DNA of 64,000 nt from a virus. Taxonomy: Duplodnaviria; Caudoviricetes. The notes under the pieces were generated by a model. It had not been told where the DNA came from. It did no database searches and was given only the letters and a program-made list of their open reading frames with translations. Numbering within the stretch: the stretch's first letter is position 1; each line of letters opens with the position of its first letter. Positions 1-64,000 of this stretch are shown piece by piece. The stretch spans positions 160,001 to 224,000 of IMG/VR virus record IMGVR_UViG_2974671799_000001; one strand, given 5' to 3'. The translations under genes and the position numbers were made by a program.

Positions 1-2
1 CA

Positions 3-434
3 AGGGGTCTTCCTAGTGATACTGATATAATACAACCTCAACAACAAATTCCTAATGCACCTAATGTTAATGTGCCTATTTCTAATGAATCAGGAAATAA
101 AACAACTATTATCCCTTCACAAAAACAAATTGTTCATGAAAAGGTTGTAGAGAAGGTTATTTATAAAAATCCTTTATTAGATGGTGTTGACCAAGACTCT
201 CCATCATTTTCATTAGTTTCAAATCTTATGGCTTTATCAAAGGATGAGACTGTAAATGTTGATATTTCATTCCAACATATATTTGATTTTAACATAGAAA
301 AGGTTGTAAAGACCGCTAAAACAATGGGTGTTGACCCAAGCTTAGTATCAAAAATTATTTTATCAACTGATGAAGGTATGAATGTATTAGTTGGTGTTTT
401 AACATCTATAATTGAAAAGATAGGCGAAGAGTAA
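3..434 (+). CDS. hypothetical protein (5' partial; frame open from window start)
   Basis: Frame is open from nt 3 (RGLPSDTDIIQPQQQ...) into the listed ORF 72..434, so the true start is probably upstream of the window. Confidence 0.7.
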   Translation, partial: RGLPSDTDIIQPQQQIPNAPNVNVPISNESGNKTTIIPSQKQIVHEKVVEKVIYKNPLLDGVDQDSPSFSLVSNLMALSKDETVNVDISFQHIFDFNIEKVVKTAKTMGVDPSLVSKIILSTDEGMNVLVGVLTSIIEKIGEE

Positions 435-438
435 TAAT

Positions 439-885
439 ATGGATATACTTAAAAGAAAGTTATTAAACGTAGGCGAAAGTTGTTACTTTTTCGTTAGTTC
501 TGTAGAAGACCCTTATGATTATATTAGGATGAAAGGTGTAATTGAAGAGGTTCATAGTGTTAAGGATGAGCAAGTAGTTTATCGAATAAGATTGACAAAT
601 ATTTTTGAAAATGGTGATGTTATAAATACCTATATGAATAGGAATAGTTATCGTGGCTTCGATTTGAAAAGAAAGGTTAATAGGACTCGTTTAATGTACT
701 CTTTTGATTGTAAAAGTGTTGTTGAATTTATCGAAAACAAATTAGAAGATTTCTTATTTGAAGCATCTAGTGCAATGGTTTTTCCAAATCGTGAAGAAAT
801 GGAAAAAGAATATAAGTCAATTTGTAATTATATTTATGAATACTTGCATGAAATTATGGAAAGAAATAAAAAAAGAGGGTCATAA
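439..885 (+). CDS. hypothetical protein
   Basis: 148-aa ORF closely coupled to the upstream gene and followed by a terminator. Confidence 0.75.
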   Translation: MDILKRKLLNVGESCYFFVSSVEDPYDYIRMKGVIEEVHSVKDEQVVYRIRLTNIFENGDVINTYMNRNSYRGFDLKRKVNRTRLMYSFDCKSVVEFIENKLEDFLFEASSAMVFPNREEMEKEYKSICNYIYEYLHEIMERNKKRGS

Positions 886-897
886 CCCTCTTTTTTA
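870..897 (+). terminator. intrinsic terminator
   Basis: aaaagagggt-cata-accctctttttt hairpin plus T-tract. Confidence 0.8.
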
Positions 898-910
898 TTT
901 TTAGTTCTTA

Positions 911-920
911 ACAATAAATA
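911..920 (+). promoter_or_regulatory. putative T4-like late promoter (ACAATAAATA)
   Basis: The AC(A/T)ATAAATA motif recurs 20-65 nt upstream of putative virion genes (911, 12878, 29716, 30715; minus strand 41070-41079 and 43841-43850); resembles the T4 late promoter TATAAATA. Confidence 0.6.
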
Positions 921-940
921 AAGAAAGAATACTTTATATT

Positions 941-2593
941 ATGGAAAAAATAGTTAATGTTGTGAAAGACTTTTTAAATACTGATTCGGAAGGTCTAACA
1001 CCAAAGGAATCTAAATTAAGTGCATCATCTTTACCAAGTGAGAGTTTAAAAACAACAAGCTCTTATGATAGTAAAAATGAAGCTGAACTTCCTAGAGGTG
1101 CAGAGAAATCTGTTTTACCTTCTGGTGAGGTAAAAAATGAAAATATTGAAGCGTTACCACATTCATTATTTTCTGATTATCATTTATTTAGAGCAAAGAC
1201 CGTTAAAGGAGACAATTATCCTTTATTTAATACTGATAAAAAGGATTTAAAAGATACACTTTATAGGGAAATGACACCTGAATATTTAATTAATAATCCT
1301 ATAGGTGCATCAATTTACAAACCTATGGATTTTATTTACTTAGAAAGATTGAGAAAAGTGCCTTTAAATAGAATGATTACACTTAGACGTTTTGCATTTC
1401 CTATTGTTGATGATATATTTTCAATAACACCTGAAAACGATGAACCTGATATTGCTAGAATGATTACGTTTTCAGACCAAGAAAATAACAAGATTAGCGA
1501 TTTGATGTCATTCTCAACAGGTATGAGGTGGAAGGAGCTTGAATCTACTATGGAAGAAATGCAAATGCATGGGCCGCGGGCGGGTGTAGGTGGTTATATG
1601 AGTGACGTAATGAAGTTCATAGACCCTACTTTCGGACAAGATAGATTAAGGGGTGATGTGGCATTATCTTTTGACCCTATGCATGATAGTAATAAAGTTT
1701 ATGGTATGGTTGATTCTATTTCATCAACACATATACGCGATGTTGGATTGAACTTTGAACAAGAGTTTACTTTAACATTCAATTATAAAATGCGCTCATT
1801 CAATGGAATAAATGGAAAAGCCGCGTTTTTAGACCTTATTTCACATATTTTAATGTGTGTAACTAATGATGCTAAGTTTTGGGGTGGTGCTAGATTTTGG
1901 AAAGGTCGAAGACCAACAAAATATATTAAAAACTTAAAGTTCCTATCACCAACATCATTTAATGATTTCTTAAATAAGGCTCACGTTGAGTTTAAGGGAT
2001 TTTTAGGAAAAGGTAGTGGTAATAATCGTCAGGATGCTTTAAACCTTCTTAAAAACGTTGCTACTAATGTTTTTAATATGGGATTTGGTAAGTTATTGGA
2101 TAAAATCGGAAGACCTGCGATACCTTATACAAATTCATTATTAACATCTAATCCTGTTGGAAACTGGCACGTTACTATAGGAAATCCACACAACCCTAGT
2201 ATGACAATTGGTAATTTATTGTTAACAAATACCGTTATAAAGTTTGGTGATGTTTTGGGTCATGATGATTTCCCCGAAGATATTATAGTTGAATGTACAC
2301 TTAAACACGCAATGCCAAGGGGTAAGGCTGAAATAGAACAAATGTTTCAAGGTGGTAGAGGTCGTATGTATTGGAAACCAAAAGATGTATTTGGTTCAAT
2401 GAGTTCTACAGAACCATACTATAATGATAGTGGGAGAAGAATACCATCAAGAGTAAAAACATTACAAGAAAGACAAACATTCACCGAATATCAAAATATG
2501 TATAAAGGTGATTTAAAATTCGGACAATTTGATAAAGCTTCTGTATTAAGGAATGCTAATGAAGTTTGGTCGTTTAATAAAGTTAAAAAATAA
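941..2593 (+). CDS. putative virion structural protein (possible tail-tube-fold baseplate protein, gp48/gp54-like)
   Basis: 550 aa downstream of a late-promoter motif; C-terminal GNLLLTNTVIKF...DDFPEDIIVECTLK resembles tail-tube-fold proteins; function tentative. Confidence 0.45.
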   Translation: MEKIVNVVKDFLNTDSEGLTPKESKLSASSLPSESLKTTSSYDSKNEAELPRGAEKSVLPSGEVKNENIEALPHSLFSDYHLFRAKTVKGDNYPLFNTDKKDLKDTLYREMTPEYLINNPIGASIYKPMDFIYLERLRKVPLNRMITLRRFAFPIVDDIFSITPENDEPDIARMITFSDQENNKISDLMSFSTGMRWKELESTMEEMQMHGPRAGVGGYMSDVMKFIDPTFGQDRLRGDVALSFDPMHDSNKVYGMVDSISSTHIRDVGLNFEQEFTLTFNYKMRSFNGINGKAAFLDLISHILMCVTNDAKFWGGARFWKGRRPTKYIKNLKFLSPTSFNDFLNKAHVEFKGFLGKGSGNNRQDALNLLKNVATNVFNMGFGKLLDKIGRPAIPYTNSLLTSNPVGNWHVTIGNPHNPSMTIGNLLLTNTVIKFGDVLGHDDFPEDIIVECTLKHAMPRGKAEIEQMFQGGRGRMYWKPKDVFGSMSSTEPYYNDSGRRIPSRVKTLQERQTFTEYQNMYKGDLKFGQFDKASVLRNANEVWSFNKVKK

Positions 2594-2609
2594 TATTTAA
2601 AACAAAATA

Positions 2610-2930
2610 ATGAAACATATTGATATTAAAGAATACTTAACCAATGTATTCGAAAGTAAAGGTGATTGGGAAAAGGAAGTTGATTCGTGTGAAGATGGTT
2701 CATGTGATGCTAAAAATAAAGAGGAACGCAAAAAAGAACGTGCTAAAAATCTTGGATATGCTGAAAAAGAACTGGATAAGGAAAAGAAAGATGCTGAGAA
2801 AGAAGAAAAAGAAAAGGAAAAAGGTAATGAAGAAAATGATATTAATACTTTAGGTACTGATAATGATGGTGAAGGTGAAAAAGATAATTTTGAAATTGAT
2901 GGTGTTCAAGTTGATTTTGATGATGAATAA
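2610..2930 (+). CDS. highly charged small protein, putative internal head protein
   Basis: E/K/D-rich; N-terminus MKHIDIKEYLTNVFES resembles the T4 capsid-targeting sequence. Confidence 0.6.
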   Translation: MKHIDIKEYLTNVFESKGDWEKEVDSCEDGSCDAKNKEERKKERAKNLGYAEKELDKEKKDAEKEEKEKEKGNEENDINTLGTDNDGEGEKDNFEIDGVQVDFDDE

Positions 2931-2984
2931 AGTCTATATAAACTATACATATTGTAAAGAAAAATTAATTTAATTTTTAAAAAT

Positions 2985-3527
2985 ATGGCTTTAATTAATA
3001 ACGATGGTATTTATGTTACTGTTGGGAGTATATCTTATAATAAGAGTAATGTATTAATGATAAGTAAATCCGATGGTGATATAGTTAATGTATTATTTTC
3101 TAGTGCGCAGAGTGTATCATTTTCATTAAAAGAATTTGGTGAAGATAATGGGTTTAATACGGTTGATGAATTATATAACCACCTTAAAACAATTTTCACA
3201 TCAGAAAGTGTGGGAACTGGGGGAACTGGGGGAACTGGTATTATAAAATCAAATAACACAGTAAAAAATATTATAAATAGTTCATCAACAAGTATAAAGT
3301 TGGTAGAATCTTCTGAATCAACTAATGAAATTTTAATAAAAAATGTATCAGATAATGGTCATAAACTTTTTATAAGTAAGGTTAATCCATCAACATTTGA
3401 AGAAATAGTTGTTTTATCTGATGGTGATATTTTTTCATTGAAAAATTATACTGGTGATGTTTTTGGTATTTGGGAATCTGTTGATGCTCAAACAAAGGCT
3501 ATTATAGAAATAATGAAAAAAGTTTAA
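2985..3527 (+). CDS. putative virion structural protein
   Basis: 180 aa, beta-rich, with a GTGGTGGTG linker encoded by 9-nt tandem repeats near 3212-3238. Confidence 0.6.
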   Translation: MALINNDGIYVTVGSISYNKSNVLMISKSDGDIVNVLFSSAQSVSFSLKEFGEDNGFNTVDELYNHLKTIFTSESVGTGGTGGTGIIKSNNTVKNIINSSSTSIKLVESSESTNEILIKNVSDNGHKLFISKVNPSTFEEIVVLSDGDIFSLKNYTGDVFGIWESVDAQTKAIIEIMKKV

Positions 3528-3528
3528 T

Positions 3529-4128
3529 ATGAGTAGTACAGAAATAATTAAAAGTAAAATAAATAGAGAGGTTTTAGACAAAAGGTTAAAACTAACATAT
3601 AAGTTTGATACTTTAAATGATGTATTGGGTTCAGACATTAAATTTGAAGTTGGTGATTGTGTTAATATTGGCGATTTCACATATGAATTAAAAAACAAGG
3701 ACAATTTAATAGAAAATTGGCATAAAAAATCTGTTAAGAAAACAGGTATAATTAATTCAAATATATCACAAACACTTTTTGAAGATACTGATAATTATTT
3801 AACAATATCATGGGATGCTACATATAAACAACCAACATACACAGTTAATAATTGGGGTTGGCACGATGGTAGTATATTTAAAATTGATGGTAATTCTTCA
3901 AAAAGAAGGGCTGAGGCTGATGATAGAAGTTCAGGGAATGGTACATTTTACTTCACTAATGGTGGGGAAAGGAAAAATGAATATGATATGGAAAACTATG
4001 GTTCATATCTTTTCGCAACATTAGTTAAAGAAACATTTGAATCAACAGAATCTTTTCCATCAGTATTTTTACAGGTTAATACTGGTAGTATAGGAGCTTG
4101 TAGTTATATATTAAATATAGTTTATTAA
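3529..4128 (+). CDS. hypothetical protein (putative virion-associated)
   Basis: 199-aa ORF directly coupled to the upstream gene. Confidence 0.65.
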   Translation: MSSTEIIKSKINREVLDKRLKLTYKFDTLNDVLGSDIKFEVGDCVNIGDFTYELKNKDNLIENWHKKSVKKTGIINSNISQTLFEDTDNYLTISWDATYKQPTYTVNNWGWHDGSIFKIDGNSSKRRAEADDRSSGNGTFYFTNGGERKNEYDMENYGSYLFATLVKETFESTESFPSVFLQVNTGSIGACSYILNIVY

Positions 4129-4145
4129 CTAATAAAAACAAATAT

Positions 4146-4949
4146 ATGGTTTTTTATAATAAAAATTCAAATAATACGGATGATTTAGATATATCATTAG
4201 ATATAAAATTTTGTCAAAATCATAATTGGGATTATGGTGTTTATAACGATGAATTTGATATTAACACCGAAAGGCTAACATTAGAAAATGATGGTATAAC
4301 TATTACAAAATTAGAAAGAGTATTTGTAAGAGAAGTTTTTAAAAGTCTTAGAATTTCAAAAATATTGGATTCAACTATAAGTAATATAAAAGACTTTGAT
4401 TTCACACTACTTTCAGAACTTACTAAGGTATCACCACTTTATGACAAAGGTAGGAAAATTAAATCAGATTATATTAATAATGGTGAAATTTTTGTTGAAA
4501 AAATATTTACAGATGTGATAAATGATAGTAAGTTATCAGGTATTGAAATGACAATAAATTGGTTTAATACGGATGATAGTATTGGTTTGACTAAAACACA
4601 AATTGTTAAAAACTTCAACCCTGCTGAAAGAAAAACAGAATTAAGGAAAAGAAGAACAAGAGTAATTGATTACCTAATAGCAAGTGCAGAGGAAAGCGGT
4701 AATGGTTTTGTTATTGATATATTACTTAAAAAGTTTAAGATTGAGATAGAGCTTTTTATCGAAAATGGTACACAAGATTTTGAAAATGCATTAATTTTTG
4801 AATCAACAAATGAAAATTCAGATGTGGCTTTTAATAATGGTTCTATGGATATAACATACATGATGATTTTGAATACTCTATTACCACCAACAGAAACTTA
4901 TCCTGATGGTCAAAAGATAGTTGATGGTATTTTAGAAGAAATTACATAA
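4146..4949 (+). CDS. hypothetical protein
   Basis: 267-aa ORF in an operon upstream of the endolysin. Confidence 0.7.
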   Translation: MVFYNKNSNNTDDLDISLDIKFCQNHNWDYGVYNDEFDINTERLTLENDGITITKLERVFVREVFKSLRISKILDSTISNIKDFDFTLLSELTKVSPLYDKGRKIKSDYINNGEIFVEKIFTDVINDSKLSGIEMTINWFNTDDSIGLTKTQIVKNFNPAERKTELRKRRTRVIDYLIASAEESGNGFVIDILLKKFKIEIELFIENGTQDFENALIFESTNENSDVAFNNGSMDITYMMILNTLLPPTETYPDGQKIVDGILEEIT

Positions 4950-4957
4950 AATAAAAT

Positions 4958-5569
4958 ATGAAAACAAATACATATAAAATTATTATTGATTGCGGTCATG
5001 GTGGGATTAAAAACAATGTTTACACCACCTATCCAAACAAAATGCATAAATTCCAAAATGGTGAAATAGCATATGAGGGTGTTATAAATAGAAATATAGG
5101 AAAAGTTCTTAATGAAAAATTAGAGCTAAATGATTTTAAAACTATTTTTATTGTAGAACCATCAGACCCAACAGATTTGCCATTAACTGAAAGAGTTAAA
5201 AAAGCTAATAAAATAAAAAATAGCTTATACATTTCTATTCATTGTAATGCATTTAATACAAAAGCGCGTGGGTTTGAAGTTTGGACTTCAAAAGGAGAAA
5301 CCAAAAGTGATAAACTTGCTGAACTTGTTTATAAGCAAGTTGAAAAACATATGGATTTGAGAATGAGAAAAGATACAACAGATGGTGACCATGATAAAGA
5401 GTCGCAATTCTATGTTCTTAAAAATACAAATATGCCAGCTATTCTTTTAGAATGTCTTTTCTTTGATAATTGGGATGATTATCAACTATCTAAAGATGAG
5501 TGTTTTATTGACAAATTATGTGACTGTTTTGTTTCAGGTATAATTGAATTTATTAATACACAAAAATAA
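4958..5569 (+). CDS. N-acetylmuramoyl-L-alanine amidase (Amidase_3), endolysin
   Basis: IIIDCGHGG, YEG, SIHCNA, GFEVW, VLKNTNMPAILLECLF Zn-amidase motifs. Confidence 0.92.
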   Translation: MKTNTYKIIIDCGHGGIKNNVYTTYPNKMHKFQNGEIAYEGVINRNIGKVLNEKLELNDFKTIFIVEPSDPTDLPLTERVKKANKIKNSLYISIHCNAFNTKARGFEVWTSKGETKSDKLAELVYKQVEKHMDLRMRKDTTDGDHDKESQFYVLKNTNMPAILLECLFFDNWDDYQLSKDECFIDKLCDCFVSGIIEFINTQK

Positions 5570-5644
5570 GCCTGAAAAGTTGATTTAGAAACGATATATA
5601 GGATAAGGAGCAGTTATAAAAATAATTTTTAAATCAAGAAAGGC

Positions 5645-6226
5645 ATGAATTTTAATTGGATAATAGAATCTTTAAAAGCTGTTAAAGAAATTTCTATTAA
5701 GAAAATGATTATTTTATTTATTTGTATTTATCCACTTTTTACTGTAGTTTACTTCAAAGATGAATTGTCAATGTTATTCAAAAAGAATGTATCTATAGTG
5801 GAAGTGAGAGAATTAAACAAAGTTATACGTTTAACAAATAATTTAAAAGATGAGTATAATACATCGTTTGTTTCTGTTTGGGTTTATCAACCAAGTGGTG
5901 ATGAAAAGTTATATAAAGAACGTGTTTCTTATAGTGGTGATTATCGTAATAAATTCATTGATTTAGAAAAAGTTAACCTAATTCAACATCCTAATTTATT
6001 AAATTCACTTCGAAACAATAAATATATTAAAGTAGATAAAAATTCAAGCTTTGAATTGAGTAAATTGGTATCAGCTTATGAGGTTGGTGTTTTATATATC
6101 ATTCCTATTAAGAATGAATACGGATTATTAGTTGCCGAAGTAATGGTGGCTTTTGATAAAGAATTAAACCAAGATAAAATAGAAAAATTAATTAACTCTA
6201 CCGAATTGATAAGAATTTTAATGTAA
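5645..6226 (+). CDS. T4 T-holin-like protein (N-terminal TM plus GAF-like domain)
   Basis: Single TM (IILFICIYPLFTVVYF), then FVSVWVYQP...YIIPIKNEYGLLVAEVMVAF GAF-like pattern as in the T4 holin T periplasmic domain; adjacent to the endolysin. Confidence 0.55.
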   Translation: MNFNWIIESLKAVKEISIKKMIILFICIYPLFTVVYFKDELSMLFKKNVSIVEVRELNKVIRLTNNLKDEYNTSFVSVWVYQPSGDEKLYKERVSYSGDYRNKFIDLEKVNLIQHPNLLNSLRNNKYIKVDKNSSFELSKLVSAYEVGVLYIIPIKNEYGLLVAEVMVAFDKELNQDKIEKLINSTELIRILM

Positions 6227-6228
6227 TC

Positions 6229-6801
6229 ATGAAAAGAATCGTTGAAAGAACACCTAAATGGTGTTATGTGACCCTTATAGTATTAGTTGTTATGGGTTCT
6301 ATCATACACACAACTAGTATTGTAACAAAAAATATAATCGAGCAAAAAATGGCTGATGTTGAGCTTTGTAAAATTGAAAATGAAAAAGATTTCATTGATT
6401 TACAACAATACTTCCAAAATCGTTATGGTGCTGATGCATCATTGACATATATTTTGCAACCAAAAGACTATATTAAATTATATAAAGAATTAGTTAATGT
6501 AGAGTCTAAAGATAGTACTTATCTTTCTGTACCTAGAAAGAGTATTCTAAGTAAAGAAAAGAAGCTACAAATAGACTTGATGAAAAAGAAATATGTAAGA
6601 ATTGATTCAACAACTAGTTATGAAAATAATAGCATAATTGGCACAAATTGTTTTAAAACTGCTTATGTTTTTCCTATACTTCAACATCAAACACACGTTT
6701 CCGAAATAGTGTTTTTATTCAACGATGAAAAACGGTTTACTGATAAAGAACTTAATGTAATGCTTCACGAAATACAAGCATTATCTAGATACATAAAATA
6801 G
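6229..6801 (+). CDS. second T-holin-like / GAF-like membrane protein
   Basis: N-terminal TM; YGADASLTYILQPKD..KLYKE and AYVFPI...VSEIVFLF parallel the upstream gene; ends in TAG. Confidence 0.5.
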   Translation: MKRIVERTPKWCYVTLIVLVVMGSIIHTTSIVTKNIIEQKMADVELCKIENEKDFIDLQQYFQNRYGADASLTYILQPKDYIKLYKELVNVESKDSTYLSVPRKSILSKEKKLQIDLMKKKYVRIDSTTSYENNSIIGTNCFKTAYVFPILQHQTHVSEIVFLFNDEKRFTDKELNVMLHEIQALSRYIK

Positions 6802-6881
6802 ACTTTAAAAGAAAAAATGGAATTTCCCTTGGAAGTTCCATTTTTCTTTTTTACATTTGTGTAATATTAAAATAAATATAA

Positions 6882-7241
6882 ATGAACAAAAATAAATCAA
6901 TACTTGAATCTTTCAAAACTAGATTCAAAAACGAAATCGAAAAGTTAGATATTAAGATGTTAAACGAGTTGAAAGAACCTACTTACATCTATACTTTAAA
7001 GGATATGGAAAATAGAAGACAAAAATTATATTGTCAAGTAGATGTGATTGAGAATCTTTTAAATAATGAAGTACTCTTAGATAACCCAAATAAAACAATA
7101 GATGTATTAAATAATGATATACATCACCTAAAAATAGGTGTTAAACAACATATTCTAAACAAAAGTATGTCTGTCAATACATTTATAGATATGGTGTATC
7201 GAAAAGAGTTTATGATTCAAATGATTAAAATGTTATCATAA
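6882..7241 (+). CDS. hypothetical protein
   Basis: 119-aa ORF behind a hairpin plus TAcaTTTG promoter. Confidence 0.7.
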   Translation: MNKNKSILESFKTRFKNEIEKLDIKMLNELKEPTYIYTLKDMENRRQKLYCQVDVIENLLNNEVLLDNPNKTIDVLNNDIHHLKIGVKQHILNKSMSVNTFIDMVYRKEFMIQMIKMLS

Positions 7242-7308
7242 ATTAGTCTAAAAAATTACAAAAAATATTTTGTTAGTATGATATTATTTTATATCTTTGC
7301 TACTCAAA

Positions 7309-7513
7309 TAAAACTGTGGAGTAACCGTCGAGACTTAACCATCCTTCGGAAAAGTTATACACAAAATATATACATAGAAAAATTTAATTGAAATGATTAG
7401 GCGGTGAAATTCCGAAGTTACCATATTTTAGACTTGGTTAAGGAGTAGTTTTAATGGTCGCGAAATTATTATATTAAAGAAACCCATCACACATTTTGAT
7501 GGGTTTCTTTTTA
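7309..7513 (+). ncRNA. putative structured RNA or cis-regulatory leader upstream of thyA
   Basis: Promoter TAtcTTTG near 7292; nested helices taaaactgt/gtagtttta, cttaacca/tggttaag, cttcggaa/ttccgaag; ends in terminator gaaacccatca...tgatgggtttctttt; no sizeable ORF. Confidence 0.55.
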
Positions 7514-7543
7514 AAAAAGAAATAATTAAAAACAGATAAATAT

Positions 7544-8503
7544 ATGAAGCAATATTTAGATATTTTACGCCATGTTAGAGAAAATGGTGATTTAAAAGCT
7601 GATAGAACAGGAGTTGGAACAATTTCTTGTTTTGGGTTACAGATGCAACCTATAGACCTTAGAAAAGGTTTACCAGTTGTGACGACAAAGAAAATACATT
7701 TGCCATCAGTAATTCATGAGTTATTATGGTTCTTTAAAGGTACTGATAAAATCGATTATCTTACTGAAAATAAAGTACGTATATGGAATGAATGGGCTGT
7801 TGACAACTCAATAGGTAATATGTATGGTGTTCAATGGATGAAATGGAAGTGTTCAAACGGTGAAGAGATTAACCAAATTGAAGATATGTTGGAGCTTCTT
7901 AAAACAAATCCTGATTCTAGAAGGAATGTTGTAACTTCATGGAATCCCGAAACTATTCCTGATTCAAAGAAATCATTCAAAGAAAATATCGAGAATGGGA
8001 AGGGTGCTTTAGCAAATTGTCACGGATTTTTCCAAGTTTATACGGCAATTATCCCAACATACGAAAGAATGGAACTTTTCAAAAAAGAATATCCATTAAA
8101 GTATGGAGATATGGTTTATGATAAACTAAGAACTTCCGAATTTGATGAGTATTTAGATAAAGTTGGTTTTCCAAAACGTTATTTGGATATGAAACATTAT
8201 ATCAGAAGTAATGACCTTTTCCTTGGCGCGCCTTTCAATATCACATCATATTGTTTAATGATGGAAATGATTTGTAAAGAGGTTAACATGATTCCTAGAT
8301 TTTATCATCACACTTTCGGTGATGCACATATCTATACTAATCATTTAGAACAAGTTGATTTACAATTAACTAGAGAGCCTAAAAAGCTTCCAACATTGAG
8401 ACTTAATCCGAATGTTAAGCGTGTTGTTGATTTCAGGTTTGAAGATTTTGAAATCATAGGTTATGACCCACACCCTCATATTAAAGGTAAAGTAGCAGTA
8501 TAA
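7544..8503 (+). CDS. thyA: thymidylate synthase
   Basis: DRTGVGT, ELLWF, IWNEWA, YGVQW, PDSRR, catalytic CH, RSNDLFLGAPFN, DAHIY motifs. Confidence 0.97.
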   Translation: MKQYLDILRHVRENGDLKADRTGVGTISCFGLQMQPIDLRKGLPVVTTKKIHLPSVIHELLWFFKGTDKIDYLTENKVRIWNEWAVDNSIGNMYGVQWMKWKCSNGEEINQIEDMLELLKTNPDSRRNVVTSWNPETIPDSKKSFKENIENGKGALANCHGFFQVYTAIIPTYERMELFKKEYPLKYGDMVYDKLRTSEFDEYLDKVGFPKRYLDMKHYIRSNDLFLGAPFNITSYCLMMEMICKEVNMIPRFYHHTFGDAHIYTNHLEQVDLQLTREPKKLPTLRLNPNVKRVVDFRFEDFEIIGYDPHPHIKGKVAV

Positions 8504-8504
8504 T

Positions 8505-9218
8505 ATGGAGCTAAAGATTTTAAACAAAGTACAACTATCAAAAGCATCCGATTTAAAATTAAATCGGATGCAAATAGAAGAGTCAATCAAACAACTAAAT
8601 CTAAGAAATGATTATGGTTTTTTCGTTCCAATCGGAACTGGAAAATTAACTAACTATATTGATTTAGATGAAATAGCTTTTATTGCTTATAATTTTAGAT
8701 TAATTGATGGATGGATTACAGCCGATTTAAGAGCATCTAAAGAAGTTTATGGTTACTTTATTGATGAAGCCATTTTAAATAGCTCAGATTGGATAAAAGA
8801 GCGTATAAAATTCATTCCTGAGTATGATAACGATTTGATTATTTGGTGGAATTTAGAAAATGTTCATAGTTCTAATAAAAAGAAAAAAGAACAATTATTA
8901 GATGAGCCTAAAAAGTCTATTATTTCAAATGGTCAAAAAATGCTTAAAATGAATTTTTGTTTCCTTCTACCAAAAAACTTTAAAGGTAGTTTGGATGATG
9001 CTTTTAATTATTTTGTTGAACAATATAAGTTGAAATCAGAACTTAGTGAAATTAATGAATATGACGATGATGTTAATGTTGATAATGACCATAATGATAT
9101 CATTTATAAATGGGCTAATCTTGCACAAAAACAAGGTTATAGGTTCTATTCAGAGTCGAGTTTAAATGAAATTGAAACAGATGAAAATGGTAAAATAATG
9201 AGTATCAATTCATTGTAA
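8505..9218 (+). CDS. hypothetical protein
   Basis: 237-aa ORF coupled to thyA. Confidence 0.75.
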   Translation: MELKILNKVQLSKASDLKLNRMQIEESIKQLNLRNDYGFFVPIGTGKLTNYIDLDEIAFIAYNFRLIDGWITADLRASKEVYGYFIDEAILNSSDWIKERIKFIPEYDNDLIIWWNLENVHSSNKKKKEQLLDEPKKSIISNGQKMLKMNFCFLLPKNFKGSLDDAFNYFVEQYKLKSELSEINEYDDDVNVDNDHNDIIYKWANLAQKQGYRFYSESSLNEIETDENGKIMSINSL

Positions 9219-9323
9219 AATTATTGTAAATAAAATACAAAAACAGTTGCATAATATGTAACTGTTTTTTAATTTTGCGGTAAAGTATAAATAATAATAC
9301 ACACATTAAATTAGTTAACATAT

Positions 9324-10316
9324 ATGGAAGGACAAAACACACAAATCGAGCCTATTTTGGTTGAAAATCCTAATAGATTCGTTATATTCCCAATTCAACA
9401 TAATGATATTTGGGAAATGTATAAAAATCAACAAGCGATGTACTGGACGGCAGAGGAATTGGATTTACAATCAGACTTGAATGATTGGAATAACAAGCTT
9501 AATGATAATGAAAGATACTATATCAAACACATCTTAGCATTCTTTGCGGCATCTGATGGAATTGTAAATGAAAATCTTTGTGAAAACTTTGTTGCAGAAG
9601 TTCAATATACAGAAGCTAAATTTTTCTACAGTTTTCAAATGATGATGGAAAATATTCACTCTGAAACATATTCACTTTTAATTGATACATATGTTAAAGA
9701 TGAATTAGAAAAAGATAAATTATTTAAGGCAATCGAAAACTTTCCTGCAATAAAAGAAAAAGCTGAATGGGCTTTAAAATGGATTGAATCTCCATCGTTT
9801 GCTGAAAGACTTATTGCGTTCGCCGCTGTTGAGGGAATTTTCTTTAGTGGTGCTTTTTGTTCTATTTTTTGGCTTAAAAAACGTGGTCTTATGGCAGGTC
9901 TTACATTCTCTAATGAGTTGATTTCTCGTGATGAAGGATTACATTGTGACTTCGCAATACACTTGCATAAGAATCATGTTATTAATCAAGTACCTAAAGA
10001 AAGAATTACAGAAATTTTAGTTTCAGCATTGGATATAGAGCGTGGTTTCATTACAGAATCTTTACCAGTTAGTTTAATTGGTATGAACTCAAAATTAATG
10101 ACACAGTACTTAGAATTTGTTACAGATAGATTATTGACAGAGTTCGGATGTGAAAAGGTTTACAACTCTCAAAATCCTTTTGATTTCATGGAAATGCAAT
10201 CACTACAAGGTAAAACAAACTTCTTTGAGAAGAGAGTTTCGGAGTATCAAAAAGCGGGTGTTAAAAATAGCGCATTCGGTAAAAAAGATACATTCGATAT
10301 TGACTTAGATTTTTAA
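9324..10316 (+). CDS. nrdB: ribonucleotide reductase class Ia beta subunit
   Basis: [38 protein letters not shown] di-iron and tyrosyl-radical motifs. Confidence 0.97.
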
Positions 10317-10393
10317 TCAAACCAAAAATATAAAACAATTTATGAACCGCTTTTTTAAAGCGGTTCTTTAACCTACAAAACCATTATTTTTAA

Positions 10394-12823
10394 ATGAAAG
10401 TTACCAAGAGAAACGGTTCTACCGAAGAAATGAAGTTCGATAAAATTGTGAAAAGAATTTCATCTATGTGTAAAGGTCTTAATGAAGTAATAGACCCACA
10501 AAAAGTTGCATTAGATATTATGAACGGTCTTTATGATTGTGTATCTACTAGTGAAATAGATACATATATTGCCGAAGTTTGTGCAACAAAAGCAACTATA
10601 CATCCTGATTATTTGAAATTAGCATCAAATATTTCAATTTCAAATCTTCACAAAAACACTAAAAAAACATTCTCGTCAGTTGTGAAAGACCTTTACAACT
10701 ACGTAAATCCTAAAAATGGAAAGCATTCACCAATCGTTTCAAAAGAAATTTTAGATGTTGTTACAGCTAATAGTGCAAAAATAAACGCATATATCGACTA
10801 TGAACGCGATTATGGTTATGATTATATCGGTTTCAGAACACTTGAAAGAGCTTACTTATTAAAAATTGATGGTAAAATTGCAGAACGACCTCAACATATG
10901 TTGATGAGAGTTTCTTTAGGTATTCATGGTGATGATTTAGAAAATGCATTCAAGACATATGATTTAATGTCTAATAGAAAAATGACTCATGCAACACCTA
11001 CATTATTTAATTCGGGTACACCTAGACCTCAAATGTCTTCATGTTTCTTGATTGATATGAAAGAAGATTCAATAGATGGTATTTATGATACTTTAAAAAT
11101 TTGTGCTAAGATTTCTCAATATGCGGGTGGTATTGGTTTAAATACACATAAAATTCGTTCTACTGGTTCGTATATTGCGGGTACAAATGGTTACTCAAAT
11201 GGTTTAGTACCTATGTTGAAGGTTTTCAATGAAACAGCACGCTACGTTGACCAAGGAGGTGGAAAGAGAAAAGGTTCATTTGCAATGTATTTAGAACCTT
11301 GGCACGCTGATATTATGGATTTCTTAGACCTAAAAAAGAATCACGGAAAGGAAGAAATGAGAGCAAGAGATTTATTCTATGCATTGTGGATTAATGACCT
11401 TTTCATGGAAAAAGTTTTTGCTGATGAATATTGGTATTTAATGTCACCAAGCGATTCAAAAGGTCTTAATAAAGTACACGGTGAAGAGTTCAATGAACTT
11501 TATAATAAGTATATTGAAGAAGGTAAATATGTTGCTAAAATTAAAGCACGTCACTTATGGGAAAAGATTTTAGTATCTCAGATTGAAACAGGTACACCAT
11601 ACATGGCTTACAAGGATTCAGCTAACAGGAAATCAAATCAACAAAATTTAGGAACAATACAATCATCAAATTTATGTATTGAAATCATGGAATATACAGC
11701 ACCTGATGAAGTTGCAGTATGTAATCTAGCATCAATTTCATTACCATCATGTTTAAAACTTAATGAAGATGGCACTTATATGATTGATTATACAGACCTT
11801 TATGAAACAGCTTATCAAACTGCTTTAAATTTAGATAAAGTTATCGATAAGAATTTTTATCCTGTCGAAGAGGCTAGAAACTCAAACATGAAACATAGAC
11901 CTATCGGAATGGGTGTGCAAGGTTTAGCTGATTTATTCGCTATGTTAAAATTACCATTCACATCTGATGAAGCAAAAGAAATTAACAAGAACTTACACGA
12001 GGTTATTTATTTCGCAGGTTTAACAGCTTCTAAAGACTTGGCAAAAGTTCATGGAGCTTATGAAACTTTCAAAGGTTCACCATTATCTGATGGTAAATTC
12101 CAATTCGATTTATGGGGTGTTAATGCTTCTGAATTAAGTGGTTTATGTGATTGGGATTCTTTAAGAAAAGAAATTATTGAATATGGTGTTAGAAACTCTT
12201 TAGTTACTGCTTTAATGCCTACAGCATCAACAGGTCAAATCATGGGTAATAATGAATGTTTCGAGGCTTTCACATCAAACATCTATTTAAGACGTATTTT
12301 GAGTGGTGAATTTACTATGATTAATAAGTATTTAATTGAAGATTTGATGAAATTAGGTCTTTGGAATGATGAAATGAGACAACATATCATGTATAGAAAA
12401 GGTTCTATTCAGGAAATAGATTCTATACCACAAAACCTAAAGGATATTTATAAGACTGTTTATGAAATGTCTATGAAGGATATTATTGATATGTCTGCTG
12501 ATAGAGGTTTATTCATTGACCAATCACAGTCATTGAATTTGTTCATGGAGAATCCAACAGAACAAAAGTTAACATCTATGCACTTTTACGCATGGAAGAA
12601 AGGTTTAAAAACTGGTATGTATTACCTAAGAACAAAATCAGCTTCTGATGCTAAGATGGTAACTATTGACCCTGAATTAATTAAGAAGTTTGAAAACCAA
12701 GAGCTTTTAGAAACTCCTAGAGAAAAACCTATGTCAATGGATGAATATAAAGCAATGCTCGAAAAGAGTAGATTAGCTTCCGAAAGTGGAAACGATGAAG
12801 ACTGTTTAATGTGTGGGTCTTAA
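10394..12823 (+). CDS. nrdA: ribonucleotide reductase class Ia alpha subunit
   Basis: N-terminal ATP cone (VTKRNG), [36 protein letters not shown]-terminal CLMCGS; no intron or intein visible. Confidence 0.97.
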
Positions 12824-12827
12824 TCAC

Positions 12828-12862
12828 AAAAAATCCGATTCAATTTTTGAATCGGATTTTTT
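12828..12862 (+). terminator. intrinsic terminator
   Basis: aaaaatccgattc...gaatcggatttttt. Confidence 0.8.
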
Positions 12863-12913
12863 AATTTTTGTGTTCAAACTATAAATAAAGTATATTAAAA
12901 AACAATTTGGAAA

Positions 12914-13360
12914 ATGAATAGTTTAGAATCTTATTATTTGGCAGAATGTGCCGAAGAAAAAATATATAATAACGTATCATTAATGTTCGAATCAAAATTA
13001 GATGGTGATGAACTTGAAATGAAAGACGTTGATGGTGATGGTGAAATGGATGAGTTCTATTTACTAATGGGAAATATCATAGATGATGAGTTAGAAAAAC
13101 AATTTCCATCAGATGAAGAGGATGAAGAAGAAACTAACGAGAGTGTTAAAGCTCGCGCACCAAAGCTTAAAGGGAAGGCATTAAAAGCTAGAAAAGCAAA
13201 AGCTAATATTATGAGGTCAATTATGGCTGAAAAAGAAGTACAAGAAGCTGTAAGCCGTCTTAAAGCTATTCTTATGCGTAAGGCTAAATCAATCTCATCA
13301 TCAAATGGTTTCAATAACAGACAAGTTCAAAAAGCGTTTAAAGGTAAAATAAAAATTTAA
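12914..13360 (+). CDS. putative internal head protein (acidic N-half, basic C-half)
   Basis: Late motif actataaata at 12878; N-terminus MNSLESYYLAE; internal MFES and TNES sites. Confidence 0.6.
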   Translation: MNSLESYYLAECAEEKIYNNVSLMFESKLDGDELEMKDVDGDGEMDEFYLLMGNIIDDELEKQFPSDEEDEEETNESVKARAPKLKGKALKARKAKANIMRSIMAEKEVQEAVSRLKAILMRKAKSISSSNGFNNRQVQKAFKGKIKI

Positions 13361-13361
13361 T

Positions 13362-13994
13362 ATGAAAGATATTTCAGTTTATATAAATGAAAAGTTAGGA
13401 AACTCAATAAATGAAGGTAAAAAAGATACTAAAATTGAGTATATCGTTAAAATGATTAAACATGAGTTTGGCTCAAAACACAATCTTAATGTTTTAGATT
13501 TTAATGATAAAGAAATTACTTTCGATATTTCAAACTTCAATGATGATAATAAAGTTCTTAAATGGGCAACTGGTATTCTTAATAGAATGTATGGCGATAA
13601 AAGGCGACCTAAAATGATGGATGCTATCACAAAAGATGGTAAATTAATCATCAATGTAAAAGATGCTAGTGTTAATGAAAGTGAGGAAATTGATGATGAA
13701 GGTAAGATTGTCGAGGCTGAACAGATAGACCCAAAAACACTTTATAAAAAAGCTAATAATGACCTTATGGTTATTCTTAGAGAATTAGGTTTAGGTGCAA
13801 CACCTAGAATTGATGAACTTTGGAGTGGTGTACAAGGATTACAAGTTGAGTGCAAAATCTCTTCTCATGTTGAATATCCAATGATTACTATGGAAAATAT
13901 GAAGGTTATATCTAAGTTGAAAACTGTTAGGTATATTAGTTTTAGAGACTTTCAACACGGATATTTCCAAGTTTACTTCAAGCACGAAAATTAA
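13362..13994 (+). CDS. putative internal head protein
   Basis: N-terminus MKDISVYINE...INE and internal VNES, similar to prohead-protease sites. Confidence 0.6.
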   Translation: MKDISVYINEKLGNSINEGKKDTKIEYIVKMIKHEFGSKHNLNVLDFNDKEITFDISNFNDDNKVLKWATGILNRMYGDKRRPKMMDAITKDGKLIINVKDASVNESEEIDDEGKIVEAEQIDPKTLYKKANNDLMVILRELGLGATPRIDELWSGVQGLQVECKISSHVEYPMITMENMKVISKLKTVRYISFRDFQHGYFQVYFKHEN

Positions 13995-14057
13995 TAAATT
14001 GTACAAATATCCTAGCTTATGTTAGGATATTTCGTTTTAAAACATTATATTTGTAGT

Positions 14058-14786
14058 ATGAAAGAAACAAACTCATATCATATACCATACGATAAATTGA
14101 AAGACCATGCGAGAGGTGGTGTAGTAATTTATAATGGTATTTTTTACAAAATTAAATACTTAGACGATAAAACATTTTCTGCTTATAAAGGTAAAGAAAC
14201 ATTTGAAGGTAGAAATATGCACTTACACCCTTATGGGAAAAGTAAGAACGGAACTATCGTTAATTTTGGTCAAGAACTACCTTTTTTCATGTATAACCAA
14301 AATCAAAATAGAAAAGATGTTCCAAAGGAAGAAATTAACGGAACTGATTTTGATAAAGTTAAAACAGATTCATATTTAGGTTTACTTAGAGCAAACTTGA
14401 CAACACATATCGTTCAATATAATGAAAAAGATGGTGGATTCGTTGTTTTTGATGATGGTAATAATGTTTTTCTTAAATTAAGAAATGGAAAAAATATCAC
14501 TTTACCAAAGAAAAATTTACACTATGTTAAAAATCATTATGTGAAAGGTAAATATAAAAAGCTTTGGTTCAAATATGACCCTAAAAAGGAATTACCAATG
14601 CAAGTTCAACAATTACCAGTTAAAGGCGATGCATATAAAGAATACTTAGAATTAAAGGCTAAATTTGACCCTGATTACCAAAGAACTGATGATTATAGAG
14701 TGTATAAATCTCAACAGGCAATACATGATAAAATGAAAAGACTTTGGGAAAAATTAACACCAAAACAGAAAAAGAAAGTAGCATAA
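14058..14786 (+). CDS. hypothetical protein (start revised to 14058; probably leaderless)
   Basis: ATG begins 5 nt after the end of the TAtaTTTG promoter element (14046-14053); the upstream in-frame extension overlaps the hairpin and promoter. Confidence 0.7.
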   Translation: MKETNSYHIPYDKLKDHARGGVVIYNGIFYKIKYLDDKTFSAYKGKETFEGRNMHLHPYGKSKNGTIVNFGQELPFFMYNQNQNRKDVPKEEINGTDFDKVKTDSYLGLLRANLTTHIVQYNEKDGGFVVFDDGNNVFLKLRNGKNITLPKKNLHYVKNHYVKGKYKKLWFKYDPKKELPMQVQQLPVKGDAYKEYLELKAKFDPDYQRTDDYRVYKSQQAIHDKMKRLWEKLTPKQKKKVA

Positions 14787-14787
14787 A

Positions 14788-15582
14788 ATGAAAATATTTA
14801 ATAAAGATTTAGAAACATATATTAGCGAAAACCTAAAATCTACAATGACTATTGAAGAAATAGTTAATCAAAATCATGGAGAAGTTAGTATATATGTTGA
14901 CCGTGGAATGAAAGGTTTTAAAAATGATATTGATAAAGCAATATCATTAGTTCCAAAATCTGCTGTTCCTAACATCATTGCACCATTAAACGCTAAAACA
15001 TATAATGATATGATTGGTTATAAACTTGACCCTCGTATGAAAATGGCTTTCGGTGTTACTTTCCAATCAGATGATGTTATTATACCAATGCAGTATGCAA
15101 CAGATTTCATTAAGGATGAAGCTAGAAAAATGTCATTATATAAGAATGATTTAGATGGTTGGAATAGAGTTTTAGAAATCAAAAAAGATATTAGAGTCTA
15201 TTCGAAATCATTTAAGAAAAATGTTTTCCAAGTATGTCTTTTTAACCCAAAGTATAAAAATTCTAAGGGTATGACTGTAGCAAAAAAGGATTTAAACGAT
15301 AAATATATTAGTAAGCATGGTGTTCGTAGAACTGTTACTGAAACTGCTTTAGGTGTTATTGTTCATGAGTTTGGTCACGTTTATGATAGTAGAAATAAAG
15401 TTTCTAAAAGTTCGGGATGGTCTGAAATACACATGAAATGGAAACATTTAAAAGATTGTCCGTTATACATTAAAGAAAGTGCATCGGAAGCATTCTCAGA
15501 AGCTTTTGCAAACTACTTTATTGATAAAGGAAAAGATTTACCCGATTTCGTTTTAGAATATTGTAAAAAGAATTTTAAATAG
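14788..15582 (+). CDS. HExxH zinc-metallopeptidase-like protein, putative internal head protein
   Basis: IVHEFGHVYD followed by SEAFSEAFANY (third ligand E); N-terminus MKIFNKDLETYISE; ends in TAG. Confidence 0.65.
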   Translation: MKIFNKDLETYISENLKSTMTIEEIVNQNHGEVSIYVDRGMKGFKNDIDKAISLVPKSAVPNIIAPLNAKTYNDMIGYKLDPRMKMAFGVTFQSDDVIIPMQYATDFIKDEARKMSLYKNDLDGWNRVLEIKKDIRVYSKSFKKNVFQVCLFNPKYKNSKGMTVAKKDLNDKYISKHGVRRTVTETALGVIVHEFGHVYDSRNKVSKSSGWSEIHMKWKHLKDCPLYIKESASEAFSEAFANYFIDKGKDLPDFVLEYCKKNFK

Positions 15583-15800
15583 GAGTCAAGCAAGAGACAC
15601 AAAATAATTGAAACGTAGTTGATAGATTGAGTATCATTCGCGTATGACTCCAAAATATACCAACGCTAGGACACGTTGTATAGTCGCTTGTTAATGCAAT
15701 ATAAAAGTTATTGCAAGAACTTTTGTTAGTCACTATTCGTGCCGTTGGAATGTAAATCCCGACAAGGTTAAAACCCACTCTTTAAAGAGTGGGTTTTTTA
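15582..15800 (+). ncRNA. putative structured non-coding RNA
   Basis: Relatively GC-rich intergenic stretch with ggagtca/tgactcc, tgata/tatca, ccaacg/cgttgg, cacg/cgtg, atagt/actat and tgcaat/attgca helices; ends in terminator aaacccactc-ttta-aagagtgggtttttt. Confidence 0.55.
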
Positions 15801-15901
15801 TTGCGAATATGAAAAAATTAAAAATATTTTTAAATAATTATAACGATTAAATAAAATATTATAGTATATTTGTATTACACTTAGAAATAAAAACAAATAG
15901 T

Positions 15902-16246
15902 ATGAATAATTTAAAATTTAAAACACCTGATAAAAACAATAAGACTTATACAGAAGCACTTAAAACTGTTTTTAGTGAGCTTGTGGATATTGATACTAAA
16001 TATGTTGATATAAAGCCTAAAAAGACCCTTAAAATAGCTTATTATATGGTTATTTCTGATATTATGGTGATATCACTAGTTAATGGTTGTGAATTATTAT
16101 TATCGTATGGTGATGATATTGTTTGTATAGATGATAAAACTTATTATGGATGTACTGGTGGTGATTTCGAACTTATAAATTTAAATCCCGATTTTGTTAA
16201 AATTAATAGTGATTTTGAGAATGGTGTAATTTTTAAAAATAAATAA
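15902..16246 (+). CDS. hypothetical protein
   Basis: 114-aa ORF downstream of a TAtaTTTG promoter. Confidence 0.7.
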   Translation: MNNLKFKTPDKNNKTYTEALKTVFSELVDIDTKYVDIKPKKTLKIAYYMVISDIMVISLVNGCELLLSYGDDIVCIDDKTYYGCTGGDFELINLNPDFVKINSDFENGVIFKNK

Positions 16247-16254
16247 AATAAATT

Positions 16255-16557
16255 ATGAACGAACTTATTTTTAACCTTATGGTTGAACTTACTACATATG
16301 GTATTCAACCAAAAATGTGTAGAGATTTTGAGAATATTCTCTATATTGATTTAGATACTTATGCAAAATCACACTTATATCTTTACTTAGATGGTAAAAT
16401 AGTAGGTCGATATGAATACACATATCAGCTTGATTTGTCTAAAAGTATCAATGATTTACTTGTAGATTTAGGTGAAGAGTTTAAGAAATCAACTCATGGG
16501 AGAGGTGGGAATGATGCATGGTTTAATCTATGTCAACAATTAGGTATTAACATTTAA
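16255..16557 (+). CDS. hypothetical protein
   Basis: 100-aa ORF with A-rich leader. Confidence 0.7.
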   Translation: MNELIFNLMVELTTYGIQPKMCRDFENILYIDLDTYAKSHLYLYLDGKIVGRYEYTYQLDLSKSINDLLVDLGEEFKKSTHGRGGNDAWFNLCQQLGINI

Positions 16558-16568
16558 AACAAATAAAT

Positions 16569-17126
16569 ATGTGGCAAGGAATTAAAAGAGAAGACTATAA
16601 ATTAATAGTTGAATCAAGACAATTAGCATTTAGTGCGCACGACCGTTGGACTAATCATGATTATAAAAAAGGCGTTGGATATTCTTATCACCTGCAAATG
16701 GCTGTTGATTTTGGTATCATGTTCTTACACCTTTTAGAACCCGAAGAAAGAGCTATTGCTATTTCAGGTATTTACTTACATGATGCTGTAGAAGATGTTC
16801 GTTTAACCAAAAATGACATAATCAAGTCAATAGAAAATAAAAGAGTGGCACAATTATCATGTAATATGTGTTGTGATATTTGGGGTGGAACTCGTGATGA
16901 AAGAAATTCACCAAGCTACTATAAAAGAGTTAATAGCGATAAACTTAGTGTTTATGGTAAACTATGTGATAGAATGGCTAATATTACTGAATCTATATTA
17001 ACTAAAGGTGAACCGACTGATTTTTATATCGATGAAATGGAAGATTTCTTATCTAAATTAGATATTGATAAAAATGGTTTCCAAGAAATGAGTTTATATC
17101 TTAAAGAAATTGCAGGATTTCATTAA
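16569..17126 (+). CDS. HD-domain hydrolase, RelA/SpoT small alarmone hydrolase (Mesh1/SAH)-like
   Basis: AFSAH...YSYHL...IYLHDAVED...KLCDRMANI matches the RSH hydrolase motif order (AH, PYxxH, LHDxxED, KxxDRxxN). Confidence 0.75.
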   Translation: MWQGIKREDYKLIVESRQLAFSAHDRWTNHDYKKGVGYSYHLQMAVDFGIMFLHLLEPEERAIAISGIYLHDAVEDVRLTKNDIIKSIENKRVAQLSCNMCCDIWGGTRDERNSPSYYKRVNSDKLSVYGKLCDRMANITESILTKGEPTDFYIDEMEDFLSKLDIDKNGFQEMSLYLKEIAGFH

Positions 17127-17150
17127 ATAGGTTGATAAGAATGTTAAATT

Positions 17151-17236
17151 TTGAAAGTTTTTTAGATTTGCTATTGTAAAACTAAAAAACTTTCATATAT
17201 TTGTAGTGTATTTATTAAACATCAAAACAAAACATT
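17151..17236 (+). promoter_or_regulatory. stem-loop plus promoter cassette, type A copy 1
   Basis: gaaagttttttag...ctaaaaaactttc inverted repeat enclosing TTG, then TAtaTTTGtagtgtatttatt; near-identical to 35956-36042. Confidence 0.75.
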
Positions 17237-17515
17237 ATGTCAATCGCAAGAGAAATTTTAACAGTAATCGAGAAAACAAACCAAATCGCATTAGTTGTAG
17301 CAGATGAACACACAATCGGTTATATTGTTCCTGAATGTCCTAATAAATTTCTAGTATTAAGACCAAATTTAGGTTCTTGGATGAAAGATGGTAGTGCAAC
17401 TACTTTAGATAATATCAGTGAATTAAGATTATTAGAAACTAAAGATTTCGAAGAGTATAAACTATGTGGTGAAGGTTACATAAGAGACACTACAAATTAC
17501 TATTTTAATAGATAA
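17237..17515 (+). CDS. hypothetical protein
   Basis: 92-aa ORF behind a promoter cassette. Confidence 0.7.
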   Translation: MSIAREILTVIEKTNQIALVVADEHTIGYIVPECPNKFLVLRPNLGSWMKDGSATTLDNISELRLLETKDFEEYKLCGEGYIRDTTNYYFNR

Positions 17516-17597
17516 TAAAAAATAAAGTTAGATTTCCTTTGTTGGAAGTCTAACTTTTCTTATATTTACAAAGAATTTAATATTAATTAAAAACAAA

Positions 17598-17912
17598 ATG
17601 GAAAAATTAAATCTAATGGGTGTCGAAAGACCATTGAAAACTAGGTGTAAAATCAAGGAATTTGTTAGTTGTATGGTTTTCGAAGGAAATAAACTACCTA
17701 GAAAAGCAAAGAAAAAGTATTTAAAAACATATAATAGAGACACATACCGTAATATAATATTTCTAAACAAAATTAAAGATGAAATGTTAAAAGGCATTCC
17801 ATTAAAGTTTCAGTTACCCGCAGGAATTGGTAAAACAAATATGATATTGAATAATATTATATTTGGTGTAACCCCTAAAATTACTCACAATCCTATAACA
17901 ATTTTACCATAA
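17598..17912 (+). CDS. hypothetical basic protein
   Basis: 104 aa with KLPRKAKKK motif. Confidence 0.65.
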   Translation: MEKLNLMGVERPLKTRCKIKEFVSCMVFEGNKLPRKAKKKYLKTYNRDTYRNIIFLNKIKDEMLKGIPLKFQLPAGIGKTNMILNNIIFGVTPKITHNPITILP

Positions 17913-18895
17913 TGAGAACAAAAGAAGAAATAAAGTTAGCTGAATTAACACTTCAAAAGTGTTTAGAAAATGTTCAACGATTTAGTATGTTTGGTGATGA
18001 TAATCATGAACAAATTAATGCAGGTCTTAGGATTTTGCGCGACCCTTCACCAATGTATAAACTTGATGAAGAGCTTACATATTATGAAGATGAAATTGAT
18101 GATATGGCAACAGCAACTTTCATACTTTCGTTAGGTGAATGGTTTGATGGAAATGAGGAACTTGTTGATATTATTTGGGGTGAAGAAAATTTAGTAACTT
18201 CATTAGAAGATGAACCAAAAAATAAAGTTCCAGTTGTTTGTGTTAAGTTGTGTAAAGATTGTCCGTTCTCAAAAACATCTTTAAAAGGATTTTTAGCTGA
18301 TTATGAAGTAGATGATTTCACTAGAATGATGAGTGCAAATTTTTCATTCCCATGTCATAAAAACGTTAAAGATGATATGACTTTAGAAGCTGTTCAACAA
18401 AAGATTAACAATTCCGAAATGTTTCATTGTAGAGGTTATATTGAATCATTCATAAAATCGGGTAGAACTGGGTATGGTAATCCAAAGTTACAGGAAGCAA
18501 TAGATGAGGTTAAGAAGCAAGGTCTTAGTGATAATTCAATGTCTGATTATGAGTTCAAATATCACCACGATTATATTTATATGGTTGATACTTGTATCAA
18601 GAAAGAAACAGATTTTACACTATTCTCAGAATCTGTTTATAAATCATATTCACCAAAATCTTTTTCAATTGATGAAGTTGCTGAGAGATTACAAAAGATT
18701 TGTTTAAAAGGTCATGGACTAGAGATTATGGGTGAAGTTCGTCATTATATTAGTGGGAGTTTTTACAATAGATGTATTGGTGAACAGGATTATAAAAGTA
18801 TTATTAGGAAATTTCATAAAGGATGTGTAAATCTTAACATTGATGAAATTTATGAATTAAGTATTAATACTTTAAAATTAGCAAAATATGAATAA
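17912..18895 (+). CDS. multi-domain protein with Cys/His metal-binding domain
   Basis: CKDCPF...FPCHK...FHCRG pattern (possibly DUF6283-like). Confidence 0.6.
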   Translation: MRTKEEIKLAELTLQKCLENVQRFSMFGDDNHEQINAGLRILRDPSPMYKLDEELTYYEDEIDDMATATFILSLGEWFDGNEELVDIIWGEENLVTSLEDEPKNKVPVVCVKLCKDCPFSKTSLKGFLADYEVDDFTRMMSANFSFPCHKNVKDDMTLEAVQQKINNSEMFHCRGYIESFIKSGRTGYGNPKLQEAIDEVKKQGLSDNSMSDYEFKYHHDYIYMVDTCIKKETDFTLFSESVYKSYSPKSFSIDEVAERLQKICLKGHGLEIMGEVRHYISGSFYNRCIGEQDYKSIIRKFHKGCVNLNIDEIYELSINTLKLAKYE

Positions 18896-18913
18896 CAATT
18901 AAGTAAATAAAAT

Positions 18914-19258
18914 ATGGAAAAAACATTATTTCAGAGAGTAAGACAGAATTTAATAAATAGTGGTCTTTTAAAAGAGGAATCAACACATTTAGAAATAGAA
19001 GCATTGGTTGTATCTATTCTAGATACAACATCTAACCCAAGCGGATTATCAGAAGCTGTTCAATTAGAACGTATGGTTAATGATAGAAAAATGCCTCATG
19101 ATAAAAAGTTTGAACATAATAATTATACATTGGATGATATGTTTAATATGGTTAATTATGGTCATGATTATGTTCTTAAATGTCAAACAAAAGGGTTTGT
19201 TCCGAAAGGAAATATTCTGCAACATATTGAATATTTAGAGTCTAAGAAAGACGATTAA
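18914..19258 (+). CDS. hypothetical protein
   Basis: 114-aa ORF followed by terminator near 19287-19331. Confidence 0.7.
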   Translation: MEKTLFQRVRQNLINSGLLKEESTHLEIEALVVSILDTTSNPSGLSEAVQLERMVNDRKMPHDKKFEHNNYTLDDMFNMVNYGHDYVLKCQTKGFVPKGNILQHIEYLESKKDD

Positions 19259-19415
19259 TTATATCTTTTTACATATAATTTTAATAAAAATCCTGAAACT
19301 ATACTTTTTTGCATATAGTTTCAGGATTTTTGAGTTAGAACAATATATATAATAAACAATTTTTATTCATTAGAGACTGGATTTAAACAAGTCTTTATTT
19401 TTAATTTACACTTAT

Positions 19416-19862
19416 ATGAGAATAGAACAATATTTAACAGAATGTTTGGTTACAGAATCAATGGCATCAAATAACGCATCAGTAAAAATAGAGAAACTTT
19501 TAAAAACACTTAATTTAAACCATGATAAAGGTGGTTTTGAACCATTCGGAAAAGATGGAAAGGCTATGTTTTTAACTGTTATGAAGGAAGTAATTAATGG
19601 AGTTTTTGATGATATAAATTATTCAGATTTGAAAGATTTGAATAAAGGACTATTCGGAAAAGATTCTACAAAAATAGAAGATGCTAAGAATAAAAATTTC
19701 ATGAAAAAAGCAGTTCTGATTGACTCTGAAATCCAAAAAGTTGTACATTCTATATCAAAAATTGTTAAGTGGGATGCTGTAGTTTTTGTAGAGGCTATGA
19801 ATCAATACTTACAAAGCCAAGGATTTAATTTAAAATTAATACACGAAAAACAAGATAAATAA
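19416..19862 (+). CDS. putative internal head protein
   Basis: N-terminus MRIEQYLTECLVTES. Confidence 0.6.
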   Translation: MRIEQYLTECLVTESMASNNASVKIEKLLKTLNLNHDKGGFEPFGKDGKAMFLTVMKEVINGVFDDINYSDLKDLNKGLFGKDSTKIEDAKNKNFMKKAVLIDSEIQKVVHSISKIVKWDAVVFVEAMNQYLQSQGFNLKLIHEKQDK

Positions 19863-20485
19863 TGAAAAGTATTTTAGAATATGTTACCGAGTCTAGAAAT
19901 AAAACGGTAAAAGCAGATTTAGGACACTCTAATATGGGTGGTTGGGATTCTATTTATAACAAATCGAAAATGGAAAATGGTGATTATCAATATGTTGCAT
20001 TGATTTCACCTACTACTGGTGAGATTAATTGGCGTGGTGTTTTCAAAGATACCGAGGGTAAGAATTTGGATAAAGCGTCATATGATTATATCATGAAGGT
20101 TTCAAACAAATATGCTAAGAAAAACAAGAACTTAAAGAAAGTTGAGAAGAGGGTTAAGGATATTTTCAAGGCTAAGAAGCCTGTAAAAGTTCAATATCCC
20201 GAAGGGAAGGTTAAGGATGCTGTTATCGATAATGGTCGATTAGTTTTTATTGAAAATGGTATTGGTTTGTTTTCTCATTCAATTAATGATGTTATTGAAC
20301 TTGTTGCTAAAAAATCTTACGATATAGTTGAGTCTGTTAATGAATCAAAAGAAACAGATTTTGTTGTGGGTCAACCATTTATGTATGGCAATTTCGCAAC
20401 AACTGTTGTTAGTGTTACAGAAACAACAGTTGAATTAGATGCAGATGGTGAGATTTTCGAAGCTAAAATCGAAGATTTATTTTAA
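19862..20485 (+). CDS. putative internal head protein
   Basis: N-terminus MKSILEYVTES; internal IVESVNES. Confidence 0.6.
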   Translation: MKSILEYVTESRNKTVKADLGHSNMGGWDSIYNKSKMENGDYQYVALISPTTGEINWRGVFKDTEGKNLDKASYDYIMKVSNKYAKKNKNLKKVEKRVKDIFKAKKPVKVQYPEGKVKDAVIDNGRLVFIENGIGLFSHSINDVIELVAKKSYDIVESVNESKETDFVVGQPFMYGNFATTVVSVTETTVELDADGEIFEAKIEDLF

Positions 20486-20541
20486 TAACTAATTTTTAAT
20501 ACTTATATTTGATGAGTATTAAATAAGAATAAAAATTTATA

Positions 20542-21660
20542 ATGAAAGTAGGTAAACAAGCAAAGGATTTATCGGCAAAAGTAGGGTCGAAAATTGGAAA
20601 TATTACAAATGCAGAATCCGCATTAAAAAAGTTAAAAAAAGAACGTAAAGATACAATTTTAGGATATGCTAAACAGTATATCGATAAAATAAATGAAAAT
20701 CAGTATGTTAAGGCTAAATTAGATGTACATGAGCAAGATTATACAAGAATGTATATTGATATCGATAATAGTGGTTATGGTGGTGCTATTATAATGAATC
20801 ACGGTTATTCATCTATTGATATGGGTGATGTATTCAGAACAGTTGTAAATGTTAGTCTTTCGGGATATTCTAAAGAGGTTATAGACCCAATAATCGAATA
20901 CCCTATATATGGAGAAAAGAAAGTTTCTAATGAGAAAATGGGAGCTACATTAGAAAAGGTTTCAATAATCGCAAAAGAATTATCACAATTATATTGGATT
21001 ATGAACGGTTTCATTCTTTATAAAGAGGTTGAGAAAGAAGTAAAACAATTAGATAAAGAAATTGAAAATATCGAAAGTTTAGCAACATCAAACCCATATG
21101 TTGAACAATATGGTTTAGCAGAGGTTGTAGCTAATGAAGCTATAGCACACGCATTCAAACAAAAGAATTTCAAATTCCAACCTAAGAAATTTAGTGATTT
21201 AGTAAAAGATATCAAGAAAAATAAAGGATTCTATTTTACCCAAGGTGGTAATGGTAGTGGTGATATGTTCGGTTTATCTTGGCGTTATAACTCTATGGGT
21301 GATAATCAATCAGCTTGGGAACAAATGGTTATGGATATTGTAAATGTTGATACTCGTTTAAGTGAAGGTGATGTTATTTTACCAGTATTTGTAGAAAAAG
21401 GTGGTTTATACTCTGATATGATGAGTGAATTTAAAATCGAATCTAAAGGAAAAAACTTCAAAGGTGTTGCTAAATCTGCTTCTAGTGATGAAGTTAAATT
21501 ATCTAAAAAGTTATTATCAGCAAAGCCTAGAAAAGAAGTTTATTTATCTTCAACTAAAAACGATGTTTCAGATGTTTTCATACATAAAGGAGCATTCATT
21601 CTTTTATTAGCGTTATTCACTAATGAAATGGACGAATATAAAAAACTTTTCATTAACTAA
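20542..21660 (+). CDS. hypothetical protein
   Basis: 372-aa ORF with TAtaTTTG upstream and terminator near 21688-21726. Confidence 0.75.
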   Translation: MKVGKQAKDLSAKVGSKIGNITNAESALKKLKKERKDTILGYAKQYIDKINENQYVKAKLDVHEQDYTRMYIDIDNSGYGGAIIMNHGYSSIDMGDVFRTVVNVSLSGYSKEVIDPIIEYPIYGEKKVSNEKMGATLEKVSIIAKELSQLYWIMNGFILYKEVEKEVKQLDKEIENIESLATSNPYVEQYGLAEVVANEAIAHAFKQKNFKFQPKKFSDLVKDIKKNKGFYFTQGGNGSGDMFGLSWRYNSMGDNQSAWEQMVMDIVNVDTRLSEGDVILPVFVEKGGLYSDMMSEFKIESKGKNFKGVAKSASSDEVKLSKKLLSAKPRKEVYLSSTKNDVSDVFIHKGAFILLLALFTNEMDEYKKLFIN

Positions 21661-21729
21661 AAGAAAAATTTTTATAAATTATACTATAAAAAAGACCAAA
21701 ATTCGAAAGAGTTTTGGTCTTTTTTATTA

Positions 21730-22287
21730 TCAGATTTAACAGATATTTGGCTAATTTTCGTCTTAAACATAATTTTATTAATTTTATTCATAATATACTG
21801 ATTATCAATATTCTACACTTTTTATTTTTGTACTTAAAATAAATGTTAAAAATTTTGTTAAAAATGTTAAAATTACATACGTAAAATATTCGACATGACA
21901 AATTTTTTAACATTTTCGATTACAATTTTAAGTAACTGATTTACAACGTTTTATAAGAATTTAACAAATTTATGAATTTTGTTAAATTTTAAACAATTAC
22001 ACCCGAAAAATTTTCGACATATACAAACCTTGCTGTAGAGACAATATTTTAACAAATTCTTTGAAAGATTCTCAATAAAACGAATTTTTCGTTTAAAGAA
22101 AATCAGTAAAAATGTACCTAGGTGCATTTTCTTTTATATATTATAAATACAAATAAAATAAATAAAAGCGCGCGGAGAGAGGTTTAAAAAATTCTTATAA
22201 AAATTGTAATTAAAAATTTTGTTTTGAAAACATTTTGTTCTTTAAAATATTAATCTTTATATTTGCTAAAATTTTAAATTTTATATT
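21730..22287. other. AT-rich non-coding region with TTAACA/TGTTAA repeats (candidate origin 1)
   Basis: About 560 bp without an ORF; many ttaaca/tgttaa hexamers in both orientations; contains the 133-bp repeat. Confidence 0.5.
22024..22156 (+). repeat. 133-bp dispersed repeat, copy 1
   Basis: caaac...gacaatattttaacaaattcttt...aaaatgtacctaggtgcattttc...tatatattataaatacaaataa; near-identical to 51523-51655. Confidence 0.9.
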
Positions 22288-22647
22288 ATGGAAAGTAATC
22301 AGACAGAAATTGTTGTTGTATCTGCTTCATTAGGTAGTGGTAAAAAATGGGTCGGTGGTATCGAATATAAACAAAAAGTGAAAAACGTTGTTGAGAAATC
22401 TAAATGTTATGATACTATTGAACAAAACAAAAGTAAACGTTACAGGAAGTCTGAAATGAATAAGATTAAAACAAATCTTAACGGTACACTTTCAGAAGAC
22501 GGGTCATTAGTCGCATATCATATGATTGTTTTAAACAATAAAGAGGATATTGAAAATGCAGAAAATGTTTTAAAAGATAGGATTGAACAACACGTTATAA
22601 ATATTTATGAACGTGCTAAAGAATTAATGAGAAATTTAGAAAGTTAA
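22288..22647 (+). CDS. hypothetical protein
   Basis: 119-aa ORF behind a TAtaTTTG promoter. Confidence 0.7.
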   Translation: MESNQTEIVVVSASLGSGKKWVGGIEYKQKVKNVVEKSKCYDTIEQNKSKRYRKSEMNKIKTNLNGTLSEDGSLVAYHMIVLNNKEDIENAENVLKDRIEQHVINIYERAKELMRNLES

Positions 22648-22740
22648 AATAACTAGTTTTAAGAGACTTTTTAATATATACTTAGTATATTTATATAGAA
22701 TATATATAAAAGTCTCTTAAAACCACTTAAAAATAAGTTT

Positions 22741-23271
22741 ATGGCGACATTTAAGGCTATTGTAGCTACAGCAAGAAATAATATTATTGGAAATGGTGAA
22801 AAAATGGGTTGGAATATACCCGAAGAGTTGGAGTATTTCAAACAAGTTACACAAGGTTCAATAATTATAATGGGTCGAAAAACATTTGAATCAATTGGTT
22901 GTAGGTTATTGCCGAATAGGAAGACTATCGTAATTACTCGTGAGAATGGGTATAAGAATCGTCTTTTGAGTGAAGGTAGGATAAGCAAAAATGATTATGA
23001 TAATTTACTATTAGTCACAAGTTATCGCGATGTGATTATACGTGTTTCATTATTCAATACACAAACTGATGTTTTTGTTGTTGGTGGTGGTGAAATTTAT
23101 AAAATGTTTGAGTATCTTTATGATGAAATTTATGTGAGTCGTATTGATATGGATATTGAAGGTGATGTTACTTTCGATATTGATTTAAAGCACTATTCTA
23201 TGGATATAGTTAGAGAACCTATTATGAAGAATGGTAAAGAATTAGTTAAATTTGAAAGATATAGATTATGA
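22741..23271 (+). CDS. folA: dihydrofolate reductase
   Basis: IVATARNNIIG, WNIPEELEYFK, IIMGRKTFESIG, LPNR, VVGGGEIY, EGD motifs. Confidence 0.95.
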   Translation: MATFKAIVATARNNIIGNGEKMGWNIPEELEYFKQVTQGSIIIMGRKTFESIGCRLLPNRKTIVITRENGYKNRLLSEGRISKNDYDNLLLVTSYRDVIIRVSLFNTQTDVFVVGGGEIYKMFEYLYDEIYVSRIDMDIEGDVTFDIDLKHYSMDIVREPIMKNGKELVKFERYRL

Positions 23272-23651
23272 AATTAGAAGATTATCAAAATAAGTTTAAG
23301 GAGCTTAAAGATATTGAGTTTGAGGAATTAGAAATTCCAAAAGGTGAAACACTTGAAAAGTTTTTAAAACAACATAAAATAGATGATGATTATGAGATAA
23401 CACTATGTCATATATTCAAAAAAGATATCAAAAGATTTGATTACTTTTACAATGTCTATGTGAAGGATTGTCAGAGAAAAATTTACAGAACATTGAATGA
23501 TGATACTAAGTTACATCAACAAGTGTTTGGTGTTCCTCATGTGTATGTTAGAGAGGAAGATAAATTTTATAGAATACCAAATTCTATACTTCATAATGAT
23601 GTAGAATCGGACTTGATAATTGAGAAGATAGAGGAAAATTGGTTAAATTAA
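23268..23651 (+). CDS. hypothetical protein
   Basis: ATGA overlap with DHFR. Confidence 0.7.
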   Translation: MKLEDYQNKFKELKDIEFEELEIPKGETLEKFLKQHKIDDDYEITLCHIFKKDIKRFDYFYNVYVKDCQRKIYRTLNDDTKLHQQVFGVPHVYVREEDKFYRIPNSILHNDVESDLIIEKIEENWLN

Positions 23652-23652
23652 T

Positions 23653-23733
23653 AAAAAATCCGTTTCACATTTGGTGGAATGGATTTTTTGTTTTAGATTT
23701 GTGTTATAATTAAAAAACTTAAAAACTATTATA
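23653..23733 (+). promoter_or_regulatory. stem-loop plus promoter cassette, type B copy 1
   Basis: aaaaaatccgtttca-catttgg-tggaatggatttttt then TAgaTTTG; near-identical to 35083-35149. Confidence 0.75.
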
Positions 23734-24336
23734 ATGGAAAGTAATTTATTCGAAACTAGAAGAAAAGAAGTATTGGGAACTGTTGATTATGAATTGAAAG
23801 AACCATTTAGAACCCCAGTTAATTTAGAAATTGTTAAAAAAGGAACTGATTTTTTTGCTTCACTTTTTGAAGAAAAAGAAATTAAAAAAGCTATAAATAG
23901 GATATATTCAATGTATGAATTTTCCGAAAATATGATGGTAAAGGATGTAAACCTAATTCCTGCTAGGTCTGTTTTAAAACATAATACAGAATACAATTAT
24001 TATAAACAATCTTTATCTTACATTTTTTCATGGTTATTAATCAGAATTGGTGAAGGAACAATGAAAAATGAAAGTGAAACAATCCAAAGATTTAAAAACT
24101 ATATTGAGTTCAGAAAGAATAAAATAATAAGTGAAATGATTGAAAGAACACCATCATTTAACTCAACTTGTGTTATGTCTAACATGAAAGAGATTTATGA
24201 AAATGAGGCTAGAGCATATATGTTAAGAAATATATTCTTACCTATTTCAAATTCTTTAAACGGTAAGATTGGTGATACTACATCTTCTATAAGTGTTGGA
24301 TTTCCTACATCAAATTTTAATAATAAAAATTGTTAA
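23734..24336 (+). CDS. hypothetical protein
   Basis: 200-aa ORF behind a promoter cassette. Confidence 0.72.
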   Translation: MESNLFETRRKEVLGTVDYELKEPFRTPVNLEIVKKGTDFFASLFEEKEIKKAINRIYSMYEFSENMMVKDVNLIPARSVLKHNTEYNYYKQSLSYIFSWLLIRIGEGTMKNESETIQRFKNYIEFRKNKIISEMIERTPSFNSTCVMSNMKEIYENEARAYMLRNIFLPISNSLNGKIGDTTSSISVGFPTSNFNNKNC

Positions 24337-24338
24337 TC

Positions 24339-24611
24339 ATGAGTGAAGTAATTAAAGGTTTAGTTCCTGATTATAAAGATTTTGATTTTAATGTTTTATA
24401 TTGTGCTAAAATAAAACACAATTCGATTCACATTAATTATTCTTTGATGGGTGAATTTTTGAAGTTCTATAATGAGAATAAAAAGGATGATGAAGTTTTG
24501 GTACAGAGTAAGGGTGTTTATGATACTGGTGTTAAACAAGTTATTGTACTTTGGTCTTCCGAAGGCACTTATTTAAAATTCAAAGATGAGGTTTTAAAGA
24601 AATATAGTTAA
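24339..24611 (+). CDS. hypothetical protein
   Basis: ATG at 24339 (MSEVIK) just after the upstream stop. Confidence 0.65.
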   Translation: MSEVIKGLVPDYKDFDFNVLYCAKIKHNSIHINYSLMGEFLKFYNENKKDDEVLVQSKGVYDTGVKQVIVLWSSEGTYLKFKDEVLKKYS

Positions 24612-24717
24612 ATCATATAAAATAAATTTTGTAGAAAAAGCCGAGATATTTTTTAGTATCTCGGCTTTTTTGATTAGTTTTGTGTAAAACAATTACAAAA
24701 TGTAAAACAATAGAACA

Positions 24718-25182
24718 ATGTTAAAAGAACTTTATGATGCTGTCATAAAACAGCCGTTCGATGAAGAACGTTATAGCCCACAACCTAAATCAAAACTAAA
24801 AGGATTTGATGTTAGGATTATAAGTAAAAGAGAAAAAATATCCAAAATACCTAGATTAATATTAAGTGTTGATATGGGAAGAGCTATCCCAAATGAGGGT
24901 AGTATAATAGTTGCTGAGGAAATTGGTGATATTTATCAAAATAAAAAGACTGTTTTAGTAGAAAATATTCATTGGATTTTCAATATTGAAATAAAACTAC
25001 CTTTGATTTATAATTATGATAGTTTATTAAATCTAGAACGTTTAGAAAATATTGATGAATTTTTATATATCGATGTTGATGCTTTGAAATTGGAATTGGA
25101 ACATAAATTTTCTATTTTAAGGAAAACAGTTAGCTATTATAATGAAGATTTTAAATATAAAAGAAATCTTTTTGGTTGGTAA
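24718..25182 (+). CDS. hypothetical protein
   Basis: 154-aa ORF behind a hairpin plus TAgtTTTG promoter. Confidence 0.7.
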   Translation: MLKELYDAVIKQPFDEERYSPQPKSKLKGFDVRIISKREKISKIPRLILSVDMGRAIPNEGSIIVAEEIGDIYQNKKTVLVENIHWIFNIEIKLPLIYNYDSLLNLERLENIDEFLYIDVDALKLELEHKFSILRKTVSYYNEDFKYKRNLFGW

Positions 25183-25316
25183 TCAGATGTTTAAAAAATA
25201 TTTTTAAAATTTTAATAAAATTTTCATTGTATAACTAAAAAAAGTTGTATATTTGAAGTGTCTAAAGTGACAAACATTTAAAAACATAAAAACAAAACAT
25301 TTTTAAAATTAGAATC

Positions 25317-25463
25317 ATGGCAAAATTAAGTCAAAAACAAAGAGAGCAAAGAGGTCAAAACGGATTAGTAACAAAAAATGCTACTAAGAAGTTGAAGAGA
25401 AAATCTTTAAACAAGACACCAAAGGTGTCAAAGAAAGTTGACTTTAGAGAATTAGATATTTAA
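25317..25463 (+). CDS. small basic protein (48 aa; not in ORF track)
   Basis: MAKLSQKQREQRGQNGLVTKNATKKLKRKSLNKTPKVSKKVDFRELDI; first gene after the promoter near 25248, with A-rich leader. Confidence 0.7.
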   Translation: MAKLSQKQREQRGQNGLVTKNATKKLKRKSLNKTPKVSKKVDFRELDI

Positions 25464-25467
25464 TACT

Positions 25468-26130
25468 ATGAAGATTGTAGTAGAATATAAGGTAATGCTT
25501 CGTGGTGCAGAAGAGGTTTCAAAGTTAACTGAAACTCATTTGCTTTCCGAAGCATTATCTGATAAAGAAAGAACCTTAATCGTTAAAGACCAAAATGGCG
25601 GTGAAGACTTCGAATTGAAATCAGACTATAGTATAGCAGACCAATTCGAGGACTATTTAGATGAGACGGATTTATCAGATTGGATGGATAGTAATGATGT
25701 TTCAATTATAATTAACTATAAGGTTTTAGAGGTTATTCAAGATGGTGATTCTCGCGATTTACCAACAATTCAAAGTGACATGGAATTGCGTGAAATGAAA
25801 CAATCAACTGAATCATTTGAATTTGGGCTATATTATTTATACTCGAAAGGTGTTATAACAAATAAAAAGTTGATTTTAGATTGCATGGCTGTTTATTCAA
25901 AAATGTATGATAGTATAAAAGATTTGAAGACTCATAAACAAATAGATATAGTTTTAAAGGCGACAGGTGTTGCATACGACTCTGCATCAAATGCTTATCA
26001 ACATATGACTAACATACTTAAATCATCAAATTCTGATGAAATGAAAGAACTTATAAAATCATGTGACGATGATGAAGATATTTTAAGATTAAAACAAGAG
26101 TTTAATAAAAAACAAAGAGAAAATGAATAA
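25468..26130 (+). CDS. hypothetical protein
   Basis: 220-aa acidic ORF. Confidence 0.75.
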   Translation: MKIVVEYKVMLRGAEEVSKLTETHLLSEALSDKERTLIVKDQNGGEDFELKSDYSIADQFEDYLDETDLSDWMDSNDVSIIINYKVLEVIQDGDSRDLPTIQSDMELREMKQSTESFEFGLYYLYSKGVITNKKLILDCMAVYSKMYDSIKDLKTHKQIDIVLKATGVAYDSASNAYQHMTNILKSSNSDEMKELIKSCDDDEDILRLKQEFNKKQRENE

Positions 26131-26614
26131 TTTAGACCATATAGTACCCGAAATTTTAGCAAATTCTATTAGTAAAGTATTGACTAGAAACACTAAAATA
26201 AGACCTTTTAGAGTTTTAATTTTCAAAGATGATATTACTGAATTTCATATCAAAAAATACGATTACACTATAGTATTAGCTTCAATGGATTATAAAGAGT
26301 TCAAAAGCGGTATTGGATTTTTTGGTAATCAAGATTTCGATAGACAAGCTATGAAGTTAAATAAAACTCCTGAAAACTACTATGAGACTTTCAGAAAAGA
26401 ATCATGTTTACAAATAGCATTATCGGTTTCTAATAAAATAGAAGATATATTAACAAGTATTTTTTCTACTTCTATTGATATTGATACAATTAAAGGTACT
26501 GAGAATATATTAACAAATTGTGTATTGAAGGGTGAAAATTTAACACCACATATTGTAATAGGTGTTGAATTAAGTGATATTAAGTCTCCTGAATCTGTAT
26601 TAATTGTACACTAA
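26123..26614 (+). CDS. hypothetical protein
   Basis: 163 aa, overlapping start and stop. Confidence 0.7.
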   Translation: MNNLDHIVPEILANSISKVLTRNTKIRPFRVLIFKDDITEFHIKKYDYTIVLASMDYKEFKSGIGFFGNQDFDRQAMKLNKTPENYYETFRKESCLQIALSVSNKIEDILTSIFSTSIDIDTIKGTENILTNCVLKGENLTPHIVIGVELSDIKSPESVLIVH

Positions 26615-26662
26615 TTTATTGAATAATAACAGTCATAACTTAAAAATTTAAAAACTTAAAAA

Positions 26663-27202
26663 ATGTACACATACGACAAAGATTATAAAAGTGATATTGT
26701 ATCACAAATGGCTTATAATAGAACTTATATGAAGTTCGTAACTTTAGTTTTTGATGAAAAATGTCTTCCAATCATTATAAAGACTGATTTATCTAGGAGT
26801 TCTTTTGAAGAAATAATTGTTTGGGTAGAAAACATTGAGTGTGATATAATGTATTTCAATGGTAAACTTATAAAAATAAACGAAGATGCTATTAAACTAA
26901 AAGGTGTTGATTTCGAAGATTTAGAAAGACTTTTCCCTGATTTATTATCTGAAATGTTTCCTAATATCAATGATTTCATAGTTTATTACAAGTATGAAAA
27001 TTACTATAAAATCATGAACAAAACCCAAGAAGATATTTTCTTTGATGTTATGAAGATTTCACCAAAATCATATAGAATTATTCAACACACTCCATATGAC
27101 CAACCAACAGTTATAGTGATTGGTGGTAAAAATTACTTGACTAGAGAGCAAGTTGAAGAGTATTTGAAAATTGATTTAGATATGGTTTCTGTACATCTTT
27201 AA
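26663..27202 (+). CDS. hypothetical protein
   Basis: 179-aa ORF with A-rich leader. Confidence 0.7.
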   Translation: MYTYDKDYKSDIVSQMAYNRTYMKFVTLVFDEKCLPIIIKTDLSRSSFEEIIVWVENIECDIMYFNGKLIKINEDAIKLKGVDFEDLERLFPDLLSEMFPNINDFIVYYKYENYYKIMNKTQEDIFFDVMKISPKSYRIIQHTPYDQPTVIVIGGKNYLTREQVEEYLKIDLDMVSVHL

Positions 27203-27282
27203 AATTATTTTATATTTTATTTTTATTGTTTATAAAAAAGAATTATCTTTGATGTATCGAAAGATATTTAAAAACAATAAAA

Positions 27283-27516
27283 ATGAAATTAGTACACACA
27301 AAATTAAGAAAGTCATTAAAAGAATTATCTAGAACAACTGAATCTTATTTAGTTTTAACATCGATAAAACAATTTTTGATGGGGTATAGTAACTCGATTT
27401 TAGCTATTGAAAACAATATTTCGAGTTATATTAATGATTTAACATTAGAAGAGCTTTTACCTGAGTTTAAAAGAGTGGAGATTCTTAATACTGAAAGAAG
27501 AAGCGCGAAATTATAA
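27283..27516 (+). CDS. hypothetical protein
   Basis: 77-aa ORF behind a TAtcTTTG promoter. Confidence 0.65.
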   Translation: MKLVHTKLRKSLKELSRTTESYLVLTSIKQFLMGYSNSILAIENNISSYINDLTLEELLPEFKRVEILNTERRSAKL

Positions 27517-27585
27517 AAATTTCCATCTGAATTATTGTCAGATGGAAATTTTGTTGTATATTAGCACTATAAAAATTAAACAACA

Positions 27586-28263
27586 ATGAAAAATTTATTC
27601 ACAACAGCGTTATTAGTAGGATTTATAATTTTCCTTTATTCATTTTCAAAAGGTGAGCGAGAATTAGCTAATAATATCGAAATCAAAAAAGAGCAAATTA
27701 TAGAACAAATTAAAGTAGAGGCTGTCACAACAGAAGTAATCATTTTAGAGTCTGTAGATAAAGATATTACTACTATAGAGTCTGTAGAGTCTGTAGATAA
27801 AGATATTACTTTAGGTATGGTTAAATATATGGATGCTATCGGAATGCAGGAATCTTCTGATAACTATGATACTATTAATAAGTATGGTTATAAGGGTCGT
27901 TATCAATTTGGTGGTAGTGCATTAAAAGATTTAAAGATACATAATAGGAAAGATTTTCTAAAAAATGAAGAATTACAGGATAATGCTTTTATATCATTAT
28001 GTAGAATAAATAAGTATCGTTTAAGAAAATTCATAAATAAGTATGAAGGGTCTGTTATAAATGGTATTAAAATTACAGAGAGTGGTATTTTAGCTTCTGC
28101 ACATTTAGTTGGTGCAAAATCTGTTAAGGAATATTTAAAAAGTAACGGAAATAAAATAAGAAAAGATGCGAACGGAACAAGTGTTGAAAAGTACATGAAA
28201 AAGTTCGCAGGTTATGAGTTAAACATAACAGCTAAAAGAAAGATTAACTTAAAGAATTTTTAA
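27586..28263 (+). CDS. exported or membrane-anchored lysozyme-like (transglycosylase-fold) protein
   Basis: N-terminal hydrophobic segment; IGMQESSDNY..IN..GYKGRYQFG catalytic-Glu motif; LASAHLVG; internal duplicated ESVDKDIT. Confidence 0.75.
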   Translation: MKNLFTTALLVGFIIFLYSFSKGERELANNIEIKKEQIIEQIKVEAVTTEVIILESVDKDITTIESVESVDKDITLGMVKYMDAIGMQESSDNYDTINKYGYKGRYQFGGSALKDLKIHNRKDFLKNEELQDNAFISLCRINKYRLRKFINKYEGSVINGIKITESGILASAHLVGAKSVKEYLKSNGNKIRKDANGTSVEKYMKKFAGYELNITAKRKINLKNF

Positions 28264-28267
28264 AAAT

Positions 28268-28732
28268 ATGATTACAAGCGTTGGTTTCCAACTTGAAAAT
28301 GGAATAGGTGGTGTCCTATATGTTAATAAGAATAAAACTCAATTAAAGAAAGTTGAGGTGCAGAAATATATAAGAGAAACATTCCCAATGATTTCAGATA
28401 AGATAAAGGAGTATATTGATGGTAATGGTTATATATTCACAATTAACAATATAACATATTTCAATACTGATGAAGCAATAACAGTAAAAATAACCAATGA
28501 TAAACATGATTTTACTTTATTTAATGATTTGATTAATGGTAAAATTCGAGTTATTGTAACAGATATGTCAACTATGGAAGTTGTGAGGGAATATGATGTA
28601 TTTGATTTATATGAGTACATTAGTGAAGATGTATTAGCTTCTTTAATTGATACACGAAATGAGCATGAGGAATTAATTGTACATTTATGTTTACTATCCG
28701 AAATAATGGTTAAACGTATTCTTATTTCATAG
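28268..28732 (+). CDS. hypothetical protein
   Basis: 154-aa ORF ending in TAG. Confidence 0.7.
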   Translation: MITSVGFQLENGIGGVLYVNKNKTQLKKVEVQKYIRETFPMISDKIKEYIDGNGYIFTINNITYFNTDEAITVKITNDKHDFTLFNDLINGKIRVIVTDMSTMEVVREYDVFDLYEYISEDVLASLIDTRNEHEELIVHLCLLSEIMVKRILIS

Positions 28733-28800
28733 TTCGACAGTATTCTTTGTTTATTTGGTATTTAATGTATATATTTGCATCAATAATAAAAATAATATAC

Positions 28801-29490
28801 ATGGCAAAAAACGGATTCTCAACCCCTGAAAGAATCATTAAGTTAGAGCAAAAATACAGGAATGATGATATTGTTTATACGATGAACGATACAAGAAAAA
28901 ATAGAGATATTTTATTTGCAATATCATATAAGGTCGCTGTTGGTGTAGGTAAAAGAATTTACAACAATAATGTTTCAAATTCAAAAATCATAACACTTGA
29001 TGATTCTATTCAAAATGGTTATTTAGGTATTAATGAAGCATCTAACAGATGGTTGCAATTAAAAGAGTCGGAAAGACGAAAATATTATTCATTCAATGCA
29101 TATGCCACACCTTGGGTAAATAAATACATTCAATCATTTTTCGAAATGAACGTGTTTATGATTAGTCACCCACACAACATTATTAAGGACATACGTGAAG
29201 ATTTTAGTTTTGGTTCTTTAGATTATAGTGATGCTCATAACATAAATGATTATTTCACAGATAATGATGATTTTACTGATTTCGATTCATTAGATGGTAT
29301 TGATAATAGTAAATTGGAATTTATTAGAAATATTGTTGGTGATTATGATTATAACTTTCTTTTGAAATATTATGATAAATCTATACCTAGAACAGAATTA
29401 GCCAAGATTTTTGATGTTGATTTAAACAATAAAATGAAACTTTTAATTCAAAAGATAAAAATTAAAACTAAGAAATATGAGCAAGTCTGA
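28801..29490 (+). CDS. RNA polymerase sigma-70 family factor
   Basis: Region 2-like DDSIQNGYLGINEASNRW...SFNAYATPWVNKYI and C-terminal HTH-like RTELAKIFDV; start revised to MAKNG. Confidence 0.75.
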   Translation: MAKNGFSTPERIIKLEQKYRNDDIVYTMNDTRKNRDILFAISYKVAVGVGKRIYNNNVSNSKIITLDDSIQNGYLGINEASNRWLQLKESERRKYYSFNAYATPWVNKYIQSFFEMNVFMISHPHNIIKDIREDFSFGSLDYSDAHNINDYFTDNDDFTDFDSLDGIDNSKLEFIRNIVGDYDYNFLLKYYDKSIPRTELAKIFDVDLNNKMKLLIQKIKIKTKKYEQV

Positions 29491-29722
29491 TAACAAAAGT
29501 AAAATAGATGATTTTAAAAGTTATGAAGAGTACTTAGAATCACTAATCCCAAACAATGATGAGGATTCTTTAAGAAAAAAGTATTTCAATAATTTTGAGA
29601 AATATGCATCATATTTAGGTAATGGGGTTTATACATGGGATGGCTTTTATTCATCATGTACAAGAGAGTTATGGTTAATGGGTGCTTTACACAGAGAAAA
29701 AATTATTTTTGAAAAACTATAA
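29477..29722 (+). CDS. hypothetical protein
   Basis: 81-aa ORF overlapping the sigma gene stop. Confidence 0.6.
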   Translation: MSKSDNKSKIDDFKSYEEYLESLIPNNDEDSLRKKYFNNFEKYASYLGNGVYTWDGFYSSCTRELWLMGALHREKIIFEKL

Positions 29723-29744
29723 ATATAGTATAAATTATGAAAAT

Positions 29745-30221
29745 ATGAGTAAATTACCAAATCCAAAGTTGAAGGATATAAACTTAGGCGAATCACACGC
29801 ATCATTAGGAAGTGCATCTAAATCTAACTTCTCAGAGATTGAAAAATATTTAAGTAATCATAATGAAAGAATAGATGATTTAGAAGAAAATTCAGGTAAT
29901 AATATTGGTTTAGGTGATGATGATATAGTTAATATTGTAAATGCTGTTAGGTCAAGTATGGTTAAAATTATTCCATTGAGCGCAACACATACAGATGGTG
30001 TTACAACACTTCTTGACAATAATTGTACTGTAACACGTTCAGGTAATAAATTTATTATCCAAACACCTAGTGCTATTGAGTATTCACCTATAGGTTTACG
30101 AGACGCAACAACAAAAAGTTATGCAAGCGCATACGATGTAAAAATTGATAACACGAATCAAATAATTGTAAGTTTTTCACCGTTTATTAAACAGAATTTA
30201 GAACTTATTTTATTTGGATAA
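29745..30221 (+). CDS. putative virion structural protein
   Basis: Late motif actataaata at 29716; start revised to MSKLP; short coiled coil then beta-rich domain. Confidence 0.6.
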   Translation: MSKLPNPKLKDINLGESHASLGSASKSNFSEIEKYLSNHNERIDDLEENSGNNIGLGDDDIVNIVNAVRSSMVKIIPLSATHTDGVTTLLDNNCTVTRSGNKFIIQTPSAIEYSPIGLRDATTKSYASAYDVKIDNTNQIIVSFSPFIKQNLELILFG

Positions 30222-30236
30222 AAACATTATTTAAAC

Positions 30237-30689
30237 ATGGCAAAGAGAGAAAATAAACAAACAAAGAAAACTTTAACAGTTGATACAGGACTTGAAATGT
30301 CTGATATCGAAAATGCAAAAACTATCGAGGAAACAGTCGAGGAAACAGTCGAGGAAACTAATGAAGTTGAAACAGAGACTAATGAAATAGATTCTGTAGT
30401 TGAAGAAAATGATAATGAAGAGGAAGAGGAAGAAGAAAATGAAGAAGTTACAAATATAACAAACCCTTATAACTTGGATGATGAGCCTGAATTGAGAAAA
30501 TATTTAGTAACATCACTTAATAGGATGGCATCAAATGCATTAGAATCGGGTAATTTATCAATGAATAAAGAGGCGATTGATGATTTTGTAAGGGATGCTT
30601 GTAGTCAATGTAGATATGAAGACTTTGAAAAAGCAAAAGTATTCGCTTATGATACTATTAAAAAGGTTTCTAGTACACTTTTAATGTAA
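30237..30689 (+). CDS. acidic low-complexity protein
   Basis: 150 aa, Glu-rich, EETV tandem repeat. Confidence 0.7.
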   Translation: MAKRENKQTKKTLTVDTGLEMSDIENAKTIEETVEETVEETNEVETETNEIDSVVEENDNEEEEEEENEEVTNITNPYNLDDEPELRKYLVTSLNRMASNALESGNLSMNKEAIDDFVRDACSQCRYEDFEKAKVFAYDTIKKVSSTLLM

Positions 30690-30787
30690 TTTATTACGAA
30701 AAAATTTAATTCAAACAATAAATATATTGATATATTAATGGGTCTAATTAGTTTTAGACCCTTTTGTTTAAATAAAAAATTTAAATT

Positions 30788-31402
30788 ATGATTGAACAAA
30801 TTGAACTACAAGAACAACCACCATTACAAGAACAACCACATATAGTAATTCAACCAATCCCTGATGATTCGGATATTCCTAGTGGTGAACCACCAATTAA
30901 AGCACCAACACCGAGAAAAGTTCCATTAAGTGTTACTCCAACAATTAAATTAAGAGGTAAGGATGTGGCAATTGATAAAATTGATTTGGGTGGTGTTTTC
31001 AGAAACCCTTTGGATAACAAAGAAATTACTAAAAAAGGTAAAAAAGCAATTGATGATGCTTTAGAATTAGAAACAAAAAAGGTACAACATATTGTAGATA
31101 TTGCTGAGAATATCGCATTAAATATTTCACCAAAAGAAGGTGAGACAGTTAATGAAGACACTTTAGATACAGTTTTATCTGAGATTGCAAGTCAAGGACA
31201 ATATGATGATTTATTAGCAGTCAAGAGACTTTTTGCAATTTCTTTTTCGTCATATAATAAAGGTTTATCCGAAAGGACTAAAAATAGATTTGGTTTATCT
31301 AATGACTTAAAGGTTATTGAACCATTTGACCCTTTTGATAAAAAAGATAGTAAAGATGATGAAGACCAAACACCAATAGAGGAACATCATAATAATAATT
31401 AA
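30788..31402 (+). CDS. hypothetical late protein with Pro-rich N-terminus
   Basis: Late motif acaataaata at 30715; terminator near 31409-31441. Confidence 0.7.
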   Translation: MIEQIELQEQPPLQEQPHIVIQPIPDDSDIPSGEPPIKAPTPRKVPLSVTPTIKLRGKDVAIDKIDLGGVFRNPLDNKEITKKGKKAIDDALELETKKVQHIVDIAENIALNISPKEGETVNEDTLDTVLSEIASQGQYDDLLAVKRLFAISFSSYNKGLSERTKNRFGLSNDLKVIEPFDPFDKKDSKDDEDQTPIEEHHNNN

Positions 31403-31471
31403 CTATTTAAAAATCCGATTTTTATAAGAATCGGATTTTTTGTATAAAAATTACATTTTTCTACAAAAAAA

Positions 31472-31503
31472 TTTTGCAGGTAATTAGAAAAGTTATATAT
31501 TTG
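31472..31503 (+). promoter_or_regulatory. Bacteroidota-type promoter of the tRNA/ncRNA cluster
   Basis: TTTG at about 31473 and TAtaTTTG at 31496-31503, 16 nt before the first tRNA. Confidence 0.75.
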
Positions 31504-31519
31504 CATAAGTAATAACAAA

Positions 31520-31593
31520 GCCGAGTTGGTCGAGTGGTTAAGACGCAAGACTCTAAATCTTCGAAATCACGGGTTCGAATCCCGTACTCGGCA
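31520..31593 (+). tRNA. tRNA-Sup(CUA), amber suppressor
   Basis: GCCGAGT/ACTCGGC acceptor plus discriminator A; D arm GTC..GAC; anticodon arm CAAGA-CT[CTA]AA-TCTTC; T arm ACGGG-TTCGAAT-CCCGT; no encoded CCA. Confidence 0.88.
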
Positions 31594-31594
31594 C

Positions 31595-31697
31595 AAAGTT
31601 CTTTTGTGTAGCTCGATAGAGAAAAGTGCGTTTTATCACAGGTCTATCCGAAATATCGAGAGCAGGTAACTTAGATGAAGGTTATCACTAGGACTTT
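31595..31697 (+). ncRNA. putative multi-stem structured RNA
   Basis: aaagttct/aggacttt closing helix, ctcgata/tatcgag stem and ggtaactt/aggttatc hairpin. Confidence 0.4.
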
Positions 31698-31751
31698 AAT
31701 TTTTATTGTAGTTGATAAGGTGAACCAATTAATGTCACCAAACTTACTACA

Positions 31752-31828
31752 GATGGTGTGTTGACATAGTGATTTGTATTGCCGATTGTAAAAACATTAT
31801 AACCGTAGTTCGAATCCACCACACGTCA
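31752..31828 (+). tRNA. degenerate tRNA-like element
   Basis: gatggtgtg...cacacgtc-A acceptor-like pairing and gtag-TTCGAAT-ccac T-loop; anticodon arm not canonical. Confidence 0.4.
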
Positions 31829-31838
31829 CAAACTAAAA

Positions 31839-31981
31839 GCCCTAATTGGGTCAACTATTGGAGAATGGTTTAGAACAACCAACCGCCAATTAAAATAATG
31901 TAAGGTGAAAATCAGTTATTAGTTGAATGCTGATATGGTAATTTTAATACTAAATTATTCCGAACCCATTTGCGCTAGGGT
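31839..31981 (+). ncRNA. putative rod-shaped structured RNA
   Basis: Nested gcccta/tagggt, tgggt/accca, aatggtttag/ctaaattatt, attaaaat/attttaat and atcagt/gctgat helices. Confidence 0.45.
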
Positions 31982-32031
31982 CATGTATTAAAAGTAAGTA
32001 ACCACCATAGTCTAAAAAGAGTTACTTAAAT

Positions 32032-32110
32032 GGTTGTATAGCTCAGTTGGTAGAGCGTTCGCGGGTATATTACCCTCGAAAGGTCGCAGGTTCGAGTCCT
32101 GTTACAACCA
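32032..32110 (+). tRNA. tRNA-like RNA with elongated non-canonical anticodon arm, copy 1
   Basis: GGTTGTA/TACAACC-A acceptor; canonical D arm GCTC-AGTTGGTA-GAGC and T arm; anticodon arm TTCG-C-GGGTA-TAT-TACCC-T-CGAA. Confidence 0.8.
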
Positions 32111-32117
32111 CGAATTA

Positions 32118-32191
32118 GGATATGGTGTTTAATTAGGACAGAACGCGCCTATTTACGGTATAGGTTCTGTGGTAGAATCACATCATATTCA
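32118..32191 (+). tRNA. atypical tRNA-Arg(ACG)-like
   Basis: GGATATG/CATATTC acceptor; CCTAT-TT[ACG]GT-ATAGG anticodon arm; degenerate T loop GTAGAAT. Confidence 0.5.
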
Positions 32192-32194
32192 TTT

Positions 32195-32267
32195 GGTCTT
32201 GAAGTTAGTGGGTTTTAACACTATACGCGGAGTATAGAGGTCACAGGTTCGAATCCTGTCTTGACCA
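32195..32267 (+). tRNA. atypical tRNA with CGG at the anticodon position (Pro-like)
   Basis: GGTCTTG/CTTGACC acceptor with two T-T mismatches; CTATA-CG[CGG]AG-TATAG arm with G33; canonical ACAGG-TTCGAAT-CCTGT T arm. Confidence 0.6.
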
Positions 32268-32398
32268 CGACTGTTTGTAAATCGAACTATAATAGATTTA
32301 TAATGAATCAAACCTTTATAGAGGTGGTGGATTCCCTGTGATAACTCAATATCACCAGTTAGGATAGGTGAAGACTATTATGTGAAGTCCTAACATTT

Positions 32399-32477
32399 GG
32401 TTGTATAGCTCAGTTGGTAGAGCGTTCGCGGGTATATTACCCTCGAAAGGTCGCAGGTTCAAGTCCTGCTACAACCA
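32399..32477 (+). tRNA. tRNA-like RNA with elongated non-canonical anticodon arm, copy 2
   Basis: Identical to 32032-32110 except two T-arm changes (TTCGAGT to TTCAAGT; G-T to G-C pair). Confidence 0.8.
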
Positions 32478-32509
32478 CAATTAATTTCTTAATTATAAAT
32501 ATAATAAGT

Positions 32510-32752
32510 ATGGCAAATGATTTACTGAAACATGGTGATAAAATTCAATTTGTTGTTTATGGATTCTCAAAGGATGATACTGATTTGAATATTGAGGGTG
32601 AAAACGTTTCATTTTCGCAGTTATACGGTATGTATGGGTGTCAAATAAATAATGATGAAAATAATGAAGAAGTCGCTAGAAAGTGTAAACAAGTTGCTGA
32701 TTTATTAGTAGAAATTAGAAAATTAAGTAAACCAAATGAAAAAACAAGTTAA
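32510..32752 (+). CDS. hypothetical protein (start revised to MANDLL)
   Basis: The upstream extension in the ORF track overlaps the tRNA-like gene; tataaata at 32494. Confidence 0.65.
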   Translation: MANDLLKHGDKIQFVVYGFSKDDTDLNIEGENVSFSQLYGMYGCQINNDENNEEVARKCKQVADLLVEIRKLSKPNEKTS

Positions 32753-33206
32753 AAACGTTTCTGAATATCTAACGGAAGCCATGTTATCAAATCACTTACT
32801 TGAACGTTTATCGGGTAGAGTTGAGAAGTTTAATGAGGTAGATTTACCAAAGCAAAAGAAGCAAGAAATATTAGATAATATTGAAAATGTTTCAAAGTTG
32901 AATTTTCCAAGTAATAAGGATTATGCTGTTATGGTTGGTTACTTCTCTATAAATCAAAAATCGGATTTATATGTTGAAGAACCTACAGGAAAGTATTATA
33001 GAATTTATGATTTCTTAGGTGTTGATTCAACAGGAAATCAAATTTGGATTATTATTAGAAGTGGAAATATAGTTTCTGTAATGCTTAGAAAAGGTATTCA
33101 ACCAGTAGAAAATATGAGAGTTGATGTTGTTGTAAAGAACATTAACAAGTTCATTAAAAACTTTAAAACTGGTGGTAGTAGAGGTAAAAAGAATCGTAAA
33201 AAGTAA
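32736..33206 (+). CDS. putative internal head protein
   Basis: N-terminus MKKQVKNVSEYLTEA; SNHLLERL motif; basic C-terminal tail. Confidence 0.6.
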   Translation: MKKQVKNVSEYLTEAMLSNHLLERLSGRVEKFNEVDLPKQKKQEILDNIENVSKLNFPSNKDYAVMVGYFSINQKSDLYVEEPTGKYYRIYDFLGVDSTGNQIWIIIRSGNIVSVMLRKGIQPVENMRVDVVVKNINKFIKNFKTGGSRGKKNRKK

Positions 33207-33229
33207 TCATATTAAAAAACTATTATTAA

Positions 33230-33511
33230 ATGACAAAAGAAGTATTCTTAGAGCAAAACGAAGGCAAAATCATTGATTTTTACGCTGATTGGTGTAGTCC
33301 TTGTAAAGTATTAAAACCTAAATTAGAATCAATTAATGAAGATGATTCTGATTTAGAAGTGAATTTTGTTAACGTTGGTGAACAAGCTGAAATCGGTGCT
33401 ATGTTTAATGTTCGTTCAATCCCAACATTATTATATGTTAAAGATGGTGAGACTCATGTTATTACAGCTCGTGATGTTAACGGAATTAAGGCACAAGTAG
33501 AAGAAATTTAA
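33230..33511 (+). CDS. trxA: thioredoxin
   Basis: IDFYADWCSPCK active site and VRSIPTLL cis-Pro loop. Confidence 0.93.
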   Translation: MTKEVFLEQNEGKIIDFYADWCSPCKVLKPKLESINEDDSDLEVNFVNVGEQAEIGAMFNVRSIPTLLYVKDGETHVITARDVNGIKAQVEEI

Positions 33512-33531
33512 ACCAAAAACAAATATAAATT

Positions 33532-33969
33532 ATGAAGTATTTCTTAGTATCTATTGCACACCAAGTGGAAATTCCACAGGAAGATGCAAACAAAGACCCA
33601 AAAATTAAAACAAAGAAGGATAAAGTTTTAGTTGAAGCAGAAAATTATGGTGATGCTGAAAAACAATCTTATGAGTATGCTGAACAACACTCATTAAAAA
33701 CCTTTTCTGTTGAATCAATCACTATTAAAAACATTTCTCGTGTTTATGTTGATAAAGATTCTGTTGGTGAAAATTCTGCTTACTTTGATGTAACAACAAA
33801 GTATGAGTATGAAGATGATAAAGGTAAAACTAAAGTTGAGAAATCAAATGTTGTTATCGAAGCATCTAATTTGGATAGTGCATATAAATTCTGTTTAAAT
33901 GAATTTGAGGATGAGAAAATCCACAAATTAGAATCATCAGTTATTGTAGATACTGTTCTACAAGAGTAA
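33532..33969 (+). CDS. DUF4494-like protein (Bacteroidota family)
   Basis: Two internal repeats: KDKVLVEAENYGDAEK and YFDVTTKY...KVEKSNVVIEASNLDSAY. Confidence 0.6.
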   Translation: MKYFLVSIAHQVEIPQEDANKDPKIKTKKDKVLVEAENYGDAEKQSYEYAEQHSLKTFSVESITIKNISRVYVDKDSVGENSAYFDVTTKYEYEDDKGKTKVEKSNVVIEASNLDSAYKFCLNEFEDEKIHKLESSVIVDTVLQE

Positions 33970-34014
33970 AAAAATCACCCAATTGGGTGATTTTTTATTT
34001 TTCGACACTTTTTA

Positions 34015-34045
34015 TTTGGTTGTTCAGAATAAATCATTATATTTG
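34015..34045 (+). promoter_or_regulatory. Bacteroidota-type promoter for the Pth2-HD gene
   Basis: tttggttg at 34015-34022 and TAtaTTTG at 34038-34045, after terminator aatcaccc-aatt-gggtgatttttt. Confidence 0.75.
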
Positions 34046-34082
34046 TAACTCAAATTAATGTTTAACTTAAATTTTTTATATT

Positions 34083-35036
34083 ATGAAATAGATAACCAAA
34101 AATTCAAATCGTTCTAACAAGGTTGAGCAAAGTCAAAAATTTAGAATTATAACACGCTCAGATTTAAGTGTTGGTCAAGCTGTTGTTCAAACAGCCCATG
34201 TAGCCGCGGAATTTCAAATGAATTTCCCAACCGAATATGAAACATGGTTAAAAACAAATAGAAGTATAATTACATTTTCGGCAAAGAATGGTAAAGAACT
34301 TCTCGAATATGAGACACTCTTAAAATCAAAGGGAGTCCAAACCTATAGGTTCTATGAACCCGATTATAATCAAATAACGGGTATCGGAATAGTACCTAGT
34401 GACCAAGCTAGAAAAATGACATCATCTTTAAAACTTTTTAGACATACACAACAAGAAATGTATTTCGACGAGGTTACAAGAGATATGAGTCGTACCGAAC
34501 AAATGGATAACCTTTCCGTACTACAACATGGTGAAATGGTACACGACTATTATAAAATGATAGTTTCAAATCAAATGTGTAACCTTTCAAAATTTGAAAA
34601 AGTACCTAAATGGTTACTCGAAAATAAAGCGTATATTCTAAATGAATTGTCTAAATTTGATTTCAACGCAATCAAAGATTATCAAATAATGCATGATTTG
34701 GGTAAACCATACTGTATTCAAATTGATGAAAATGGTAGAAGACATTTCCCGAACCACGCGCAAGTTTCATATGATACTTGGAAAAAGTTAAATGGTGACC
34801 CTTTTGTTGGTAACTTAATACTTAATGATATGAAAATGCATACAATGAAGGCATCAGATATTGAAGACTTTATGAAAATAGAGGGTTACTTAATATTAAT
34901 GGTAACATCAGTTGCTGAATTATACGCAAATGCTGAAATGTTTGGTGGTTATGAATCAACTTCATTCAAAATTAAATTCAAACAGTTAGAAAAGAGAGGA
35001 AATGCTATCTTTAGAATCATAAATGAATCTAAGTAA
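34083..35036 (+). CDS. peptidyl-tRNA hydrolase 2 (Pth2)-like plus HD-domain fusion with in-frame TAG at codon 3
   Basis: ATG AAA TAG at 34083 is in frame (135 nt) with the listed ORF 34218; the intervening codons encode FRIITRSDLSVGQAVVQTAHVAAEF (Pth2 RxDL..G....QxAH motif), then FYEPDYNQITGIGIVP; C-half has QH...HDLGKP...HFPNHA HD motifs. Confidence 0.8.
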
Positions 35037-35082
35037 AAACAAACCCATCAAAAATTTGATGGGTTTTTCTAAAAAATTATAA

Positions 35083-35149
35083 AAATAATCCGTTTCAAGT
35101 TTGTTGGAATGGATTATTTATTTTAAATTTGTCATATAATTAAATAAAA
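35083..35149 (+). promoter_or_regulatory. stem-loop plus promoter cassette, type B copy 2
   Basis: aaataatccgtttca-agtttgt-tggaatggattattt then TAaaTTTG; compensatory A-T/T-A change relative to copy 1. Confidence 0.75.
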
Positions 35150-35950
35150 ATGAAAACATTAGATTTATTACTTAAAAAATTAGAACCATTAACAAAACAA
35201 GTTGTTCAAAACACAATTGAATACTATAAAGAGGAAGGTTTTAACTTCACTAAATGGACTGAAAAGGAAGTTCGTTTACAAACACAATACGACATAATAA
35301 ATGCATTCACTAAGTATGTTAAATCTGATTCTAAAATAATCAAATTAACAGCAAACATCAGAGCAGGTAAAATCGTTGTTTATATGATTATAGAACAAGA
35401 TGGTGAAAGACATCCATTAGAGACAGAGGTTATAATATGTGGTGGTCACTCTGTTCAACGAATCCACTATAGATATATTACGAAAACTTCATTAAAAAGA
35501 ATAGTGGATTCTTTTAGTAAAGAAACTACAAAGATTGCAAAAAAGCGTTTATCTAGCGTTGAAAAATTGATTGAAACACAAGGTATTTTAGATAGTGTTA
35601 AAATCAAACTAAAAGAAGATAAAAATAAATTAAGCATTCTTAGAAATTTTAAAAAAGAAGATATCATAGCAAATTGTGAAAATGGATTTGATAAACTTTA
35701 CAACACTTCATTTGAAGATATTTCTAAAAATGACCCTGAAAGGTTAAAGTGTATTGCTAAAAATTATGGTGTTGAATCATTTGATGAGAAAACTTGGAAT
35801 AAATATCGTGAAGAAAATATCTATCGTGATGCAATAAAAGCACTTTATGATTCCAAAGTTAAAATATTAACATCAACTATAAAAAGTCAAACTGAAAGAT
35901 TAACTAGGTTGGAATCAGATGTTAAGAAATATAAAGAGTTATCTAAGTAA
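35150..35950 (+). CDS. hypothetical protein with coiled-coil C-half
   Basis: 266-aa ORF behind a promoter cassette. Confidence 0.72.
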   Translation: MKTLDLLLKKLEPLTKQVVQNTIEYYKEEGFNFTKWTEKEVRLQTQYDIINAFTKYVKSDSKIIKLTANIRAGKIVVYMIIEQDGERHPLETEVIICGGHSVQRIHYRYITKTSLKRIVDSFSKETTKIAKKRLSSVEKLIETQGILDSVKIKLKEDKNKLSILRNFKKEDIIANCENGFDKLYNTSFEDISKNDPERLKCIAKNYGVESFDEKTWNKYREENIYRDAIKALYDSKVKILTSTIKSQTERLTRLESDVKKYKELSK

Positions 35951-35955
35951 AAAAA

Positions 35956-36042
35956 TTGAAAGTTTTTTGGTTTTGTCATTGCAGAACTAAAAAACTTTCT
36001 TATATTTGTAGTGTATTTATTTAACAACAAAAACAAATTAAG
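35956..36042 (+). promoter_or_regulatory. stem-loop plus promoter cassette, type A copy 2
   Basis: ttgaaagttttttgg...actaaaaaactttc then TAtaTTTGtagtgtatttatt; near-identical to 17151-17236. Confidence 0.75.
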
Positions 36043-36345
36043 ATGAGCTTTTACAATACAATTTTAGAACAATTAGGTGGGAACAAATTTTTAACTATGA
36101 CAGGTGTGACTAACTTAATTAAATCTGATAAAGATTTATACTTATCAATGAAATTAAGAAGAAATAAATCTAAAGCTCAATATTTAAAGATTACTTTGAA
36201 TGCTAATGATACTTACACAATGGAATTTTCTAAATTCAATAAACAATTTGATAAGACTGTTGTATCATTACACGAAAATGTTTACTGTGATATGTTAACA
36301 AAAATTTTCGAAGACGTTACTGGATTTTATACAAAATTATTCTAA
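36043..36345 (+). CDS. conserved phage hypothetical protein
   Basis: ILEQLGGNKFLTMTG...DTYTMEF...VYCDML..IFEDVTG pattern recalled from small phage proteins. Confidence 0.7.
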   Translation: MSFYNTILEQLGGNKFLTMTGVTNLIKSDKDLYLSMKLRRNKSKAQYLKITLNANDTYTMEFSKFNKQFDKTVVSLHENVYCDMLTKIFEDVTGFYTKLF

Positions 36346-36346
36346 T

Positions 36347-36577
36347 ATGTTAAACGATAGATTTAATAATAGATTTACAGCACCAAAGTCTAGGAAGTCT
36401 CATAAAAGAGTTCCTAGACGCTTAAAGAAGCGTTTTAAGATAGTTTTTAGTGATAGATATGATTTTCTATCACTTGACCAAAAAATATGGTTTATAGGTT
36501 GGGAAATTAACCCTGATTATAATCAATTTTTAATTAATAAAATTATAGAAGATGAAAAACAAACTATGCGAGATTAG
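36347..36577 (+). CDS. small basic hypothetical protein
   Basis: RVPRRLKKR motif similar to KLPRKAKKK in 17598..17912; ends in TAG. Confidence 0.6.
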   Translation: MLNDRFNNRFTAPKSRKSHKRVPRRLKKRFKIVFSDRYDFLSLDQKIWFIGWEINPDYNQFLINKIIEDEKQTMRD

Positions 36578-36692
36578 AGAGAAGTTATATCAAGCTATGG
36601 AATCGGGTGATAAAATAGATATGGGTTTCGCTATAAACGATTTAGATACGTTCATTTATAATAATAAAGAGAAGTTGGAATCATTTGTTTAA
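36552..36692 (+). CDS. small hypothetical protein (46 aa; not in ORF track)
   Basis: MKNKLCEIREKLYQAMESGDKIDMGFAINDLDTFIYNNKEKLESFV fills the gap. Confidence 0.5.
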   Translation: MKNKLCEIREKLYQAMESGDKIDMGFAINDLDTFIYNNKEKLESFV

Positions 36693-36753
36693 AGGTTTTT
36701 CATAAGATGTTTTAAAATGTGAATAAAGATATTAACATTAAAACATTATTAAG

Positions 36754-36963
36754 ATGAACAAACTTTTTATAATTGAAAGAACTGATAGTATTGGATGGGA
36801 TGAGTATATTTCTGTATTAGTATCGGCTAATGATAAATTTCACGCTATAAGGATTGCAAATGAATTAAACACGAGATTTAAAATTAACGTTGTTAAAACT
36901 AAATTTATCGGAACGACCAATGAACCTTACGGGGTGCTTATGGATTCTTTCTTAAATGGTTAA
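36754..36963 (+). CDS. hypothetical protein
   Basis: 69-aa ORF followed by a bidirectional terminator near 36967-36999. Confidence 0.65.
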   Translation: MNKLFIIERTDSIGWDEYISVLVSANDKFHAIRIANELNTRFKINVVKTKFIGTTNEPYGVLMDSFLNG

Positions 36964-37037
36964 AGTAAAAAGCCCTTTCAGAAATGAAAGGGCTTTTTTA
37001 AGAAAAATATAAAATCATCCGATAGGATTTGTGAAGT

Positions 37038-37232
37038 TTATATACTATACCATTCGCGAAGTCGCTGTAATGGTTTCATAGACTCAACTAAAATAACTTC
37101 ACAAGCTAGTATGAGTCCTGATGTTAAACGATTTGTAAAAGCACGAACAGGTAAAGACCTTTTCAAAAGGTTATTTTCCCAATCATACTTTAATGTTTCC
37201 GTTTTTTCCAAATGTTTAAATCTATTTTCCAT
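37038..37232 (-). CDS. small hypothetical protein, last gene of the baseplate operon
   Basis: TAATG coupling with the upstream 52-aa gene. Confidence 0.6.
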   Translation of the reverse strand: MENRFKHLEKTETLKYDWENNLLKRSLPVRAFTNRLTSGLILACEVILVESMKPLQRLREWYSI

Positions 37233-37390
37233 TATGAATATTCTGATGTGTTACTCCAAGCAGATTTCCAAAAGCTTTTCTTTTTACTCCAAGCTTTTTT
37301 ACCTGCCTTTTTTAGACGTTCTTTAGCTTTTTTCAATCTCGATTCTTCGACTGCTACAAGCTCTTCAAATACGTGTTCTAAATTTTTCAT
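37232..37390 (-). CDS. small basic protein (52 aa; not in ORF track)
   Basis: MKNLEHVFEELVAVEESRLKKAKERLKKAGKKAWSKKKSFWKSAWSNTSEYS. Confidence 0.6.
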   Translation of the reverse strand: MKNLEHVFEELVAVEESRLKKAKERLKKAGKKAWSKKKSFWKSAWSNTSEYS

Positions 37391-37408
37391 TGTTCGTTTG
37401 ATTTATTA

Positions 37409-39148
37409 TTATAAATTAACCCATTGGTCATTTTCTTTTAAAAATATCATTACCCCGTTACTTGGTAATAATTGAGTTGCTCCACCTTCTTGATATACTT
37501 CAAAACCACCTCTTAAAATAGGTGTTTCATTTTTATTCGTAATTATATCACCGATATCAGAAAGTCCTAAATTTGGGTCTGTATCTTCACTAACTACGAT
37601 TCTACGAGTTATTTTCTTTTTTGATGAGCCGATTATTTCTGTTTCAACCTTATCATAAAAACCGTTAATCTTAGCACTTTCATTTTCCTCTGTTATTATA
37701 TCTATATTTACAGAGTTAATTTCAGGTAAATCAACTAAAGCATTTACGAAATCTGAGCGCGAAATTAGGTCATTTGATGTATCTTTATCAACATCACCAT
37801 ATGTCTTTTTCATCATAATTTCAGAAATAACATCTTCTACTTTATATTTAAAATCTAGTTTATCATAAACTATGCTATTGTCGATAAAAACGAACATTGC
37901 ATATTTTTTGATAACTGGGTTATGAAATACAAATTCTGTAGATACCCAATCTCTTCTAGAAGCATCTAACATTCCTTTAATAGATGTTTTCTGTGTTTCT
38001 GTTAGAGAAAACTTACTTTCATCCAATGTCAAATATTCCCTCATTGAAGATAATGTAATCTTTGGTAATGCTAATAAGTTGAAAATTAAATCATCTTCGT
38101 CAGTCCAAGCATCAATATGAGATAAGATACTTAATCTAGAAAGATAACTTTTCATATATTCAGGTCTAGCAAAAGTTAAAGCTCTAGAGCTATAACCAGT
38201 CATTGCTCTTGTTAGTTCAGAATCTTCGCCATCAGAACCTAAATCAAAACCACTTTCTTTTACAATACTTACATATTGACCTGCGTTTATTCCGTTTCCT
38301 TGTATATCTCTTAAACCGCTAATTATTTCAAATGTTGTTGAATCGTTTGTTGTGTTTCCTGCCTCACCATTTGTCACAAGATATTCAACCCTGATAACAT
38401 CACCAGTCTCAACGGCTTTTCCTGATGTTCCGTTACCAAAAATAATATCAACTTGGTTACCGAATCCAACTCGCTTTAAATAGGCTTTTTCATCAACAAT
38501 CATATCTTTTAATGAATCGTTTTTACTCCAAAGCTCATTATTTACATAAACTTTTAAATCATAATGTTCAATATACTCTGAATCATCTAGATTAATAGTG
38601 TAAAGCTTATTACCAACTAAGTTACTATTTCCATCTATAACAAATGTTTGCGATTTCCTTGTACCTTCAATTAATTGTAGAAATTGATAAGGTTTTGATG
38701 TATCAATCCTCGTATCTATCTCATTTTGAAGTATATATGTAAGTCCATTTTCAACATTTCTAAAAATAGAATCACTACTAAGTATTACGGTTCTACCAAA
38801 CTCTTTTAGGTCGCCATTTAAAAGTGTCATTCTTACAGCCCCTCTAGCTGATATTGGTAAAACTGGGTTATGACCTGTCATTTGTGCAATACCTCTGATA
38901 TTTCCTTCATTTTGGGCTGTGAAAATATTTAATTCATTTTCTGCTGTTTCTTGGTTTAAAAGGTGTAATGTTGATACATCTTTAGTGACATCTATTGTTA
39001 GATTGAAAAGATTTGCTATTGATTTAAAACGATTTGGTATATTTTTATCAATATATTCTCTGATACTTGCACTTATTGAATCTATGTTTGTATAAGCATC
39101 TTTAAGGAATTTGAATTTATCCTTAAAATATAAATTTACTTTTGGCAT
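37409..39148 (-). CDS. baseplate wedge subunit (T4 gp6-like)
   Basis: ELNIFTAQ...IAQMTGHNP...SARG, LKVYVNNELW, IIFGNGTSGK...GDVIRVEYLVTNGEAGN, GSDGEDSE...RA are gp6/baseplate-J-like motifs. Confidence 0.85.
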   Translation of the reverse strand: MPKVNLYFKDKFKFLKDAYTNIDSISASIREYIDKNIPNRFKSIANLFNLTIDVTKDVSTLHLLNQETAENELNIFTAQNEGNIRGIAQMTGHNPVLPISARGAVRMTLLNGDLKEFGRTVILSSDSIFRNVENGLTYILQNEIDTRIDTSKPYQFLQLIEGTRKSQTFVIDGNSNLVGNKLYTINLDDSEYIEHYDLKVYVNNELWSKNDSLKDMIVDEKAYLKRVGFGNQVDIIFGNGTSGKAVETGDVIRVEYLVTNGEAGNTTNDSTTFEIISGLRDIQGNGINAGQYVSIVKESGFDLGSDGEDSELTRAMTGYSSRALTFARPEYMKSYLSRLSILSHIDAWTDEDDLIFNLLALPKITLSSMREYLTLDESKFSLTETQKTSIKGMLDASRRDWVSTEFVFHNPVIKKYAMFVFIDNSIVYDKLDFKYKVEDVISEIMMKKTYGDVDKDTSNDLISRSDFVNALVDLPEINSVNIDIITEENESAKINGFYDKVETEIIGSSKKKITRRIVVSEDTDPNLGLSDIGDIITNKNETPILRGGFEVYQEGGATQLLPSNGVMIFLKENDQWVNL

Positions 39149-39168
39149 AATTGTTTTATTTTAATAAG

Positions 39169-39537
39169 TTAATCGAAAAGGAATGTTTTTTCTCTCGCAT
39201 CACCATCATAAGGTTTCGCTAAAATATCAATTAAAGCTATATCCCTTTCGTTTCCTTGCATAAATCTAACTCCGACATCCCATGCTTGTAACTCTTCATT
39301 AGTGAAACAATATTTCGAAATAGCATTTTTCAACTCTGATTTGATTTGTGCTTCATTTGCATTTAAACGCCAAATAAGACCTTCTGCATCGAATCCGAAA
39401 TCATTATTTCCTAAAACATCCATAGGTTTAGTTGTTAACAAAAGTTCAACTTCGCTAAAAAATAAGTCTATGATAGATGTTAATATAGGTTGTTGATTAT
39501 TACCCTTTTCTGTTTCCATGAAAAAATTAAAATCCAT
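39169..39537 (-). CDS. baseplate wedge protein (gp25-like)
   Basis: LLLTTKPMDVLGNNDFG...IKSELKNAISKY pattern; adjacent to the gp6-like gene. Confidence 0.7.
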   Translation of the reverse strand: MDFNFFMETEKGNNQQPILTSIIDLFFSEVELLLTTKPMDVLGNNDFGFDAEGLIWRLNANEAQIKSELKNAISKYCFTNEELQAWDVGVRFMQGNERDIALIDILAKPYDGDAREKTFLFD

Positions 39538-39543
39538 ATTAAT

Positions 39544-41037
39544 TTATGTTATTTGTACCCATGTTTTCAAAGTACCATCCCATTGATACCTTGTACCATC
39601 TTCGTACTCGATTATATTATTTTCTACATCAATTAAATCACCTAAATAACTCTTTTTAGAAATGATGTTATTTATAGTGAAATTACCACCTTCTGAAATC
39701 TTTTTAACAGTATTATCAAATGCCTTAAATAACTCTTCATTTGAAATACGTACACTATTTGATGCACCATTTACATTACCAGTTAAAATCAATTGAATAT
39801 TTTTAGTATTTTCATCCAATTGGCTTTTCGCATTAAGTAAATCTTGCTGACTCATCATAATAGTTAGATACTTATCCAATTGTAATTTTTGATTTGCGAT
39901 AACTTCTAGTAATTTTTCTGCGGTATTTGTAAGTGTAGTAACTCTATTTAAAACATCCATGTATAACTTCATAGATACTTGTGAATAATCATTTATAGAT
40001 ATCTCACTAGTAACATGGTTTGTAGAGTTTGAAAATTTCAAGTTTAAACCGAATGAGAAACCATTACCACTAACATTTACACTAGGTTGGTACTTCATAA
40101 CTTTTGGTAATTGACCAACACCTGCAATTGCTGTATTGAAATCTTCTAGAACAAAAATACCATATAAATTTGTTCTTGTTAAAGTCTCATCATCTTTATC
40201 ATAAATATCATAATAAAGGGCTATTGCATTAAATTCAAAATCACCTTTTTGATGTTTTGATGTGTCATTATAGATATCAACAAAATCAATACCACAATCA
40301 GATAAATCATTACCTACTTCATATTGTTTTGTTGAACTGTTATCATAAATAGCACTTGCATTATCTGTATTAGCATTATATTGAGATTCTAAACCTGCTG
40401 AATAATCTTCACCACCACCAGTAGGAATTAAACCACTACCGAAATTAATATCACTTCTTTTGAAATTAATTGTTTCCATAGCACCTTTGCTAGTCGGTAA
40501 ATTAATGAACATTTCAATATACTCATTACCTTTATCCTTTGTATGCTTCATTACATTCACATCACCAACGAATTTAACTATTGGCTCATAATTAGCATCT
40601 TTTGCACGCTCTCTATAAATTCTTTTTGTTACCCCGTGTTCAATAACGTTTTCACCTGAATCAACCATTTCCATAGCTCCCAACTTTTGTAATGTCTTCC
40701 AAAATGAAGCCTCTGCATAGTTGGCTAAAGAATTATCAGTTCTTGATGTCTCTGAATGTTGAATTAAGTTTTCTGTATAGTTTTGTAAAATTTTCGGGAA
40801 TACTTGGTTGGGGTCTGTTATTAATGGTTGACCTACTTCTGTTGGGTCTAAATACATTCTTTGATTTGTTGTATTTTGCCAATCAGGAAGACGTAATGCA
40901 ACAAATTTACTTGGTGCAATTCTAACGTTACTATCATTAAATAAGTAACTAAAATCGTTTACTGTTGAGCTAAATGTATAGAATGTACCCCCTTCTGTTT
41001 TCAATCCATTTAGAATTGGAACACTTGATGTTATCAT
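39544..41037 (-). CDS. putative baseplate or tail structural protein (start revised to MITSS)
   Basis: Late motif acaataaata on the minus strand at 41070-41079; FEFNAIALYYDIY...TNLYGI; coiled-coil C-terminus. Confidence 0.65.
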   Translation of the reverse strand: MITSSVPILNGLKTEGGTFYTFSSTVNDFSYLFNDSNVRIAPSKFVALRLPDWQNTTNQRMYLDPTEVGQPLITDPNQVFPKILQNYTENLIQHSETSRTDNSLANYAEASFWKTLQKLGAMEMVDSGENVIEHGVTKRIYRERAKDANYEPIVKFVGDVNVMKHTKDKGNEYIEMFINLPTSKGAMETINFKRSDINFGSGLIPTGGGEDYSAGLESQYNANTDNASAIYDNSSTKQYEVGNDLSDCGIDFVDIYNDTSKHQKGDFEFNAIALYYDIYDKDDETLTRTNLYGIFVLEDFNTAIAGVGQLPKVMKYQPSVNVSGNGFSFGLNLKFSNSTNHVTSEISINDYSQVSMKLYMDVLNRVTTLTNTAEKLLEVIANQKLQLDKYLTIMMSQQDLLNAKSQLDENTKNIQLILTGNVNGASNSVRISNEELFKAFDNTVKKISEGGNFTINNIISKKSYLGDLIDVENNIIEYEDGTRYQWDGTLKTWVQIT

Positions 41038-41107
41038 ATCTGTTAATGTTTTAAATATTTTTCTTACTGTATTTATTGTTCCAACACAAAATGGTTTTGT
41101 GAATGCC

Positions 41108-43819
41108 TTAATCGACAATCACAAAACCATTTTTTATTCTCTTTACACTACCAAACTTTGTTTCTACATCAAGTTCTAATGTATATGAACCTTTATATAT
41201 TAACATATTTCTATATACTAAAGAACTCTGTGTATCTAAAATTTCACCTGTTAGAGCGTCTTTTAAAGTCCAAAGGTAATCAGCACCATCAATTAACGTT
41301 TTAGTGTCTATAAACGCATAAAATGGAACACCTAGACTAACTATATCACCAGTAGGTGCTTCTTTTAATCTAGAACCCTCAACACCTCTAGGAGAATCTT
41401 TAACATATCCGAATGATTCATGTTTTATATTTATTTCCTCTAATGATGATACAATTAAATGATTACCAAGGTCAAAAACACTAACTCTAATACCTAAATT
41501 TTCATATTGTGTTTCTAATTCCGTTTTTAAATCTGATGTATTTGTCACATCAAAATTACTTACCACAGAACCGTTTATGTATAAATCATTCGCGCCTTTT
41601 GTCAAGTCAGGATAAATATTAACATAAGAACTAAATGGCATAACAGTATAAATGTCTTCCTTATGTTCTAGTGTTGTGTTATAATCAGAAGCATTTGTTT
41701 CTAAAATGAAATGATTGATACCAAACCCAACATTTTTTCCAGTTAACCTCAACATCAATTTAGAACTTAAAATATCTGTCTCAGAATATGATTGAATTGT
41801 CGCGGTAAAGTTATCCAATAATCCTGATGATTCATTTATAGCACTAACAACATCATTATAAAACTTATAATCTTCATCATAAATAGCTGAATCATAATGT
41901 ACTGTTACTTCAATCCAATCATGATGCTCAAACTCTTTTATTAAAATAGTTCTATCACCAGTTGTTCCATCACCTATTAAATCAACCATAAATCTAGCAT
42001 ACTCATAACCATAATCCGTTAACCTAGTGTGTATTAAATCACTGATTTTCAATGAGTTGTATTGAAAAGAATTTAATTGAAGTGTTCTTTTATCATAATC
42101 TTTTGCATTATAACGGAATATAAGGTTTGAATTTGTACTTTCTTGCCAAGTATTTATATCATAGGTATCATCAAAAATATCTATTTGGATAGTTCTATTA
42201 TCATCCTTATAAGTTTCAAAAGTACTCCAAAAGTCTAATCCTTTTAAATCACTTGTTTCACTTCTATCTAATTTTGCTAATTTGAAATCTATATTTCCTA
42301 AAACTATTTCAAATTCCTGATTATTTGGGTTCATTAATGTTACACCACCGTAATAATCAAATAGATAAACCATTATTTTAAACTTTCCAAGTTCTGCAAT
42401 TCCGAATTTAATAGAATTATCAACAAGTTCATCAATTTCGTATAATGATGATGTATAAACACTAACATCATCTTTTATTATTTCAAATTTGAACCTAGAA
42501 TATTTTGAAGTATCAGCGTCTATGTTTATTTCAACTAATCCAAAGTCGTTTCTAAGATACTTTTCTAAATAATCTAAATCATCTAAATGAAAGTTAACAT
42601 CATCAAGTTCATCAACTTCATAGTTAAGAACTTTATCAATCTCAAAATATTTATAATCGAATTTAGTATCTGTAACACCCGCTTGATACTCACCTGTATA
42701 ATTTGAGTCATTCGGATTTATTACCTTTAATAGAGGAACTTTTCTCAATACTTCATGTTCTGAAATTTCAATAACGCTTTGTGATAGGTTGAAATCGAAA
42801 CCACCATCTGAATGTTCATTTATATTAACATCAAAAAATGTTTGTACATTATCCCATATCCTAGCATCAATACCAACTGTTCCTTTTTGTTCACCAATAA
42901 TATCAACTATTTTTGTATTTAATGGTAAAAAGTCGCGTTCTAAAACACGTCTAAGAGCGTACATTTTTATTAAAATTTCCTCGGTGTTTAATAAAACATT
43001 TACATAATTAGGTAAACCATCAGAATCAAAAGTTCCATCCCAATCATTTATTTTATAAACTAGTTGCATTTGGTTTGTTTTACGAAAACCAGTAAGGCGT
43101 TTATCAATACTATCTAAAACCATTTTATCAACATCTGTTGTTGTGTATCTCTCACCATTTTTCCATATCTCTCGAATTGTTAAAAGGTCACCATACCCAA
43201 AATAATCTAAAGCATTTAATAAAGCATCATAAGAGCCAATACCCGCAGTTAATTCAAAATATCTCAAAAGGTATTCTTTACGCTTTTCATTCATTAATTT
43301 TTGGTCTATGTCTGATGTTTTATAGTCAGTATCACTAAATGCTTGATAATAATCATCATTAATATCAATTTTTCTATTTTGTGTATGAACAATCAACTTA
43401 GAATCTATACCTATTATATTTACTGATACTTTGAATGTATAAGATAATGGAACACCATCTATTTCATATGAAACATTCATATCAGTTTCGAAAGAACCTT
43501 CTTTATCACTAAAAACTAATAAGTTCCATTTACGAATTTGATAACCATTATTATCAGGTAATCTAAGTTCTGTATCTGTTGCTGATGTTGTCTCTATAAA
43601 ATTATCAGTTAAACCATCACGATATGCGATACTAAATTCTCTACTTGATACGGTAACGTTAAAGTTAGATATAGTTTTTGATGTATCGAATAATGACACA
43701 AACGTTTTATTATTAACGATGTTTATTGATGTGTTATCTAATGTTATAGAATCAACCTGCTGTTTAGTACTTGAATCTACATAAACACTAGCTTTTTTGT
43801 TTTTTAAACTTAAAATCAT
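41108..43819 (-). CDS. large putative baseplate structural protein
   Basis: 903 aa; IGSYDALLNALDYFGY (phage tail-I-like pattern); PKD-like C-terminus (YLWTL...GSYTLELDV); late motif at 43841-43850. Confidence 0.65.
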   Translation of the reverse strand: MILSLKNKKASVYVDSSTKQQVDSITLDNTSINIVNNKTFVSLFDTSKTISNFNVTVSSREFSIAYRDGLTDNFIETTSATDTELRLPDNNGYQIRKWNLLVFSDKEGSFETDMNVSYEIDGVPLSYTFKVSVNIIGIDSKLIVHTQNRKIDINDDYYQAFSDTDYKTSDIDQKLMNEKRKEYLLRYFELTAGIGSYDALLNALDYFGYGDLLTIREIWKNGERYTTTDVDKMVLDSIDKRLTGFRKTNQMQLVYKINDWDGTFDSDGLPNYVNVLLNTEEILIKMYALRRVLERDFLPLNTKIVDIIGEQKGTVGIDARIWDNVQTFFDVNINEHSDGGFDFNLSQSVIEISEHEVLRKVPLLKVINPNDSNYTGEYQAGVTDTKFDYKYFEIDKVLNYEVDELDDVNFHLDDLDYLEKYLRNDFGLVEINIDADTSKYSRFKFEIIKDDVSVYTSSLYEIDELVDNSIKFGIAELGKFKIMVYLFDYYGGVTLMNPNNQEFEIVLGNIDFKLAKLDRSETSDLKGLDFWSTFETYKDDNRTIQIDIFDDTYDINTWQESTNSNLIFRYNAKDYDKRTLQLNSFQYNSLKISDLIHTRLTDYGYEYARFMVDLIGDGTTGDRTILIKEFEHHDWIEVTVHYDSAIYDEDYKFYNDVVSAINESSGLLDNFTATIQSYSETDILSSKLMLRLTGKNVGFGINHFILETNASDYNTTLEHKEDIYTVMPFSSYVNIYPDLTKGANDLYINGSVVSNFDVTNTSDLKTELETQYENLGIRVSVFDLGNHLIVSSLEEINIKHESFGYVKDSPRGVEGSRLKEAPTGDIVSLGVPFYAFIDTKTLIDGADYLWTLKDALTGEILDTQSSLVYRNMLIYKGSYTLELDVETKFGSVKRIKNGFVIVD

Positions 43820-43900
43820 TGTAATATATTTTTCTTATTTTATTTATTGTTTGGAATTGATATTTAATTTACATATATTTGTTCCCTAAATTAAATTTAT

Positions 43901-44107
43901 ATGAATACAGATATTAATAAACCTCTAAAGGATAATGATGAAAGTGGTATATCATTTCATTCATCTTATGTGCCTTTGGAAAGACCCGACTTAGGGGAAT
44001 GGATGGAAAAGCACCATGTAAGCGGACAAATTATGTCTATTCCTAGTGCTTTGACTAAAGCAATAGAATATGAACAATTAAAAACAGAACTTTATGAAAG
44101 AGCTTAA
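43901..44107 (+). CDS. hypothetical protein
   Basis: 68-aa ORF behind a TAtaTTTG promoter divergent from the baseplate operon. Confidence 0.6.
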   Translation: MNTDINKPLKDNDESGISFHSSYVPLERPDLGEWMEKHHVSGQIMSIPSALTKAIEYEQLKTELYERA

Positions 44108-44552
44108 TAATGTTCTTAAAAAAGAACAACATGACACGTTTGAAGCGTTCGCTAAATCTGAAATGACATTATGGAACTACTTAGGTGATAAAGTAGGTAA
44201 AAATGACGTTTTTATACATCAAATCTATGACAATAATACAATTAAGTCAAGAATTTATGATAAATTTTACCCACTAATTACAGGTCTTGGTGTTCAATTC
44301 AAATCTATAGACCTTCTACAATTTGTTAAAATACCTAAACTTATCGAAAAAGGTATGGATTTTATGACAACAAATCAACAAATCAATGTCATTTATTTAT
44401 TAAATGATGTTAAGATTAATGGTGTATTAACACCATCAGGTACAACTATTATTCAAAAAGATGGTGAGGACGAAAATAATATTAATATACAATCTGATGG
44501 TAGTGAGTCGGTTAACTTTATTTGGTTAGTATTAGGAAAAATTAACAGTTAA
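44094..44552 (+). CDS. hypothetical protein
   Basis: 152-aa ORF. Confidence 0.7.
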   Translation: MKELNNVLKKEQHDTFEAFAKSEMTLWNYLGDKVGKNDVFIHQIYDNNTIKSRIYDKFYPLITGLGVQFKSIDLLQFVKIPKLIEKGMDFMTTNQQINVIYLLNDVKINGVLTPSGTTIIQKDGEDENNINIQSDGSESVNFIWLVLGKINS

Positions 44553-44563
44553 AAAATTGGTAA

Positions 44564-44899
44564 ATGAAAAAATTAAAACTATTTTTGAAAAACATTATCG
44601 TTGAAGCGATAGAAAAAGCAATTCCTAAAAAGGATATTTTAGAAACATTAATTGAGAATGTTGTTGCTGAAACAAATATTAAATTTGATGGTATTAAAGA
44701 ACCTGTAAATTTTTATATTATAGATTCAAGGTGTATGTCTAGAAATAAATTTCATGATAGAATGTCTTATTTCCAACATAAAAAATCAATTGGTGAATGG
44801 TATGAGCTTTGCTCTTCAACTATTTTTACTAGTAATGGTGAAATATGTGTGTTCTCATATGCCGAAGTAGATTCTGAAAAAGAAAACACAAGCATATAA
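44564..44899 (+). CDS. hypothetical protein
   Basis: 111-aa ORF. Confidence 0.65.
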   Translation: MKKLKLFLKNIIVEAIEKAIPKKDILETLIENVVAETNIKFDGIKEPVNFYIIDSRCMSRNKFHDRMSYFQHKKSIGEWYELCSSTIFTSNGEICVFSYAEVDSEKENTSI

Positions 44900-44975
44900 A
44901 CCAAAAAATAAAAAATCACACTCTTCGGAGTGTGTACATTAAATAAGAATATTAACAATTAAATAAAAATAGATT

Positions 44976-45551
44976 ATGTCATTATACGATGCTAACGCAA
45001 CTAGAAAAACCTTATTAGAATCTTTAACAAAAGATAAAAGAGAAATGATTTCAAAGAGAAATGAATATTTAATTTCTTTCGGAAGATATTTAATTACTTA
45101 CTTAGGTGGTCATGACTCAGATGGTAATATAAAACTAATAGGTGACCCAAATCAACCTACAATAGTTTTTAAAATAAATGGTGTTAGAAAAATATTTTCA
45201 ATTTTCGTAAAAAACTTCTATGTTTACCTTTCTGATAACTTCGGAAGAGAAGGTAACATACTACACAAATATAACCTCAACGATTTTAACAGAGATTGTA
45301 ATGATTCAGCACATTGTGAAATGATGATTGAACCATTATCAACATTATCACTAGAATCTAAAATTATCAATACAATTTCTGTAGAAGGATTCCCAAATGG
45401 TTTAGAATTAGCAAAATTAGATAAGTTCGGAAACGCTTATTGGTCTGAAACAAACCCAAAACTTTATTTCAACACAGATGATTTGAAGTCTGATATTGAT
45501 AAAGTAGAGAAATTAGGTTATAGCGTAAATCATAATAAAATCTACATTTAA
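44976..45551 (+). CDS. hypothetical protein
   Basis: 191-aa ORF. Confidence 0.72.
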   Translation: MSLYDANATRKTLLESLTKDKREMISKRNEYLISFGRYLITYLGGHDSDGNIKLIGDPNQPTIVFKINGVRKIFSIFVKNFYVYLSDNFGREGNILHKYNLNDFNRDCNDSAHCEMMIEPLSTLSLESKIINTISVEGFPNGLELAKLDKFGNAYWSETNPKLYFNTDDLKSDIDKVEKLGYSVNHNKIYI

Positions 45552-45600
45552 TATGATTTAAAGATTTTAGTTAAAATTATAAACCTAAACAAGATGCATT

Positions 45601-45786
45601 ATGGCTAATTTAAAAAGAAAACAACTAAAATTAGTGAAACTTGGTATGTGGTGGCATATCATGGAAAGGAGAAAAGTGCCTGTTTTTAAATTCTTTTACA
45701 GATATCAATGGTTCACTATATTCCCATATTACTATAATAAAGAAGAAGCAAAAGAAGCGTTTAACAAAATTAAAACAACAATATAA
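45601..45786 (+). CDS. small aromatic-rich hypothetical protein
   Basis: 61-aa ORF with ATG start. Confidence 0.55.
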   Translation: MANLKRKQLKLVKLGMWWHIMERRKVPVFKFFYRYQWFTIFPYYYNKEEAKEAFNKIKTTI

Positions 45787-45874
45787 TGAATACGCAAAAA
45801 TTAAAAAATTACGAAATCACATACAAAGAGCTTGATAAATTTATTTTCATATATTTGTAAAAATTAAAACATAA

Positions 45875-47893
45875 ATGAGTAAAAATTATACTGATAAGGT
45901 TAAAACCCTTACTGAATTAGAACGTATAAAAATACGTCCACAGATTTATATAGGGTCAACAGTTCCCGTAGAAAGACAAACACACGTTTTAAATGATAGT
46001 GATAATACATTCGAACCTAAAACGCTCGAATATACACCCGCTATTCTTAAACTATGTGATGAGGTTCTTACAAATTCTATAGATGAGCGAATTAGGAATG
46101 TTCAAGAGTTTGAAAAAACACCAAAATCAAAACAGAAAAATGTTAATGTAATTGACCATATTATTGTAGATGCTACAGAAGATGGGAAAGTAACTGTTAC
46201 AGATAATGGTGGTATTCCAGTTGAGTTTCACCCTGTAAATAAATGCTACACACCACAAATGATATTTGGTGAAATTGGTACAGGAACAAACTATGACGAT
46301 ACTGCTGATAGAAATGTTGCAGGACTTAATGGTTTAGGTTCTAAGTTAGCAAACATTTTCTCTAAAGAATTTTATATAAAAACTTGTGATGGTGTTTCTC
46401 AATATGAGCAAACTTGGCGAAATGGTTTAATCGATATAGAATCACCAACTATTACAACTAGAGCTAAAAAGGCTTACAAAAAACAAGCTATTGCGTTTAT
46501 TGGGTCTAAGTATGAAAAGAAGATTCCAGTAAAAGTTGTTAATGGTGATATTGGTAAAAGAGGTACTACAGTTTCATTTAAAATTGATATGTCATACTTC
46601 GATGGTGAAACCCTTAGTTATGGTGTTTTAAAATTACTGGAAAGAAAATGCATCCTTGGTGCGGCGACAAATATCGGTCTAAAAGTAACATTCAATGGTA
46701 AAGATTATAAATTCGATTCTTTTAATGAATATGTTGAAATGTATGGTCACGAAACAGTTTTCTACGGAAAGAGTAAAAATTGGGAATATGCTATTGGTGT
46801 AGTTCCAATGAATCAAGGTAATTACAATTATAGTATTGTTAACTCTGCCGAATGTTCTAGTGGTGAACACGTATCGCACGCTAATCATATTTTAAGAAAT
46901 CACTTGAAAGCATTCATGGCTAAGAATCATAAAATGGATTTTACAAATGATAACATTTCGTCACAATATGTACTTTATTTGAATGTTGTTGTTAATAAAC
47001 CAACATACGAAACCCAAACAAAGGAAAAATTAATAACTCCTAGAAACAATTTTGATGGTAAGAATGGTGGTAAACCTTCTATTTCATCATCTGTATTAAA
47101 GGATATTGAGAAAAGTGATATTATCAAAAACCTAATCCAACTACACAAAGAAAAAACATCTAGTGAAGACAGTAAAGCAATCAAGAAACAGGATGCTTTG
47201 AATAAAAAGAAGTCTGTTCGCTCAATTGAAAAGTTGGTAGATGCTACAAGTGTAACAGGTCGTAGTAAATGTGCTTTATGGATATTCGAGGGATTATCGG
47301 CAGGTAACTCATTTATTTCTGCTAGGAACTCAAAAATACACGGGTCTTATACACTAACTGGTAAAATAAAAAATCTTTATGGTCTTCCCAAGTCAGCTAT
47401 AGCAAGTAATGCTGTATTAAATGATATTGCAATGGCTTTAGGTATCACATATGGTAAAAAGATTGATGTTAGTAAGCTGAGATATGGAAAAATAGTTATT
47501 GCTGTTGATGCCGATGTTGATGGTATTTCTATTTGTGCGCAATTAATAACATTCTTTATGATTGTAGCACCCGAAATTGTTGAAGCAGGTATGTTATATA
47601 TCGTTAATTCACCTTTATATAAGCTGTATAACGGTAAAACTGAAAAGTACTTATATTCACAAGAAGATTTCGACAAAGCTTCTAAAAGAGGATTTAAAGT
47701 TGAATACTTCAAAGGTTTAGGGTCATTAGGAGCTAAAGAATATAGACAAATGGTTGAAAATCCTAAATTAATTCAATTGGTTGCTGATGATGAAGCAATG
47801 GATTCTATTAAGTTATGGATGGCTAAACAAACGAAAGATTATAACGCGCCAATGTATAGGAAGCAGGCAATGGATGTAATTTTAAACAAATAA
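45875..47893 (+). CDS. DNA topoisomerase II large subunit (T4 gp39+60-like; GyrB/ParE family)
   Basis: RPQIYIGS, DEVLTNSIDE, DNGGIPV, GLNGLGSKLANIFS GHKL ATPase; EGLSA, GKIKN, DADVDG TOPRIM; YFKGLGS. Confidence 0.95.
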   Translation: MSKNYTDKVKTLTELERIKIRPQIYIGSTVPVERQTHVLNDSDNTFEPKTLEYTPAILKLCDEVLTNSIDERIRNVQEFEKTPKSKQKNVNVIDHIIVDATEDGKVTVTDNGGIPVEFHPVNKCYTPQMIFGEIGTGTNYDDTADRNVAGLNGLGSKLANIFSKEFYIKTCDGVSQYEQTWRNGLIDIESPTITTRAKKAYKKQAIAFIGSKYEKKIPVKVVNGDIGKRGTTVSFKIDMSYFDGETLSYGVLKLLERKCILGAATNIGLKVTFNGKDYKFDSFNEYVEMYGHETVFYGKSKNWEYAIGVVPMNQGNYNYSIVNSAECSSGEHVSHANHILRNHLKAFMAKNHKMDFTNDNISSQYVLYLNVVVNKPTYETQTKEKLITPRNNFDGKNGGKPSISSSVLKDIEKSDIIKNLIQLHKEKTSSEDSKAIKKQDALNKKKSVRSIEKLVDATSVTGRSKCALWIFEGLSAGNSFISARNSKIHGSYTLTGKIKNLYGLPKSAIASNAVLNDIAMALGITYGKKIDVSKLRYGKIVIAVDADVDGISICAQLITFFMIVAPEIVEAGMLYIVNSPLYKLYNGKTEKYLYSQEDFDKASKRGFKVEYFKGLGSLGAKEYRQMVENPKLIQLVADDEAMDSIKLWMAKQTKDYNAPMYRKQAMDVILNK

Positions 47894-47908
47894 AAACCAA
47901 AATAAATT

Positions 47909-48700
47909 ATGAGATTAATAAGGAAAGCAAACGTGTCTATCAAAGTTGATGATAGACACTTAGAATTAGATATTAAACAATTTTCAAAATACCTTGTAAA
48001 TGGTATTTTGGCAGAAATGCTAGGTTTGGTTAAATATGGCACTTACATTATTAAACCTATTGGTAAAACAACCATTTCATTAACATCAATGAATAAAGAG
48101 ATTACAGAAGATGTAATTGATTATGTTATTGAATGGGAATCTGTAGAGGAATTACAAAATAAACTTGTTAAATTATCTTCTATTTTCTTAAAAGATATAA
48201 AATCATCTGATATTAAGTCAAGATATGAATCTGCATTTTTCGATGGTAAAGGTATATGTTTTGGAATAAGGGAAACTCCCGAAGGTGTAGCACCATACCA
48301 AGTACCATTATATCACCATGTTTATGACGGTATTAATATACCCGATGTAGTTCAAGAAAGTGTTCTTGGGTTATTAAATGATAAATTCATGTTCCAGTTT
48401 TATGTTGTCTCAAATGGTAAAAGGTTAGAGATAGAAGAGTTTGAATCTGATTTGGCAGAAGGTTTTAAGAAAATGTTAAACGATTATTTAACACGAGTTT
48501 ATGAAATTTATTCAGGAAATGTTGATATTTGTATATTGTGTGGTAATAATGAATATTCATTTATTGATATGCACTCGACTTTAAGACAGGGTAAAGAATT
48601 AAAAAGTTTAGGTATTAGTTTCATTGAATCAATACAAAAAACATTCATAAACGAACTTATTACTAAAAACTTATTTTATTGCACCGAAAATGATGAATAA
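47909..48700 (+). CDS. hypothetical protein
   Basis: 263-aa ORF. Confidence 0.72.
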   Translation: MRLIRKANVSIKVDDRHLELDIKQFSKYLVNGILAEMLGLVKYGTYIIKPIGKTTISLTSMNKEITEDVIDYVIEWESVEELQNKLVKLSSIFLKDIKSSDIKSRYESAFFDGKGICFGIRETPEGVAPYQVPLYHHVYDGINIPDVVQESVLGLLNDKFMFQFYVVSNGKRLEIEEFESDLAEGFKKMLNDYLTRVYEIYSGNVDICILCGNNEYSFIDMHSTLRQGKELKSLGISFIESIQKTFINELITKNLFYCTENDE

Positions 48701-48796
48701 TTATACGGTCAAGAGCAGATATTTTAAAAATATCTGCTTTTTTCATTTGTATATTTAAAATATTTCATTACATTTACATTCTAAAAATTAAACATT

Positions 48797-49231
48797 ATGA
48801 ATATAAATATTATTAGAGAATACCTTTTATCAGGGTCAGTTTTCGCAAACGATACAAATAATGGTAAACTTTTTTATAAAGATGGTAAATTAAACTTTGA
48901 GTTCAAAAGTGGTAATACTGATATAACTATAATGAACTACCAAATACCTGAGCATTTAAAATTGGTTCTTATGCGTATTAGTGATTTGAAAAACTCACCA
49001 ATGGCTTTAGCAGAAATACATAGCATTTATTCTAAGGCTGTGCCGATTTTAGAAAATATAAGTCATGAAACTTTAGCAGATTCTTTGGAAAATGTTGTTA
49101 AAGATGGAACTGTATTTGAATTACCATACAATGTTGTAAAACGTCTTATTTCAATGGGTTATGATGTATATAATCTTATTGATAGTGGTGATGCTTTAGA
49201 ACTTAATGTTAAAAACACAACAAATGAATAG
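48797..49231 (+). CDS. hypothetical protein
   Basis: 144 aa; KLVLMRISDL...LPYNVVKRLISMGYDVYNLIDSGDA pattern. Confidence 0.7.
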   Translation: MNINIIREYLLSGSVFANDTNNGKLFYKDGKLNFEFKSGNTDITIMNYQIPEHLKLVLMRISDLKNSPMALAEIHSIYSKAVPILENISHETLADSLENVVKDGTVFELPYNVVKRLISMGYDVYNLIDSGDALELNVKNTTNE

Positions 49232-50243
49232 TTTATTCCCAGTTACACATATTACACCATCAGATGAGCCACATATATATGCAATGGTTGGTTTACCTGC
49301 AACTGGTAAAAGTACTTACGCAAGACAATTGCGTTTAAAGTTGGAAAAGGAAGGTAAAAATGCGGTAATTGTTTCACGCGATGCATTAAGAAAACAATTA
49401 TATGGTTATGATGATTCGAACCTATCACTTTATTATTTGAATGATTCACAAGAAATGTTCAAGAGAATGAAAAGGATTTCTGAATTTGAAGATAATATGA
49501 TTTATGATGCATTATCTAGAGGTTATAAAGTTATTTTAGACTCTTCACACCTTGAATATAAGAACATTAAGAAATTAAAGTACTGGAATGTTCCTGTTGA
49601 ATTGGTTATCATTGAGGTTGATAAAAAGAACTTCAAAACTATTAAAGGTTTGGATGATAATCGTGAAAAGGGTATTGGTGAAGATAAGTTGAAAAGACTT
49701 TTTGACCGCTATAATTTCACTAGACAGAAGTTAAAAGATGAGCCTTTCGATTTCACACCTATTGAAAAACCATCATATGATGTGATGAAAGATAATTGTA
49801 TAATATTCGATTTAGATGGAACTTTAGCACACAATAATTGTGGAAGACGTTTTAATGACATGACTAGAACTGGCGAAGATTCATACCACAATGATATTTG
49901 TAGTATATTAGAGCTTATTTCTAGAGGTCGTAATGATAATACATATAAAACTATGTTAAATCGTCAGAAAAACCCTAGAATAATATTTTGTAGTGGTCGT
50001 TCTGAGCAAGCTAAAGAAGATACATTAAACTGGATTTCTAAGATTTATAACGTACATACATCAGACCTATATATGCGAGAAGATGGTGACAAAAGAGAAG
50101 ATTGGAAAGTTAAGCAGGAAATGTGGGCTAAATTAGAAGAGAATTACAACATTATTGCAATGTTTGATGATAGAAGTCAAGTCGTTAGAAGGGCTAGAGC
50201 TTTGGGTTATAGAGTATTACAAGTATCACAAAACAATTTTTAA
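49224..50243 (+). CDS. pseT: polynucleotide 5'-kinase / 3'-phosphatase (T4 PseT-like)
   Basis: P-loop VGLPATGKST and VSRDALR kinase motifs; HAD phosphatase IFDLDGTL, SGR, MREDGDKRED..VK, FDDR. Confidence 0.92.
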   Translation: MNSLFPVTHITPSDEPHIYAMVGLPATGKSTYARQLRLKLEKEGKNAVIVSRDALRKQLYGYDDSNLSLYYLNDSQEMFKRMKRISEFEDNMIYDALSRGYKVILDSSHLEYKNIKKLKYWNVPVELVIIEVDKKNFKTIKGLDDNREKGIGEDKLKRLFDRYNFTRQKLKDEPFDFTPIEKPSYDVMKDNCIIFDLDGTLAHNNCGRRFNDMTRTGEDSYHNDICSILELISRGRNDNTYKTMLNRQKNPRIIFCSGRSEQAKEDTLNWISKIYNVHTSDLYMREDGDKREDWKVKQEMWAKLEENYNIIAMFDDRSQVVRRARALGYRVLQVSQNNF

Positions 50244-50246
50244 ATT

Positions 50247-50579
50247 ATGAAAATTGAAGAAAAGGTAATTTGTAGCGCAATTTGGTGTAAAGAACTACCA
50301 TTAAAAAATGAGGAAATAACTAAGAATAAAAACATGATACCAAATAATGTTGATAGAGGTATTGTAATTTCGGGTTGGAGACATCAAAACTGTATAGTAC
50401 AAATAGTAGCTATAACAGGTCTTAGGATGGCTGAAATAGGTGAATATGAATCAGGATTCTTAACAAATCATAATAGATATGTTGGTAGGGAAGAAGGTGC
50501 TGAAATAGCACTAAGAACTAAACAAATAGAAAAACTAAATTTTCATTCAAAGCGTCTTTTTAGTGAAGACCTTTATTAA
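50247..50579 (+). CDS. conserved phage hypothetical protein
   Basis: CSAIW...GWRH..C...GFLT..RYVGREEG..IA...LFSEDLY pattern. Confidence 0.7.
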   Translation: MKIEEKVICSAIWCKELPLKNEEITKNKNMIPNNVDRGIVISGWRHQNCIVQIVAITGLRMAEIGEYESGFLTNHNRYVGREEGAEIALRTKQIEKLNFHSKRLFSEDLY

Positions 50580-50597
50580 AACTTAAAAACTTAAAAC

Positions 50598-50864
50598 ATG
50601 AATTTCAAAAAATTAGATTTAGGATTATTTTCAGGGTGTATATCACCATATTTAGGTAAACCTATAAAACAAGCTATTTCAATTGATTATATTGATGGTA
50701 GTTTTTGGTTAACATATATTGAGGATGATTATGAAATACAACACAGTACAACTATTGATATTTTAAATACCGAATGTGATTCATTAACATTCTCTAATAG
50801 TAGGTTACTAGGTTCATACACATATCAAGGCGTTGTTTATGCAGTATTTGAACGGATTTATTAA
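50598..50864 (+). CDS. hypothetical protein
   Basis: 88-aa ORF. Confidence 0.62.
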   Translation: MNFKKLDLGLFSGCISPYLGKPIKQAISIDYIDGSFWLTYIEDDYEIQHSTTIDILNTECDSLTFSNSRLLGSYTYQGVVYAVFERIY

Positions 50865-50892
50865 TTAGATTCAACCCTATGTGATGTAGGGT

Positions 50893-51216
50893 TTATTTAT
50901 TAAAGAAAGGGTTATTGGAAAGTGCTTCAATAACCCTTACTGCATTTTCACACTCTTGTTTAAATGACATAGCCATTTCATCAGTCATACTAAACCATTC
51001 ACCTCTTTTACCATATTGATTAAATTTATTATGTAACATCTTTTCAACCTTCAAGTAATGTTTTGTTCTGAAAGTATCTACAATGATTATTTCATCACTA
51101 TTACCTGTCTGCATTGATTTAACACGTTTTTCAACAGTAGATGTTGTGAATCCTATTTTGAAAGCTCGTTCAAAATTTCTATACTCTTCAAGTAAATAAA
51201 TATATCCTATTTTCAT
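50893..51216 (-). CDS. GIY-YIG superfamily (T5orf172/MUG113-like) nuclease
   Basis: GYIYLL...FKIGFT..VEKRVKSMQTGN...VEKMLH..F...RGEWF; start revised to MKIGY. Confidence 0.88.
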   Translation of the reverse strand: MKIGYIYLLEEYRNFERAFKIGFTTSTVEKRVKSMQTGNSDEIIIVDTFRTKHYLKVEKMLHNKFNQYGKRGEWFSMTDEMAMSFKQECENAVRVIEALSNNPFFNK

Positions 51217-51299
51217 TATAAATTGTTTTGTTATATTAATATAACAATTGAATTTTAAAAGTTGGATTTTATTATATTTTTTATACCAAAAAATGAGCC

Positions 51300-51690
51300 T
51301 AAAAATGACCATTACAAATGTTAATTTAATGTTAAGAAAATAGCGAAATTCTCGTGAATGTTAAGTTAATGTTAGCAAGTTAAAAATTTTAACATTTTTA
51401 ACACTTTTCATAATTATTTGATTATTAAATATTTAAGTCGTTTAATGTAAATTTAATGTTAAGAGAATGTAAACTTAGTGTAATTTTTTCGTGGTTTGTA
51501 CTGGTAAACGATACAACATATGCAAACTTTATTGTAGTGACAATATTTTAACAAATTCTTTGGAAGATTCTCAGTAAAACGCATTTTTCGTTGAAAGAAA
51601 ATCAGTGAAAATGTACCTAGGTGCATTTTCCTTTATATATTATAAATACAAATAACATAAATAAACTTAAAAATGACTGTTTAAAAAATG
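51300..51690. other. AT-rich non-coding region with TGTTAA repeats (candidate origin 2)
   Basis: aatgttaa repeated about 5 times plus ttaaca on the other strand; contains the 133-bp repeat. Confidence 0.5.
51523..51655 (+). repeat. 133-bp dispersed repeat, copy 2
   Basis: Near-identical to 22024-22156, same orientation, about 29.5 kb apart. Confidence 0.9.
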
Positions 51691-51741
51691 TTTGGTTTAT
51701 GTGTTAAAAATAACTATATTTGCTCACTAAAAATTTATAAA

Positions 51742-52800
51742 ATGAAAGTAGATTTAAAATTAAGTGGATTAGCTCTTTTTCAAACATTACGGAACTATGA
51801 AAAACGTGGTTTGGTAATTTCACAAAGACATCCACAAAACAAAGAAATTATTATTTGGAATTATTCTAAACAAACTCAATATGATAATCATTGGGATGAA
51901 ATAACTTTGAATGCACGTAGTTTGGTAACGAATACCAAAGGTGATATTATTGCTCGTGGTTTTCCTAAGTTTTTCAATTATGAAGAACCTGAGTTCGAAT
52001 TACCTGATACAAAACTCTATAATATTAAGTATTTCAAAAAGCTAGATGGTTCTCTTATCTTGCTTTTCAATTATGAGGGTCGTTGGTATGTTTCATCTAG
52101 AGGTTCTTTTGAATCAGACCAATGCAATATGGCTAAATCAATACTTCGTGATAAATACAACGGATATTCTAATTGGTTGGATAAAGATTTAACATATTGT
52201 TTAGAACTTATACACCCATCAAATAGAGTTGTTGTTGATTATGGTGATGAAGAAGATTTGATTATGATAGGTATTTTGACATCAAATATGCAAAGTGTCG
52301 ATATGTCAAAACTTACTTGTGGTGATTTCAGATATCAAAAAGAAGAGTTGATACCTTTTGATGATTTCAAATTAATACAGCAACAAGATACTGAAAATGA
52401 GGAAGGGTATGTTATGCTATTCCCTAATGGATATCGTGGAAAGATTAAGTTTGAGAATTATAAGTACTTGCATTATTTGTATGGTGAATTTTCACCTTTA
52501 GCTATTTGGAAGTGTTTGAAAGAAAAAGATAATGATAGATTGATGTTTATAAAGGATAATACACCCGATGAGTTCTATGATGAGGTTAAAAAATGTATTT
52601 TCAAACTTAAAAAACAATTCTTTCAAATAAAGAACACAATATTAAGCGATTTAAACGACTTTTTACCTGACGACTATATAAACGACCATGAATTGTTTAA
52701 AAGTCTCGGAAAACGTCTAATAACAGCCTTTAACGATGAATATAAGCTAGATAGGATGATATGGGATGATATAAAACCTAAAAACAATATTTTTTCATAA
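51742..52800 (+). CDS. rnlA: RNA ligase 1 (T4 RnlA-like)
   Basis: IWNYS, ARSLV, RGFPKFFNYEE, KLDGSL adenylation motif, SRGSF, LELI, EGYV, KIK; start revised to MKVDL. Confidence 0.92.
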   Translation: MKVDLKLSGLALFQTLRNYEKRGLVISQRHPQNKEIIIWNYSKQTQYDNHWDEITLNARSLVTNTKGDIIARGFPKFFNYEEPEFELPDTKLYNIKYFKKLDGSLILLFNYEGRWYVSSRGSFESDQCNMAKSILRDKYNGYSNWLDKDLTYCLELIHPSNRVVVDYGDEEDLIMIGILTSNMQSVDMSKLTCGDFRYQKEELIPFDDFKLIQQQDTENEEGYVMLFPNGYRGKIKFENYKYLHYLYGEFSPLAIWKCLKEKDNDRLMFIKDNTPDEFYDEVKKCIFKLKKQFFQIKNTILSDLNDFLPDDYINDHELFKSLGKRLITAFNDEYKLDRMIWDDIKPKNNIFS

Positions 52801-52869
52801 TATTTTTAAAAAATTTCTTGTGAGTAATAAAAATTTGATTTATCTTTGTCATAAGAAATTAATAAAAAC

Positions 52870-53220
52870 ATGGAAAATTCAAACACATTAAACGTAAATT
52901 CAAGACCAAAGATGATAAGAAATATTTTAGTATTAATTTTCATGATGGTTGCAACATTAACATTTGGTCAAACTAAAGTTATACCAAACGTTAATTCTGA
53001 TTATGTTTCAGTAAAAGTTAAAGGTGATTCTTTAGTTGTAAAATCTGATTTCAAAATCAATAAGATTTTCATTTCAAAAGGTGTTTCAACTACAAGAAAG
53101 GAGTTTTATAATCTTGATAGCTTAAAGTTATCGACAAAAGATTTGTTTAATGGTAGAAATATTTTTATGATTTCTACGAATAGAAAAATTGTTGTAATAT
53201 CAGTAGAGAATGGGAAATAA
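52870..53220 (+). CDS. small exported protein resembling a stand-alone type IX secretion C-terminal domain
   Basis: Signal peptide ending TFG|Q; VIPNVNSDYVSV, KINKIFI and LSTKDLFNGRNIFMI resemble T9SS type-A CTD motifs. Confidence 0.45.
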   Translation: MENSNTLNVNSRPKMIRNILVLIFMMVATLTFGQTKVIPNVNSDYVSVKVKGDSLVVKSDFKINKIFISKGVSTTRKEFYNLDSLKLSTKDLFNGRNIFMISTNRKIVVISVENGK

Positions 53221-53710
53221 AAACGAATTAATAGAAATTAGTATTTCAAGAGGTGTTTTAGAGTATTTAATATTAAATTCATTTCCAAAATATCACTTAC
53301 TAAAAGATGATGAAGACCTGAAAGAATTAGGGGATTATAAAAAATCTTCTGATGGTGGAAATACTGGTGATGGTTATAATTTCATTTGGAATTTTTCAAG
53401 ATTGCAAGATTTAGAATTAGTAAAACTTAAAGAAATTTATGAAAAGATTCAAGACTATCACTATAATTATCGAGTTATAGTTGAGCGTGTTGATTCATCT
53501 AATAACATGGTTTCAATTCGTGATTTCTATGGTAATGGTTTAGAAGGTAATACACATGATTTTTATAATGGTGTTTCATCTATTTATAAGGATTTTATTG
53601 AATTTAATAATACTGTTGAATTTAAGAGAGCTTTAGTTGATTACTGGTTGAAGCAAAACAAGAAAATGAAGTTTAAATTTATAAAAGAAAATTATAATTA
53701 TGAATTATAA
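53210..53710 (+). CDS. hypothetical protein
   Basis: 166-aa ORF with overlapping start. Confidence 0.68.
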   Translation: MGNKNELIEISISRGVLEYLILNSFPKYHLLKDDEDLKELGDYKKSSDGGNTGDGYNFIWNFSRLQDLELVKLKEIYEKIQDYHYNYRVIVERVDSSNNMVSIRDFYGNGLEGNTHDFYNGVSSIYKDFIEFNNTVEFKRALVDYWLKQNKKMKFKFIKENYNYEL

Positions 53711-54431
53711 AATTAATAAAGAACACGCGGATTTGTTATTGAAAAATACAGAATCTAAATTACTTTTTGGCTCTCGTTTATTAGGAACAAACACAGATAC
53801 ATCGGATTATGATTATATCTGTTTATATGACTTTAAAAAGGTTTTTGGATTCCATGAAGATGAAGTTTTCATAGGATTACCTAATATACACAGTCTTCAA
53901 TTTGATGATACCGAAAATAACACACAATATGTGTTTATGACTAAGTTACAATACATCAAATGTATTACATCAGGTGATGGAACTATGGCTGTAGATACAA
54001 TGATTTTCGACCCCGAAAAGGATGTTAGAGAAGACCCTAATAATGAAATTTTAAACTTGGTTCGTACATCAAAAGTCATAAAAGCATATTTAGGAGTAGC
54101 TAAAAGAGATTTGAAACTACACCCTCATAATCCAAAGAAAAGATTTCATGCAATGCGTTCACTTTATATTGCTAACTCTTTGATGGATGGCGAATTACCA
54201 AAGAAAAGTGAAATTCAAAAGTTTGATGGTTCAAAAAAGCCCGAATATTATAAATATTTAACTAATGTTTATAGAGAACGGTTTATAAAAATGGTTGAAA
54301 ATCAAGAGCTTAAAATGTATTATCTACCATCTATTGAAGAAATAGTAAATGATATTGGGTTGGATGAATTGCGTTCTAGCTTATTAGGTCAAATACTTAT
54401 TTTAAATAACATTAGGGAGTTTAGATATTAA
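53700..54431 (+). CDS. Pol-beta superfamily nucleotidyltransferase
   Basis: LFGSRLLGTNTDTSDYDY (GS...DxD) motif; C-terminal KKRFHAMRSLY helical motif. Confidence 0.82.
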   Translation: MNYKINKEHADLLLKNTESKLLFGSRLLGTNTDTSDYDYICLYDFKKVFGFHEDEVFIGLPNIHSLQFDDTENNTQYVFMTKLQYIKCITSGDGTMAVDTMIFDPEKDVREDPNNEILNLVRTSKVIKAYLGVAKRDLKLHPHNPKKRFHAMRSLYIANSLMDGELPKKSEIQKFDGSKKPEYYKYLTNVYRERFIKMVENQELKMYYLPSIEEIVNDIGLDELRSSLLGQILILNNIREFRY

Positions 54432-54500
54432 AAAAAGTGAGATTTCTTTTTGAAGTCTCACTTTTTTGTTTTAGATTTGTAATAACAAAATAATTTAACA

Positions 54501-55313
54501 ATGGAAAAAAGTAAAAATTCAGTATTAGATAAAATCGAAAAGCTATTATCATTAGCTAATAATGAGGGAGCAAGCCAAGGAGAAATAGAAAATGCTATGA
54601 AAATGGCTGAGAAGCTAATGTTAAAACATGACATTGAGGCTGTTGATATAGAGATTGGTTCATTAGAAGTTAATGAAACTAAGGTTCAATTCGAAGAGGA
54701 AAAAGGATTTTACCCAAAGTGGCGTTATGAATTACTTAAAGAATTAGCATTAGCTAATATGTGTGAGCATTTCTATAGTGATAAAAGAACTGCTGTTAAT
54801 GTTATGACAGGTATGGGATGGAAATATGTTGTTCGTAAAACTGGTGAGTATTCTGTTACAATTATTGGTAGAAAAGACCGTAGAAAGACAGTATTTAAAA
54901 TGTATGATTTATGTTCTAAGATGTTGCCTGAATTGGCGAAACAACGTTGGAAAGAATATCGTACACAAAAAGTTAAAAGTGCTAAAGAAATGGGAATCGA
55001 TGCTACAGTTTCATTTTTGGTTAAGCATGATTTGATGTTTGATAGAAGAGTATTTTTTAATTCTTATTTGAAAGGTGCTTTTAAAGGTATTGTTGAGAAA
55101 ATAGAATCTAATCTTGATGAATTATCACCTGCTGAAAAAGATAAATATCAGTTAGTTGTTGCAAAGAATGACTTAGTTGTTCGAAATTATTTAACTGAAA
55201 AATATCCTAGTGTTAAATCTGTTAATAGAAGAAAAGGTAATATTAGTGCAGAGGCTTATAGAATGGGTGAATCTGATGCTAAAAATATTGGAGAGAAACA
55301 ATTAAATGCATAA
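54501..55313 (+). CDS. DUF2786-domain protein
   Basis: VLDKIEKLLSLA...EIENAMKMAEKLMLKHDI N-terminus; C-terminal AYRMG..DA. Confidence 0.8.
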   Translation: MEKSKNSVLDKIEKLLSLANNEGASQGEIENAMKMAEKLMLKHDIEAVDIEIGSLEVNETKVQFEEEKGFYPKWRYELLKELALANMCEHFYSDKRTAVNVMTGMGWKYVVRKTGEYSVTIIGRKDRRKTVFKMYDLCSKMLPELAKQRWKEYRTQKVKSAKEMGIDATVSFLVKHDLMFDRRVFFNSYLKGAFKGIVEKIESNLDELSPAEKDKYQLVVAKNDLVVRNYLTEKYPSVKSVNRRKGNISAEAYRMGESDAKNIGEKQLNA

Positions 55314-55809
55314 AAATATGGGTATTGTTTTTAAAAGTAAAGTTATTTCAGGTACTGGTCACAGATTAGACCCGTACAAAAAACCATATGATAAAAGAAA
55401 AGCTATAGATGTTACAAAGTCGGTTTTAGAGGAATTGAAACCGACTAAAGTTATTTCGGGTATGGCTTTAGGATTTGATACACATTTGGCTTTGGCGAGT
55501 TTGGAACTTGGTATTCCATTAGAATGTGCAATGCCTTATAAGGATTTTGGTACTCGTTGGAGTTCTAATCACCAAAAAATTAGAGATTATATTTTAGGTG
55601 AATCCATGAAAGTTACAATTGTAAGTGATGGATTATATCATATTTCTAAATTACAAATAAGAAATGAATACTTGGTAAATAATTGTAATACACTTTTAGC
55701 TTTCTTTAATGGAACTAATGGTGGAACAAAGAATTGTATTGAGTATGCAAAGAAAGTAGATAAAGAAATTATTAACATTTTTGAAAAATATGAATCATGG
55801 AAATATTAA
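55306..55809 (+). CDS. SLOG family (YspA-like) nucleotide-binding protein
   Basis: GTGHR, ISGMALGFD, RNEYLVN, GGTKNCIEYA motifs. Confidence 0.85.
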   Translation: MHKNMGIVFKSKVISGTGHRLDPYKKPYDKRKAIDVTKSVLEELKPTKVISGMALGFDTHLALASLELGIPLECAMPYKDFGTRWSSNHQKIRDYILGESMKVTIVSDGLYHISKLQIRNEYLVNNCNTLLAFFNGTNGGTKNCIEYAKKVDKEIINIFEKYESWKY

Positions 55810-55943
55810 CAGCTTTAATAGAATTTTTTGTTGAATTGGGTGTGGCAATGTCATTTAATAAAGATAAAGATGGAAAATTTGGATGTTTAATTCTTTTTGT
55901 AATTTTTATCGTATTAATTGTTGGTTTATGTATTTTTATTTAA
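55797..55943 (+). CDS. small membrane protein (48 aa; not in ORF track)
   Basis: MEILTALIEFFVELGVAMSFNKDKDGKFGCLILFVIFIVLIVGLCIFI. Confidence 0.55.
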   Translation: MEILTALIEFFVELGVAMSFNKDKDGKFGCLILFVIFIVLIVGLCIFI

Positions 55944-55956
55944 TACATTTGTACTT

Positions 55957-56214
55957 ATGAAACATTATTTAGCACACACGGATTTATATGATAAGATGCA
56001 AGACATGGAATCATTGAAAACAACAATTGATAATTACTTGGTAGCATTGGTTACTATTAACGATAAGTTAAACGGAAATCAACCTTTGGGTGTTTTTGAT
56101 AGAGTTAATGAACTTAAACATGAGAAGGTGATATCAGAAAAAGTTGTAACTAGATTAAAACAAAGATATAATAGAATTTTAAAATCAATTAATTTTTATG
56201 GCGCGACCATCTAA
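55957..56214 (+). CDS. hypothetical protein (start revised; probably leaderless)
   Basis: ATG begins 6 nt after the end of TAcaTTTG (55944-55951). Confidence 0.62.
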   Translation: MKHYLAHTDLYDKMQDMESLKTTIDNYLVALVTINDKLNGNQPLGVFDRVNELKHEKVISEKVVTRLKQRYNRILKSINFYGATI

Positions 56215-57568
56215 AATGACTATCTCGGATTTTTTCGAGAAGGAGTATGCAACAAAGTATGTGAAATATACTTATGAGGAAAGAGCAATACCGTCTTTAA
56301 TAGACGGACTTAAACCATCTTATAGAAAATCACTTTATTCAGCACTAACATTTATGAAGAAAGGTAAAACAGTTAGTGGTTTAGAAATCGTTGGTGAGAC
56401 TTATAAAAAGTCAGCTTATCATCACGGTAATAGTTCTATTGAAGATGTAATTATTAATCAAGGAGCATCTTATAAAGATAACACAGCACCATTCATCATT
56501 AGTGGTTCGGGTGGTGATTTAAGAAACCAAAACGCATCAGCTATTCGTTATCTTAAATTCATGTTATCCGACTTTTCATCTTTATATAATGTTGATTTAG
56601 ATATACTTGAACATAACTATGATGGTGAAAATAAGATTGAACCGACTTTCTTTTTACCTATTGTTCCTTTAGTATTAACAGCAAAGTCTAAGGGCGCGGC
56701 GGTTGGATTTGCATTCTCAAATGGTATTCAATATAGTTTGGAATCTATTACAGAGGCATCATTAGTTGCATTGGAAAACTTAGGTAGAAAGAAACAAGTT
56801 GAATTAACTCAATTAACACCGTTTGTAGATGGTTACGATAATGGTTATGAGTATGTTGGTGAGGATAAATGGAAAACTACTTCAAAATATACCATTAAGG
56901 GTAATAAAGTTATTATTGAAGGATTACCAGTTGCAGAGACATTTGATTCATTTGAAAAGAATTTATCTACACTTATTGATAAGGAGAAGATTGTAAATTT
57001 TGTAAATGAGACTTCTGATAAGTGTATAAAGTATATTGTAACGTTCAATAGAACTAACTTACAGAAGCTTATTAAAAATAGTAATGAGCCTTTAGAGAAG
57101 TTATTGAGATTAACAAGTATTTCACATAAGAATGTTTATGTTTTCTTGGATGAAAATAAGGATATTATTGAATCTTTGAATACACCAAATAAGGTTATCG
57201 AGTACTTTGTTAGATATCGTTTAAGTCGATATAATGACCGAAAGAAATTGATGATTAAAAATATAACGGAACAAATCGATATCAAAACTGATATTTCTAG
57301 GTTTATTAAGGCTGTTGTTGATGGTAAATTAGAGTTAAGAAATAGACCTATAAAAGAGATTAAAGCATACTTAACAAAAGAAAATATTAAGCATCATGTT
57401 TTGGATGTTAAGGTCACAAAGATAACTAAAGAAGAGTACTTGAAGTTATTGAAAGAAATTGATTCAATGGAAAATGAGCGCGAGAAGATTCGCAAAACAA
57501 AAATTGAATCGATGTATAAAACGGATTTAAAAGAATTATTAACCCATTTAAAAACTAAGAAAAAATGA
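56198..57568 (+). CDS. DNA topoisomerase II medium subunit (T4 gp52-like; GyrA/ParC family)
   Basis: RAIPSLIDGLKPSYRK, YHHGNSS, ASAIRY catalytic Tyr, EPTFFLPIVP. Confidence 0.93.
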   Translation: MARPSKMTISDFFEKEYATKYVKYTYEERAIPSLIDGLKPSYRKSLYSALTFMKKGKTVSGLEIVGETYKKSAYHHGNSSIEDVIINQGASYKDNTAPFIISGSGGDLRNQNASAIRYLKFMLSDFSSLYNVDLDILEHNYDGENKIEPTFFLPIVPLVLTAKSKGAAVGFAFSNGIQYSLESITEASLVALENLGRKKQVELTQLTPFVDGYDNGYEYVGEDKWKTTSKYTIKGNKVIIEGLPVAETFDSFEKNLSTLIDKEKIVNFVNETSDKCIKYIVTFNRTNLQKLIKNSNEPLEKLLRLTSISHKNVYVFLDENKDIIESLNTPNKVIEYFVRYRLSRYNDRKKLMIKNITEQIDIKTDISRFIKAVVDGKLELRNRPIKEIKAYLTKENIKHHVLDVKVTKITKEEYLKLLKEIDSMENEREKIRKTKIESMYKTDLKELLTHLKTKKK

Positions 57569-58491
57569 TGAACTTTATTTACGGTGTTTTAACAACACTA
57601 TATTTCGTATTTAATACTTATGCAATGTTTGAAGAAGCAAAACATAATAGCATGAATGAAAAATCAAAATTTAAAAGATACCTAAGATTAACCTATGTTT
57701 TCTTTTTTGCCTCGTTAGAATTGATGTTTTACATTTTAACACATTTATTAAAGTTTGTATTACCTTTAGATTTTATTAAAATGTCATTTTTAAAGACCTT
57801 TTGGAAATCTAAGTATAAAAAGATGTATGAAAGTGAAATTATGAGAGATTATATATCTAGAATGGCTGAAAGGGCGAGAAAAGAGAAACCTTGGTATTAT
57901 ATTCCTCGATATAATTGGATTTTGGGTGATAAGTTATTAAAAGGTGAGCGTATTTTATTTGCAAAGATTAAGTACTATTTGGATTGTGCTTCTGATATAA
58001 GTGATTGGGAATCATATGCTAGATTTTTCTATAGTTTCAATACATATTTAATATTATTGTTGATAAATCATTACACGTTAAATCTTGAAGTATATTTTAT
58101 TTTAATCATTTATATACCAATAGGTATTTTATATAATATTTTGTATAGTAAACAAAAGTATAGGGAAATTTTAGATAAATATGCTTTAGATGGCATTTTT
58201 AGAGTAGCTGTTTCTAGGTATATAAGATACATCTACTATTGGATTGTTATAATTACTGTATTATTACTATCTTTCATAATTTTTGATGTAAATACAACAT
58301 ACAACTATAGTAAATTACTAAATGATAATGATTTTCTTACAAACACTATCATAATTATTATAAATTCATTTCCTTTGGTTTTTGAAATTATAAGACAATC
58401 TAGAAGAAAATCAAAAGGTTTAAGTTTCCGATTTTTACCATTATTAGTAATGTTGTTTTATACTTTCATATTCACATTAGCAACAATTTAA
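57565..58491 (+). CDS. multi-pass membrane protein
   Basis: About 7 hydrophobic segments. Confidence 0.72.
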   Translation: MMNFIYGVLTTLYFVFNTYAMFEEAKHNSMNEKSKFKRYLRLTYVFFFASLELMFYILTHLLKFVLPLDFIKMSFLKTFWKSKYKKMYESEIMRDYISRMAERARKEKPWYYIPRYNWILGDKLLKGERILFAKIKYYLDCASDISDWESYARFFYSFNTYLILLLINHYTLNLEVYFILIIYIPIGILYNILYSKQKYREILDKYALDGIFRVAVSRYIRYIYYWIVIITVLLLSFIIFDVNTTYNYSKLLNDNDFLTNTIIIIINSFPLVFEIIRQSRRKSKGLSFRFLPLLVMLFYTFIFTLATI

Positions 58492-58573
58492 AATAAAAAT
58501 CCTGTATTTCTACAGGATTTTTATTTTTTTATATCATATTTAATCACTATATTTGCTAAAAATATTTTTAATT

Positions 58574-59014
58574 ATGAATAAAAACGAGGAATCTAAACAA
58601 AATATATGTCACCTAGAGTCGTTACAGAAAGCACATGAACCTGTAATTATAGGAAATGCAGAATCGGGTGTGGCATCTTTAAAACATTTAGCTTGTCATG
58701 AAATGGGAAGTCCTTTATTACCATCAATGCCATCTATGAGTGTGGAAGACCCCGAACGAGGTCTTAATATTATAAGTGATGATGTCGAAACATATTCAGA
58801 AACTATTGAACGCTTTGGTAAAACATTTAAAATAACAGCAAATTCTATTGAAGAATTAAAGCAAGATGTTTCAAATTTTTATGAGAGTCAAGAATCTTAT
58901 TATGGGTGTCGCTCAATGAGTGCTAAGGGTCATACTACGAGTCATAAGAATATGTTAAAGATTCGTAAAAGTAAGAACCGAAAAAGAAGAAAGAACCGTA
59001 AAACACACAGATAA
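58574..59014 (+). CDS. hypothetical protein with basic C-terminal tail
   Basis: Start revised to MNKNEE behind TAtaTTTG near 58548. Confidence 0.65.
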   Translation: MNKNEESKQNICHLESLQKAHEPVIIGNAESGVASLKHLACHEMGSPLLPSMPSMSVEDPERGLNIISDDVETYSETIERFGKTFKITANSIEELKQDVSNFYESQESYYGCRSMSAKGHTTSHKNMLKIRKSKNRKRRKNRKTHR

Positions 59015-59023
59015 TATTAAAAT

Positions 59024-59653
59024 ATGAAAATGAAAGAAACTAATAATATCGAATTAATTAAGAACCTCATCGGGTTCATTCATGGTGATGATGATGTTAT
59101 TTACCATACAGAGATTGTAAAACGTAGGAAAGACCATCCAAATTTGAGTATGAAAAAGGATTCTGTTTCGTTAGGTCATTACTATATTAAATCTCTTGAC
59201 CAATATGAAAGAGTGACTGAGGAAATCAAAAACATTTGTGATGTAACTGGTGCTAGAGCTTACATAAATCTAAATGCTAAATCTATTGAATCTATTGGAC
59301 GTTTTTTCTCAAAGGAAGTTGCTGAACTATCTTCTACAGATTCTTATAAGAAAATGATGTCTATTTATCCATCATGTGTTGGTAAACAAACAGTTAAGAA
59401 AGGTTACAATAAGATGTGGTTAATTGATTGTGATGGTATTAACGTTATTCAAGATAGAGAGCTTGTTAATCATTTAATTACTTTAAGACCAATTGGAGAA
59501 GATAAGGTAATTGAGTATATCCCAACACCTAATGGTTATCATTTGATTACTAAACCATTTGATTTAGGTCGTTTTGATATTGACTTTTTAAAGATGGATG
59601 ATGTTAAGAAAAATTCACCAACTTTACTTTATTCACCAATCTTAAAAAAATAA
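59024..59653 (+). CDS. conserved phage protein, possible AEP/primase-like fold
   Basis: RRKDHP, ARAYINLN, WLIDCD (DxD) and TPNGYHLI (TxxGxH) motifs. Confidence 0.55.
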   Translation: MKMKETNNIELIKNLIGFIHGDDDVIYHTEIVKRRKDHPNLSMKKDSVSLGHYYIKSLDQYERVTEEIKNICDVTGARAYINLNAKSIESIGRFFSKEVAELSSTDSYKKMMSIYPSCVGKQTVKKGYNKMWLIDCDGINVIQDRELVNHLITLRPIGEDKVIEYIPTPNGYHLITKPFDLGRFDIDFLKMDDVKKNSPTLLYSPILKK

Positions 59654-59731
59654 ATTAAAAATATCTTTGTTATTTAGATAAAATTATTTATCTTTGGCTA
59701 TAAAGGGATTTATTAACTAAAAATTAGAAAA

Positions 59732-60217
59732 ATGAAGAAAATCTTATTAATTTTGCTAGTCATGTTTTCGTTAAACACTAGCGCACAGTACATTACAAAC
59801 ACAGATTATAGCCATATAGTTAGTGTTTTCAGAGATACAAACGGTTCATTCGGTCTTGCATTGACACAAGATTATGAAAAGTTTTACATGGGGTTAGAGG
59901 TTGAAAATTTATATAACCCTAATTATTTCATGATGTTCAACTTTTTATGTAGTGCAGGATATAATGTTAGGGGCAATGATTGGGTTTTACGTTTTGGTGG
60001 TCGTTTAGGTTTCGCAAATGTGAATTATAAAGCAAGAAGACCTGCTATTGGTGGTGAGGTTTCATTAGAGCAATATATTGATAAGTCTAATAGTATTTAC
60101 TTGGGTGTTAAAGTAACATCCGACTATTATATTAACTATCACAATTTAGAAACGAACGAACTTGAAAATGGATTTATTAGTAAATTATTTTTCAGAGTAG
60201 GGTATAAAATTAATTAA
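59732..60217 (+). CDS. outer-membrane beta-barrel protein
   Basis: Signal peptide ending TSA|Q; alternating amphipathic strands (SAGYNV, RFGGRLG, IYLGVK); C-terminal FRVGYKIN. Confidence 0.72.
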   Translation: MKKILLILLVMFSLNTSAQYITNTDYSHIVSVFRDTNGSFGLALTQDYEKFYMGLEVENLYNPNYFMMFNFLCSAGYNVRGNDWVLRFGGRLGFANVNYKARRPAIGGEVSLEQYIDKSNSIYLGVKVTSDYYINYHNLETNELENGFISKLFFRVGYKIN

Positions 60218-60227
60218 ATACAAATAT

Positions 60228-60635
60228 ATGAATAAAGTTTTAAATGTCTCAGAGGAAGACAAAAGAGGTATCAGAAAGGCAATAAAAAAGTCTTTTGGAA
60301 AAGTAAAGATTTCTTATTTCGTTAGAAGAACAAAAAGAAATATCACAGTTGATAATCAACCATACACACTAAGAACAATTTTACAAAATTGGGAAACATT
60401 TAGTAAATCATTGAAAAATAATGATTTGGGTGCATTTTCTGTTCCTGATGAGCATTATAAATTGATGGCTTATGAAATGGGTATTGGTGCTGATAGAAAC
60501 TTTATTCTATACTTTGATGATATGCCATTCGTTAATATCGTTTCACAATCTAAATCAGAAGAGGTTTCTAAAAAGATTGAGGAAGTTGGTATGATGGAAG
60601 CATTAGAAGAAGGTTCAGCCGATGTCAAAGAATAA
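60228..60635 (+). CDS. hypothetical protein
   Basis: 135-aa ORF. Confidence 0.7.
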   Translation: MNKVLNVSEEDKRGIRKAIKKSFGKVKISYFVRRTKRNITVDNQPYTLRTILQNWETFSKSLKNNDLGAFSVPDEHYKLMAYEMGIGADRNFILYFDDMPFVNIVSQSKSEEVSKKIEEVGMMEALEEGSADVKE

Positions 60636-60978
60636 ATTTATATTACAATTCCGTGATAAAAACTGGTCGCACAGGAACATCACGGAATTGTCTTTTCCAA
60701 AAACACATGATTTCATACGTAGGAATTGGAATAATATTGTACGTATGCATAATGAAAGTTTAGAAAAGCAAAAAGGAAAGCTTTTTAAGAAGCCTATGGA
60801 GTTAACTATTTCTGATGTTGATTTGGCATTGGGAATATCGGAAGAATTGGGAATCGATTTAACAAAGGATAAAATTGATTTTTTACATAAAGGAGCAAAT
60901 TTATTTAGTTTAGAGTATGAAAATAATGACACCACGGAAACAGATGAGGAATCTGAAAAGGATGGTAAATCGTCCTGA
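60622..60978 (+). CDS. hypothetical protein
   Basis: 118-aa ORF with overlapping start. Confidence 0.65.
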   Translation: MSKNKFILQFRDKNWSHRNITELSFPKTHDFIRRNWNNIVRMHNESLEKQKGKLFKKPMELTISDVDLALGISEELGIDLTKDKIDFLHKGANLFSLEYENNDTTETDEESEKDGKSS

Positions 60979-61351
60979 GAATAGGTTTATTAAACAAATT
61001 GTTGAAGATTATTATAAAAGCTTCATTGATGAATTTAATACACTTGAAAATCAAAATAAAATAACATCACCAAGAGACTATGTTATAAAACAAAGTAGTA
61101 TAACAATAAATCACTTATCGTTTGTGTGTTATATTGAACAAACCGATATGATTATTAAAAGTTTATCTTATAAAATAACATTAGAACTTGCTAAACTAGG
61201 TTGGAATGTTAATAATGTTGATGTTAGTTTTAGGAGTAGTGTGATAATTGATGATAATGTAACTGTAAATTCTGTTAGAATTATTACTGAAATGAATATG
61301 ATACCATTATCATTATGTGGTAGGTTAAGAATTAAATTATTTGGATTATGA
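60917..61351 (+). CDS. hypothetical protein (start uncertain)
   Basis: 144-aa ORF with several possible ATGs. Confidence 0.62.
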   Translation: MKIMTPRKQMRNLKRMVNRPENRFIKQIVEDYYKSFIDEFNTLENQNKITSPRDYVIKQSSITINHLSFVCYIEQTDMIIKSLSYKITLELAKLGWNVNNVDVSFRSSVIIDDNVTVNSVRIITEMNMIPLSLCGRLRIKLFGL

Positions 61352-61746
61352 TAAGTTTAAGCGATTTAGTAACATATAACCTTGAACATAAGGAAAAAAT
61401 GAAATTGTATTGTAGGCAATTCATTGAGACACATTCTAAAGGGTTAACAAAGGCTATCAAAGAACATTGGAAAAATGAAGATAATCATTATAATATTGGT
61501 TATGACTTTTTCCAAGTAGAATCTACAGTAGAATATAAGTACTCTAAGTATGAACTTTTCAAGAAAAGAAAGAAACTTTTCGAAGATGAAACGTATAAAT
61601 CTTATCTAAAAAGTGAAATGAGAAAATATTTAGAAAAAAGAGGATGGGAATTTCAGTTTGTAAGTTGCTCAACTACAAGCACTTTGAAATGTGAAAAGAC
61701 ATATTTTTATATAACAATGAAAATTTCTTTGAAGAAAAAGTCATAA
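61348..61746 (+). CDS. hypothetical protein
   Basis: ATGA overlap; 132 aa. Confidence 0.68.
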   Translation: MISLSDLVTYNLEHKEKMKLYCRQFIETHSKGLTKAIKEHWKNEDNHYNIGYDFFQVESTVEYKYSKYELFKKRKKLFEDETYKSYLKSEMRKYLEKRGWEFQFVSCSTTSTLKCEKTYFYITMKISLKKKS

Positions 61747-61803
61747 AAATTTTGTTATGACTTTTTCTTTTCATATATTTGTATAGAATTAAAAAATATA
61801 AAA

Positions 61804-62496
61804 ATGTATAAATTAACAGAAACTTTAAAAGAACAATGTGAAATCGTAGTTAAATACGGTACTAAAAAACTTGAAACAGGATTCAAAGGCAAGTCAGTTA
61901 AATCTGATGATTTTTTATCAAACATTTTCATGGAGCTAGAAAGCTTAAATGTTAATAGAACTAACAACAAAATTGCTAATTATATCAAATGGTTCATTAA
62001 ATATGATGGTTCTTGGGATTGTGTAAAAGAATATTTACAATCTGAAAAGGAACGTATGAACAAAGATAAGTTCACAAGATTTGAACACTATTATAGTGAA
62101 GACTTATTCTTAGTTATGGATGTGTTTAAAAAGATGGAAGTTGATTTGTATGATTTCCATACATATTTAGAAAATATGTCTATTTTAAATGATTTGAGTC
62201 CTGAAAATTTAAAGTATTGTATCGATAATGAATTTCTTGATATTTGGAACATATTCGATACTAATTTCAGAGGAACAATTTTAACTCATTATACGGGAGA
62301 ATCTGATGAACAATTGATTTTTAAAACTTCTAAAAAAGATTGTGAAGAATTTTCATACTATGTTCCTAGAGTTAGAAAAATAGACCATTACTGTTTTGAT
62401 TCTTTTGAAAGTGCAATGACATCGGCTATATTCGGTGGTAGATTTGAAGATACTTTAGGTGTATTATTAAATCAAGTTAAAAACGAAAATCAATAA
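61804..62496 (+). CDS. hypothetical protein
   Basis: 230-aa ORF behind a hairpin plus TAtaTTTG promoter. Confidence 0.72.
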   Translation: MYKLTETLKEQCEIVVKYGTKKLETGFKGKSVKSDDFLSNIFMELESLNVNRTNNKIANYIKWFIKYDGSWDCVKEYLQSEKERMNKDKFTRFEHYYSEDLFLVMDVFKKMEVDLYDFHTYLENMSILNDLSPENLKYCIDNEFLDIWNIFDTNFRGTILTHYTGESDEQLIFKTSKKDCEEFSYYVPRVRKIDHYCFDSFESAMTSAIFGGRFEDTLGVLLNQVKNENQ

Positions 62497-62500
62497 TATT

Positions 62501-62722
62501 ATGCAAGGAAATGTCGAAATCAAAGATTATGAATATGATAAACACTTAATTCTAGTAGGTCTTCAAATGGTAGGTTTACGAGTGGATTATCAAACAGCAG
62601 ACCTAATTGATGAGGTTATCACTAAAGTAAAAAGTGGCGAGCTTAAAGATATGGAACAAGCTATTGAACTGAAAGTCAGACATGAAGAGAAATACAAAAA
62701 ATATTTCGAATCAAAAGAGTAA
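62501..62722 (+). CDS. hypothetical protein
   Basis: 73-aa ORF. Confidence 0.62.
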   Translation: MQGNVEIKDYEYDKHLILVGLQMVGLRVDYQTADLIDEVITKVKSGELKDMEQAIELKVRHEEKYKKYFESKE

Positions 62723-62808
62723 TTTTTTTTAAAAATAAATGAAAAACCTTTGGTGGAAAGCCAAAGGTTTTTTATATTTGTATAGATTTAATAACTAAAA
62801 CAAATAAA

Positions 62809-62997
62809 ATGAATACAGAAGTAACAATCACAGCAAAAGATAAAGCGAGAATGAAATCAGTAAACTATGCTAGATTAGCAAGAAGAAATAAAGCTATGAT
62901 TTCTAAAGCTAGAGAAATGGGTTACAAAGGAATTTCAGAAGTTACTAACGAGGAACACAAGGCTATTCTTAAAGAAGTATTCGAAACAATAAAATAA
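62809..62997 (+). CDS. hypothetical protein
   Basis: 62-aa ORF behind a hairpin plus TAtaTTTG promoter. Confidence 0.62.
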   Translation: MNTEVTITAKDKARMKSVNYARLARRNKAMISKAREMGYKGISEVTNEEHKAILKEVFETIK

Positions 62998-63015
62998 TAT
63001 AAAACAAAAATAAAA

Positions 63016-63222
63016 ATGCAAAATTTAGTAGGTCAAACAATCGTAGCAAATGTAACATCAAGTAGTTCATTTTATAAAAAAGTAGAAGGTGTTGTTATTG
63101 AAGATAAAGGTGATAGATTGGAAATACAAGCAACTAGAGTTATTTCTAACTGGTCTAGTGAATGGAAAAACCATCCTACAAGTTGTGCAATGAGTGTTTT
63201 AAGAACAAATTTAATAAAATAA
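63016..63222 (+). CDS. hypothetical protein
   Basis: 68-aa ORF with A-rich leader. Confidence 0.62.
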   Translation: MQNLVGQTIVANVTSSSSFYKKVEGVVIEDKGDRLEIQATRVISNWSSEWKNHPTSCAMSVLRTNLIK

Positions 63223-63235
63223 AAATCAAACAAAA

Positions 63236-63586
63236 ATGGCAATTAAGACTATTGATGCAAAAGAAATTACAACGAAACAGGAATTTTTCGATTTAGTAAA
63301 AACATTAGACCCAAAATGTGGTCAAGACATAAGAGTTAATCTACCTGATAATTGTTTTTATAAGTGCTTTGTTTTAGAGCATAGTGATGATGATAGCTAC
63401 GGTAATGAAAAAGGTTATAGTTATACACTTTCGTATAATTTGAATGTTTCGGGAAGAACAGGTTATGATTTTCCTATGATTGGTTCAACTGATATGGTTA
63501 AAACATTTAAGACAAAAAGCGGATGTATCAGGAGACTTGTAAAAAACATCGATTGGATAAATGATTCTAAATTTATACAAGGGTAA
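63236..63586 (+). CDS. hypothetical protein
   Basis: 116-aa ORF. Confidence 0.68.
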   Translation: MAIKTIDAKEITTKQEFFDLVKTLDPKCGQDIRVNLPDNCFYKCFVLEHSDDDSYGNEKGYSYTLSYNLNVSGRTGYDFPMIGSTDMVKTFKTKSGCIRRLVKNIDWINDSKFIQG

Positions 63587-63588
63587 AT

Positions 63589-63975
63589 ATGAAAGTTATA
63601 AAAGTAAAACCTGTTATTAGTGATGGTATGACTAGACAGAAAATTTCGGAAAAGATTAAAAATATTATTTCAAGTAGAGAAGTTATTTATAATGATATTG
63701 GAACACTTAGTGTTAATGATATTAAAGTTAAAATAGCTTATATAAAGGGTATTAAGGAAGGAAATGTTAACTTTTGTTATACAAACACTAAAGATAAAAC
63801 CATCGATATAAATTCTAAGATAATGATTGATTATCGAAAATTCGGTGAGTTTGAATCTAGACCTAGAATAAATCAAGGTTTTGAATTAGATGCTGTTTAT
63901 GTTGGTGTTAAGAAATTAACATTAGATATGACAAAAGATATTATACAATATGTTACTAATTTTTTAACTGATTAG
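63589..63975 (+). CDS. hypothetical protein
   Basis: 128-aa ORF ending in TAG. Confidence 0.68.
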   Translation: MKVIKVKPVISDGMTRQKISEKIKNIISSREVIYNDIGTLSVNDIKVKIAYIKGIKEGNVNFCYTNTKDKTIDINSKIMIDYRKFGEFESRPRINQGFELDAVYVGVKKLTLDMTKDIIQYVTNFLTD

Positions 63976-64000
63976 TTTTCATTTTTTATTTTTTAATTGA

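What the first reader, a model, noticed from the sequence alone, without database searches (positions are those of the whole stretch)
34015..35036. Amber-gated peptidyl-tRNA hydrolase: Pth2-HD fusion starting ATG-AAA-TAG, near a phage amber-suppressor tRNA
Seen: a dedicated promoter (34038-34045) and AT-rich leader precede ATG AAA TAG at 34083. The 42 codons after the TAG stay open and in frame with the ORF called from 34218. They encode FRIITRSDLSVGQAVVQTAHVAAEF, so the called ORF lacks this segment, and no ATG lies between the TAG and it. A CUA-anticodon tRNA lies about 2.5 kb upstream. Known: Pth2 enzymes carry an N-terminal RxDL...G...Q.AH motif needed for function. Two-codon minigenes (lambda bar type) cause peptidyl-tRNA drop-off that Pth must clear. 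prfB uses an internal stop codon to sense release-factor activity. Inference: full-length Pth2-HD is made only when UAG is read through, either by the phage suppressor tRNA or when host RF1-dependent termination is impaired (for example by an anti-phage toxin). Otherwise only fMet-Lys is made. This would be a stop-codon switch controlling a translation-rescue enzyme in a phage that is not globally recoded.
Basis: partly seen in the sequence, partly recalled or inferred. Interest (0 to 1): 0.92.

Follow-up and report, generated by a model that had tools for sequence, protein, structure and literature searches.

The report
Suppressor-tRNA-gated phage Pth2-HD gene
A 235-kb phage that otherwise uses the normal genetic code keeps the stop codon UAG as the third codon of a tRNA-hydrolase-like gene and carries its own UAG-reading tRNA 2.5 kb upstream; dozens of distant phages share this pairing, so the enzyme is probably made only while that tRNA overrides the stop.

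Summary
ATG AAA TAG (34083-34091) runs in frame into 314 open codons. These encode a Pth2-like domain fused to an HD phosphohydrolase domain. The called ORF (from 34218) lacks the first strand and helix of the Pth2 fold, and its ATG has the worst start context in the genome. The gate ATG has a typical one. A tRNA-CUA lies at 31520-31594, and the genome is not recoded.

Comparison settles the main point. Of 87 distinct homologous 5' regions, 59 have ATG, 0-7 sense codons, then TAG, with no later ATG. Three have TGA instead and none has TAA. The next base is always a purine. An ARAGORN tRNA-CUA lies in the held locus for 44 of the 59. All three TGA gates, in three separate clades, sit beside a tRNA-UCA. 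Separate HD partner genes are often gated too.

My best reading is suppressor-tRNA-dependent translation of a tRNA 3'-end-directed enzyme. Why it is gated is only inferred, and nothing here was tested at the bench. Eight literature searches found no description. This scan noted the same layout earlier on other DNA. What is particular here is the single gate on a fused Pth2-HD protein, apparently in a phage of Bacteroidota.

The parts
31473..31503 (+). Promoter-like site TTTG-N-TAnnTTTG, 17 nt upstream of the tRNA-CUA
   Evidence: Pattern search. Same motif type as before the gated gene. 22 matches in the window against 7.3 expected.
31520..31594 (+). tRNA with anticodon CUA (amber suppressor). 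It is of elongator type, with a G1-C72 pair, a 7-nt anticodon loop CU-CUA-AA and no run of three G-C pairs in the anticodon stem
   Evidence: ARAGORN. Rfam RF00005 at 65.2 bits.
33969..33996 (+). Intrinsic-terminator-like hairpin with a T run. It ends the upstream DUF4494 gene and isolates the gated gene
   Evidence: sequence.
34015..34045 (+). Promoter-like site TTTGGTTGTTCAGAATAAATCATTATATTTG, 38 nt upstream of the gate ATG
34083..34091 (+). The gate: ATG AAA TAG, followed by A (ATA)
   Evidence: A start-context weight matrix gives 4.89 bits, the 47th percentile of 208 starts and the 99th of 1347 internal ATGs. AAA lies at -14 to -12, as in this phage's other starts.
34092..35036 (+). Read-through coding region, 314 codons plus TAA
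   Evidence: AlphaFold2 model with mean pLDDT 89.9.
34119..34439 (+). Pth2-like domain (residues 10-116 of the 314). Strand E17-22 and helix H27-44 lie before the called start M43
   Evidence: Pfam PF01981 at 32 bits, cut-off 23. Foldseek TMt 0.67-0.75 to archaeal and human Pth2. VIA-align Z 12.9 to 1wn2, rmsd 2.3, 105 aligned.
34452..35024 (+). HD phosphohydrolase domain (residues about 121-311) with invariant H146, H201-D202, H222, D246 and H250
   Evidence: Alignment A2. VIA-align Z 14.1 to 3wfo_A, rmsd 3.1, 165 aligned, model residues 64-311. Profile hit to the same chains at E 0.008. Pfam HD reaches only 14.1 bits against a cut-off of 22.
34218..34220 (+). ATG of the ORF as called. It is probably not a start
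   Evidence: Weight-matrix score -15.2, below all 208 starts. M43 is not conserved in relatives.
35041..35066 (.). Hairpin directly after the stop codon. The core CCCATCA...TGATGGG is followed by TTTTTC on the + strand
   Evidence: One search lists it on the - strand.

Best explanation
The gene at 34083-35036 encodes one 317-codon protein, a Pth2-like domain fused to an HD phosphohydrolase domain. Its third codon is UAG. Ribosomes start at the ATG at 34083. With release factor 1 alone they end after fMet-Lys. When the phage's own tRNA-CUA (31520-31594) is expressed, processed and charged, it inserts an amino acid at UAG and the whole protein is made. The gate is therefore a lock whose key is the phage suppressor tRNA. 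Its position at codon 3 and the A after the stop favour suppression over termination and make failure cheap. These parts are shown by sequence and comparison: the gate itself, its conservation, the match between stop type and anticodon, the folds, and the real start context. These parts are inferred: that read-through occurs and is carried out by this tRNA. The purpose is inferred more weakly. I think the enzyme acts on tRNA 3' ends (ester hydrolysis by the Pth2 domain, phosphoester hydrolysis by the HD domain), and its synthesis is tied in time and amount to the phage's own tRNA supply.
For: 1. Anatomy. The frame, the gate and the absence of a later ATG are confirmed. The gate ATG has a typical start context and the called ATG the worst in the genome.
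2. The segment before the called start is needed. It forms strand 1 and helix 1 of a confidently modelled Pth2 fold. Pfam PTH2 matches from profile position 5 at residue 19.
3. Conservation. Of 87 distinct 5' regions (112 loci with a hit, window included), 59 have ATG, 0-7 codons, then TAG with no later ATG. Four more have such a gate plus a later ATG. Three have TGA and none has TAA. Cultured phages at 25-32% identity show it when read directly. They are Yersinia fHe-Yen9-03 (ATG TCT CAC TAG), Acinetobacter ME3 (ATG ACT TAG) and Salmonella Arash (ATG CTG TAG).
4. The key. An ARAGORN tRNA-CUA lies in the held locus for 44 of the 59 TAG gates. Counting the three TGA gates with their tRNA-UCA, 47 of 62 gates have a suppressor in the locus, at a median distance of 1097 nt.
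5. Covariation. All 3 TGA gates have a tRNA-UCA and no CUA. They lie in three different clades, and starred branches force at least 3 changes.
6. Context. The base after the stop is A in 50 and G in 12 of 62, never a pyrimidine.
7. The gate ATG is a real start elsewhere too. A Shine-Dalgarno core lies at -18 to -4 in 36 of 62 gates, against 1 of 62 in the same window 90 nt downstream.
8. The partner is gated as well. Of 89 distinct HD genes, 25 have a clear N-terminal TAG gate, 1 a TGA gate and 16 an internal TAG.
9. In this genome no other gene needs the tRNA.
Against: There is no experimental, proteomic or RNA evidence, and no run covered the gate. Fifteen of the 59 TAG-gated distinct loci had no ARAGORN tRNA-CUA within the held +/-10 kb. 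I checked five near-complete records further. Two had a tRNA-CUA elsewhere and one had only an odd tRNA-like element with a CUA loop. In two (G001, G005) I found none. In G001 the syntenic slot holds a tRNA-Arg(CCG). In 34 of 62 gates the codon after the stop is ATT, ATC or ATA, a possible weak non-AUG start (here ATA). One TAG-gated HD gene sits in a locus where ARAGORN calls only a 'tca' tRNA. DNA of the nearest relatives is withheld. For them the gate is inferred only from N-terminally short gene calls (P0004, P0005, P0006) and a Q in P0003 that may stand for TAG. The amino acid carried by the tRNA is unknown. The Lys of the canonical Pth2 G-K motif is Q here, so the activity may not be ordinary peptidyl-tRNA hydrolysis.
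Confidence: 0.77

Rival explanations
1. Termination and reinitiation. The 2-codon ORF is a small upstream ORF. After release at UAG the ribosome restarts at a non-AUG codon just downstream (ATA at 34092, or ATT/ATA at 34143-34148). No suppressor tRNA is then needed.
For: The codon after the stop is ATT, ATC or ATA in 34 of 62 distinct gates, and it is ATA here. Two near-complete gated genomes showed no suppressor tRNA.
Against: The other 28 of 62 gates are followed by AAT, AAC, GTT, GTA, ACT, GGC, ACC, ACA, GTC or GTG. Most of these are not starts. Reinitiation gives no reason for the absence of TAA among 62 gates in mostly A+T-rich phages. It also does not explain why the stop type matches the neighbouring tRNA's anticodon in three independent clades, or why HD genes carry internal TAGs about 40 codons in.
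Confidence: 0.08
2. A release-factor sensor without a dedicated tRNA. The early UAG is read through by near-cognate host tRNAs only when RF1 activity falls, for example late in infection or under a host defence toxin. The nearby tRNA-CUA serves something else.
For: Termination on very short peptides is known to be slow (recalled). Some gated genomes lack a detectable suppressor.
Against: The suppressor lies a median 1.1 kb from the gate, and the anticodon switches with the stop codon. In this genome no other client for the tRNA was found.
Confidence: 0.06
3. The real product is the called 272-aa ORF from ATG 34218, in effect an HD enzyme with a crippled N-terminal stub. The upstream frame is a decaying remnant, or the TAG is a recent nonsense mutation or an assembly error.
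For: Gene callers choose this ORF (P0002 and P0005; phrog_14850 spans exactly this ORF). I could not inspect raw reads at the TAG.
Against: ATG 34218 scores -15.2, below all 208 starts of the genome. M43 is not conserved. The 42 codons upstream stay open in a genome of 28.7% G+C. They encode conserved residues (R22, D24, Q29, Q33, H36) that fold as part of the domain. The same early stop is present in 58 other distinct loci.
Confidence: 0.04

Closest known systems
Stop-codon recoding in phages with phage-encoded suppressor tRNAs (TAG read as Gln, 'code 15'; crAss-like, Lak and others). Borges et al. preprint 10.1101/2021.08.26.457843, passages read
   Same: A phage of a standard-code host carries a tRNA-CUA. 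Genes with in-frame TAG can be completed only once that tRNA acts. The authors propose this as post-transcriptional timing of gene expression.
   Different: Here the genome is not recoded. TAG still ends 28 of 240 large ORFs, and only one gene needs read-through (two in relatives where Pth2 and HD are separate). The stop sits at codons 2-5 rather than scattered through late genes. The client is a tRNA-directed enzyme placed next to the tRNA. That paper's text does not mention peptidyl-tRNA hydrolase (0 occurrences).
prfB (RF2) autoregulation through an early in-frame UGA (recalled, not read here)
   Same: An early in-frame stop codon in a gene of the translation apparatus makes its expression depend on the competition at that stop.
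   Different: prfB escapes by a +1 frameshift and senses its own product. Here the frame is unchanged and the deciding factor is a separate tRNA gene. Whether the product feeds back on that tRNA is unknown.
Archaeal and eukaryotic peptidyl-tRNA hydrolase 2 (Pth2/Bit1; PDB 1wn2, 2zv3, 3erj, 1xty, 1q7s)
   Same: The fold matches (TMt about 0.7; Z 12.9) and the Pfam PTH2 score is above the cut-off. An acidic residue (E89) and T96 align with the D and T of the canonical D-A-G...T segment.
   Different: The G-K lysine is Q29 here, and Y or Q in relatives. The domain is fused to an HD domain. It is phage-borne and stop-gated.
HD/body domain of class II tRNA nucleotidyltransferases (PDB 3wfo-3wfs, 'tRNA processing enzyme') and the HD-like domain of the bacterial GlyRS beta subunit (8ie2, 7yse)
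   Same: These are the best structural neighbours of residues about 64-311 (Z 14.1 and 11.3). There is also weak profile similarity around the HD motif (E 0.008). Both neighbours are tRNA acceptor-end enzymes.
   Different: There is no nucleotidyltransferase head domain. For helical folds a Z near 13-14 is at the edge of what chance arrangements can reach (note). Activity is untested.
Lambda bar-type minigenes (recalled)
   Same: The form is the same: a start codon, one sense codon and a stop.
   Different: Bar minigenes stand alone and act through peptidyl-tRNA drop-off. Here a 314-codon conserved frame continues past the stop.

Membership tests
PTH2 (PF01981) peptidyl-tRNA hydrolase 2 | Profile score above Pfam's gathering cut-off | tested here: met
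   32 bits against 23. Residues 19-116 match profile positions 5-115 of 115.
PTH2 (PF01981) peptidyl-tRNA hydrolase 2 | Pth2 alpha/beta fold including the first strand and helix | tested here: met
   Model pLDDT 89.9. Foldseek TMt 0.67-0.75 to 1rlk, 2zv3, 3erj, 1q7s and 1xty. VIA-align Z 12.9, rmsd 2.3, 105 aligned to 1wn2. E17-22 and H27-44 precede the called start.
PTH2 (PF01981) peptidyl-tRNA hydrolase 2 | Conserved Lys of the G-K motif (its catalytic role is recalled, not read here) | tested here: not met
   Window Q29 aligns with that K. It is Q in all 4 sequences of A1, and Y in most fused relatives of A2 (Q, T or D in the rest).
PTH2 (PF01981) peptidyl-tRNA hydrolase 2 | Hydrolysis of N-blocked aminoacyl-tRNA | not testable with these tools
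   Needs an enzyme assay.
HD superfamily phosphohydrolase (PF01966) | Profile score above Pfam's cut-off | tested here: not met
   14.1 bits against 22. Two homologues carry precomputed PF01966.
HD superfamily phosphohydrolase (PF01966) | H...HD...D metal-binding residues | tested here: met
   H146, H201, D202, H222, D246 and H250 are invariant in 17 sequences.
HD superfamily phosphohydrolase (PF01966) | HD helical fold | tested here: met
   VIA-align Z 14.1 to 3wfo_A. Z is 8-10.4 to GppA, PhnZ, PgpH and YfbR-type HD proteins.
Recoded ('code 15') phage | In-frame TAG in many genes, and TAG not used as a stop | tested here: not met
   Only one gene gains from TAG as sense. TAG ends 28 of 240 ORFs.
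Recoded ('code 15') phage | Phage-encoded tRNA-CUA | tested here: met
prfB-type autoregulatory stop | The product itself decides decoding at its own early stop | not tested
   No evidence on whether Pth2-HD acts on the tRNA-CUA. The frame is unchanged, so there is no frameshift.

The most novel reading that the evidence does not exclude
The cassette is a self-referential circuit. The Pth2-like/HD enzyme acts on the suppressor tRNA itself or on its direct products: its aminoacyl or peptidyl ester, or its 3' end. Read-through would then make the enzyme that limits or recycles the read-through agent. This would be a tRNA-based homeostat with prfB-like logic. An alternative is a safety lock that lets a host-tRNA-attacking enzyme appear only after the phage's own tRNAs are in place.
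Probability: 0.2. Interest if true: 0.92.

Novelty: new variant of a known kind. Interest (0 to 1): 0.8.

Why it matters
Suppressor tRNAs in standard-code phages have had no known client. The XacN1 paper states that no target genes could be found (PMC5852040, passages read). I find that XacN1's ORF364, an HD-Pth2 fusion, is preceded in frame by ATG AAG TAG.

A conserved one- or two-gene amber 'lock and key' would be three things. It would be a natural counterpart of engineered amber-suppression switches. It would be a plausible first step on the road to whole-genome recoding. It would also be a systematic annotation error: the genes are called short, split or missing in cultured phages such as fHe-Yen9-03, ME3 and Arash.

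It also links a Pth2-like and an HD enzyme to phage tRNA biology, and cultured phages make this directly testable.

Tried and rejected
Near-identical DNA search in the phage collection gave no match, and close relatives are withheld.

Raw reads at the TAG could not be inspected. One DNA run held a small share of the words. Laid on the window, it covered only 34623-34663 and 34794-34944, not the gate. No RNA holder was listed.

The single-protein metagenome scan gave only 4 distant loci.

An initiator-tRNA reading of UAG is rejected. The tRNA has a G1-C72 pair and no run of three G-C pairs in its anticodon stem.

I did not try to assign the tRNA's amino-acid identity beyond noting G1-C72, C2-G71, C3-G70 and A73. 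It cannot be decided from sequence.

Other clients of the tRNA in this genome: scans for early and internal TAGs gave no second convincing case.

Whole-record tRNA hunts for gated phages lacking a nearby suppressor gave mixed results. Two of five had a tRNA-CUA elsewhere, one had an odd element, and two had none found. ARAGORN's intron mode added only doubtful calls. The odd CUA elements do not reach Rfam's tRNA cut-off.

Literature: eight full-text searches found no description of a stop-gated phage Pth2 or HD gene. The library lacks most subscription journals, and supplements were closed. The supplementary tables of PMC5852040 and of the Borges preprint might list such genes.

PMC3488237 was opened for Pth2 catalytic residues and held nothing relevant. 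That point therefore rests on recall.

I did not use complex prediction, the protein atlas or the 1.84-billion-representative search, because no claim here needs them.
Full report
WHAT IS IN THE WINDOW

On the + strand, ATG AAA TAG occupies 34083-34091. The frame then stays open for 314 codons to the TAA at 35034-35036. The ORF that a standard caller lists starts at ATG 34218, 42 codons after the TAG and in the same frame. No in-frame ATG lies between.

The unit is framed as a single gene. A terminator-like hairpin at 33969-33996 ends the upstream gene. A second hairpin follows the stop at 35041-35066. A site TTTG-N21-TATATTTG lies at 34015-34045. This pattern, which I recall as the Bacteroidetes-type promoter consensus, occurs 22 times in the window against 7.3 +/- 2.8 in shuffles. 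It also lies 17 nt before the tRNA-CUA, at 31473-31503.

The tRNA is at 31520-31594 on the same strand (ARAGORN; Rfam 65.2 bits). It has a G1-C72 pair, a 7-nt loop CU-CUA-AA, and no initiator features.

The window is bases 160001-224000 of a 234,670-bp virus record with 28.7% G+C.

THE GENOME IS NOT RECODED

Reading TAG as sense extends no other gene in a meaningful way. Among ATG-ORFs of 100 aa or more in the whole record, TAA ends 204, TAG 28 and TGA 8. A scan for early or internal TAGs with long open frames on both sides gave no second convincing client.

WHICH ATG IS THE START

This phage hardly uses Shine-Dalgarno sites: 4 of 209 ORFs have one. Instead it shows an A-rich signal at -14 to -12. 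I built a weight matrix from 208 starts. It gives the gate ATG 4.89 bits, which is the 47th percentile of real starts and the 99th of 1347 internal ATGs. It gives the called ATG 34218 a score of -15.2, below every real start. M43 is not conserved in relatives.

THE PROTEIN

Pfam finds PTH2 (32 bits, cut-off 23) from residue 19 of the read-through product, and a sub-threshold HD match. An AlphaFold2 model built on 17 fused homologues has mean pLDDT 89.9. Strand E17-22 (FRIITR) and helix H27-44 lie before the called start. The called ORF therefore lacks part of the fold.

Residues 10-116 match archaeal and human Pth2 (Foldseek TMt 0.67-0.75; VIA-align Z 12.9). Residues from about 64 or 121 to 311 are an HD domain with invariant H146, H201-D202, H222, D246 and H250. 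Its best neighbour is a class II tRNA nucleotidyltransferase (3wfo_A: Z 14.1, rmsd 3.1, 165 aligned). The HD-like domain of the GlyRS beta subunit comes next (Z 11.3), followed by general HD hydrolases. A profile search also finds the 3wf* chains at E 0.008. For helical folds these Z values are only moderately above background, as the tool notes.

One canonical feature is missing. The Lys of the Pth2 G-K motif is Q29 here, and Y or Q in relatives. E89 and T96 align with the canonical D and T.

COMPARISON WITH OTHER PHAGES

A protein search of the phage collection found 32 records, all below 60% identity. In three cultured phages I read the DNA directly.
- Yersinia fHe-Yen9-03 has ATG TCT CAC TAG before an unannotated Pth2 frame.
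- Acinetobacter ME3 has ATG ACT TAG, with an annotated tRNA 'anticodon CTA' about 420 nt upstream.
- Salmonella Arash has ATG CTG TAG, and its 'peptidyl-tRNA hydrolase' is annotated as only 50 aa.

I then gathered loci from four sources: IMG/VR, metagenomes, the three named phages, and the window itself. Of 123 sources, 112 had a + strand Pth2 match. These collapse to 87 distinct 5' regions. They sort as follows:
- 59 have ATG, 0-7 sense codons, then TAG, with no in-frame ATG before the domain.
- 4 have such a gate plus a later ATG.
- 3 have the same with TGA.
- None has TAA.
- 13 have ordinary ATG starts.
- 5 lack my anchor motif.
- 3 are unclear.

The number of sense codons between ATG and stop is 0 (1 case), 1 (16), 2 (36), 3 (6), 6 (1) or 7 (2). 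The base after the stop is A in 50 and G in 12. I recall a 3' purine as favouring suppression. A Shine-Dalgarno core precedes the gate ATG in 36 of 62, against 1 of 62 in a control window 90 nt downstream and 8 of 62 in one 80 nt upstream.

THE KEY

ARAGORN finds a tRNA-CUA in the held locus for 44 of the 59 TAG gates. Counting the three TGA gates with their tRNA-UCA, 47 of the 62 gates have a suppressor in the held locus, at a median distance of 1097 nt (range 85-4680). All three TGA gates (L034, L055/L058, L080) have a tRNA-UCA and no CUA.

On a maximum-likelihood tree of 80 Pth2 domains, the three TGA rows fall in three different clades among TAG rows. Starred branches force at least three changes. 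The stop codon and the anticodon have therefore switched together at least three times. By my own arithmetic, 44:0 against 0:3 has a probability of 1 in 16,215 under free assortment. Relatedness weakens that figure, but the tree restores three independent events.

The window sits on a long branch inside a starred clade of 35 rows: 33 TAG-gated, 1 TGA-gated and 1 ungated.

EXCEPTIONS

Fifteen TAG-gated distinct loci had no ARAGORN suppressor within the held +/-10 kb. I checked five near-complete records further. Two have a tRNA-CUA far from the gene. One (G003/L105) has only an odd tRNA-like element with a CUA loop about 3.5 kb upstream. In two (G001, G005) I found none. In G001 the syntenic slot holds a tRNA-Arg(CCG).

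A motif scan found similar odd elements just upstream of the gate in L039, L040, L042, L044, L066, L081, L093 and L105. Each has an acceptor stem, a long-stemmed D-arm substitute, a CUA in the loop and a normal T arm. They score below Rfam's tRNA cut-off. These elements are leads, not shown tRNAs.

THE PARTNER GENE

In most relatives Pth2 and HD are separate genes that overlap or abut, in either order. Some are fused HD-Pth2. Of 89 distinct HD genes:
- 25 have an unambiguous N-terminal ATG-x-TAG gate.
- 18 have a gate plus a later ATG.
- 1 has a TGA gate (L080, next to tRNA-UCA).
- 16 have an internal TAG about 25-41 codons into the alignment (101 in L062).
- 17 are fused or open upstream, as in the window.

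One TAG-gated HD gene lies in a locus where the only suppressor call is a doubtful 'tca'. The window's fused form needs, and has, a single gate.

Gene calls in the protein database support this. P0007 begins MKNTQINK where locus L040 reads MKNT*INK (285 of 303 residues identical). The Q in such calls is therefore a TAG. The nearest relatives are called short (P0004 from MSIGQ..., P0005 from MNFPTEY..., P0006 from MRFYEPDY...) or carry a possible such Q (P0003).

In bacterial genome collections the gated form with a tRNA-CUA appears on a Weeksellaceae MAG contig (fused, ATG TTG TAG, tRNA right after the gene) and on a Saccharibacteria MAG contig. Fused forms in Psychromonas and others have ordinary starts and no suppressor.

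HOW IT MOST LIKELY WORKS

These parts are shown: a real start, an early stop, a conserved and foldable frame beyond it, a matching suppressor nearby, and covariation of stop and anticodon.

These parts are inferred: the tRNA decodes the stop, so that Pth2-HD is made only when the phage tRNA is expressed, processed and charged.

Placing the stop at codon 3 makes failure cheap, since only a dipeptide is made. From recalled work on minigenes, it also puts release factor at a disadvantage on a very short peptidyl-tRNA. The A after the stop points the same way.

The tRNA and the gene carry the same promoter-like motif. The gate would therefore add a dependence on tRNA maturation rather than a transcriptional delay.

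The purpose is open. Both domains point to the tRNA 3' end. My preferred guess is that synthesis of a tRNA-end-processing enzyme is tied to the phage's own tRNA supply. A feedback on the suppressor itself is the bolder alternative.

WHAT IS KNOWN

Phage stop-codon recoding with suppressor tRNAs is the nearest described system (Borges et al. preprint, passages read; jumbo-phage survey PMC13037316, passages read). Neither text mentions peptidyl-tRNA hydrolase.

The XacN1 paper reports two CUA tRNAs. It states that read-through of the 18 annotated amber stops revealed no targets (PMC5852040, passages read). In XacN1, ORF364 is an HD-Pth2 fusion preceded in frame by ATG AAG TAG. A GAGG lies 9 nt before that ATG, although a second ATG follows 4 codons after the stop.

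Eight full-text searches found no description of the gate.

This scan's own earlier notes describe the same layout on other genomes. I reached the reading before opening them, and I took from them only the hint to look for odd-shaped tRNAs.

VERDICT

I class it as a new variant of a known kind: suppressor-tRNA-dependent expression reduced to a single tRNA-enzyme cassette in a standard-code phage. It is untested at the bench.

Noticed in passing
window 32032-32111 and 32399-32478: Two near-identical tRNA genes that ARAGORN calls Ile(UAU), about 80 nt long. Their anticodon arm has 15 nt where the Rfam model has 9. This gives an extended stem (UUCG-C-GGG / CCC-U-CGAA) around the loop UAUAUUA.
   Followed up: partly
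window 32195-32267: Weak tRNA-like element (Rfam 37 bits, not called by ARAGORN). It has mismatches in the acceptor stem and a loop CGCGGAG without U33, so it is perhaps a decayed tRNA.
   Followed up: no
L042 about 8905-8990, L044 about 9480-9565, L081 about 9860-9945; also L039, L040, L066, L093, L105 6488-6560: Non-canonical tRNA-like elements with a CUA anticodon loop lie just upstream of gated Pth2 genes. Each has a normal acceptor stem and T arm, but a 5-bp hairpin after a long linker in place of the D arm. ARAGORN misses them and they score below Rfam's tRNA cut-off.
   Followed up: partly
L149 (Xanthomonas phage XacN1) 1486-1509: ORF364 is an HD-Pth2 fusion. It is preceded in frame by ATG AAG TAG, with a GAGG 9 nt upstream. 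This is a candidate client for the two CUA tRNAs for which the published paper found no target. A second ATG 4 codons later makes it ambiguous.
   Followed up: partly
L002 1947-1949; L013, L014, L016-L018, L020, L021, L025: GAP32-like jumbo phages keep a second in-frame TAG inside the HD gene (LD[ST]G*GD). The gene is therefore annotated as two fragments, g411 and g412, in fHe-Yen9-03.
   Followed up: yes
L020 13884-13959: In this complete GAP32-like record the syntenic slot of the relatives' tRNA-CUA holds a tRNA-Arg(CCG). I found no suppressor in the record, yet both gates are kept.
   Followed up: partly
window, whole: There is no Shine-Dalgarno use (4 of 209 ORFs). There is an A-rich signal at -14 to -12, the TTTG...TAnnTTTG sites are enriched, and a DUF4494 gene lies at 33532-33969. 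Together these point to a Bacteroidota host. The nearest genome-collection hit is a Weeksellaceae MAG contig (L137).
   Followed up: partly
window 33230-33511: A phage thioredoxin gene (Pfam E 1.9e-17) lies two genes upstream of the gated gene.
   Followed up: no
L141 (Bosea), L145 (Psychromonas), L140 (Sphingomonas), L144 and L146 (Pseudomonas megaplasmids): Cellular genomes and megaplasmids hold Pth2-HD fusions or HD genes of this family next to tRNA genes. They have a canonical G-K Pth2 motif, and L145 has an ordinary ATG start. No suppressor tRNA is present.
   Followed up: partly
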